Counted from the first letter of the stretch, positions 1-64,000 are shown. The stretch: DNA of 64,000 nt from Auanema rhodensis (GCA_964057225.1 OZ059896.1:17732001-17796000); one strand, 5' to 3'. The notes: a model not told the origin generated them from the sequence alone. Numbers and translations: made by a program.

Positions 1-1654
<1,654 letters not shown>

Positions 1655-2362
1655 GAAATTTTCTACGAAATGATAGAACTATCAGGAAGTGAGAAGCTGG
1701 TTTGAAAAGCTATATGAAGGTTGCACTTCCTGATAGATTCAAAAATCAATATTAAACTTTCAAAGCAGAAAAGAGAACTCTTGTTATTGAATAAAAGAAA
1801 ATTACAATTAAAAGAAACATCAAAAATATAATTTATATTGTATTCATAATACCAAGTATGTAATATTGAAACTTTTTTAAGACCGGAAATTCGATGTGAA
1901 AAAGAAAATAATCTAAGCAACATAGCACGAGAGATGTCCGAAGAACAATAATGAGTGCGAGAGAGAGAGAAAGAGAGAGAGAGGGGGGAGATAGTTGAAT
2001 AGATGACAGAAAGAGAGAAAAAGAGATCCGAAGTGAGAAAGAGAAAAATACAAAAAAAATGAGAGAAAAGATAAATTATCTGATCAGAAAAGAAAGGCAA
2101 GCTCAGTGAATGAAGCATGTTTATCCGATTTTATATGATTTCAAGAAATTGCTATACAAACAAGAGATGAAAGAAGTGTGTTCAGATTCAATAACAGTTG
2201 ACCAGGTCACTATTGAAACTCTTCTTTTTTCAAAATAAACTCATCATCATCAACATGTTTCGTTGAAGATCTTGTCATAATAGATCAGAAAATTGAAAAT
2301 AGGAAACAAATAAATAAACTTTTATGTACAATAATTTATAGGTTTCTGTGTTACTCTTCAGA

Positions 2363-6829
<4,467 letters not shown>

Positions 6830-7362
6830 TTTTTCTAAATAAATTTTTTTTTAACGAGCATTGATATGAACGAGTTTAGCTTTTGCAACTTGATTAACGT
6901 ATCAAAAGAAATTATGATATGCATGTATACATATACATATATCATGCTAATCAAAAAATATTCAGATACAACAATTACATGTTCAAAAAGAATAGAAAAA
7001 AAGAAAGAATGCGAAAGAATAGATGCTTTATATGCCGAGCGAACTATCGATTCGCCTACATGCCATATCTTCTAAGAGTAAGCGAGCGTATTAGCCAAAT
7101 GGCAAACGCTAATTTAATGCTTTAATTACCGTCTTTTACCAAAAAAAGGTGCCAATATTTACTTTTCATATTAAATTTTAATAGAAAATAGTCGACAATT
7201 CATCATTTAAATAAAGCACATATTCGGAAAATGTCAGCTACCATAAACATAAAGTATTAGAGAATAGCTAGTTAAGTAGTATGTTATATTAAAAAAAAGT
7301 CGCACACATGAAACAGCTTTACATATTTTATTCCCCAAATTATTGATCTTATTTTTTTTTCT

Positions 7363-7401
<39 letters not shown>

Positions 7402-7753
7402 CTATATACAATGTGTTAACCTTTCTTCATCACGCATATTACTCACTAACTCTCTTTCTATATATGTAAAACATTTATATTTATACATATATAGAGTGAA
7501 GAGTGTGATCAAGAAAAATAAACTTACATTTAATATTAAGATTAATAAATTTGCGTTTGAAGTTGAAAAAAAAAGAAATCTCACAAGACTCAAGCAAATG
7601 AAGATATTCACATCATCAAGTTCAATAAACAAACGTAGTTCAACATATTTATTTATTAAAGAACAAAACAATCGGCCTTGGTGTGCTAAATCAACTTATT
7701 TATTGGAATTAACAGACGGCAAAACTCCGAAACTGGCCCATCGCTTCGTCATA

Positions 7754-8116
7754 TCATCTGAAACGTGGCTTCAAGTTCTGCAGTAGCTGCTGTAGGTAAG
7801 CTGATTGGCCATTGAAATTCAGAGAGCCACGACGATGTCTAGTAAAATAATTAATTATGTGAAAAGATTATAATTGAATATTTTATTTATTTAATATCTT
7901 CTTATAATAGTGCATAAGATGAACTATATATATGGAAAAAAATCTTATTTTTTAAAAAAGTAAATTTTAAACAATACTTTTTATTTTTTTAAATTCTTCA
8001 TTTTACCTGGGAATATAAAAAAAATTTCCCATATTTTCGTCTTCATATGATTCTGCTGATGCAGATATCGCCATCAAGCTACCAAGAAAGAGAAAGATCA
8101 GAAATACTCGAAGCAT
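7754..8116 (-). CDS. Small secreted protein, putative neuropeptide precursor (64 aa, 2 exons)
   Basis: Exons 8116-8007 and 7838-7754, phase-2 intron (AG|gtaaaa...tttactag|A). Product: MLRVFLIFLFLGSLMAISASA-ESYEDENMGNFFYIP-RHRR-GSLNFNGQSAYLQQLLQNLKPRFR*. It has a signal-peptide-like N-terminus and an RxRR convertase site. Confidence 0.75.
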
Positions 8117-9254
8117 CGTCCAAGATGTTGGCTTATAATATATATTTGATTAATTAATAATAAAGACAATTAAACAAGTAAACTTGATTTTTCATAAAAT
8201 TATTAACAATTGGAGAACATTACGAACTTGAAATTAGTTTCGGCTAATATAATAAAAAAATTATCCATTTTCATCTTGGAAAGAGCGGGAAAGGAAAGTG
8301 AAACAAGAAGTTCTCTCTGAAGAAATATGAGAGAGCTTGATCATCAGCTAATTGGTAATATTTCAAATTAAATGATGTTTTTCACAAATTAATAAGATCC
8401 TCAGGACATTTCTCTCGTTGTGTACATAACCAGTTATATTTTTCACACAAGAAAAATATATCAATCTCAAGTAACATATAAAAAGTTCAAACCGAAAAAT
8501 ATATAAGTAATTTATAATTTGAATTTTTTATAGAAAAGTAATATGAGAACATATTTTTCCGATTTTTAAAACTGAAACCACAAGCAAAATGAGACGTTTG
8601 CCAAAAGAAATACAGTGAACAAATTTACTTAAAACTAATTCTAAGGATCTTCATGAGCACAATGTGATTTAAAGCCATTCACATATTTAATCTGATAGAA
8701 ATTTTCAAAATATGCGTACGAACATACACTTTTTAAGATAATAAAAGAAAATTAGAATTTGAAGCGGAAAACTATTACCAGTACATGGGATTTGGTCACG
8801 ACATCAAACTTAAAAAAGAAAAAAGATTTCTTCAACTCTAATTTCATGTTAGATAGAACAAGTATGGAACAATTTTTTAAAACTTCAAATTCTCAGAAAA
8901 TTTTAATTTAATTGATTATAGCTTACTCACTTAAATGGCCACATATGAACTTCACTTCTAAATTAATAAATATTTTGACCTGTAAACTTGAAAATTTGAA
9001 TGGATCCCATAAAATACTTTATTCGCAAGATTTAATTGACCTTTAGTACAGTAAATTTATACCAAAATCTGAGTAGTATGAAATGCACCAACGTAATAAA
9101 AATTATGATAAGAACGCTTTACAAGGTTCTATCAAAACCTGTCAGGCTGAAAAAAAAGGTTTATGAGTATCGAAGAGCGGAACAGCGACTGCCAAATTCA
9201 CAGAAAATAAATAACACATTGGACAACCATAAGAGAGAACAAAGTTTAGACTAC

Positions 9255-10255
9255 TTAATTCTCACCCTCAGATCCCGCATCTTCTTCAACCTGCAAGAAC
9301 AACACCAATAATTATCGACAAAAAAAAGTAGTTGAGATAATAACATGCCTCTTCTAAACCTTCTTCATCATCAACTAATTCTTCATACTCATCACCTACA
9401 TCTTCTACATCAGGGCACAAATAAAATTGTACCGGATTGGGCCACAAATCATCTTTCAAAATTTCAGCAATATCATCATTACTAGGATCAACGTTTTCGG
9501 ACATCCACTCAAAGAACGACAATGGCTGTAAATTATCACCATCATCAGTCTAAACAAACAATGAGAAATTCATAAAGATTTTAAAAATTACTTTTGCTAG
9601 ACATTTGGTGTCTTTCCACTTGATTGGAGTTGTAGTAGAGCTTGGATTCTCACCCATTAAAAACTCCTTCTCAATCTAATCAAACAAATACATCAATTCT
9701 ACTACGATTAATTAAACCTTGTCGTTTTCAATATAATCATTAGGAGCAAAGGTGAATCTGATTTTATACCCACTGCGAGCATCTTCAGCTTCTTCAATCT
9801 TAAGAAAACCATGTTTATATAAAAAAAGTAAAATTCTCAACCTCTATGTTTGTAATAGCATTCAGCAGTTCCACTTCCTTATCATCAATAATTGAGCAAA
9901 GTTGAGGATGATTCAATAGCTAAAAATAGAATAGAATTTCAATAGAAGTATGCAAAAGACTTACAGATGTAGCCCAAAACTTGGGAATATTCTTAATTAA
10001 ACCAACTCTCTTCTCATAGTGTGGAACTCTTAAGCCGTTATATTTCTGTTCAATCTACAAATATCTCAACTAAAATATGATGGAAACATAAATATATACC
10101 TTCAAAATCTCATCTGAAGCTTTCTCATTCAGAATATCAATTTCGTTTTGAACAACATCCAATTCAAGAAGGGCCTTTTTAACCTCTTCACCCATATCGC
10201 TAATATGAGATGGAATATCGTCCACTTTAGCTTTCTTAGCTATTGGCTCACTCAT
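9255..10255 (-). CDS. spr-2: SET/TAF-I (NAP family) histone chaperone, spr-2-like
   Basis: [10 protein letters not shown]...[27 protein letters not shown]...IPKFWATS...SFFEW...[18 protein letters not shown], then an acidic tail ending [18 protein letters not shown] lies just upstream of the ATG. Confidence 0.9.
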
Positions 10256-10762
10256 TCTGAAAATAATGGAAATTTAAACTTCATTTAAAGAAAAAAAACG
10301 AATTGAAAAGCCGAAAAATGGACTTTTATGATGAATTTCTCAGTGATATATTAAAAACATAATCGAATGATACATATTCGAAATTTAACAAAGGGCAAGA
10401 TCTGTTGGCAAGAAGCCAGCATCATCGTGCTGGGACCAATTTACTCAACGCGTTGCCTATGCGACGCGGTTGTTTTGGCACGTTTCCATCTGAATGTATG
10501 ACGTCAATTTCTGCTATCCGTTTACATACATTTACCTAATTTTTAACAACAGGAGCTTTATCTTTTTTTATTTGACTGATAAAGAATTTTTTAATCTTTA
10601 ATTTTATTGTTTATTTATATACTTTTCACAGTTACACAAAGTTCACTGCTTAATGAGGTGAATAGGGTTAATAATCTTTTCGAAATATGTTTTTTCTTAT
10701 TTTTGTTTTAGGTCTACTATTTTTTTTGGTTATAGATATGCCGTTATAAGTTTTGGTTTTCA
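10256..10762. promoter_or_regulatory. Probable bidirectional promoter between the SET and DPY-21-like genes
   Basis: Divergent ATGs are about 500 bp apart. A CpG-enriched core at about 10410-10520 holds the palindromes CAACGCGTTG (10446-10455) and TGACGTCA (10499-10506). Confidence 0.5.
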
Positions 10763-13700
10763 ATGAACGGTGTTACTAGAAACTTCAAAGATTTTTCGCA
10801 TTTAGATCCCAAGGTTAGTGAAAATTGTGAAGTATCATTTTATAATATATTTAAACTTTATTTTTGTAGTTTAAGCTTTTAAGAATATTCAGTAATATGA
10901 TATTTATGTTAATTAATATTTTTATATGCTTTCTAATTTTTTGTTTAGGTGAATCTACCTCAGCCATTAGGCAAACGTGCCTACACCAATTCGTCTCCTG
11001 GTAACTCGTTAAGAAACGGAGACCCATTGGATTACAAAAGGCGGCGGAATGACTACTCGGTATTATTTTTTCATTATGAATAATTTATTTGATTTATCAA
11101 TTTTAGGATTCAGGAAGTTCACCTGCTTCTTTAGCGTATTCGCCACGGATACAGCCGTCTGCATCTCCCTCTAGTTTTTCTCCTTTAAATGTAAACTTTT
11201 TGTTGTGTATTTCAGATTATATAAGTTTTTTTAGTCGCCGCGATATGTTAGTAGCAATCCGTGTCCCCCTCCCCCACCTCCTCCTCGGCGGTAACTTAAT
11301 TTTCGATGCTTAATTAATTCATGCATTACTTCCAGACTGTCAATATCCGAGGCATGTCCGCCTTCCCCAATAATAATAAAGGATGATGCTCGGTACATCA
11401 CTCTCACATTATATTTTGCTTTTATTTTGATTATTTAGTAGACCAAAGGGTCCCCGTACCCCTCCCCTGCCTCCCGACGACGCGCCTCCTCCTGTGATGG
11501 CTTTTCCAAGCGGGCCAACAATTAACACCTCAGCACCTCCTCCAACGTTGGTGAACGTTCCGAATCCTGGATATGCACCTAGCTTGTAAGTCTTGCTTAG
11601 TAAGTAGTTTGAATTTGTATTTTTTTTAGACCTTTTGGTCATTCTGCGTTTTATCCACCTCCGTTATTTGTTGGGGCGTTTATGCCACCTCCTCCTATAG
11701 CTATGATGCCTAATCGTTTTCCTTCTGCTCCTCCACCCCCTCCTATCACTGAAAGTAAGATATATGCATATTCACATTTTCATTATTTCTAAACTTTGTT
11801 AAGATCTAGTTGCTGCTACTGCTGCTGCCGCTAAAGTTAAACTAACCATTTCTGATATCACAAAGCCGCCGCCAGCTCCTTCTAAGTCATTAGAGGTTAT
11901 TTTATGACTTTCTTCAATTTTTAACGTTGTTCTGTTCTCTTAGGAAACTGAAAAAGTTATGGCTCCTCCCCCTCCGCCCCCGAAGATTGTTCCACCGGCC
12001 CGAAGGCACGATTTTTGTAAACCTTTCTTTTTATATTTTTCTTTAGTTTTAGACCCAGTGAAGAAAATACTAACGCAAATTCCTCATCAATACTGAAACC
12101 TCCTCCTGTTCCTCCTTCCTCAAAAGATCTTACTCTTGCAAATGATCCTATATTATTGGACTTACTCCGAAGTTCTTCCACACCAAGTACAACAACTTCC
12201 CCGAAGTTTGTTATTAAGAAAAAGCTGAGCAAGGTAGTTTATAATAGTTTCAGCATATCTTTTTTTAAAATGAAATTTGTCTTACTGTATCTATGCTTTA
12301 TGATTTCAGATTGAAAGACCTCCGGAACGCAGAATTATTAAAGATTGGAAAGTTGATATTTCTGCCAAAAAAGAGGATAATAGGAAAAGTATATCTGATG
12401 AAACGAACAAACCTAAGGAAAAAGAAAGGCCACCTGATCGCTTCTCTTTGAAAGAGCTAGAGAAAGAGAAAGAACGCGAAAGAGAAAGAGAGAGGGAGAA
12501 GGAACGTGAGAAAGAAAAAGAGAGAGAAAGAGAGCGGGAGAAAGAAAAAGAGAGAGAAAGAGAACGGGAGAAAGAAAAAGAGAGGGAAAGAGAACGGGAG
12601 AAAGAAAAAGAGAGGGAAAGAGAACGGGAGAAAGAAAAGGCTAAAACTCTTTCCCGACCTCAAATAACTGAAAAGTAAGCTAACAAGCGTTTTATTGATT
12701 TTATTTTTCAACTTAATTTTTATAGACATGTATCTCCTAACGCTAAACATACCAAGGATATAAAGGAGTCAAAGACAGGAGAAAAATATTCAGTTTCTCC
12801 TAAAGTCGGACAACCAGATAGTCCTAAAAGGGCAGACGGTACAAAAACAAAATTGGAGAAAATTCCCAAGAAATCCGATGAAAACATTATGACTAACGGT
12901 AATCGTCCAGCTCTTTCGACAACTGATCTAGCAATAACTGCCATATTAGCAGATGCAGCCAAACAGATCGAAATCTCTGAAAGGTCACCTCACAAGCGTA
13001 ACGAAGTAAGTTTCTTCTATAAACTTCTCTCTATCAAATGTAAACTTTGCCTTTAAGATTGAATCTAAAAGTCATCACGGATTTGAGTTAACTGCAGACA
13101 GCACCAATCAAAAGCCCGGTCAAATTCGGCAAAAAACATCGAGAGATTCATTTGACACAGTGAGTTATAAGATATAATATTCCTTCCTTTTTTTCTACAA
13201 GAGCTATATACAATATTTATAATTTTTTTTTGTTCAGGGTCATGTTGTCGTTATAGATAGAAGCAAAGAGAGAAGAGAAGCATTAGGTAACGGAAAGAAA
13301 GTATTCCAGGTATATTATCATTTCCCCATAATACAATATATATATAATTCAGCCTACTCTTAAACCTTTGTCGAAGTCGAAGATACGTGAAGTTCGTTTA
13401 AGAGACGATGTGAATATTCGGGATGATGATTGTGATCTGATTATTTCTGATTCTGATGACGACAATAAGGACCCTATTCTTCCAGTTACTGTAAATGTTA
13501 GTTAATTATTTTAGTTTTGAATTGTTTTTTTCAATTTAGATCACGCAAAACGGTAAAAGAGTCCATGTCTCAAGAGAGGAAGCTGAAGACATCGAAGCTT
13601 TACGGGAACATTGTATCATTGAGGAAATCCCAATGTCTGAGACAGTAGCCAAGGAGACAGCAATGAAAGAAACAGAAGAAGCCTCAGTTAAGGAAGGGAA

Positions 13701-15925
13701 AGAAACTTCAGTAAAAGACCCAAAAGATGCTCCATTAAACGAAAAACAGGCATCTGGGATTGTTATAAAAGAAACAACAGTTACTGATATAAAAGAAGAA
13801 TGGCCGAAAGAAGAAGATTTATTAAAAGACACGTGTGAAGTTAATGATGCTAACGACGTAAAAGATGTAAAAGCTTCTTTTGTCTCCTTGGTTTGTTTCT
13901 TTATGAGTTGACTTAAAATACTTCATTATTTAGGACCCGACTATCTCAAATTTGGAGCCTATCATAGTTTCCGAATCCGCTAAAACAGCGCAATCTTCTT
14001 CTTTATCAGAAGCTCCTGTGTCGAAGGTACTAGATAATTCTTCGATGGGTTTAACGCCATCTCTTGCGTCAAGCAACACTATTCCAAAAAAGATGGGATC
14101 TAAAGAAATGGATTTAGAAGTATGTTTCGGTTATATTTTTCACAGTTCATTTCATGTTTATCATCTGATTCAGTTATTCAATTATTTTTAGTAATTCTAT
14201 GTTAATAAATTGTTTTTAGGATGAATGTGATACAAAATCAATGAGTGGCGGAGGATCACAGAAAGAGTACGTTATATTTATATTTATATGATTTAATTTT
14301 GATGTGTCTCTTCAGTTTCGACATTTCCAAGAAAGATAGGCCTATCCCTAGTGGAGATAAAAAGAATAAAGGAAGAAGAAAACAGAGATTACCAAAAATA
14401 TCGTCGAGAGTAAGACAATTTCTCTTAATTAATTTTTAATATGTTGCTTACTCAGTTTGGAGATTTGATCACTGTTGAAACTCATCCGAATGGTGGTGCT
14501 TCTGTTTTAAAAACGGATTGGTCACGAGTGCGAGAAAAACTGAATGAAGAAGATACGTATGTTTCTCTAATTTTTGCTCTATTTAATTATTTTTATTATT
14601 CTAGTCAAGAGTTCGCTCGACAGTTCATTCGACTAGGTATGGCTGAAATGTCTGAAACCCCAGTATTTGTAATGGGTGTTCTTAAAAACGCTGGAGAATA
14701 TTTAACGGTAGTATTTTTATTTGTTTTATTTTATTTTGCTATCCTTTAAGGATCTCTTTGCCCATCTTGCTACTCATTATGGCAGCATCCCTGTTAAAGT
14801 TGGTTCTTTGACGAACAAGCAGATAGTTGAAACAATGACTCTAGAGAATTATCATAGCCATGTAATGGATACTTGCTCTCAGGGAACCTTCCGGTTAGTA
14901 ACAACTTTAGAATTGTAAGTTATGTTGTTCTTCTACAGTTCGGGACCTATGCATTCTTTGTCACTTGTTGGTGCCAAGCAAGAAGAATGTGGCGACTATT
15001 TTGCTGATGTCATTGAAGAGTTGGAAAAATCACCGATTTTGAAACCAATCATGCCATGGGGAGATTGTAGTTCTATTCAATTGGACACAATAACTGAGAG
15101 TGATGATGGGCCTATATTCTGGGTTAGACCAGGAGAACAGGTAATATTCTTGTTTTCATTATGTTTTTATTCAAGTATATTTTTAAGTTAATTCCTACTG
15201 ATGAAGTGAAGGACGATAGAAAGCGTAGATCGGCTGGAGTGAAAACACATGTTGGCTTCAGGTAAACTTAAACACTGGGTTATTCTTGTAATATAATCTT
15301 TCGCTTTAAGACATTCGGAAAGAAGGGAGCTTTTGTTCGAGGACAGAACTCCATGTCATGCCGATCATGTTGGGGACGGTTTAGAGCGTACTCCTACAGC
15401 CGCTGTCGGAATTTTACAAGCTGTCAAAGGAGAACATGAAAAGTAAGTAGCTCTGGTTTTTTATTATATATTTTTTTCATTTTTCTTTAGTATGAAAGTA
15501 AATCGAGCCGTGAAAGATGTCGTGTGCTTCCACGGAGGAGACTTTGATGCTATTACTGATAGACTTCAATTGGATCTTTATGAACCGCCTATGTCTCAGG
15601 TATCATTTTCGTTTATATTTTTTAAATATTTACGTTTACACATTATACGTTTTTTTATTATTGTTGTTGTAGTGTATTCAATGGGTTGAGGAAGCAAAGC
15701 TTAATCAACTGCGACGCGACGGTATTCGGTATGCAAAATTCCAGGTATTTCGATTAGTTCTTCCGGTAATTAATTTTTTCTGTTCAGTTACATCATAATG
15801 ATATATATTTCTTGCCTCGTAAGATTGTGCATCAGTTTCGTACAATTTCCGCTTGTACATCTGTGGCTTGGCATGTACGTTTGAAGCAATATTATCCCGA
15901 GCAGAATACGTCCAATGATGCGTAA
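10763..15925 (+). CDS. dpy-21: DPY-21/RSBN1 (rosbin)-type JmjC-fold H4K20me2 demethylase with Pro-rich N-terminus
   Basis: Pro-rich N-terminal exons, then a conserved C-terminus: [60 protein letters not shown] (HxD), [63 protein letters not shown]. Stop TAA at 15923-15925. The start ATG is less certain. Confidence 0.85.
12460..12640 (+). repeat. Coding 30-bp tandem repeat ([10 protein letters not shown])n inside the DPY-21-like gene
   Basis: Repeats of GAGAAAGAAAAAGAGAGGGAAAGAGAACGG-like units, in frame with the flanking exon sequence. Confidence 0.9.
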
Positions 15926-18900
15926 ACATTGGCTTTTTGTTTTATTATATTTCGAACTCAGGATATTTGAGTGCCATTTGTTGTTTTACATCGCGATTGA
16001 GATTGTTCTCTTAGTGATTAGCCCGACCCGCTAGTTAGATGATTATAGTTTCTTTTGCGATGCGGGTTCTTCCCTATCCTAGAAATTGGTAATTCTTCAT
16101 CGGTGAATTAACGAAATTGTGCTTGACGCCAATTTCTGTTTTATACTCCGCCGGTGGCAAATTTCTTTATGTTGTTTGTTGCTTTATCTACATCCTAAAC
16201 TACTTCTTTGTTGATCTCTTATGCTTAATCCCGTCATTGTTCTTTGAAGATGAAAACCACCTTTTTAAGAAATTGTTATTTTGATGATCTTCCAGTTGAG
16301 ATGCTTTTACGTGTTCATCTTCAGCGCTTTTGTTATTCATTTGAAACTTTGATATTCTCAACTAGTCTAATAATGGTATTCTCCGTTCATTCGAACCATG
16401 TACATAATAACAGATATTTATGCTAACGAACGCATCATTGTTCTGGGTGCTTTCCTTCGTTAAGAGAAATACTGATCTGTTTGGATACGTTATTAGGACA
16501 GCTTAGCATTCTTCTAAGATATCCAACTTTAATCTATATGAAACAGCTTTGTTGTACTTTATTAGTCGTTCTTACATAGGAAAACGTTTACCTCTGGTCA
16601 GGTTGTGTCCGGGCAATTGTTAGCAGAAAGCATTTGCATATTGTATCTCAGATGTATTCTTGTTGTAAATGAAAATTTCTGTTACTTTTAATTTAAAATT
16701 GTATATGTTTCATCAATGTTAATTGTTTCATGGCTTATAAACGGTAATACTTTAAGTAATGTAACCGGTTACTATGAAATTTGTTTTAAAAATGATTTCA
16801 GTGCACGACAAAAGAAAATTCAAAAATTTTAGCAATTATCACCGTTGAAGATTTTCTTAATGCCGGGACGAGAAACCTCGCAATCCGATTATTACATTGT
16901 AAAATGACCATAAATAACTTTTAACTATTTCTTTTTATGCGTTCTAAGATTCATAAAAGTAAAAAACTCAATTTGAATTTCGTATTAAAGAATATTGAAT
17001 TTGTGGAACAATAAGTATTAATTTATCAAGCATTGCAAGAAATGTTTTTAGGCTATATACATTGTAAGTGGCACGGTGATGTGAAGGACAAATCAATTCG
17101 GAATCCAGCTGTGGATGTGCTCAGTTTTTCTGGTTCTCATATACAAATATAATGCTGTAAGTACAGATTTTCCTTCAGAATACCTGATCTTAATAACAAA
17201 TTTTGCAACGATTGAGTGGTCCTTATGATCAACATTATTGAATTTTATTTTTTCACTATTGACTCATTTCTGAGGTGTTGGGGTAATGATTTAGGTTTAC
17301 CATACATATTTCTTTTGCAACGTTATTGTACAGTTCTAGTTTGATGGTAATTGTTGCATATTTGTAAAAGTACAAGATGTTTTGAGAAGAAAAGTAAAAG
17401 AGAAAAATCAATAATTTTGTAAAGTAAAGTAATGGATTCTGTTGAAAATCGAATGCTTTTCAAACAATCTTCATTTAGTAGAATTAGCAATTGTTGCATA
17501 TCGGCATCAATAACTTATATATTCGCCAGCTAGCCTATCAAATTAATAAAAGATAGTTTGAACATTATCACACGTTAAATGGTCAAGTTATTTTTACAAT
17601 TTATTTCCGTTTGATATAATCCTAACGAATATTCTCGTTCGACTTTCGTGAGAACGATCTGTATAACCTTGAAAAGGATACAATTTGAAAGGACATAACA
17701 CATTCTAATTTAGAGAATAACAAACATAAAATCTATTATATTCTATAATATTCTATAATATTTTGTTTGTTTTATTTATGTTCGTTATAATGCAAATTAT
17801 TTACTAACAAAGTACTTTATTTTTTGATAAGCGTAATAATGCCAGTGAATGTATGTTTCAACTCATGCAACCATTGAATAATTTTCAAATTCAAGTTTTG
17901 TTCAAATAAATTTTTTTATTAAAATCCTTGTTAACAACATCTCTCATATCAAGTTCAAATAACACAGACTTATGATCTTATGTTTTCCTGCACATTACCG
18001 TTAAATAATCGTTTAGTGTTTAGTGTTTTCGTATCATGTGTGCCGAGTTAAAGCACATTTCTTCGAATAGTTTTCATGAAAACACGGATTAACTAAGAAA
18101 CGTAGTAAATTCAGTATATCCAGATGTATGTCAGTCAGTATTACGTTTCAGACATATACAAGGTCATAGTTATGCCTCTTTGTATATTCCGATCTTATAA
18201 CCATATCTATATGGTTGCTGACTGATCGTTAGTACCAGCCAGTGAAGTCCTCTTCCATGTAATATTTATTCATCCTTTTTTGAAAAATGCTCCCCTTTTG
18301 AATAGTATTTTCATTTTATGTGTATATATATATATATATTTTACTATTTACTTGTATTTAGAAAAGATAGAGAGTTGTGGGTTAATTAGCCGAAAGCCTA
18401 AATCGTTTATTCACACGTAAAATGAAATCCAATTAATGTAACATGTCATATACAAAGCATTACTCACGTTTGCATCCTGTGTGTCAGCCTTCTGTTTTAT
18501 CTCTTCTACCTCTTTCATGTACTCGATCTCTCTTCATGGCTCCACGACTGAAGTACGCCAATTTGAATACAGTCCATAGATGATAGTCAAATGGGCAAAT
18601 TGCCAATAAGCAATAGGCTGAAAGTTAGGTCAACGAAGAGGAAAAGGCAAAATGAGAAAGATACAAAGAATCTGTGACACTTCGAAAGAGGGAGAGAGAA
18701 CGACGAGATATAGTGAAATAAGCGATAGGCACGAGAGACAATTCATAGCAGAGAGAAATAGAAATAGAACCGAATGAGGAATTGCACCTAACGACAGACA
18801 GGTGGAATATAGACGGAGGCAGTTAATACATACGTAGTGGTCATTATGTAAATGTCTTGACACACTTTACACACAAAGCCACTAAGTTTCCTTTTGAGTC

Positions 18901-19619
18901 TCAACCCGTCATCATCTTTGTTTTCGCATTGCGGCTTTCTGCTTTCTGAACTTTCACTTCTTGTTTCATATATACATGTATACTGTTTTCCGGATTTGGC
19001 CAAACTTACTATAAATGGCATATTCTAATTTTTCACGTACTGTTGACGTATATTAGATGATACATATATTAAAAAAATAAATTTGATCGCAATACAAGGT
19101 TTTGCTCTGTTGCATCGTTTCTCTTTTCACCTTTCTCTCTTTCTCTGCTTATTTTCCTTTTCAAAACTAGGAGGGGGTTTCCCATACTATCGATCAGGTC
19201 CTGTACATGACTGCGGGTTTCGGGGAGGGACTGACCATGAAATTTCAAATATTCGCTTCCATGCGACACTCAGACCTTGACGAATAGAAGGCTGAAATCG
19301 TAATAGAACAGCCGGCATCTTATATCAAACCCCTGTGGTTTATACAAACCATACCAGCTTTCATTATGTATATTCTCTTCCGTATTTGTACTACAAATTC
19401 GCAAAAAAAATGCCGATTGATCAGGACATCGGAAAAATTTTTTTTTTTTAAACTTTATTTGTCATCCACTTTATAATTTTATAATACTTAAATATTTGAA
19501 TTTGACATAACCCATCAAGATTACGCTTATCTAAATTTCAAATCAGTATCTTCATTGTGTTCTGAACTTACGTTTTTGCAAATTATATGATTTCTTTGAT
19601 GAATTCGATCTTTTTATAG

Positions 19620-22600
19620 ATGACTGAGTCCAAGTGTGGTCGGAAAACGGCCCTCTCAGTATTCTTCTCAGTATCATTAGCAGCTTTTTTATTTTCATTA
19701 ATATCATTACTGTCACCATCGTGGCAGTATGCCAATCTTGAGGTAAGATAAATTCTGAATTCTATAAAACATTTATATTGATTTCAGAATGGTCGAACGG
19801 AACATCATCATGGCTTGTGGTTAGATTGTAAAAGGGATTATTCATTTGATTATGGAAGAACCCGAGAATATTACGAAACTTTATATAGGCAAATTATATT
19901 TAATATATTTAATATAACTAATAAATTAATTTCAGAAGAGATATGCAAGGATCACCGTTTGAAATGTTTTTTCTTCCGCCATTACAATGCGTTTATAAAT
20001 TTGATTATTATATTGATCCGGAAGATTTATATGATCATAATCATGATGAAAATAGATTACAGAATGATGCTTACCAACATCTTTTTCTTGGTATAATCGT
20101 TTAACTCAATTATCTTATTATGCCGATACTTTTTAGGTTGGAAAGTTGCAGCATTAGCTGCTATCGGTGTAGCTGTATGTTTTTCAGCAGCATCAAGTTT
20201 ATTAGGAATTTGCTCATTTTGTCATAGAACATTTATTTGTGCATCAACTGTACTTGTGACCATATCAGGTATAATAACAATATTGTTACTAATTATATTA
20301 TTATTAATAATATTATTTTTTAATATTTTAAGCTATATTATCATCTGTTGGAATTATTGTTTTCTACATGTGGGCTAATTATCAGGATAATAAAGTTATT
20401 AAAGAGGAAGAAGATACTATCTATGAGGTTTGTATGATCATAATAATTGCTAAAAATCCTTTCTTATTCTTCAATTTTTTCGTTTTTATCTCCTTATATA
20501 GCAAACTCTTGGATGGGCGTTTCATTTTCAAATTATTGGAGCAGCATTACATTGGCTATCTTCCGTACTTGGATGTTGTGTTACATCTGTGTCCTTAGGC
20601 AAGAATCGTGGAGCGAAATTAGTGAAAATCGAGGTAAATACATACTAATAGCCGAATGAATGAATAATGTTTGAAATTGTAGGTTATGGAGGGTGATGAG
20701 TCTATGTTACTGCAATCTAATTCATCTATACAACAACCATTCAAAAGATCTTTTTCTGCCATATATCGTGTAGATTCACAATCTCTAAGACAGTTTGAAC
20801 GTGAATATCTAAGAAATGCTCAATCAACAATGCAAAACAGTGAAATGGTTAACTTTATAGTTCCAACGTTAAAATTTATTTTCTAATCTTGCAGAGCACA
20901 TTCAAACGTACAGCTTCAGTTCCAAATTTCACAAAGAAACAACGCAAAGACGATAAACAGAAGCAAAGACAATTGAATCGTTCAAATATGGATCTGTTTA
21001 CTTCAAATTCGAATATAACTGAAAGCACACGAACTGGTATGTTTCAAATTAAAAATATATGCATATGATCATCCCATGGTTTAGGTTCGATTGTAACACT
21101 AGATACTCAACGAACTAAGGAAATATCTGCATGTGGATCAGCTCATATGGATCTTCCACCTGTGCCATTACCAAGCGTAAAACCCTTAAAATCAGCTTTA
21201 AAAACACCTCAATCAACAAGAAAAGCATATGATGATTCAACTTATGAATATCTTCCATGCCCAGGATCAATGGCTGTCTCTTCATATTCGTAAGAACTTC
21301 ATTTAGCTTCTTTATTTTATTTATATTTTCATTTAAAGTAATAATTCACGACCTGTTTATGATGATGTTTATGAGGAAATTGGTCCCGAATTGTATTTAG
21401 AACCAAATTCTGTTCGTGCTAGATCTCAGAATTCGTCCGTTAACTTCGAAGCTGAAAAGAAGAAAGGTTTGGAGAAATCATGATTGATGTTTAACATCTA
21501 ATGCATCTGATTTTCTAGCTATGACACCACCACCAACGCAATCGATGCCATTTTCAAACACGAATACCATCTCATCATTCCCTACACCAACAAAACCAGT
21601 GTTAGTTTAAGATTTCATATAATATAGAAATATGTTAATATCATGTTTATCAAGTTAAAGCTTAATATGCTGTATAACATACTGAACTCAAGCATTATAA
21701 CATATAATTATGTTTGTGTATAAAACACCTAGCTTTTACGTCACACTCAGATCTGTTAGTATACATCAAAAATTTTCTGACTATGAATTGTAATTTTATG
21801 CTTTGAACATAAAAAAATATGTTTTCAGTGATGTTAGAAGCGATTCTGCTGTTTCTCCTTCAAAAATGCCAAAACCTATTCTGAAGGCAATGCTACCTCC
21901 ACCGATTAATCCACCAATGACAATTCGTGATTTTGGAATGGATTTAACCAAAGAGCCTAAAGGATATTATACTGAAATATCTCATAAAGTATATGGATCA
22001 GATATACGATATACAAGATCAAAATCTGATTTCCATTCTGTATGTACAACACATATAGATGATAGCAAACTATTTCCTTTTCAGAATGGAGATATTGAAA
22101 ATCGTCTACGAAAGCTGAGTGGACGCTCTTCATTTGCGGAAGCTTCTGCGCCACCAGCTGTCACCCAGACATCAACATCACTAACAACACCGTCAATCAC
22201 ATCAACGACGATAACAAAGCAATCAAGTGATATTCCAGGAGTATCCATCAACACCTTCGCCAATCGAGAAGGTCAACGGTAAAATTTGGAAATTATCAAT
22301 TCGTTATCATGATCATTTGATCTTCAGATCAATAACCAATTTAACTTATATTGCAAAAGATAAAACTGCAGCAGATCTTTTTGATAGACCTGAATCTGTA
22401 GAGCCAACACCAACAAGCTATGAGAAGAAGAAAATTCCATCATTACAGCGAAGCTTATTCCGGAATATAGTTGAAGAGGTACGCGATTATCGAACATATT
22501 GTCAAAAGCTATTTCTATTATTTCAATTTCAGGTTGACAGATCTGTTGGATCATCTACAATTCTGGAGAATGATACTATGTCCGAAACAGGATCATATAT

Positions 22601-22679
22601 TCGTGATGCTGAAATTCGTTTGAATCTGTTTCTCAATGATAGTACAAAGCCACAGCAACAGGACGAGACAACCGTTTAA
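19620..22679 (+). CDS. Claudin-like (nematode Clc-like, 4TM) protein with long cytoplasmic tail ending in a class I PDZ-binding motif (ETTV)
   Basis: TM1 followed by SPSWQ, then HHHGLWLDC...CVYKFDY, and three more hydrophobic exons (GWKVAALAAIG..., LGWAFHFQ...). The tail is Ser/Pro/Thr-rich and ends QQQDETTV*. Confidence 0.85.
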
Positions 22680-24742
22680 TACACTTTCTACTTATGTATT
22701 GTGTAATTTCAATTTTTCTCTTAATCTGAAAAAAAATCGTAACTCTATTCTTGAGATAGCTTTTAAATGTATTTATGCTTTTTCAATATTAAACCTATTT
22801 CTTTTAAAAACTTAAAACTTCCAACAATATCTGTCATCAGCAACCCCTCTGTTTTATATTCTTTCTCCGATTTGATCATGTACCTAGCTTGATTAGACCA
22901 TCGTTTTAATAGATACAAGTGAAACATGTCCCCTATATACATGTATATCTGACTTTCATACATAGTTATCTTCTCTAAAATATTGCTCATTGTGATCTCA
23001 AACTAGGTCTACTATCATTCCATTCAATTTGATTTCTAATTGTTCATTTATACTGTTCAAAATACGGTTAATATTCATTTATATCATTACGGTTATTTAC
23101 TTTTAATAGAGAAAAAAGAAAGGAATTTCGTATGAGAAATGTCTATATTAACTTCCTTTTCTCCCGTTTCTTTCATTTTTGATTTTTATTCCTTTTTATG
23201 TCCTTCAATGCCATTCTGGTGCCGCATGTCCTCTATGTTCGTATTTATCATTCTTGTCTTTAAAAGCATTCAAATGACATTTGATCTTAATTAATATAAT
23301 ATATTATTGTAAATTATAATGATTTTTAAACTATAATTATAATTTTAAAATTCATATATGTATATATATAGTATAATATAAATTTTTTTTGAAAACTTAT
23401 TCTATTTAAAAGGCAAAAAAGAAAAGAAAACATAATGATCTTCTTCTATAGATACAGTTCAGAGGTGTGTCTAATCTTTCATTTTCTCTTCTCTTCTCAT
23501 TCCTTTTCTTTTCCTTTTTTCATTAAACTTTTATAAATATTCATTATTTATATATAATTATACGATTATGATATATATATGATTTATTTAATTTTTATTT
23601 CAAATGATAATATATAATTAATAGGATTAGGCAAGGAATGAATACGATAAAAAAAATGATTTTGTTAACAGTAGAACGACGATGGATGAAATCATAAAGG
23701 CACTCCGACTTCAATCTGTCATGGCGGTTATTGGTTCGTTATCAAAAAAAGGAGTTGAATATATCAAACGGTGTCACAAATGATGACTGAGGGTTATTAA
23801 TGTTGGCTTTCAAAAATATTTCTAGTAATCATTTCAACAGTACAGTGAATTACTGAAGAAATAGTATGAATGAAGGTATAAAAAAGAGAGAAAGAGAGAG
23901 AGTGAGCGAACATGTGAATAGGAGGAGGTAAGATAGATAACACAGTAACCATGTGGTGATATAGATTACAGATAGTTAGATATCTAACTATAGAACTGTA
24001 TATATATATATATTTCTTTCTTTTCATATATAAACTTGAAATTTGTGCATAAGTTGTAAAATTAAGTTGTTTTGTGTTATGTTAGAGTTCAAATGATGTT
24101 TTCTGGATTTGACGAAAGACCAAAGGCATACCTTCATGTCAGTTGTTTACAATCTTATCGTACTAGGACATACTGCTATCGAGAGAAATGAAGAACACGT
24201 GATAACATTGAATTGGCAGTTCTACAGATCCGTTAGATCTTGCTCATGCCAGAAACATTAATACATTATCTTTAGTTGCTCATACTATTTATATTTTCTA
24301 TTTTTATAATATTATAAATATATTTCTTCGTTCTCTTTCAATTGTTCTTCGTTTTGTTCTTCGTCTTGTGCGTCCACTTGTTCTTCGTCTTCTTCTTTCT
24401 CCTGTTCTTCCTTTCTTTCTTCTTTTTTTCAGTTCTGCATTTCTTTTTTTCTTCTCTTTTTCTTTAAAAGGAACTTCCTATTATCAATCCTGTCTATCAG
24501 TACATCTCAACTTCTAATCTAAATCCCTTGCTCCCGTCACTTTGAATATCAGCCAAGATTTTTGGCAACCTTTTTTCAATAAATTTAATGTACAGTTACT
24601 TTTCACCTACTCAATTTATATAATAATAATCATATATAATATTTCAACTTTAATAATCTTATATTCTAATATATCTATATCTTAATTATATGATATAGCT
24701 TATTTTTAGATTTTTAAAATTTCTGATAAAAAACGATTAATA

Positions 24743-27700
24743 ATGATAGATGTCGATCAAATTTCCTCATATGATTATAATCGTTTAATTATATATGTTA
24801 ATGGCAAACGATATGAGGATATTACTGTGGATCCTAAAACTACATTAGCTGTCTACCTACGCGATCACTGTATGTTTCAAATATTTGATAAGTTTTTTAA
24901 AAAAAAAATTTCTTGCCAAAATCTAAGGTAATTATCAATTATAATATAATAGTTCAAAATGATTATCAAATTTTTATGAGCAATTTGTTCTGAAGTATTG
25001 ATAAAGCTAATACTTGATACGTATGACAAGTTAAGCTTCTACGAAAGCTTCATTATCAGTTTAACCTTTTTTGTCTTCAGTAAGATTAACTGGTACTAAA
25101 ATTGGATGTAATGAAGGAGGTTGCGGAGCTTGTACCGTAATGGTCAGTGAGATCGAGCCACTTTCTGGCAAATTGAGGTAAAAATGGAGAACAATTAGAA
25201 CATTTAACAGTTCTTTCGATTTAGACATTATTCAGTTAATGCTTGTTTGATGCCAATCTGTACGGCTTTTGGAAAAGCTATCACCACGATTGAAGGACTA
25301 GGATCTGTTGTCAGCAAGAAGCTGCATCCCCTTCAAGAACGAATGGCAAAGTAAGAATTAGATAAAGCTTGCAGCAGCAAATTTTCATTATTAAGAGCTC
25401 ATGGATCTCAGTGCGGATTCTGTACTCCAGGGTTCATAATGGCTATGTATGCCCTGTTACGCACCAATCCAAAACCATCAGAAGAGGATGTTCTTGAAGC
25501 TCTTCAAGGTATTCATATTCATAATGCGTCATTTAAAATTCAAATTATTTAGGAAATCTCTGTAGATGTACTGGATATCGCCCTATTCTTGAATCATTCT
25601 ACAGCTTTACCGTATCTGATACAAATGATCTAAAGGTACGTTACCGTAATCTAATATTATCATAATGATTTCGTTCACTTAGATCACTGAAACTGGCTGT
25701 GGAATGGGAGAAAATTGTTGCAAAAATAAGAAAAAAGTTGGTTTTGTTTTTTTTCATTTTCTTAATTAATTTATATTTGTTTTCAGAATATTGAAAATCC
25801 TTCTGAAAAAAGCGAAGGAAAGAATGGCAAACTCGTAATTGGATCTGGAGGAAAAAATGGTAAAATAATTCCAGATTCATGTTCTAAAACAGGTATTGAT
25901 CAGGTAAGTTATAATGAGCAAGATATTCCTTTTTGGGGTTTCAGCCTAACATTGAAGACAACAATCTTTCATTATCTCATAAACATTCTCTGCAGATAAT
26001 GAAATTGGCTAATCTGAGCAAGTGTGCAAGTTACGATCCGACACAAGAACTCATCTTTCCACCAGAGTTAAAGGTTTATTTTACAGACATTTAATCTTAA
26101 TTATGCTATTTTTATAAATTTAATTATATATAGGTCGGAGATTTTCATGTAAAATCGTTTGCATATACACATCATGAAACTATTTGGTATCAACCTACAT
26201 GCTATAAAAGCCTTTTAACATTGAAACGATTACATCCTTATGCTCGTATTATTTCCGGAAATTCAGAATTAGCTATTGAACTGAAATTTCGTTTTATTGA
26301 TTTGAAGATGGTTATTAACCCACGTCAGGTAAATTTATACATATAATTAAGAGTATATTTGATTATATCTATAGGTTGATGTATTGCATGAAGTTAAAAT
26401 TGATGAAACAAAAGGAATATATATGGGAACTGGTTTAAGCTTAACAGAAATGGATAAAATATTATATGATTATACACATTTACATCCAGGTTAATATATT
26501 TTTGTTTGTTTTTATAATTAACTTAGATTTCTTAGATAGTAAAACGGGAGTTTTTAAAGCTGTACATGAGATGATGCATTGGTTCGCTGGAAAACATGTT
26601 CGAAACGTTGCTGTAAGTTATAACATTTGACTCCGTGCTTGTGTGTGCGAGCTTGAAGTAAAACACACATTACAGAGTATTGCTGGTAATATAGCAACTG
26701 CCTCTCCTATATCAGATTTGAATCCCGTTTGGATGGCTGCCAATGCTAAGGTTTGTTCATAAATAAATTTTCATTTTACTTTGTATTTCAATTAATTCTT
26801 TATTGTTTTAGATTGTTTTGGAGAGTGAAGAACGTGGGGAACGTGTATTAGCGATCGACGATAAGTTCTTCCTTGGCTACCGTAAGACTGTGATTGCTAC
26901 CGATGAGATAGTTAAAGCTATCTGGGTACCGTATACAACAGATGTATGTGATGATTATTGATATCGACATGTTCAATTGTATTTTCGATTTTTACAGAAT
27001 CAGTTCTTTTCCGCATATAAACAAGCACAACGGCGTGAAGATGATATTGCTATTGTCACAGGAGCATTCTGTGTAACACTTCATCCGGAAACTGATGTTA
27101 TAGAAGATATTCGTATGTCATTTGGCGGAATGGCTCCAACTACTGTACTAGCACTGAAAACAATGGCCTTGTTAAAGGGAAAGTATGATATTCAATGGTT
27201 TTGAAGATATTTACACAGATCATATGGTGTTTCAGAAAATGGAGTGAAGTATTGGAAATCGGAATTAACTCATTGGCTGAAGAATTCAAACTTCCTCCTG
27301 GAGTACCAGGAGGAATGTCTCGCTATCGTACAGCTTTAACTCTTTCTTTCTTCTTGAAATTCCATAATGAAGTTATTGCTAAGCAAAATGGAACATTTGT
27401 CAAACAGAAAGTCGTTTCTAAGTTGCAAGCTACACAAGTTTTCCAAGTAAAACCAGCATGTTACATGTTCCATTTCAAAACTGAATTTTACAGGAAATTG
27501 GAGACTCGCAACCTGCTCATGATCCTGTTGGACGTCCTTTACCCCATGCTTCTGGAGAGCGTCACGTAACTGGCGAAGCTAAATACTGTGATGATTTGCT
27601 TATACCAGGTAATGCATGACATCGTTTCTTACATTGAAAACGTAAATCAGAATGTCTTCATATGGCTTTCGTATTGTCTCCGATAGCTAGTGGAACTCTT

Positions 27701-30700
27701 GATGGCGTTGACTACAGTGAAGCTCTACAGCTGGACGGAGTTGTCGGCTACATCGATGCCAGCGACGTCAGACCCGGTGCTCGTATGGGTCATGTTCATG
27801 ATACTCCCGTCTTTGTTGAATCAGAGGTATAAAATGGCATCATATATTCTGATATAATATCTACTAACTTAGATTACTTATCATGGTCAACCCATAGCTG
27901 CTATTCTCGCAAAAGATCATGAAACTGCTCGACGAGCAGCCAACAAAGTAAAAGTACAGCATACTCGTAGTAAAGCTGTTGTCTCAATTGAGGTGAGATA
28001 ATTTCAATGAATTAAAGATTATCAAAATATATAATATAGTAATAGATAATATAAATTAATTCTTTAGGATGCTATCAAGGAGAAATCAATGATTACTGAG
28101 CCATTTACTATTCATTCATCACTTTTGGAAGGAGAAACAGTAAAGAAATTCGATTGGTCGCAGTATAATCGAACAGTTGAAGGCGAAATCAAGATGGGTG
28201 GACAGGTATGAGGAGATGAATTTTTACTGGAATTAAGAGATTTTCATGATTTTCCCTTACTCTTTAGGAACACTTCTATTTGGAAACAGCTCAATGTGTT
28301 GTTATTCCGCATGAAGATGAAGAACTTGAGATAATCGCAAGTACTCAAGGTGTAAACGAGTGTCAGGTACTGTCCAATTAGTAGTTTTTATTGTTCATTT
28401 CGTTCTTACTTCCTATACTTTCTATGAAAACTGTTATTTTACAGTAAGTTTCAATATGTGATGTTCATATATTAACTTATACATAACTATATGTATATAT
28501 ACTTTTATAATTATAGATGGAAGTTGCGAATATTCTTGGAATTCCCGCACACAAAATCGTCGCAAGAGTTCGACGTATTGGTGGAGGATTTGGAGGCAAA
28601 GAGAGCACAACACCAATTCTTACTGTTCCAGCAGCATTAGCAGCTCAAAAGTAAGTTCTTGAGAAATTCAAGATAAGAAAAAAATTGAAAAAAATTGATA
28701 CTAAATATCTTTATTTATAAAAAAATTAAAAGAATTATAATTGAGATTTAGGTTCCGTCAAGCAGTTCGTATAAAATTGGAACGTTTTGATGATATGGCT
28801 ATAACTGGCAATCGTCATCCATTTAGATTTAACTATAAAGTATATATACTGATAATAGGAAAAATATATAATTTATAATTATAGGTTGCATTAGATGAAA
28901 ATGATAAATTAGTTAATTATGATGTAGATGCTTATAGCAATTGTGGACATACATCTGATTTATCAGTTGGTGTCATGCGTGAGTTTAAAACATTTTTATT
29001 TTGAAAAATTATAATATAATACTTGAGGGAATAAAGTTTAAAAAAAATCTAAAATTGAAGTTTGAAACTTACACTTTATGTTGTTTTTTTTTGAAGATTT
29101 TCTTTAAAAATCAAAATAATTATATATTATGCAAAAAAAAACAAAATTATTAATATAACTTATAATATTTGTAGATAGATGCCTAGTACATATTGATAAT
29201 TGTTATAAATTTGAAAATGCTGATATATACGGACATTGTATGAAAACGAATATCTCTTCAAATACAGCTTTCAGGTAAATATTTTGAGAAAAAAAATAAA
29301 ACAAATATTTCTTTATTTTTCTTGTAATTCCATTGAATTATGATTTTTTCATCTGAATGTTATTGCAGAGGCTTCGGTGGCCCTCAGGGTATGTTTTGTG
29401 CTGAAACTCTAATGCAACACCTTGCTGAGAAATATGATATAGATCATGTTGAGGTAAGTCACGTATTGAATGAGAAAAATAATTCTAATAAACATTTAAT
29501 TAAAGTTAAGAGAAAAGAATTTCTATGAAGAAGGACAGAAAACTCCATTTGGTATGACATTGACACAATGCAATGTGAAACGTACATGGTACGAATGTAA
29601 AGAATCTTCTAAATATGTTGAACGAAGAGAAGAAATTGAAAATTATAATAGGTTTCATATCAAATTTGGTGTTACGTTATTGCTTTCTTGTTTAGAACTA
29701 GCAAGTTTACGAAGAAGGGTATCTTCCTCATGCCTACTCGATTTGGTATCGGATTTGGAATTAAGCAATTGAATCAGGTACAACTTTAAACTTTTAAGAA
29801 CAATTTATACTTTCTATATGAAACATACACAGATCGTCTTATATTCGTTTTCAGGCTTCGGCTCTTGTTATGATTTATACCGATGGCTCAGTATTAGTAA
29901 ATCATGGTGGAATGGAAATGGGACAAGGTTTACATACAAAAATTCTTCAGGTTAATCTTTGAATTTACTTTAATAATGATCATAAGTTAATTCTTATCGT
30001 GTGATTTTATATATATTTTTTGAACAAATAATACTTTAATTGATATAAATTATGAAATTTATAATGAGAATTTAGTATTATGATATGTGAATTTCAGATT
30101 GCTGCTCGGTGTCTGGATATTCCATATGAAAAAGTTCATATCCAAGAAAGTACTACAGATAAGGTTCCTAATGCTTCAGCTACAGCTGCATCTGTCGGAT
30201 CCGATTTGAATGGATTAGCTGTTCAGGTGCTTATTTTTTTTAAAACAAACGAAAACATATAGGAAAAAGATAGAATACAAAATTAAAAGAAAATATTAAA
30301 AACATCTTAAAATTCTTGGTTTACCTAACAACAATCACAGAACTTTTATAAGTTCTTTGTTTGTAGGATGCTTGCTACAAACTTAATGAAAACCTAGCCC
30401 CAGTCAAAAAACAGTTCCCTGATTGGACTTGGGAGCAATGGATACACTATGCATATATGGAACGAGTTCCATTATCTGCTGTAGGATTTGGAAAGTATGT
30501 GATAATAGTACTGACCATTTAACATCGAAAACACATCTTTCAGACTCCGATATGAAGCAGTTGATTTCCGTACCGGAAAAGGAGCTCAGCTATTCGATTA
30601 TTGCGTGTATGGTACAGCATGTTGTGAAGTTGAAGTTGATTGTTTAACTGGTGATCATAAGGTAATATCTATTAATTATTTATAATTATTAATTTATAAA

Positions 30701-31519
30701 TATATAGTTAATCCGAACTGATATTGTAATGGATGTTGGTGATTCTTTGAATCCAGCTATTGACATTGGTCAGATTGAAGGTGCCTTTGTTCAAGTATGT
30801 TTCACTTAATCATTGAATATATTCTATCTAATAAAATGAAAATAATGTGTTGAAAAACTTATTTTAGGGTTACGGATTATTCACTATGGAAGAGTTACGG
30901 GTACGACCTGATGGTACGCGCCTAACTCGCGGTCCAGGAAATTACAAGATTCCATCAGCGGATGATGCTCCTAAGCACTTTAACGTGAGCTTGCTCAAGG
31001 GTAGCAGTAACAAGAAAGCTATATTCTCTTCCAAAGTAAATATTATCTTCATACTTTCTTTAAAAGCAAATTCAATAATAAAAATTTTAATCCTAAATAT
31101 CTCTTAATTTCAGGCCATTGGTGAGCCTCCTCTATTCTTGGGTGCTTGTACATATTTTGCCATCCGTGAAGCCGTCAAATCATATCGAGCTGATCAAGGC
31201 CTCACCGGCTATTTCCGCTTTGATTCGCCGGCAACCCCGGAAAATATTCGAATGTCGTGTGAGGATGAATATTTAAAAAAGGTTGGTCTTATTGATATTA
31301 AACATTTTTAAATTATAGATGAATATCAGACTCTTATTATGTCATATGAATAAATATATAAGAGAGATAAAAATATCTTTCTTTTTTTTTTATTTTAATT
31401 TATACATATATATAGTTTGATCGACATTTATAAATTATTCTAAGAATTAATTAAGAATTTTTTAGATACCATCATTACCCGAACCTGGTTCATACACTTC
31501 ATGGACGGTTCAATTGTAA
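24743..31519 (+). CDS. xdh-1: Xanthine dehydrogenase (molybdo-flavoenzyme), about 35 exons
   Basis: 2Fe-2S motifs [23 protein letters not shown] and [17 protein letters not shown] region: [30 protein letters not shown]. Moco domain: [18 protein letters not shown] and [12 protein letters not shown], retaining the Glu/Arg/Glu residues diagnostic of XDH rather than aldehyde oxidase. Confidence 0.95.
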
Positions 31520-32545
31520 ATTAAACAAAAAATTGCCATATAATTTGATTTTATACATATAATTATAATAAATTCTTCTATAAATACTTTTATTATATAA
31601 TTTTCAAGCTCATGTATACTACTTATCTATAGTTCCTTTTCAATTTTTAATAAAACTGAGGAACTGAAAGAAATTATATATATATGTGTGTGTATATGTA
31701 GGTATAGATATATATATATTGTATATTAAACGTATAGTTAACTAAATTATATATAACAATGAATGTACTTGAACGATTTCCCTTTTTTTTTTGAATATTT
31801 GAGCAACTGATTGTCGTTTACTCAAACAGTCCACTAACTTTTTTTTACAACTTGTAGCATGCTATATATTAATATTTTCTCGTGTGAGTTATGTGATCAG
31901 AAAATCAAATGATGATTCATTCTGATTACTTACTTCAATATAAAATCACATAATTATCTTAACCATATCATATAAATTATATTTTTGTTCTCAGGCTTAT
32001 CCCCACACTCACCTCTTTCGGATACATGAAAATTACCGAATTTGTCATGGGATGAATGCATGATTTTTGGCTGAGAAATGAGAATGTGAATAGACTGTCT
32101 CATATTCCATGCTTTTCTTGTCTAATGTTTGCTTTCACATTACTTTTTGTATTCCATCTCTGTTCATTTTCTACTGTCTATCTCCTCCATCTACTTCTTT
32201 CTCTCTCTATTTTTTTCTTTTTTTTTCTTTGTATCTCTTTACATAACCACAAATGCTTAATTTCATTTCTACATTCGTATGATTCTCTTGTTACTTCAAC
32301 CTTTCTTCTGAATTTTTCTAAGTTAATCCATTCTTTTCTTATAAATTATATATAATATAGTATAATATTGGTTCAAAACTTTTCCTTTTGTAGTATTAAA
32401 TATATTTATTATTATTAATATTATATAAAACCAAACAAAGAATAAAATAAGAACAAAAAAGATATAAAACTATTTTTATATTTCGTACAATATACAATTT
32501 CTAATTATATTTATTATAATTAAATAATTATTTTAGATATTATCT

Positions 32546-34070
32546 ATGACTAATATTTTATTTTTCATCCGATATTTTATATCATTTTTCTGTTTATTGA
32601 GTAATACTATTGTCTGTTTGGCTATTATCAAGAATCCTGTTCTTAAAGCCAGTCCAACATTTCGAATTCTTTTGGTCATTTTTATGTCAAATATTCTTGA
32701 TTTATTAAAACAAATTATTTATAATTATCCTTCTGATATACTTGGTTATAATTTTATAAGTAAGTTTATTTTAAAAAAATACTTTTAAACTAAAAATCAT
32801 TTAAAATCTTTAAATGAAATCAAAATACAATAGCTGTTTTGTTTTCTGCAAAAGTAAAACATACTTGATGTATATCTAGCAGATTTATGATATCAATTAT
32901 TCGGGAAAATAAAACTTGTATGTTTCAGAACTACCATATAATCTGTTTTTTATTTTAACTGGTACTACAACATGGTATATTGAATTGTTTCTACTAGTTG
33001 TTGTAGCTATATCCCATCATATAGCATTGTACCATGCAGTATTCTATCATAAGGTGAAACATGAAGAAAAAGAAATATTTTTATGAATAATGAAACTTTA
33101 TTTGAAATACTTGGAAAATCATATATATAGAAAAGAAAAGGTTAACAAGTAAAAGTTTTTTTTTTTTCATTTTTCTCGTTCAAATATCTAAATATAACTT
33201 TCATTAAACATATTCAGAATATATATGCTCAGAGTGTACTTCTTTTTAGAATTCAAATATAATTTTTTTAAATTTCATATACTTTCAGATCAAATTAAGT
33301 AAATTAAATTTATCGTTATTCATTATTATTATGATAGCTTTTATAATAGCAGCATATCCATATATTATACCTAAATATGGTTATTCTCCAAATTATAATG
33401 CATCAACATGGATTATAGATGATAATTCTCTAATACCATTACTTAATAAATATTTTAATTATTCAATGCAGGTTAATTTAAAAAATAAAAAAAAGTTTAA
33501 AAAACATAATAATATTTTTTTTATTTAGATTATTGTATTATTTACATTAATTATTACTGATACAACTATTTTTTATAAGTTTTGTCATCGAAAAGTTGAT
33601 TTGAATTCTAGCTCTAATTCAGCAATGTCTACTCCGGTGGCATTCTTAACAACTAATAAATCTAAAACAGTTAGTTTAAATATTGAAATATAAATAATTA
33701 AAAATATAATTTATAATATATTTATAAACAGAATATTATATTTAAATGACATTTAAGATAAAAGGTAGATACGATATGTTTTCAGACAATATCAAGACTA
33801 GGAACTGGTTCACATTTTCGTTTAGCTGCAAACTTCGTAATACTTAGTAGTTGTTTAATTATTCAATCAACAATTCATAATTTAGTTACAATCACAAAGT
33901 AATAAAAGACATTTTTTTAAAATTTTTATTCTTTTTATTTCAGTTGGAAATCTATATATGCTGATATATTATTAACTATAACACCAATATTTAGATATTC
34001 AAAATGTTGGATATACTGTATATCTGGTAGTTATCTACGTAAAGCTATTCGAAATTTATTTACAAATTAG
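32546..34070 (+). CDS. Serpentine 7TM chemoreceptor-like GPCR (srx-like)
   Basis: Spliced hydrophobic exons: FISFFCLLSNTIVCLAIIKNPVLKASPTFRIL, ...VVAISHHIALYHAVFY..., FRLAANFVILSSCLII, ...CWIYCISGSYLRKAIRNLFTN*. Confidence 0.75.
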
Positions 34071-34208
34071 TTTTTTTCTTAAAACTTTTCATTCATAAAT
34101 TATTAAACATATTAAACTTTTTTTAAACTTTTTTTTATTGTTATTACATTGTTAAAATAGAAAATTTTTTATAAATAAAATAATTTTTTATATATTATAA
34201 TAAACAAT

Positions 34209-37200
34209 TCATTTAATATCTTGTAAAACAATTGATAATTCTGTCCATTTAGATGGGGTTGTTTTTCCAAATAAACAATATAAAAGAATTGCAGAAAGTA
34301 GTTGACATGCTATTCCTGCATATAGAATAGCCCACTGAAAATTCAGAAGATTACATTTTTTCCACTTGTTTCGTGATTTTTTGTCATTTCTCTCAGAAAG
34401 TCGCGTAAATTTCTAACTTTCTTACTTTTTTTTTTGAAAAAAAAAAAAGAACAGACACATGATGAATGTGAGATACCTGTGAAGCTGAATTATCAGGAAC
34501 AACAAGATTAACAATGATAGGAGCACAGAATATGCAGATAGAAACTATAAATGTATTTCCATTTGCAAGAAAATGAGCATGTTGTCGTGAAATCTAAAAT
34601 ATAAAAAATAAATTTATTTTAAAAATAAGAGAAAGATTACCAATTGAATCTGTTTCATAATGACAACGACAGCGAGACCATTAATAGAATTGAATACAAT
34701 ATATACAATTAATCCAATAATTGCTATATCCGTCTAATTAAAACATATAGTTTGTATTATTTTTTTATTATTAAACTTACAAATATTAAAACTAATAAAC
34801 AACCTGCTGAGATTATTTCAACAATTGCAAATAGCAACATCATACGTGTACGTTGGCATAGCCCCAAGAAATTATCCAACATTTTCCCGTAGAAAAATTT
34901 TAAAATCAACGATATAAGATGAGGTAATGCTCCAGCATATCCTGTACTTCTTATATCATACTTTAAAACCTGAAAAAAGCTTTAGTTATTTGATATTATA
35001 TATTTTATAATTATATATTTATATAACCTTCATAATGACATTCCTTTTAAATTTGTTAAAAGATGTAATGTTTCATCTCTATTATGCACACCTGTACGTA
35101 TTAAAGCATTTAAGAAGGAATTTTAGAGAAGAAAACACAATTGAAAAGGTTATAATGAATAAATCAAAACTTATTCTATTAATTAAACTTTCTTTTTTCT
35201 TTTAAACTATTTAAAACATGATATTTCATTCAAAAATGATAATGATAGAAGAGGGATAGAGAAATGGAAAGTTTAGAAAGATTTTAAACTATTTTTTAGA
35301 TGAAACAAGCATATTACCATGTTTATATATGTTGGTCCATATTGCAAGAATATATACATTCCACTAAAAAATGAAAAATACATATACCATGCTATCCATA
35401 CCTGAAAACCAAAAAAACTTTTATCTTCAATGTTTCTTTAAAAAATAAAATTAATGAGAAAAATCATTTCGAAACCTGAATATCAGTGAATAATTTGAAA
35501 AATGGTATATCAGATGTATTACTGATCTTCTGTACTTCTGATTTTCCTTTTCCAATGACAATTTTCTCATCCTCACTAATAAATCTGAGAATATGTATAT
35601 AGATTGTAATATTTTAATAAAAAAATTGATATATTAACCTATTTTTCTTATAATTATCATTATATAAATAATAAAATATTCCCAAAAATAAAATGGTTAC
35701 ACCGCTTAAGAAGTAATATGTGTATTCCCAATGAAAGTTAGAACACATTTCTCCAGCAGTTACCATTGCAATAATAGGTGAAATCTTAATTTTTATATAT
35801 TATATGTATAATTAATATAATTATAAAATACTTGATATATAGAAGATAATATAGCAATTGCAAATCCAACTTCATTCTTTGGTGCCCATTCCATTGAAAC
35901 ATTATTTACTGCCCATAAGATAATTGCCCCCGGCATTCCCTATATTTCAAAATTTCAAAAAAAAAAACGATACAGATCATATTAATTAGGTTGATGTATA
36001 TATAATCACCTGAATCATTCGAATAATAAAAGATGGAACAAATCCTTGTCTATCACTCCAAGGATATAAAAGAGATGAGAAACATCCGGCCAATACATAG
36101 ATTGAGATAACTTTTCTTAAAAGTATACGTATATTTCTTTAATTCTTTCATATAATACTAAGATTATTAATAATAATAATAAATACTGATTTATGATTTT
36201 TTTTGAGATTTAAAGACGATTTATAAACTTTATAAAACTTGATGTAAAGATAAAAACTTTTAAAGATTTTTATATTTATAATATAGTTTAGATATATTAT
36301 ATAATATAGTTATATTAGTTTGAAATGATTATATAAGATTGATCATTTGCTTTTTGCTTATTTTGAATAGTTTTATTATGAAAAAACCTTCATTTATGCT
36401 TGATATTCCCAAGTTAAGTAACTCAAATGATATACAAACTTCCAAGTATAGATATAGAATAATAAAAAATTATATTAAGATATAACTATATACATATAGT
36501 AATGTATGTTAACTAGTTGTTTAATATCTATCTGATCTTTTAATTATGATTTCATTAAAGATTTTATAATTTTACTTAATTAATAGTGAAACATTCTCGC
36601 CCTCTATCGTTTGTCATCGTATTCAAAGATGAGAAAGATTGCCACAGACCATAACAGGAATTGAATTGAATTTAGATATCAACTGAAGTAAAATCAAAGA
36701 AGAATCGTAATACGTACGACATCATACGTTGATACTTTGAACTATTTCAATCATGAGAAACAGTTGTAGTACATGAATGAACCCAAATGCGAACAAAATG
36801 TTAAAAAAATATATTTTTCTTCGTTAAAAATGTTTTAAAAGTTTTCAAACTTTGGTTCATTTTTAAGATTAAAAGATCAAAACAAAGAAGAGATATATAG
36901 ATAATACTCTTGTAATACAAGTCAGAAAGATTGTCCATTTGCAGAGCATATCTTTCATAAATTTTTCTTGGAAAATGAAATTTTTTGCTCAAAAAAAGGC
37001 CAAAAACTATTTCATTTTAATTCTCTGACGTACGCACATATATACTTTGATATTTGTTCAAAATATTTTTAATCATAATACCTTGTTCCTAATGAATTTA
37101 AGAAGGACAATGGTATTAAGCCTAAAACAAGTCCAATGGAAACGGATGAGAATGACCATCCACGAAGGTTTGGGTCAGCCAAGTAATGTTCTATAAAAAC

Positions 37201-37436
37201 CAATGTTTTTCGAAGAAAATGCTTTAAAGTTTTATTCAAGTTCTAAACCAAAAGGCTTATAGGTCTACAAACCTGTATCATTTATATTATATTGACATAA
37301 TATGGTAGAATGAAATGATAATCTTAAAGCAAATACCAATGATATGGTCCATGTACTTAAAACTAAAATTAAATTAAAATATAATTATAATAAAATAAAA
37401 TAAAAACTTACAGTATATAATATAACGAAAATTCAT
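34209..37436 (-). CDS. Major facilitator superfamily transporter (SLC17/anion:cation symporter-like)
   Basis: MNFRYIIYFLSTWTISLVFALRLSF..., RGWSFSSVSIG, FIIRMIQG, EWAPKNEVGFAIAILSS, GEMCSNFHWEYTYYF, ...WAILYAG...TPSKWTE...IK*. About 12 TM segments across short exons. Confidence 0.85.
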
Positions 37437-38658
37437 CGTTTATATTTACTAATTAATTATAAAAATAATTATTATTTTAAAATTAAAATTTGATAAAGCA
37501 TAAAGTTTATAATACTTTTGAACCAATTTTGCAGAAAAGTAATATAAATCTTCTGAAATAAATTGATATGATGAAATAATAAGATATGAAATATAAAAAT
37601 TATTACACTAAAATATAAAAAGAAAATGATAATGATGTTCAAAGAAAATGTTTTGGAAATGTCAATGTTTTATCTGACACTTTAAATGGATATAACTAGA
37701 TAAATTCAATAATTCTTTAATTATAAATATTATGTTTTATAAAAATAATAAAGTTTCAAGTACTTTAAACCATAATAAACTTTAATTTTCAAATTAATAG
37801 TCTTAGATTAGATATCATTGACTATGTGTTGTTTTCAAAATGATATTTTACAAGAAGGAACTGAATAATTTGATGATTAAGATTCAAGATATTCCATTTA
37901 GGATTGAAAACACCAAATGTTTGAGAAAGTTTGAAATAAAAAAAAGTTTTTGACACTGTCAGAGAGAATGAAAGAGAGAGAAACACATGAAGCCATCATC
38001 AAATGCGCACAAAAAAAATTTTTTTGTTTCAGAAAAATCAGAAAAGACGAAATTGAATCGATTTTAATGTTTTTATTTTATTTGTTTTGTTAATTTTTTT
38101 GTAAAAAAAGAAAAGAAAATTAAAAGGTTTATATATTACATATAGATATATAAGATATAATGAATTATTATTCATTATTCAATTATAATTTTCTTCGTTT
38201 TTTCCCTTCAAATAAATATTTGTAAAACTTTGTTTTCAAAATATAGATTAATGTTCCGCACTGATGTTCCGAATTATTTTCTTTTTCTGCTTTTCCCCCT
38301 CTATCTTTCTTTCAATCTTTGCCACACATAAGGAAAATCTATTGTGATGTTAACGATGACTCATACGGGATATAGCACAAATGTTTTTTTAAATGTCTGG
38401 TTGCTAAGTTACAACACAATAAATCGATTCATTTATTCTGGAATGATTAAACAATAAAAAAAAACTGAACAAATCTTTTATTATCTGAAAAGTAAATACA
38501 AATAATATTTAAAGAGTCTTAAACGAAAAGTTCGCTTAAAACTGACCAATTGACCGGCTCCCGGCTGTTTTAACCGTCGTCAGTCATCTTCATATACACA
38601 TACACCCCTGAAGTTTTTGAAAATCTATTCGAATTTCTTCATTTTCATTCAAAATATA

Positions 38659-39028
38659 ATGAATAAAACAACTCTTCTGGCAATTACTTTCATTATTCAA
38701 TTGATGGTATTAGCTGATTCATCGTCATTAGCATCAATCACATGTCGGAGCATGCTTACATCTCCAGAAGCTGCTCAAAAAGCTTGTTCTGATTATTGCA
38801 TTGAAAAGGTATTAGCAACATACTATTTTCCTTTGTTTTATCAGATTATATCAATCTTTATTCTCAAAATAACATCTGATTCAATTGTTTTGACGATTTT
38901 CATTGCAGCATTGCTTGACCGGAGACTGCTCAATGATGGAGGAGAAGCCTACTTGTTCGTGTAGTAAATGCTCCGCAGCTGCTGAGACCTTGGAACAAGC
39001 GACTCATGAAATCCCTTTGTGGGCATAA
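38659..39028 (+). CDS. ABF/ASABF-type CS-alpha-beta defensin-like peptide precursor (89 aa)
   Basis: Exons 38659-38808 and 38909-39028. Product: MNKTTLLAITFIIQLMVLADS-SSLASITCRSMLTSPEAAQKACSDYCIEKHCLTGDCSMMEEKPTCSCSKCSAAAETLEQATHEIPLWA*. The 8-Cys pattern (CxxxC...CxxGxC...PTCxCxxC) and C-terminal IPL resemble nematode ABF peptides. Confidence 0.85.
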
Positions 39029-40168
39029 AACAACAAAACAATAATATTAATAATAATCTGTGTTAACTATATAATATTATAATTTTAAATTAGCTATATA
39101 AGTAATATATAAGACTAAAATATTTTAAATAAACTTCAATATAATAAGAAAGATTTCACTTATATATAACTTAACCAGTTTATATCAACTTCAAAGAAAT
39201 ATTATCAATTGATAAAAGAAATACATAATCGTATATGAATCATGAAACAAGATCTTTTACTCTTCTTCTTTCTCTTCAGAAATCTACTTGATTACAAGAA
39301 ATCTGCATTCTTAACTATAACACAATACGAATAAGAGAACTGAATGTTTTGATTGCGTGAATCGTTAGGATTCTAAGATTTTTTTGTTTTTTTCGTCAAT
39401 TCTCTAAATAAACATTGATAGAATTAAACTACACTCTACACAAACATACACAAAAAGTCTGAACCATTAATCTGAGCTTATATGGTACAAAATGAACAAA
39501 ATGAAGAAACAATATGAAATATGAAATATAAAATTATAATTTATAATATCTATATTATAAATATATTTAAATAGAACATTAAAAATAACCATCAGAATTA
39601 AACAAATCAAATAAATCACATATTTATCTTATTAACTGTATAAACCTATTACCAGTTGAGTTAGCTGCCGTACGAATTATTTCCAACGAGATTTTCAGAA
39701 TGACAGTTAGTCAGTTACCTAATTGTTTAACTGATATAGACGTGCTTCTAACTGCGTAGTTTAATCAGTTTCATCAGCTAATGATTTTGTGCTTGGATAA
39801 AGATCTAGTTATTTGCAACGAACTGCTAGACTAACAACGGGAAATAGCTAATAAACTGGTTCATATAAGCTAGTAAGACTAGTACTATATAAGAAAGAAT
39901 AGCTCTTGTAGAAGACAGTTCACTTACAACTACAATTCTTCTATTATAATCAATCTGATCTTTTAAAATATTTATTCTGTTTAGAGAATCTTCACAAACT
40001 TTACCAAAATTTGTTTTAAATTTTCAAATTTAATCATAATTTTTAGAATAATTTGAATTACATATGAATGATATTACTATTTACTGAACATAATTCTCTC
40101 CATATCTCTCATTTCTTCTTCTCCTCTGCTTGATTTGCAGCACAACTTCTCACCTTATTCTTTTCAGA

Positions 40169-41080
40169 ATGAAGTTTATCCTCATCAGTCTCTGCCTTGT
40201 CGGCTTGTCATCTGCTTTCCTCTTCCCTATGGGAGACAGCGGATGCGGCTGCCAACAGCAATCTTCTTGCGGATGCAGTGCTCCACAACAATCTTCATGC
40301 TGTCCACCACCATGTCCACCACCATGCCCACCACCATGCCCACCACCATGCCCACCACCATGCCCACCACCATGCCCACCACCATGTCCTCCACCATGCC
40401 CACCACCATGCCCACCACCATGCCCACCACCATGCCCACCACCACAACCATCTTGCGGATGTGGAGCTCCACCACCACCACCAAGCTGCGGAGGAGGAGG
40501 TAAAACATAATATAATGAACTATATAATCACATGTATCATTGAACAGGAGGAGGATGCGGAGGAGGATGCGGAGGAGGATGCGGAGGTGGATGCGGAGGA
40601 CGCAAGAAGAGAGAGGCCGTTAACGTCATCACCCACGAGGATGCTTCCAAGTGCAACAACGAAGAACTCCGTCAAGTTCTTCTCAACGTACGTGCCTTAC
40701 TCACTTCATAGTTTTCCGTTTCTCATACCTTGCATTTCCAGAACATGAAGGCTGATGATGAACTCTCTCTCAAGGCCATCAAGCAAGCTCTCGGAGATGT
40801 CCATGACTACATCATCACCTGTAACTCCAAGCCATTCAACTTCATCGCCAACGTTGACGACTACTGCTCCCATGAGAAGGAGGACCTTCACTGCACCATC
40901 CTCCGCATCAACGTCAAGACCGAAGAGAAGGTTGAAGAGGTCAAGAGCACCGCTGAAGTCAACCCAGAAGAGGTCAAGACTGAAGAAGTTGTGAGTTTCA
41001 ATTTTCTTTTTACGAGCAATCATGTATTACGTTTTCAGAAGGAGACCAAGGAGGAAGCTGACCCAGTCAAGAAGAACTAA
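40169..41080 (+). CDS. Ground-like (grl, hedgehog-related) secreted protein, copy 1
   Basis: Signal peptide MKFILISLCLVGLSSA, (CPPP)x12, GGGC repeats, RKKR furin site, ground-like domain CNNEELRQVL...YIITCNSKPFNF...YCSHEKEDLHC, and an acidic tail. Four exons. Confidence 0.88.
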
Positions 41081-41252
41081 GGAAGCTCTCAACTTTCTCA
41101 ATTAGAAACTCATTCGTAGTACAATAAATAATTCATCAATTTCCATTGTTCTTACTATGCTTAGTAGTCGAATCGCAATCTCTAAAATCAAAAAAAAACA
41201 AATGCTGATGCAAATCATCTTTATTCTATAATCGTCTTCTTCATCGTTTGGT

Positions 41253-44200
41253 TTAGAGAAGGAAAGATCTATTTGGGCATGGACAGTATCCAGCGTCTGG
41301 TCCAACTGATCCGTCGGATCCTGGCTCTCCTGATCTGTAGGTGGTTCCTGGCTCTTCTGCAGCTCAAGGTTGATGTTCCCGTTTTGTGTGTCCTGGTTGT
41401 GTAGAAGCACTATTATTTTTGACTCTTTCCGGTTATCCCTTAGGTCCGACTGATCCATAATTTCTTTGAAATTCTCGTGTTCTCGGGGCTCTTGGTCTGT
41501 AGCTGGTTCATGGCTCTATTCCACAGGTCCAACTGCTCCGAGTTTTTCATCAGATTTTGGGGTTATTAGACCTTCTGGTCTGTAGCTGGTTCCTGGCCTA
41601 TTCCACAGGTCCAACTGCTCCGAGTTTTTCATCAGATTCTGGGGTTATTAGACCTTCTGGTCTGTAGCTGGTTCCTGGCCTATTCCATAGGTCCAACTGG
41701 TCCAAGTAAGTTCCTGGCTCTATTCCACAGGTCCAACGGGTTCAAGATTTTCTTGAGATTCTGGGGGTACCGGAAACCCTAGTCTATAGCTGGTTCCTGG
41801 CTCTATTCCACAGGTCCAACTGGTTCAAGTTTTCCTTGAGATTCTGGGGGTACCGGAAACCCTGGTCTGTAGCTGGTACCGGAAACCCTGGTCTGTAGCA
41901 TTCCTGGCTCTATTCCACAGGTCCAACTGGTTCTAGTTTTCCTTGAGATTCTGGGGTTACTGGGGCTTCTGGTCTGTAGCTGGTTCCTGGCTCTATTCCA
42001 CAGGTCCAACTGGTTCAAGTTTTTCTTGAGATTCTGGGGGTACCGGAAACCCTGGTCTGAAGCTGGTTCCTAGCTCTATTCCACAGGTCCAACTGGTTCA
42101 AGTTTTCCTTGAGATTCTGGGGGTACCGGAAACCCTGGTCTGTAGCTGGTACCGGAAACCCTGGTCTGTAGCATTCCTGGCTCTATTCCACAGGTCCAAC
42201 TGGTTCTAGTTTTCCTTGAGATTCTGGGGTTACTGGGGCTTCTGGTCTGTAGCTGGTTCCTGGCTCTATTCCACAGGTCCAACTGGTTCAAGTTTTTCTT
42301 GAGATTCTGGGGGTACCGGAAACCCTGGTCTGTAGCTGGTTCCTGGCTCTATTCCACAGGTCCAACTGGTTCAAGTTTTTCTTGAGATTCTTGGGGTACC
42401 GGAAACCCTAGTCTATAGCTGGTTCCTGGCTCTATTCCACAGGTCCAACTGGTTCAAGTTTTCCTTGAGATTCTGGGGGTACCGGAAACCCTGGTCTGTA
42501 GCTGGTACCGGAAACCGTGGTCTGTAGCATTCCTGGCTCTATTCCACAGGTCCAACTGGTTCTAGTTTTTCATCAGATTCTGGGGTTATTAGACCTTTTG
42601 GTCTGTAGCTGGTTCCTGGCCTATTCCATAGGTCCAACTGCTCCGAGTTTTTCATCAGATTCTGGGGTTATTAGAGCTTCTGGTCTGTAGCTGGTTCCTG
42701 GCTCTATTCCACAGGTCCAACGGGTTCAAGTTTTTCTTGAGATTCTGGGGGTACCGGAAACCCTAGTCTATAGCTGGTTCCTGGCTCTATTCCACAGGTC
42801 CAACTGGTTCAAGTTTTTCTTGAGATTCTGGGGGTACCGGAAACCCTGGTCTGTAGCTGGTACCGGAAACCCTGGTCTGTAACATTCCTGGCTCTATTCC
42901 ACAGGTCCAACTGGTTCTAGTTTTTCTTGAGATTCTGGGGTTACTGGGGCTTCTGGTCTGTAGCTGGTTCCTGGCTCTATTCCACAGGTCCAACTGGTTC
43001 AAGTTTTTTTTGTGATTCTGGGGGTACCGGAAACCCTAGTCTATAGCTGGTTCCTGGCTCTATTCCACAGGTCCAACTGCTCCGAGTTTTTCATCAGATT
43101 CTGGGGTTATTAGACCTTCTGGTCTGTAGCTGGTTCCTGGCCTATTCCATAGGTCCAACTGGTCCAAGTATTCCATCAGATCCTGGGGTTACTGGGGCTA
43201 ATGGTCTGTAGCTGGTTCCTGGCTCTATTACACAGTTCCAACAGATTCAATTTTTCCTTGAGAATCTGGGGGTACCGGAAACCCTAGTCTATAGCTGGTT
43301 CCTGGCTCTATTCCACAGGTCCAACTGGTTCAAGATTTTCTTGAGATTCTGGGGTTATTAGACCTTCTGGTCTGTAGCTGGTTCCTGGCCTATTCCATAG
43401 GTCCAACTGATTCAATTTTTCCTTGAGAATCTGGGGGTACCGGAAACCCTAGTCTATAACTGGTTCCTGGCTCTATTCCACAGGTCCAACGGGTTCAAGA
43501 TTTTCTTGAGATTCTGGGGTTACTGGGGCTTCTGGTCTGTAGCTGGTTCTTGGCTCTATTCCACAGGTCCAACTGGTTCAAGTTTTTCTTGAGATTCTGG
43601 GGGTACCGGAAACCCTAGTCTATAGCTGGTTCCTGGCTCTATTCCACAGGTCCAACTGGTTCTAGTTTTTCTTGAGATTCTGGGGGTACCGGAAACCCTA
43701 GTCTATAGCTGGTTCCTGGCTCTATTCCACAGGTCCAACTGGTTCAAGTTTTTCTTGAGATTCTGGGGGTACCGGAAACCCTAGTCTATAGCTGGTTCCT
43801 GGCTCTATTCCACAGGTCCAACTGGTTCTAGTTTTCCTTGAGATTCTGGGGTTACTGGGGCTTCTGGTCTGTAGCTGGTTCTTGGCTCTATTCCACAGGT
43901 CCAACTGGTTCAAGTTTTTCTTGAGATTCTGGGGGTACCGGAAACCCTAGTCTATAGCTGGTTCCTGGCTCTATTCCACAGGTCCAACTGGTTCTAGTTT
44001 TCCTTGAGATTCTGGGGTTACTGGGGCTTCTGGTCTGTAGCTGGTTCTTGGCTCTATTCCACAGGTCCAACTGGTTCAAGTTTTTCTTGAGATTCTGGGG
44101 GTACCGGAAACCCTAGTCTATAGCTGGTTCCTGGCTCTATTCCACAGGTCCAACTGCTCCGAGTTTTTCATCAGATTCTGGGGTTATTAGACCTTCTGGT

Positions 44201-47200
44201 CTGTAGCTGGTTCCTGGCCTATTCCATAGGTCCAACTGATTCAATTTTTCCTTGAGAATCTGGGGGTACCGGAAACCCTAGTCTATAACTGGTTCCTGGC
44301 TCTATTCCACAGGTCCAACTGCTCCGAGTTTTTCATCAGATTCTGGGGTTATTAGACCTTCTGGTCTGTAGCTGGTTCCTGGCCTATTCCATAGGTCCAA
44401 CTGATTCAATTTTTCCTTGAGAATCTGGGGGTACCGGAAACCCTAGTCTATAACTGGTTCCTGGCTCTATTCCACAGGTCCAACTGCTCCGAGTTTTTCA
44501 TCAGATTCTGGGGTTATTAGACCTTCTGGTCTGTAGCTGGTTCCTGGCCTATTTCATAGGTCCAACTGATTCAATTTTTCCTTGAGATTCTGGGGGTACC
44601 GGAAACCCTAGTCTATAGCTGGTTCCTGGCTCTGTTCCACAGGTTCAACTGCTCCGAGTTTTTCATCAGATTCTGGGGTTATTAGACCTTCTGGTCTGTA
44701 GCTGGTTCCTGGCCTATTCCATAGGTCCAACTGATTCAATTTTTCCTTGAGATTCTGGGGGTACCGGAAACCCTAGTCTATAGCTGGTTCCTGGCTCTAT
44801 TCCACAGGTCCAACTGCTCCGAGTTTTTCATCAGATTCTGGGGTTATTAGACCTTCTGGTCTGTAGCTGGTTCCTGGCCTATTCCATAGGTCCAACTGAT
44901 TCAATTTTTCCTTGAGATTCTGGGGGTACCGGAAACCCTAGTCTATAGCTGGTTCCTGGCTCTGTTCCACAGGTCCAACTGCTCCGAGTTTTTCATCAGA
45001 TTCTGGGGTTATTAGACCTTATGGTCTGTAGCTGGTTCCTGGCCTATTCCATAGGTCCAACTGATTCAATTTTTCCTTGAGAATCTGGGGGTACCGGAAA
45101 CCCTAGTCTATAACTGGTTCCTGGCTCTATTCCACAGGTCCAACGGGTTCAAGATTTTCTTGAGATTCTGGGGGTACCGCAAAACTCTAGTCTATAGCTG
45201 GTTCCTGGCTCTATTCCACAGGTCCAACTGGTTCTAGTATTCCTTGAGATTCTGGGGTTACTGGGGCTTCTGGTCTGTAGCTGGTTCTTGGCTCTATTCC
45301 ACAGGTCCAACTGGTTCAAGTTTTTCTTGAGATTCTGGGGGTACCGGAAACCCTAGTCTATAGCTGGTTCCTGGCTCTATTCCACAGGTCCAACTGCTCC
45401 GAGTTTTTCATCAGATTCTGGGGTTATTAGACCTTCTGGTCTGTAGCAGGTTCCTGGCCTATTCCATAGGTCCAACTGGTTCAAGTTTTCCTTGAGATTC
45501 TGGGGGTACCGGAAACCCTGGTCTGTAGCTGGTACCGGAAACCCTGGTCTGTAGCATTCCTATCTCTATTCCACAGGTCCAACTGGTTCTAGTTTTCCTT
45601 GAGATTCTGGGGTTACTGGGGCTTCTGGTCTGTAGCTGGTTCCTGGCTCTATTCCACAGGTCCAACTGCTCCGAGTTTTTCATCAGATTCTGGGGTTATT
45701 AGACCTTCTGGTCTGTAGCTGGTTCCTGGCCTATTCCATAGGTCCAACTGATTCAATTTTTCCTTGAGATTCTGGGGGTACCGGAAACTCTAGTCTATAG
45801 CTGGTTCCTGGCTCTGTTCCACAGGTCCAACTGCTCCGAGTTTTTCATCAGATTCTGGGGTTATTAGACCTTCTGGTCTGTAGCTGGTTCCTGGCCTATT
45901 CCATAGGTCCAACTGATTCAATTTTTCCTTGAGATTCTGGGGGTACCGGAAACCCTAGTCTATAGCTGGTTTCTGGCTCTGTTCCACAGGTCCAACTGCT
46001 CCGAGTTTTTCATCAGATTCTGGGGTTATTAGACCTTCTGGTCTGTAGCTGGTTCCTGGCCTATTCCATAGGTCCAACTGATTCAATTTTTTCTTGAGAA
46101 TCTGGGGGTACCGGAAACCCTGGTCTGTAGCTGGTACCGGAAACCCTGGTCTGTAGCATTTCTGGCTCTATTCCACAGGTCCAACTGGTTCTAGTTTTCC
46201 TTGAGATTCTGGGGTTACTGGGGCTTCTGGTCTGTAGCTGGTTCCTGGCTCTATTCCACAGGTCCAACTGGTTCAAGTTTTCCTTGAGATTCTGGGGGTA
46301 CCGGAAACCCTAGTCTATAGCTGGTTCCTGGCTCTATTCCACAGGTCCAACTGGTTCAAGTTTTCCTTGAGATTCTGGGGGTACCGGAAACCCTGGTCTG
46401 TAGCTGTTACCGGAAACCCTGGTCTGTAGCTGTTACCAGAAACCCTGGTCTGTAACATTCCTGGCTCTATTCCACAGGTCCAACTGGTTCAAGTTTTCCT
46501 TGAGATTCTGGGGGTACCGGAAACCCTAGTCTATAGCTGGTTCCTGGCTCTATTCCACAGGTCCAACTGGTTCAAGTTTTCCTTGAGATTCTGGGGGTAC
46601 CGGAAACCCTGGTCTGTAGCTGTTACCGGAAACCCTGGTCTGTAGCTGTTACCAGAAACCCTGGTCTGTAACATTCCTGGCTCTATTCCACAGGTCCAAC
46701 TGGTTCTAGTTTTTCTTGAGATTCTGGGGGTACCGGAAACCCTGGTCTGTAGCTGGTTCCTGGATTATTCCATAGGTCCAACTGGTCCGAGTTTTTCATC
46801 AGATTCTGGGGTTATTAGACCTTCTGGTCTGTAGCATTCCTGACTCTATTCCACAGGTCCAACTGGTTCAAGTTTTCCTTGTGATTCTGGGGGTACCGGA
46901 AACCTTGGTCTGTAGCTAGTTCCTGGCTCTATTCCACAGGTCCAACTGGTTCAAGTTTTAGGGTCCATGTTTTTCTTGAAATCCTGGGGTCACAGCGGCT
47001 TCTGGTATTCAGCTGGTTCCGTGATCTCTATCAGCTCCACGCTGTTCGGCACGTTCTGGGTGTCTTGGCTTTTCTGGATGTCCTGGTTCTCCTGGTTGTC
47101 CATCCGATCCTGGGTTTCCGAAAGCTCCTGATAACTCATGTGGTCCAGCGGCTCCTGGAACTCTTGGTGGTCGAGCTGGGCAACGAATGCTTCCTTGGCG

Positions 47201-47501
47201 ACGTGGTTGGCATTTAACTGATGAAGCATATTCTGAGCGTCCTTGAGTTCCGTTTTCTTCTGAAGTTCCGTCCTGTAGTCCTGTCCTAGATGTCCATCTC
47301 CTCTTGGTCCTAAACAAGTATTAGATTGAATTTGCATTCATCTCCGATAAGGAACACACCTAGTGGTCCATCTGGACAAGCAGTTGGTTGAAATCTACAG
47401 TAGTATTGCTCGAATCTCCAAGTAGATCTTTCATTACATCAGAAAGACTTGTGACGGAAGAGCTTCCAGATTCAGTTCCAACAACACGTTCCCAGGTGTC
47501 A
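41253..47501 (-). pseudogene. 5'-truncated cuticle collagen pseudogene interrupted by a satellite array
   Basis: Collinear with the collagen at 49008-49760, including its intron. It lacks the promoter, ATG and TM anchor. There is a 1-nt frameshift near 47435, the RKKR site and a Cys are destroyed, many Gly codons are lost, and 27 bp are deleted. Confidence 0.9.
41436..47030. repeat. ~5.5-kb tandem array of 82-83-bp (and 107-bp variant) monomers derived from collagen coding sequence
   Basis: Consensus-like monomer: GGTCCAACTGGTTCAAGTTTTCCTTGAGATTCTGGGGTTACTGGGGCTTCTGGTCTGTAGCTGGTTCCTGGCTCTATTCCACA. Periodicities are 83, 165/166 and 273 bp. About 65 copies, estimated from length rather than counted. 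Confidence 0.97.
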
Positions 47502-47947
47502 ATAATAAACTGATATAGACGTGCTTCTAACTGCGTAGTTTAATCAGTTTCATCAGCTAATGATTTTGTGCTTGGATAAAGATCTAGTTATTTGCAACGA
47601 ACTGCTAGACTAACAACGGGAAATAGCTAATAAACTGGTTCATATAAGCTAGTAAGACTAGTACTATATAAGAAAGAATAGCTCTTGTAGAAGACAGTTC
47701 ACTTACAACTACAATTCTTCTATTATAATCAATCTGATCTTTTAAAATATTTATTCTGTTTAGAGAATCTTCACAAACTTTACCAAAATTTGTTTTAAAT
47801 TTTCAAATTTAATCATAATTTTTAGAATAATTTGAATTACATATGAATGATATTACTATTTACTGAACATAATTCTCTCCATATCTCTCATTTCTTCTTC
47901 TCCTCTGCTTGATTTGCAGCACAACTTCTCACCTTATTCTTTTCAGA

Positions 47948-48835
47948 ATGAAGTTTATCCTCATCAGTCTCTGCCTTGTCGGCTTGTCATCTGCTTTCCT
48001 CTTCCCTATGGGAGACAGCGGATGCGGCTGCAAGCAACAATCTTCTTGCGGATGCAGTGCTCCACAACAATCTTCATGCTGTCCACCACCATGTCCACCA
48101 CCATGCCCACCACCATGCCCACCTCCATGCCCACCACCATGCCCACCACCATGCCCACCACCATGCCCACCACCATGCCCACCACCATGCCCACCACCAC
48201 AACCATCTTGCGGATGTGGAGCTCCACCACCACCACCAAGCTGCGGAGGAGGAGGTAAAACATAATATAATGAACTATATAATCACATGTATCATTGAAC
48301 AGGAGGAGGATGCGGAGGAGGATGCGGAGGAGGATGCGGAGGTGGATGCGGAGGACGCAAGAAGAGAGAGGCCGCTAACTTCATCACTCACGAGGATGCT
48401 TCCAAGTGCAACAACGAAGAACTCCGTCAAGTTCTTCTCAACGTACGTGCCTTACTCACTTCATAGTTTTCCGTTTCTCATACCTTGCATTTCCAGAACA
48501 TGAAGGCTGATGATGAACTCTCTCTCAAGGCCATCAAGCAAGCTCTCGGAGATGTCCATGACTACATCATCACCTGTAACTCCAAGCCATTCAACTTCAT
48601 CGCCAACGTTGACGACTACTGCTCCCATGAGAAGGAGGACCTTCACTGCACCATCCTTCGCATCAACGCCAAAGCCGAAGAGAAGGTTGAAGAGGTCAAG
48701 AGCACCGCTGAAGTCAACCCAGAAGAGGTCAAGACTGAAGAAGTTGTGAGTTTCAATTTTCTTTTTACGAGCAATCATGTATTACGTTTTCAGAAGGAGA
48801 CCAAGGAGGAAGCTGACCCAGTCAAGAAGAACTAA
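47948..48835 (+). CDS. Ground-like (grl) secreted protein, copy 2
   Basis: Near-identical to 40169-41080 but with (CPPP)x10 and a few clustered substitutions. Confidence 0.88.
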
Positions 48836-49007
48836 GGAAGCTCTCAACTTTCTCAATTAGAAACTCATTCGTAGTACAATAAATAATTCATCAATTTCCA
48901 TTGTTCTTACTATGCTTAGTAGTCGAATCGCAATCTCTAAAATCAAAAAAAAACAAATGCTGATGCAAATCATCTTTATTCTATAATCGTCTTCTTCATC
49001 GTTTGGT

Positions 49008-49906
49008 TTAGAGAAGGAAAGATCTATTTGGGCATGGACAGTATCCAGCGTCTGGTCCAACTGATCCGTCGGATCCTGGCTCTCCTGGTTGACCGTCACG
49101 TCCTGGTCCTCCTGGATATCCTGGAGCTCCTTGGTGTCCTGGTTCTCCAGCAGCACCATCGTTTCCATCTCTTCCTGGTTGTCCGGCTGGCCCAGCTGGC
49201 CCACGTTCTCCTTGAGCTCCTGGGGTTCCTGGGGCTCCTGGTCTGTAGCTGGTTCCTGGTTGTCCAGCAGCTCCTGGCTGTCCGTCACGTCCTGGGTGTC
49301 CTGGCTCTCCTGGGTGTCCTGGTTCTCCTGGTTGTCCATCAGATCCTGGATGTCCAGCGGCTCCTTGAGATCCTGGGTTTCCGGATGGTCCTGGTAATCC
49401 ACGTGGTCCAGCGGCTCCTGGAACTCCTGGTGGTCCAGCTGGGCAACGGATGCATCCTTGGCGACGTGGGTGGTATTCAACTGGTGGAGCATATCCTGGA
49501 CGTCCTGGAGTTCCATCTTCTCCTGGAGTTCCGTCCTGTCCTGGATGTCCATCATCTCCTGGTGGTCCTAAACAAGTATTAGATTGAGTTCACATTGAAC
49601 TGTGATAATGAACGCACCTGGTGGTCCATCTGGACAAGCAGTTGGTTGGAATCCACAGTTGCATTGCTCGAATCCTCCAGTGGATCTCTTCTTACGTCCG
49701 AAAAGCATTGGGACGGAAGAGCTTCCAGATTCAGTTCCAACAACACGTCCCCAGGTGTCATCAGCGACAGCCTTGAAGCGTTCCATATCTTGCTTCATCT
49801 CGTCTTGGAGATTGCTCATGTCATTGACGATCATATGAATGGAGATGAAAGCTCCGACAATGACCAGGATAGTACCGGCAGAAGCCGATCCGATGAAGAA
49901 CGACAT
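49008..49906 (-). CDS. Nematode cuticle collagen (intact)
   Basis: N-terminal TM segment, RKKR furin site, CNC...CPDGPPG, Gly-X-Y blocks, and C-terminal [16 protein letters not shown]. One intron at 49617-49568. Confidence 0.95.
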
Positions 49907-50026
49907 ACTGAAAATTAATTACAGTAAGACTAAAATGAGTATAAAATTAAAACTCTTCAAATATTTGGAAGTAATACCAATGCAAAGGCAATGATTTGAA
50001 TGATTGAAACAATGTTCAAGTCAGTC

Positions 50027-50034
50027 TATATATA
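50027..50034 (-). promoter_or_regulatory. Probable TATA-like box of the collagen gene
   Basis: TATATATAG on the minus strand, about 30 nt upstream of a TCATTC initiator-like site. A short 5'UTR exon and an intron ending TTTTCAG precede the ATG. Confidence 0.4.
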
Positions 50035-50264
50035 CCAGTACGTAGTAACCTGTTCCACCTGAAACATTTCTACTTTTTCATTCAAAATCTTCATTTTTCT
50101 TTTTTAATATCATGAAGTGAAACCTCGAGAGTATCACTATAGTTGATTCTTTTTTCTTTTTCAAGTAATTCGTAATGAGACCAATACTTTTAGTTTTTTT
50201 TTGTTTCTTCTAAATAAGTTACGATTCTTATTGAGGATTCCAATACATAGACTCCAGTGGAAAA

Positions 50265-50269
50265 GAGAA

Positions 50270-50324
<55 letters not shown>
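50265..50324. repeat. (AG)n microsatellite
   Basis: Direct observation. Confidence 0.95.
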
Positions 50325-50329
<5 letters not shown>

Positions 50330-51577
50330 TATAGTATATGAAATACTTCTTTTTTTATTCTTAAAAGATATAACTTAGATATTCTATATCTTTATAAACA
50401 TTTTTTTGATTCAAATTATTACTTTTGTTGTTTTCAATTACTAATAATTATTCTTTGATAGATTAAAACTTCTATATAAACTTCTGAATATATGGTCAGG
50501 AGGTTTCCATGTCTTTTGCCTTTTCCTTTTTCGTACATAGATAGAACGATAGATAGATCAATGAATTTTTTTCTGAAACAAAAAAACAGTTTCACTTAAC
50601 CGGACCGGAACAATAATGTCCAGTGTTCGAAGATCATCTTAGGTGTTACACCACCGCAATCCTTCTACTCTTCTTTATTCATTTCATTTCGTTAATCTTT
50701 TTGAACGAGCTTAAACAGTACTTTAGATTTGTCGTAAATATGTATTTGATGTATGAATACATGTATGTTGTATATGTATAGCTATTAATCCAGGATATTC
50801 AAGCCATAGATCATAGTTATCATTTTGATCGTATGGAGTTATAGCTTGAATCTTGAATAAGAATGAATGAATGATCATGTCTACGTTTTGAAGATTTTAT
50901 GTAGATTGTACAAGATGTTTAATCACAAATATAAATGAAATTGTAGCAAAAGAAATCGACAAAAAGTTCCTTTGCACATAAAAAAACGAAAAAGCGAGAG
51001 GGAGAAGTAGAGAGAAATTTTTTGTGCGTATTGATGATATTGATGCTGATGAATACTATTATAACACAAATATTTGGGATTTTTGTTTTGTTGGTCGAAG
51101 CCCCCAGGTTATATATTTTGCTTTTTCTTTAAGAATTTTTATGATTCAAAAAAAATATTATAAATAACTATCTATAATTACTATTTTAATTATAATAACA
51201 AGACAAGGTGAAGGAGGAAAAAAAATTTGTTCTGACTACAGGTGTAATTCTGTTGTTTGTTTCCTCTTTTTATTGAAGAAGAAGAATGTTTTTTTTTGGG
51301 TTCACAGATAGAAGAAACAAAATAATATTTGGAAATGATATAAATCACTTAGTAACATCGTTATAATCATTAACATGAATGAGTATCAGAAATAGATCAA
51401 CTTTGGCTGACTCAGAAGAAAAAGTAGAAGAAGACGTAGACGACCACCACGATGTTGCGGAAAAAGCAAACGTTGTAGATAGTAGGGCTCGGCGAAATGA
51501 TAATTATATGTTATCTGTCAAACAATGCATGCCCATTCTGTTTTCTTATTGATAGTTCTCTCAGAATATTGAAATAT

Positions 51578-52695
51578 TTAAAGAAATGTATCTAATCGCT
51601 TCTTCTGAGCTTCGCGAAGTAGACGTCGAGCTCGTAGAATCTGACGATTAGGAATGAATACGCAGCCCATTGGAGAGAAGAAACAGTTAGATGCCATTCG
51701 TCCTTCTAGTAGACGTTCGATTCGGCTGAAAACCATAATAAATTAGTTTTTTTTTTGAAATTTAAAACAAATTATATTTTTCCTCATTTAAAACTCTCTC
51801 TCTCTTTCTCTATTATTCTATTCGTTTTTTGACCAACTAGCAAACAGAATATGCTCAATTGAACAAATCTTTTCCAGTGATTGAGGTACTAAACGGTTGA
51901 CTTTTGTCAGAATTCACTAGTAAAGTTGGTAATGGTGGGTGGATTTTTTTGGAAAGAAATAAAATGTAAAACATAATAATATTTATTTAATAATCATATA
52001 TAATTAAGATTTAAATTGCAATCTTAATATTTAATTAATCAAATAAAAAAATATGCTTTAGCATCATATATAAAACTAAAATTATTATAATATTTAATTA
52101 TAATGTAAATATTATTTGAAAATATTGTAGCAGATAAATAAAAGTTATGATGATGATGATGATGATGATATACAATATGAACATCATTTAGTTATTTGAT
52201 TTCTTAATAAAATAACATATAATTATATGTATATTAAAATATACTATATATATTTATATAAAATTAATTAGAAATATCAATTTCTGACGTATGTCGATGA
52301 TTTTTTTCATTGAACTTAACACATTGTATGTCTTTAACATATTCATAATCCTAATCATAGATGCAAAAAATAATAATGTTATGGCTAACTAGAAGAGCAA
52401 TTTGTTTTTTTTTTTTGGGGTGGGAGAAAGTATTAAAATAAATTTATATTTTATTATATTATATATACATATAATAGCTTAAGATTTATTCAGCTTGTTA
52501 ATTAAAATATGCATACGTTATATGAAGATATATTTATATTTATTAGTCATTTTAATATTTAACTTTTGAAAAACTTGATAAAGTTTTATATTTTTATAAA
52601 AGAAATAACTTGAAAACAAACCTAGGTGCTGCTTGAACAGGGTCAAGAAAAATGATTGATGCAACAAGTACGAAAACTGCGATATGCCACTTCAT
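51578..52695 (-). CDS. Allatostatin-C/somatostatin-like neuropeptide precursor (73 aa, 2 exons)
   Basis: Exons 52695-52622 and 51725-51578, phase 2 (AG|gtttg...ttttcag|C). Product: MKWHIAVFVLVASIIFLDPVQA-APSRIERLLEGR-MASNCFFSPMGCVFIPNRQILRARR-LLREAQKKR-LDTFL*. The C-x6-C ring CFFSPMGC resembles AstC CYFNPISC. Confidence 0.8.
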
Positions 52696-52992
52696 CACCT
52701 GAATGATAATCAGTATGAATTTGTGAAAAAAATATAAAAGAATTGAGAAGAAAGAAAAAGAAATTTGAATTGAAAACCCAACGACAACAAGATAAAGGAT
52801 GTTTGATGATATAAGAGATGATGATTAGTGAAGAATGAAGAAGAGTTAGAAAAATTGTATTTGTATGTAAGACATCATAGGTCATAAAACATGACATGAA
52901 AACATTGAAAAAAAAGCTGTGATTATGTATTCTAATATATACATATAGTATATAAAGTTACTATCTAAACTAAACTAAACTAAACTAAACTA

Positions 52993-53034
<42 letters not shown>

Positions 53035-53775
53035 GTGTGTGTATATATACGTAAATGAAATATGAGTAGTTAAAGTACAAAATATATTCTTAAATTGAAT
53101 CTTTCCTTTTTATTCAAAAACAATGCCATGATACAGCTGGATAATGCATTGATATATAGGATGGATATATATATATAATATTATTAATATATAATACATA
53201 TAGTTAGTGTATATAGGTATACTATATTTAGACTATTATTTTAGATACACGAATGTCTATACTATATGATGATGATGGTAGGTAGTACGGCACTGACGAG
53301 GACGGCCACTACTACAGACAGCATCGACGTTGTCTGAGGAGAGGACAATATTCAATTACGATACACTTAAATGAATGGTTCTCTCTCTATTTCTTTTTTT
53401 TTCTGTTTTTCTCTCTCTCTCCATCTTTCTCTCTCTATCTATCTACCTCTCTCTTTTTCTCTCTATGCCGCTCAATCAGAATTGCAAACTGCAGCACTGA
53501 ACTTATGAATAATTTGAGATTTTGACGATATGCTTTCAATAGATGTCGTAATAGTCTGTTACCGTTTTGGAGTGTTTTCAGGTTGAAATGTAAAGTTAAT
53601 AGAAAGTCTAGAATAATAAACAGAAAGTCAAAATTCTGTGGAAAGTAGTATTTGGAATGGCATAATCAAGGTCCTCATATTATTATTTTTGTTCTGAGAT
53701 TTTAATATATTTTGTAGGATATATAGAAATAGTCATGATAATATATTGCACACGAGACTAAGAAACTTCAATACA

Positions 53776-53905
<130 letters not shown>

Positions 53906-56900
53906 TTCTCAAAGGGATATTCCCTCGGTTAAAGAGTATTTTAGGATAAAGAGTACGATGATCTTTGTCAATTGAGATGTAATTGTGATGAGGTAAGTTT
54001 AGGATTTAGAGAACAAGAATAGGAACAAAATTGAGACACAAACATCTACGTTTTTTCTTTCAATAATTCCTTTTTTACTGAAAATAATAGTTATATATCA
54101 GTTAATACAGATATAATAGTTAAATTTAAGCAATGAGGTAGTAAAGTATGCAAAATGGCTTTCATGTTATCGGTAATAGCTGAATATGAATTTCAAAAAA
54201 AAAAAAGACAAACGAGAGGAAGAAGGAAATCACGATTGAATGAAGGGAGTAAGAAGTTGGAGAAATGAAAACCTTTTTTCTGATAGTTAAACTAGATACT
54301 AAGAACTTGAGCTGTGAATTTAAATTTGAAAAATTTGAAAGAAATAAGAAATAACCAACTGAAATTCCCTATTCCAGTCATTTTTCTCTTTATGTAATAA
54401 AATGCCATTAATGGCTTTGCATTTCAAACATCAGATTTGTTCGGACATTGCTATACACCTTCAGAATGAAATGAGAAACAATGAAGAATGAGAAGATATG
54501 AAATTTTGAAGCAGAGAAAACGATAAATGAACTAAAGAAATTGTGAGAAAACAGAAGAATGAGGTGGGAGAGGGAAATCCGATGAACACAAAAGGAAAAG
54601 TGGGTGGAACAGTAGGGTGACATAGGCAATCGAGGCAAAAAAAAAGATTAGAAGGATAATATATGTTTGGTGATAATGAAAATTGAAGAAGAAAAACGAA
54701 GTAACAAGAAGAAGAAGAATATTCATTGAGAAAAGACATTCATCTTAACTGATTGCTCTCATTAAAACAAAGATTGTACTTCGATGCTAGAACAATGAAA
54801 TGTTATAGCAGGATATAATGAAATGTTGAAACTTTAAAGATGCTTTACAAATCATGAGGATACAGGAAGTAAAAGATAATATGACCATATGACTATATAG
54901 ATATATAGTACTTTATATATATAATCTATAAAAATCTTTAAAAAGATATATAAGAGTACTAAGTGATGTATAAGCACATACGTATACTATATATATAATA
55001 TATATCATATAAAAGAGTAAATAACATAATATATCTACATATGTATATCTTTAATTATATGAAATATTTATATTAATATAGTAAATATATTTATTTTTAA
55101 TCAAAATGTTAGAAAAATATATTTAGTTTTAATAATATTTTAATTTAGAATTGAAACATCTGTTACTGTGTATGTATATATATGTCTGTATATACATATG
55201 TATATGAGGGATATTGCACAAATGTTTTTGAATTAAAATTTGTGACAAAGGTGTTTAAAACAAAAAGTATTTAACAACAACATGTGATCTTGTGAAAAAA
55301 TGAAATAAAATATGCTGAAATAATAACATTTTTTAAGATTTTTTAAGCTTAAGCTTCACAGTAAAATATGCGGTCAGATCAAAGATTTTGTCTATACATT
55401 TGTGAAAAGTTACAGCATATCAAACTGGATAACTGATGGCTATAAGGTTGATGCTGATGACGATGTTACTGGGAGATAATAATGCTGATATTCACATTAT
55501 TTGTGTGAAAATGAGACAAGATGACGACACAAGAAATAACAATAATGAATGAATACTTTTGAAAAAGTATAAAGTACGTATTAATACTGTCAAGCGTTGA
55601 GTTGCTATGAGTTTTGCAGAAAAAAAAGACTTTTGTATTGTCATTATATGGTAGTTGTTTGAATTTTTAAAAATTCACATTAAAGACGAACATGGTTTGG
55701 TCGAAAAATAACAGCCTTTTAAGCATATTCTCTATAATTAGTTAGTTGGACTGGTTGAATAGACGACACTGAATTGAAGATAACTTATACTCTCTTAACT
55801 TGAATATTCAGCTTATTTCATATTCTCTCTGGATAGTTTTGTCCTTTATTCCAATGATGTATACAATGTTTATTTAAGTTTTTTAAAAAAATAGGAATTA
55901 TCATAGGTTAAGATATACTTTGGAAAAGAATTTCATTCATCATAGATTCTGATTCTTGTCAATCAACATGCAGATGATAAGAACAAAACGATGAATGTTC
56001 GGAAAGAGCACGAAAAGCTCAATAAACTTTTCTTCAATATGCGTTGACGATGAGAGCAGCATTTTTCCTTCTTTGTTTAAAAATAGAAAATGTTTTCTGA
56101 TTTTTCTTTTTTTTTCTTTTGTCTGATAAAGTTATAATTTTTTTGTTTAAAATTTCAAATAGAATGAAAACTTTCTGAGAAGTTAGAAATGAAGCTGAAA
56201 ATATTTGACATAAACATAACCGCCATGCACATCATTTTGAGATGAAAATGCTATTCTTAACAACGGATAGTAGGGAGTAGCATACTTGCATAGTACTCTC
56301 TGAGAGGGTAAAGTTGATGGTTCTAATGCTGAAGACTCTTGTTGTCTGTTGGAAACTACTAAGTGAATGAAATAGTAAGGACATCTACAGCCTCTGCTGC
56401 TACTGCTCCTGCTGCTGTAAGCCAAAAACTACAACAAAAACGAGATCAATGAAAATAAACGAAAATAACTATGACAACTTCACGAATAGCGATATAATTC
56501 AAATTTGAAATTAATCAAGAGGAGAGTAAAGGGGGGGGGGGTTGCTGCTTGACATAACGAGGATATGAAAGAAGTGAAAGGACGAACAAAACGAGGCAAA
56601 TGAAATATTATGTGTATATAGGTAAAATAGAATAAGAAAAAGAATAAAAAGAAAAAGAGTTGGAGTTTTAACATTGAAACATAAACATTTTTTATTCTTA
56701 GATAGTTATTGAGATTATGAATATTTAGGATTAAAATATTTGGAAGAGAACATACAGATAACATAAATTAACGTTTTCATTTTGAATGTTTGGTTTTATA
56801 GAAGAGAAAGCTATTAGATGAAGAGCAGCAACCTTTGTGAAATAATTTTTTTATTCGCTCAATTACTTGAATAACTGTTATCATTCAAATAATTTTTTTT

Positions 56901-57306
56901 TGGTTTTGCAACGAAAAAAAGAAGGAAATAATGGTTTTGATCTTTAATTACGTAATCCTTTTATATTTATATATAGTTATAGATTTAGTAATTATCATTA
57001 ACTCCACCCACCACTTTTGTCAACATACAAATAAACTTGCCGTAATTAACTTCGACATTCGAAAGATGATGCTTTTTGGAATTTTGAGATGAACAAATTG
57101 AAGAAATGTTAAGGTTACATCTCTCTTATTTCATGAATATGATGTGATTCAATTCACTTTATCGTGATGACAAGTCAATTTAAAATTAAATTTGTGTCAT
57201 TTAAAGCTTTTTATTGGCATTAAGCAGCATACCTTTTCTCAGCCTACTCATCTTCCTTCTTCACAACATTCAACTATTATGTATTTCTTTTCCGATCATA
57301 GTTACA

Positions 57307-57415
57307 GAAAGAGAACGAGAAAGAGAACGAGAAAAAGAGAGAAAGAGAGAGAGAGAGAGAAAGAGAGGGAGAGAGAGAAAGAGAGAAAGAGAGAGAGGGA
57401 GAGAGAGAGAGAGAG
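57307..57415. repeat. Imperfect (AG)n microsatellite
   Basis: Direct observation. Confidence 0.9.
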
Positions 57416-57991
57416 TTACGTTAGAGGAACACGTAATATGATGAAATAGTAGATCACATAATGACATACAAGTACTAAAGTTCGCATAGAAGCTACATCA
57501 GAATCTCTTTGTATGCAGCACTCTGTCAGTTTCACAAAATTTTCATATAAAATGAGGGTAAATTCTACCGTATCCTATATGAAAAAAACAAAAATTGTTC
57601 TTCTTTCTTGCAATTACAATCTGAGAAGAAGTTATAAATGAAGATTACTGGATATGATATTGGCTCTATGATGATGATCTCGACGAGTTTATCATTTCGT
57701 TTACCATCTACAGTTATTTGGTTGGTTTAATATAAATTATAATTCATTATAAGATGATTATAATATATTATAAAGAGACAAACAAGATAAATAGAAGCTA
57801 TTTTATGATATAAACATGAAGAAGAAACATTGGACAGGATTTTATAAATGCTATAACAATTACAGATTTTCTCTATTTTCTATATTATCCATATAAATTT
57901 ATTAATATATTGCGTATATCTTTAATTATTTATTTTTTTTGCAAAAAAAAAAGAAGAAAATGGAAGAAGATTTTGAGAAAAATAGAAAGAG

Positions 57992-58029
<38 letters not shown>

Positions 58030-58756
58030 AAAGAACATTTTGAAACATTTATTAAGAAGATTAGAAAAAATATCAAAAAATGTCTGATTATTTTTTTTCA
58101 TATTTTCTTGTTTAGAATGAAAACTTACCATCATATCCTTGTATACGTGGATATTATTCTCGAAGTTACCAGAAATCCAGAGTAAGCTCGAATGTGACAC
58201 TACAAGCTCTCAGCAGATTAACAAAATTCATCTAATTTTCTACAGTTTTTATTTATTTGAAAGATATAATCAAATGTTTCATTAAATGTATAATTTATTT
58301 TTGGAAAATAAATTATTAAATATACAAATATGAATATTATGTATTCAAGGGAAGATACTTGGATGTGTGCAACGGAAAATTGTGAAAGAAATTATCAGTT
58401 TAATGATATTTTTTTCAAAATTTGTTCTTTTATACCTTTATATTCTCTCTCTCTCTCTCTGAAACTCTTTTTTTATCTTTCTCTTCAATTTCATCGTGAT
58501 GTAATTGCTCAAGCGGATTATCATCCATTTTTAGTTTTGCTTTTTTTCTTGTTGTAGTGACCAGATGCAAGAATACGAAAAGAAAAAAAAAGATTTGTTG
58601 ATGTAACTATCTGTACTACTATGTTGTTTTCTTTGATTTCAATCAAGCATTTGTAATTAAGAATAGAAGGTAATATCATAATATTTAGATGAATTTTTAT
58701 CAGAAAAAGAATTTATTTCTAGTTTACAATGACACAAAAAACAATTATTTTCTGAA

Positions 58757-59746
58757 TTATTGCATGAAGCGGACAGACTCAGTACGAGCTGGGCATGGAC
58801 AATATCCAGCATCTGGTCCAATCTCTCCGTCAAGTCCTGGAGTGGCTGGTTGACCGTCGGATCCTGGAAGACCGTCAGTTCCTGGAAGACCGGCAGGTCC
58901 TGGAGTTCCTGTCTCTCCGTCTTGTCCGTCAAGTCCATCCTTTCCGGCTTCTCCGGCTGGTCCACGTGGTCCTGGAACTCCTGGTCTTCCTGGCTTGCCC
59001 TCGGTGTATTCGACTCCTGGCTCTCCAGCATCTCCCATTGGTCCTGGGCGTCCTGACATTCCTGGTCTTCCGTCAAGTCCTGGCTCTCCAGCATCTCCGT
59101 CGAGTCCTGGAACTCCTGGCTCTCCAGCGGCTCCTGGGATTCCGTCTTCTCCGGCATCTCCGACTGGTCCAACTGGTCCTGGTGGTCCTGGAGGTCCAGC
59201 TGGGCAGACAATGCAAGCCTTTGAGACCTAAAACGCTTGATAAAGAAAATGTATTGGTAAATGAACAAACATCATCTCCGAAGACAATCTGGTTTCCGCT
59301 GATTCCTTCACTACCTGGCTCTCCATCGAGTCCTGGAGCTCCTGGGGTTCCGTCATCTCCTGGAGGTCCTGGTGGTCCAGCTGGACATCCGTGAGATTGA
59401 GCTCCACAGTTGCATTGGTTGCTACTACGCTTGTTTCTGCCTAAAGCATTATTGTGATTATTATGAATCGCAACAGGAGAATACTGTACCGATTAAGGTG
59501 TTGAAGTTGAATTGCTCAGATGGGCGAGACTTGACAACAACCTCTCTCCAAGCAACATCGGCAACAGTCTAGAAGAAATAAGATTTAAAAGTATTGAAAG
59601 TGAAAGAATATTACCTTGAAATCAGACATACGATCCATGACATCATCATACATGTTGTTGATATCAACAACAATGCGTCCGATGCTAATGAAAGCACCGA
59701 AAACGATGACAAGAGTAGCAGCAGAAGCGATAGTACTGAAGCCCAT
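58757..59746 (-). CDS. Nematode cuticle collagen (intact, 4 exons)
   Basis: MGFSTIASAATLVIVFGAFISIG TM segment, RNKR furin site, QCNCGAQSHGCPAGPPG, CIVCPAGPPG, Gly-X-Y blocks, [20 protein letters not shown]. Confidence 0.95.
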
Positions 59747-60739
59747 CTGAAAAATATTTTGAATTGTTTGAAATATTATTAGAGAAGAAATAGAAGAAAT
59801 GAATGAAAGTATGATATTCAAAATCAAGCTTCCATCGCTTTATATAGAAGATTTGTGTGACCAAATTCATTATAAAACTTTATTCATAAAAACAAGTGAA
59901 ACCATTTCACACAGCACTTTCCCCGAAACATTATCTAGTTTGTAATAAAAAAATGCTTCAAGCGTTAAGTTTTCATCTTAAAACTTAAGTTTCAGATGTG
60001 CGTTTTTTGTTTTTCATCATCGTTAACTATTATTAAAGTTTTATAATGCATATCGTTCTTTGACGAAGCGTATTAGCATCCAAAACTATCATCAAACAAC
60101 CGTGTTTCAACGCTCTTCTCACCCCAAACTGATCTTTGTTGCTTACGCATAACAGATTGCTGACATGAACACAGGACTAAGCCATTGAAAAGGAAGATTC
60201 AGATTCCTTTTCTTGTAAAATGAAAGAAAAAAATTATATCTCTGCTCACGTATACCTTGGATAAGGAACAACATTTGAAATCAAAAATTATTTTAATCGT
60301 TGTCAGAGTAAGAAACAGATTTTCATTCTTCAAAATTTAAAAAAAAAGGGATTATTCATTATTTGATACCTGAATATGAAAAACTAACTATAACTATTAG
60401 TAAAATATATATAAGTTAGTATAAATTAGTATAAAATACCTAACTAACTATGTATAAATATTAAAATATTACTATAACATCATTATAACCTTTTGTGTTA
60501 TAGGTATAATCCAAACTTTTCATTTAATCAGATGAACATAGAAAAAAAAGAATTTTGAAAGAATACAACGTTTTGAATGGGATAATCATTATGATTGGGA
60601 TTAGATTCAGAAATTTGATCTGATGAGCCGGATCATAGAAACATAGTTTACTATAAATTTATATTCTCATTTTCATTTATAGTTATTTCTTCAAAAAGTT
60701 CAAACATTTTAATATTTTTTTTATTATTTTGGAATAGTA

Positions 60740-61302
60740 ATGAGAAATAGAGCAATCAGCTTTTTCTTCATTTATTTAATCTCAACTACACAATGTCAAA
60801 TGAAAAATCGGGATGCATTTGTGAAAAGAGTTATTAATCTTGATGTTAAACTTGCAACGAAAAATGAAATTAACAAGGTATAATTCATTAATTATACAAA
60901 TATATATCATTATTAACATTATTTATAATAGTTCTTAACATGTGTATGTCCATCTGTGCATGAATGTGGTTCAATTGTCCAGTTTGGTTCAGGTAAATTA
61001 CTGTTTTGTCTTTACATACATATCTTCATGTTTTTCCTTCTCTCTCTCTTTTATTTTAGATATCCTCAACTGTCTCTCTACTGCTGTGCCTGATGTTTAT
61101 CAAAATTTACTTTCAATGCTACCTGGATGTGAGATTTACCATTGATGTTTTCTTCTTTTTTTTTCAAGCAAAATCCTATTTTCAGTCGAAGGTTGTTTGC
61201 TTATGAGTTTGTCCACAACATTGGTACTGTCCGCCAAAGCAGCCTCTGTGATTCTTCCAAAAGTCACAAAAGTCTATAATCAGGTACAAAGCTTGTTTCC
61301 TT

Positions 61303-61361
<59 letters not shown>

Positions 61362-61738
61362 TCTCTCTCGTCCCTCACATCTCTCTCTCTATCCCGTTCT
61401 ATTTCAAATATTCTTTCTTGAAAATGCTTGCTTTCAGATGTGCAAGAAAGTAGAAGCTGGAAAAAAGAAAGGAAAGGCTGTACTTGCTTCGTGTGATGTT
61501 GGTATTAACTATCTTCTGCAACAAGTCAATCGAAAGTACATTGACAACATCTGTATGGCTGTTAAGGATGTAATATTATTTTTTAACCATAAGATCATAA
61601 ATGGACAATCATTTATCTCATTTTCAGACAGCTAGTGCAAAAGAATTTGGATGTGTATTGAAACATGGAACACCAATTATAGATTTAAATACTTATAACT
61701 GTGCTTCATCGAAAGCTAATATCTTTGGGAAAAAGTAA
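60740..61738 (+). CDS. Uncharacterised secreted protein (~202 aa, 10 Cys in mature part, 6 exons)
   Basis: Six exons join in phase across canonical GT-AG introns: MRNRAISFFFIYLISTTQC-QMKNRDAFVKRV...FLTCVCPSVHECGS...DILNCLS...FEGCLL...MCKKVEAG...IDNICMAVKD-TASAKEFGCVLKHG...YNCASSKANIFGKK*. Confidence 0.75.
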
Positions 61739-63229
61739 AGACAATACTTTCATTGTTATATCATTATGTATATTCTTTATTGTCTAATATGAATATTTAG
61801 AATAAAATTGAAAATTATTTATCGAATTATCTTCTAGAAGCTTCTCATTCTCGATAACCTTTACACATTAACAATCTCTCTATCTAACCCCTTAAGTAGA
61901 TCGACAAATTTATCTTCTGGTATCTGAATTCTACATGAAGAAATTCTTCTTTTTTTTTTGTTGCGAAATGGCAAAACAAAGAACAAATAACTATTTTCAA
62001 AGTTTTTTTCTATATATGTTATAACAGAAAAAGGTATGTCTGATAATTGGATAAGGCAGACACTAATAAACTTAATTAAATTTTTCCATTTTTTAAAAGA
62101 ACTGAATACATTAAGATTCAGTTAATACTGATTAAAGTCATTACATCTTCATTAATATTTCTTCTTCAAAAGTAAGATATTGAGACACAACGTTTACTTC
62201 TCTTTTACTTTCTCTCTCTGTCTCCCCCTCCCCTCTCTTTCTCTCTCTCTCTCTATTTGTATGCTCTGTATATGTTCTCTTAATGTATTTCTATATATAT
62301 GTATATATATGTATATCTTCATGTACCTTTAGTCTACATTTTTCTTTTTCTCCCTATAACCTGCTTTAACTCCCTCCCTCTCTCTTATATTAGATCTCCT
62401 TTTTTTTTCTTAGCTAGCCATCCAATTGTTTTCAGGATGTTGGAAAAAGAGGGAGTGAACGAGAACAGAAAATGAGAAAATCGAAGAGAGTAAAAACTTT
62501 TTTTGTGTTCTCTTCTACAGGAATTTTATTGAAGAGATTGTAGGCTACGTTTTTCAAAATTTTTATCTTCAACCATATCAATAGCAATGTTGCTTAGCAA
62601 TGGAACATAACTAATACAACGGCTGAAAATCCATTAATTTCTTCGCCGATTGCCGTGGGACATACAAGAAATTGCTTTCTAGAAAATGTGCATTTCCATA
62701 TATTGAATGAAATAATTTAGTTTTCTATTAATCACCTGTTCGTTCAATACGGAGCTCTACGAGTAGTTTGACTTATTCTCTGTATATGGTGTATACATAT
62801 AGTTAGAGATAACTGATATATAGAGAATGTTTTTTTCTCTCTTTTCTATATAAATTACTATAATATTTCTTTTTTTTTTTAATTTTAAATATTGAATTTC
62901 TTTTTCCTTTCTTCTCTCAATTCTATATTCCTTGTAACTTTCTTCTTTCTCTCAATCTACTTACCTAGCCGTCAGTCCTCACCCTCTATCTTTCTATCAA
63001 TCTATATACTTCATAACTTTTACCTTGTTTTTTTCTTCTCATATCTATATGTAACCAATAGAAATTAAAAACTTTCACTATTTTCATTCTTTTTCGTATA
63101 TTTTGATAACTATATTGAAAGATTTTCTATGATTTAAAGCTAATTAACCTCCCTCAATCTCTTTAGCTCCTTCTCAAGACAACGAGTCACCTTAACCACC
63201 AAATTTCTTCATATATTAGTCTCAGTTCA

Positions 63230-63232
<3 letters not shown>

Positions 63233-63270
<38 letters not shown>
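63233..63270. repeat. (CT)n microsatellite
   Basis: Direct observation. Confidence 0.9.
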
Positions 63271-63275
<5 letters not shown>

Positions 63276-63694
63276 GTATTTCTTTGTTTCCTTCTACATT
63301 TGTGTCTGTCTCTTTCTCTTCTACCTCAATTGATACAACTTTCTGCTACTACCTCTTTCTCAATCATTTTATTGTTTTTCTTCTATTATTTCGAGATGAA
63401 ATTATGAGAAACAAAGTTCTTTCCCTTTTCCATGTTTCAATTTACCTCTAATACTCTACTCATATCTTCAGCTTATATATTCCATTATTCGTTTTTTTTG
63501 TTTCTTGTTTGTACCGTTAATGTGTCATATTTTCGGTTATATAATCATTTTTCCTTACATTTATTTTCATTTACTATGAAAAAGAACATTCTTTTTCTAT
63601 ATATTAACTATATGTATTTAATTATATATCTAATAGTTTATAAAATTCAAAGAAAAAATTCAAAATTTAGCATTCTCTCAATTTCGGCGGCATT

Positions 63695-64000
63695 ATGGGG
63701 GCCGTCATCGCAAAATTTAAACCTAAAAGTAGTCAAACGAAGCAGTTTGATCCGGATGAAAAATGGAGTAATTTGTATCGTGAAATGGAAAAAAATAATA
63801 TTTATCGATGGGTTGGATTAAAAAATGGTAATAATTAATAAAAATAATAGTTTACTTTCTTCTCACATAATTTATTTTAATTTGATCATTTTTTTTTGAC
63901 CGAAAATATGTTTGAAAAAAAAATTTTTATTTCTAATATTATGTATTTATTGATTTTTAAATTAAAAATGTCATAGGTGGTGATCTCATAGCCATTTATG
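63695..64000 (+). CDS. osm-9: TRPV channel OSM-9, 5' end (continues beyond the window)
   Basis: MGAVIAKFKPKSSQTKQFDPDEKWSNLYREMEKNNIYRWVGLKN-GGDLIAIY matches, from memory, the OSM-9 N-terminus FDPDEKWSNLYREREKNHLYKWV...GGELINIY. The intron spans about 63828-63977. Confidence 0.88.

Follow-up and report, generated by a model that had tools for sequence, protein, structure and literature searches.

The window, by which we mean the whole 64-kb stretch of DNA that was analysed, contains an intact cuticle collagen gene on the minus strand at 49008 to 49906, which encodes 282 amino acids and comprises exon 1 (49618 to 49906), an intron (49568 to 49617), and exon 2 (49008 to 49567). Its frame is uninterrupted, carries Gly-X-Y repeats with short interruptions, and matches both Pfam Col_cuticle_N (PF01484; E = 7.7e-14, 52 bits against a cutoff of 23.5) and Pfam Collagen (PF01391; E = 1.4e-24). 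A protein search with exon 2 returned distant matches only, at no more than 51% identity (Caenorhabditis bovis, Pristionchus, and Meloidogyne). In RNA run X12, no contig lay over exon 1 (49572 to 49950), and the contigs on the Gly-X-Y part of the gene had joints and loose ends of the kind that other collagens give. The collagen gene is convergent with a gene for a Ground-like domain, present in two copies, the first at about 40169 to 41080 and the second on the plus strand at 47948 to 48835. The second copy, which is outside the array described below, gave a partial match to Pfam PF04155 that was below the curated cutoff, and had heavy RNA contig coverage with GT..AG joints at 48252>48301 and 48442>48497. 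No Pfam match was obtained for six other long open reading frames of the window, and no Rfam family was detected in 39500 to 50200.

Comparison of the sequence with itself by blastn revealed a tandem duplication. Copy 1 (39729 to 47501) consists of a Ground-like gene copy and a collagen pseudogene with an internal array, and copy 2 (47508 to 49760; 2.25 kb) consists of the second Ground-like copy and most of the intact collagen, which extends beyond the copy into unique sequence. At the junction, collagen homology runs to 47501 and is followed by 6 filler bases, after which copy 2 starts at 47508. The junction (47460 to 47537) was bridged by one DNA contig in run X8; DNA contigs broke at 47508 in runs X7 and X8, and depth there was about twice that of single-copy sequence. 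The tract from 39729 to 41328, which spans Ground-like copy 1 and the terminal 76 nt of the collagen coding sequence (CDS), is approximately 99.4% identical to 47508 to 49083 and has been homogenised recently; identity per 100-nt bin was 96 to 100% and fell abruptly to 58% at 41329/49084. The collagen part of this tract is the 3' end of the pseudogene (41253 to 41328, minus strand), with the stop codon and the last 25 codons, and is identical to 49008 to 49083.

At the other end of the copy, the right flank of the pseudogene (46960 to 47501, minus strand) is collinear with 49196 to 49760 at 75 to 87% identity and contains a 27-bp deletion, an 8-bp insertion, stops, and frameshifts. Because a relic of the intron is retained (about 47313 to 47362, aligning with 49568 to 49617) and the junction at 47501/47508 is that of a tandem duplication, the collagen copy is an unprocessed (duplicated) pseudogene. 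Its frame is disabled by the loss of the promoter together with 146 nt at the start of the CDS, by stops and frameshifts in all frames, and by the array, which interrupts it. Since promoter and first 146 nt were removed by the duplication itself, the copy was dead from birth. On the left, a degenerate edge copy (41397 to 41519, minus strand) matches 49143 to 49265 at 67% and was never homogenised with the array. It adjoins an older collagen relic (41329 to 41396, minus strand), which matches 49237 to 49304 at 75% without gaps and is out of collinear order; a gapless scan placed it there with 51 of 68 identical positions (next best placement, 39 of 68), and a second blastn match agreed. The left edge thereby steps back 162 nt in the parent, and this relic is the putative trace of an earlier 162-nt duplication. 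The sequence-only reading had held that both edges of the array grade collinearly into collagen. This was borne out for the right edge; the left edge instead shows the 162-nt step back and then, left of 41329, the tract homogenised to approximately 99 to 100%. A 2-nt insertion (CTCTAT) that seemed common to the right flank and the units was rejected, as a gapless alignment shows substitutions there and no insertion.

Between these edges, 41436 to 47030 of the window is a head-to-tail array of about 65 copies (approximately 5.5 kb), comprising 63 full units and the edge relics. Tandem Repeats Finder, which had been proposed as a check, called periods of 83, 165, 107, 190, and 216 over 41493 to 46959. 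Anchor parsing gave 63 units from 41520 to 46933, and with a 27-nt partial unit the array proper occupies 41520 to 46959. Unit lengths were 83 bp (36 of the 63), 82 bp (16), 107 bp (6), and 133 bp (2), with one unit each of 84, 81, and 40 bp; the 107- and 133-bp units contain nested inner duplications of 24 to 26 bp. The units fall into four types, A, B, C (82 bp), and D, of which B is closest to the parent collagen, and these types are arranged in an ordered, non-random pattern that includes 165-bp C-D dimers. Such dimers were 94 to 100% alike, and neighbouring dimers 97.6 to 100%. With homogenised head-to-tail monomers and higher-order units, the array resembles a satellite in the strict sense, but long arrays, many loci, and high genomic copy number are lacking (about 65 copies, 5.5 kb, and one locus in the window), and "satellite" is a generous label for a single 5.5-kb locus.

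The unit was derived from the collagen itself. As claimed from the sequence alone, 41920 to 41990 aligned without gaps to 49189 to 49259 with 60 of 71 nt identical (blastn E = 1e-16), and 10 of the 11 differences were G/C to A/T; both counts were reproduced. The matching parental segment translates, on the minus strand, into a stretch of 24 protein letters. Over the whole unit, identity to the parent was 81% for type B and 69 to 72% for the remaining types. This segment was the sole blastn match of the unit, and no unit copies were found elsewhere in the 64-kb window. The amplified parental segment is 49182 to 49262 (minus strand; 81 nt, 27 codons), which today has a 13-nt direct repeat on both sides; on the minus strand, the two copies of this repeat begin at 49265 and 49184, 81 nt apart. 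Where the parent has TTGT, however, a third collagen paralogue and all pseudogene copies have CTCT, so the ancestral repeat was probably matched at only 11 of 13 positions, and the perfect repeat of the parent may postdate the duplication. We accordingly no longer take the perfect 13-nt repeat to be exactly what the first duplication acted on; it marks only the likely site of that duplication. As a point against this reading, the unit, at 83 nt, is 2 bases longer than the 81-nt parental segment.

The decay of the copy has an ordinary spectrum. Comparison of the flanking pseudogene with the parent gave 57 G/C to A/T against 16 A/T to G/C changes, which predicts an equilibrium GC content of 26%. 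Because this matches the GC content of local non-coding DNA, the excess of G/C to A/T changes needs no special process and reflects the normal mutation bias of the genome. Four substitutions were found at both edges and in every array type, and the third collagen paralogue identifies at least one, a C to A change, as derived. Since these substitutions are shared by both edges and all unit types, they suggest that part of the decay of the pseudogene preceded the amplification.

Taken together, these data argue strongly for a locus-specific tandem array that was born in place in the dead copy of a duplicated nematode cuticle collagen gene and most likely has no function. The proposal that one Gly-X-Y segment of the dead copy was amplified in place, and not inserted, thus stands, as the unit is homologous to its own site and both flanks continue into collagen. 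We infer the following order of events, with slippage as the mechanism. A 2.25-kb tandem duplication of the Ground-like gene and most of the convergent collagen would have created a new collagen copy without promoter and first 49 codons, which would then have decayed under the G/C to A/T bias that is normal for this genome. Misaligned pairing between short direct repeats, supplied every 9 nt by the Gly-X-Y code, may have duplicated a piece of approximately 162 nt first and then the unit of approximately 81 to 83 nt, the same segment that the 13-nt repeat of the parent brackets. Replication slippage and unequal sister-chromatid exchange would have raised the number to about 65 copies, while the units split into four types, gained the nested 24- to 26-bp duplications, and were re-amplified in blocks, the 165-bp dimers included. 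The homogenisation of 1.6 kb on the Ground-like side with the partner copy would be very recent.

Arrays of this kind have precedents in rhabditids, in which "unique satellites", single-locus arrays with units of >10 nt, arise in place from a once-present ancestral sequence; in two Caenorhabditis species they account for approximately 77% of satellites, and an isolated proto-repeat gave rise to some of them (Subirana and Messeguer 2017, PMC5748669). The present array is likewise a single-locus array born in place, but its source is an identified segment of a protein-coding pseudogene with the intact parent 2 kb away, so that the segment that founded the array, the relics at its edges, and the succession of events can be read. 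[quoted passage not shown] The array conforms to this first step, with slippage duplication at one locus, amplification, and higher-order repeats, whereas of the second step, spread to other loci, there is no sign, and about 65 copies in 5.5 kb are far below a classical satellite. A literature search for a collagen-derived tandem array found no earlier report. As an illustration of how a tandem repeat begins, the locus is clean but ordinary; it leaves knowledge of satellite origin unchanged and indicates no function. Its value is that the source of a tandem repeat is rarely so directly readable: intact parent, dead copy, old unhomogenised edge copies, four diverged unit types, and the youngest dimers lie within 10 kb. 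This makes it a case for teaching and modelling how Gly-X-Y periodicity feeds slippage and how the tempo of array growth compares with that of pseudogene decay.

A functional non-coding element, acting as a source of small RNAs matching the collagen family, as a seed of heterochromatin, or as target or seed of programmed DNA elimination, is the best-surviving alternative and still an improbable one. It would accord with the homogeneity of the array in blocks, in which adjacent dimers are 97.6 to 100% alike, but unequal exchange yields such homogeneity without selection. If the window is from Auanema rhodense, the massive elimination of tandem repeats in that species also speaks for it; the elimination described there, however, takes multi-megabase blocks with units of 167 to 504 nt, with breakage at a 29-nt palindrome, and not small internal arrays such as this one, with 5.5 kb and an 83-bp unit (preprint 10.64898/2026.08.27.747507). 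Per-copy depth of the array equalled that of the local flanks, relative to which the depth of array contigs was in line with their copy number, with no sign of selective loss. In RNA run X12, a single run of small size that was available as contigs over 44000 to 49950 and is blind to small RNAs and stage-specific transcripts, depth was zero over 44000 to 46984 and 47184 to 47780, with no joints in the array, and this silent stretch adjoins the very heavily covered, spliced Ground-like gene. The Stellate and Su(Ste) repeats of Drosophila are tandem, derive from a protein-coding gene, are transcribed, and yield piRNAs. They resemble the array in being tandem repeats from a protein-coding gene and are a model for small RNAs that match a parent; they differ in that no RNA was seen from the array (in the one run) and that its unit is a short internal fragment and not gene-sized. 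We consider it still less probable that the array is not inert in one of two particular ways, namely, by giving rise in the germline to small RNAs that are antisense to cuticle collagens or by being an early seed of a germline-restricted satellite in a genome that discards most tandem repeats somatically. If the latter were true, the first step towards such a satellite could be dated at this locus. None of the roles proposed in the sequence-only reading gained support from these data.

Whether the assembled length and internal order can be trusted was judged from DNA contigs. In three DNA runs, each from a different study, contigs crossed the right array junction with 0 differences; because these runs carry three organism labels and yet show 0 differences at the junction, they represent one strain or nearly identical ones and are uninformative on age. 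Copy number was compared for four array contigs in the three runs by contig mean depth, a rough measure: the ratio of array contig depth to single-copy flanks, set against 31-mer multiplicity in the window, was 10.6 versus 11.1, 14.1 versus 12.1, 5.9 versus 3.2, and 2.2 versus 4.7. For the duplicated 1.6 kb, the depth ratio was 1.9 to 2.3 (expected, 1.9). An artefact of assembly, with a collapsed or inflated repeat, is very unlikely on this evidence. Short-read contigs are unable to span the array, and two of the four ratios are about twofold off the assembly; the other two, however, are within approximately 15% of the assembled multiplicities, the pattern of unit types is ordered, and both boundaries that were checked in contigs, the right array junction and the duplication junction, were recovered in runs other than the best-matching one.

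Since the depth of these few array contigs was approximately that expected from this array alone, no large reservoir elsewhere is indicated. This bears on the alternative that a pre-existing satellite was inserted into the pseudogene and that its likeness to collagen is secondary, which we regard as extremely improbable and for which no evidence emerged. The depth ratios leave no space for a large reservoir, and the 64-kb window holds no further copies; moreover, the unit is homologous to exactly the gene segment in which the array sits, both flanks run in register into the amplified segment, and the copies at the edges represent old forms of that same segment that escaped homogenisation.

The array contains stops in all six frames, with a longest stop-free run of 90 codons, and stops are also present in all six frames of the 165-bp dimer. 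Coding is excluded by these stops in every frame. The array had been called non-coding on the grounds that 83 and 82 are not multiples of 3; the conclusion holds, but the length argument is incomplete, because the 165-bp dimer corresponds to 55 codons. There is hardly any prospect that the array is instead a plus-strand gene of tandem exon-intron modules, in which a 36-nt exon would alternate with a 47-nt intron that closes with CCACAG. In favour of this reading, all 63 units retain the AG, the 36-nt piece has a plus-strand frame that stays open in every unit, length changes of 1 bp and of 24 to 26 bp lie in the putative intron, and the putative exon is less variable (mean minor-allele fraction, 0.08 versus 0.15). 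Against it, run X12 gave neither contigs nor joints in the array (44000 to 46984, one run), the candidate donors GTACCG, GTTACT, and GTTATT all fit the usual consensus poorly, and the donor is shifted by 1 nt in types B and C to give 35-nt exons, so that C-D dimers, with exons of 35 or 36 nt, break the frame. The open frame itself goes back to the parent, whose antisense strand has a frame free of stops, a plus-strand open reading frame of 184 amino acids at 49028 to 49582.

A single large tandem array was found with Tandem Repeats Finder at the place claimed in the sequence-only reading (~41490-46960; periods of 83, 165, 107, 190 and 216), and the array observation is confirmed. When unit boundaries were set by splitting the array at a conserved 14-mer, 63 units were obtained (41520-46933), measuring 83 bp (36 units), 82 bp (16 units), 107 bp (6 units), 133 bp (2 units) and 84, 81 and 40 bp (one each), besides a 27-nt partial unit and old edge copies. 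The units were of four types, A (17 plain copies and 7 with one or two added inner copies of 24-26 bp), B (10 copies), C (17 copies, 82 bp) and D (11 copies), and C alternating with D formed the 165-bp dimers. Neighbouring dimers were 97.6-100% alike and the four types diverged by 6-23%, so that old diversification and recent amplification in blocks are both present in the array. The nested duplications of 24-26 bp sit between GGTACC and GGTTCC, a microhomology. No comparable repeat was found elsewhere in the 64-kb window.

The unit had one other match in the window, at 49189-49259, which falls in an intact two-exon gene on the minus strand (49008-49906; exon 1, 49618-49906; intron of 50 nt). 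The 282-aa product of this parent gene contains a nematode cuticle-collagen N-terminal domain and collagen triple-helix repeats, and the amplified segment covers the collagen interruption GTSYRPG. The earlier alignment of 41920-41990 to 49189-49259 was reproduced without gaps (60 of 71 positions identical), with G/C to A/T in 10 of the 11 differences. Over the whole unit, identity to the parent was 81% for type B and 69-72% for the other types, which places type B nearest to the founder. No contig of the RNA run X12 covered parent exon 1 (49572-49950); expression of the parent, if any, may be stage-specific. A third cuticle collagen paralogue (~58600-59700, minus strand), ~66% identical to the parent across the Gly-X-Y region, has the interruption GVEYTEGKPG where the parent has GTSYRPG.

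By self-comparison, a 2.25-kb segment is present twice, at 39729-47501 and at 47508-49760, with 6 filler bases between the copies. The second copy extends into unique sequence with the first 146 coding bases of the collagen and its upstream region; the first stops at the equivalent of 49760, and its collagen was thus from the outset without promoter, start codon and membrane-anchor region. This collagen, inside which the array is located, is a pseudogene with stops, frameshifts, a 27-bp deletion and an 8-bp insertion, and its retained intron relic (~47313-47362) marks it as an unprocessed duplicate. The two copies were bimodal in identity: 39729-41328 was ~99.4% identical to its partner, 47508-49083 (100% across long non-coding stretches), after which identity fell abruptly to 58-70% at 41329/49084; it was 75-87% in the right flank. 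The near-identical 1.6 kb, which holds a Ground-like-domain gene and the final 76 nt of the collagen coding sequence, terminates sharply at a shared CTCCTGGT microhomology. The age of the duplication is given by the old, diverged part of the copies; the best account of the 1.6-kb tract is a recent gene conversion, or else a second duplication. The duplicated Ground-like gene (~40169-41080 and 47948-48835, plus strand) encodes a signal peptide, a partial Ground-like domain and two kinds of low-complexity run, (CPPP)n and (GGGC)n, the former differing by 24 bp between the copies. Its RNA contigs (joints 48252>48301 and 48442>48497) carry variants of each copy, so both appear to be expressed at a very high level.

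Both edges of the array had been proposed to grade collinearly into collagen sequence. This holds at the right edge, where the 27-nt partial unit is followed from 46960 by an old copy of the amplified segment (identity 70% with the parent, 61-74% with the unit types) that runs on collinearly to 49760. At the left edge, another old copy (41397-41519) matched 49143-49265 at 67%, and the preceding 68 bases (41329-41396) matched 49237-49304 at 75% without gaps (next-best placement, 57%). The order thus steps back by 162 nt (2 x 81), which breaks simple collinearity with the gene at this edge; such a step would fit the end remnant of an earlier double-length duplication. Four substitutions were common to all array types and both old edge copies; judged by the paralogue, one (C to A) is a derived state of the pseudogene lineage, two look like parent changes and one is not polarised. 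The shared derived substitution suggests, on small numbers, that some decay probably preceded the first unit duplication.

In the present-day parent, exactly the amplified segment is flanked by the copies, 81 nt apart, of a 13-nt direct repeat (GGACAACCAGGAA, minus strand); the array unit is 83 nt. Direct repeats of this sort serve as substrates for slippage or unequal exchange, and the array would most likely have started by one of these around the repeat. At 49260-49263 the parent has TTGT, and the third collagen and all pseudogene copies have CTCT, so the repeat was probably 11/13 at the time of duplication. The parent also departs from a state shared by the paralogue and the pseudogene copies in its GGG glycine codons and a CAA (49194-49203 and 49260-49263). 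By this comparison the parent itself appears to have been altered after the duplication, and its perfect 13-nt repeat may be recent. Birth of the array in place from the coding sequence of a dead collagen copy, the core of the sequence-only reading, is well supported.

Between parent and pseudogene, the right flank showed 89 changes, of which 57 were G/C to A/T and 16 A/T to G/C, and the per-site rates predicted an equilibrium GC of 26%. GC was 59% in the parent exon, 48% in the array and 20-30% in local non-coding DNA. The bias is ordinary: the sequence is relaxing towards the base composition of the genome, which makes a special mutator unnecessary.

The array is non-coding, as had been concluded from unit length, although that argument is incomplete, since 82 and 83 sum to 165, or 55 codons. 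Stops decide the matter: every frame of the 165-bp dimer contains 6-12 of them over three copies, and nowhere in the array does a stop-free run exceed 90 codons. It is very improbable that the array is a plus-strand spliced gene built of modules, each with an exon of 36 nt and a 47-nt intron that ends in CCACAG. The AG is retained in 63/63 units and length changes are confined to the putative intron, but the donor site is poor and moves by 1 nt between types, so that C-D dimers lose frame; the one frame open throughout all units, which would also favour such a gene, descends from the parent's antisense frame, which is free of stops. No contig of X12 lay on 44000-46984 (part of the array) or 47184-47780; the same run contained the Ground-like gene at very high depth, with GT..AG joints. 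An Rfam search of 39500-50200 gave no match, and functional speculations about the array have so far no support.

Assembly was assessed with contigs of three DNA runs (X2, X7 and X8) from three studies with three organism labels, all of them distinct from run X1, which may be the source of the assembly. In all three, a contig ran from the last unit into the pseudogene with 0 differences (starts, 46930/46931; ends, 47254, 47429 and 47482), and one contig bridged the duplication junction. Contig depth relative to single-copy flank depth was compared with 31-mer multiplicity in the window, and was 10.6 (multiplicity 11.1) for 45639-45769 in X7 and, in X8, 14.1 (12.1) for 46006-46080, 5.9 (3.2) for 46093-46188 and 2.2 (4.7) for 45117-45230; for the duplicated 1.6 kb it was 1.9-2.3 (1.9) in X2, X7 and X8. 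The depths thus bear out the assembled copy number approximately. By this measure, which is rough because it uses mean depths of four array contigs, the array shows no deficit against its flanks and there is no room elsewhere for a large reservoir of the unit.

Rhabditid nematodes commonly have single-locus arrays grown in place from once-present sequence; ~77% of all satellites in two Caenorhabditis species are such 'unique satellites', and some arose from an isolated proto-repeat (PMC5748669). The collagen-derived array is a well-preserved, instructive example of this known process, and stands at the first step of the standard model, in which satellites begin with a de novo duplication at a single locus and later spread (PMC5615363). 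In Auanema rhodense, 61% of the germline genome is removed, in multi-megabase repeat blocks with units of 167-504 nt, via chromosome breaks at a 29-nt palindrome (2026 preprint, 10.64898/2026.08.27.747507); an array of 5.5 kb in a gene region does not fit this pattern. Long (TC)n/(AG)n microsatellites also recur in the window (3170-3398, 50264-50324, 53775-53905 and ~61304-61368).
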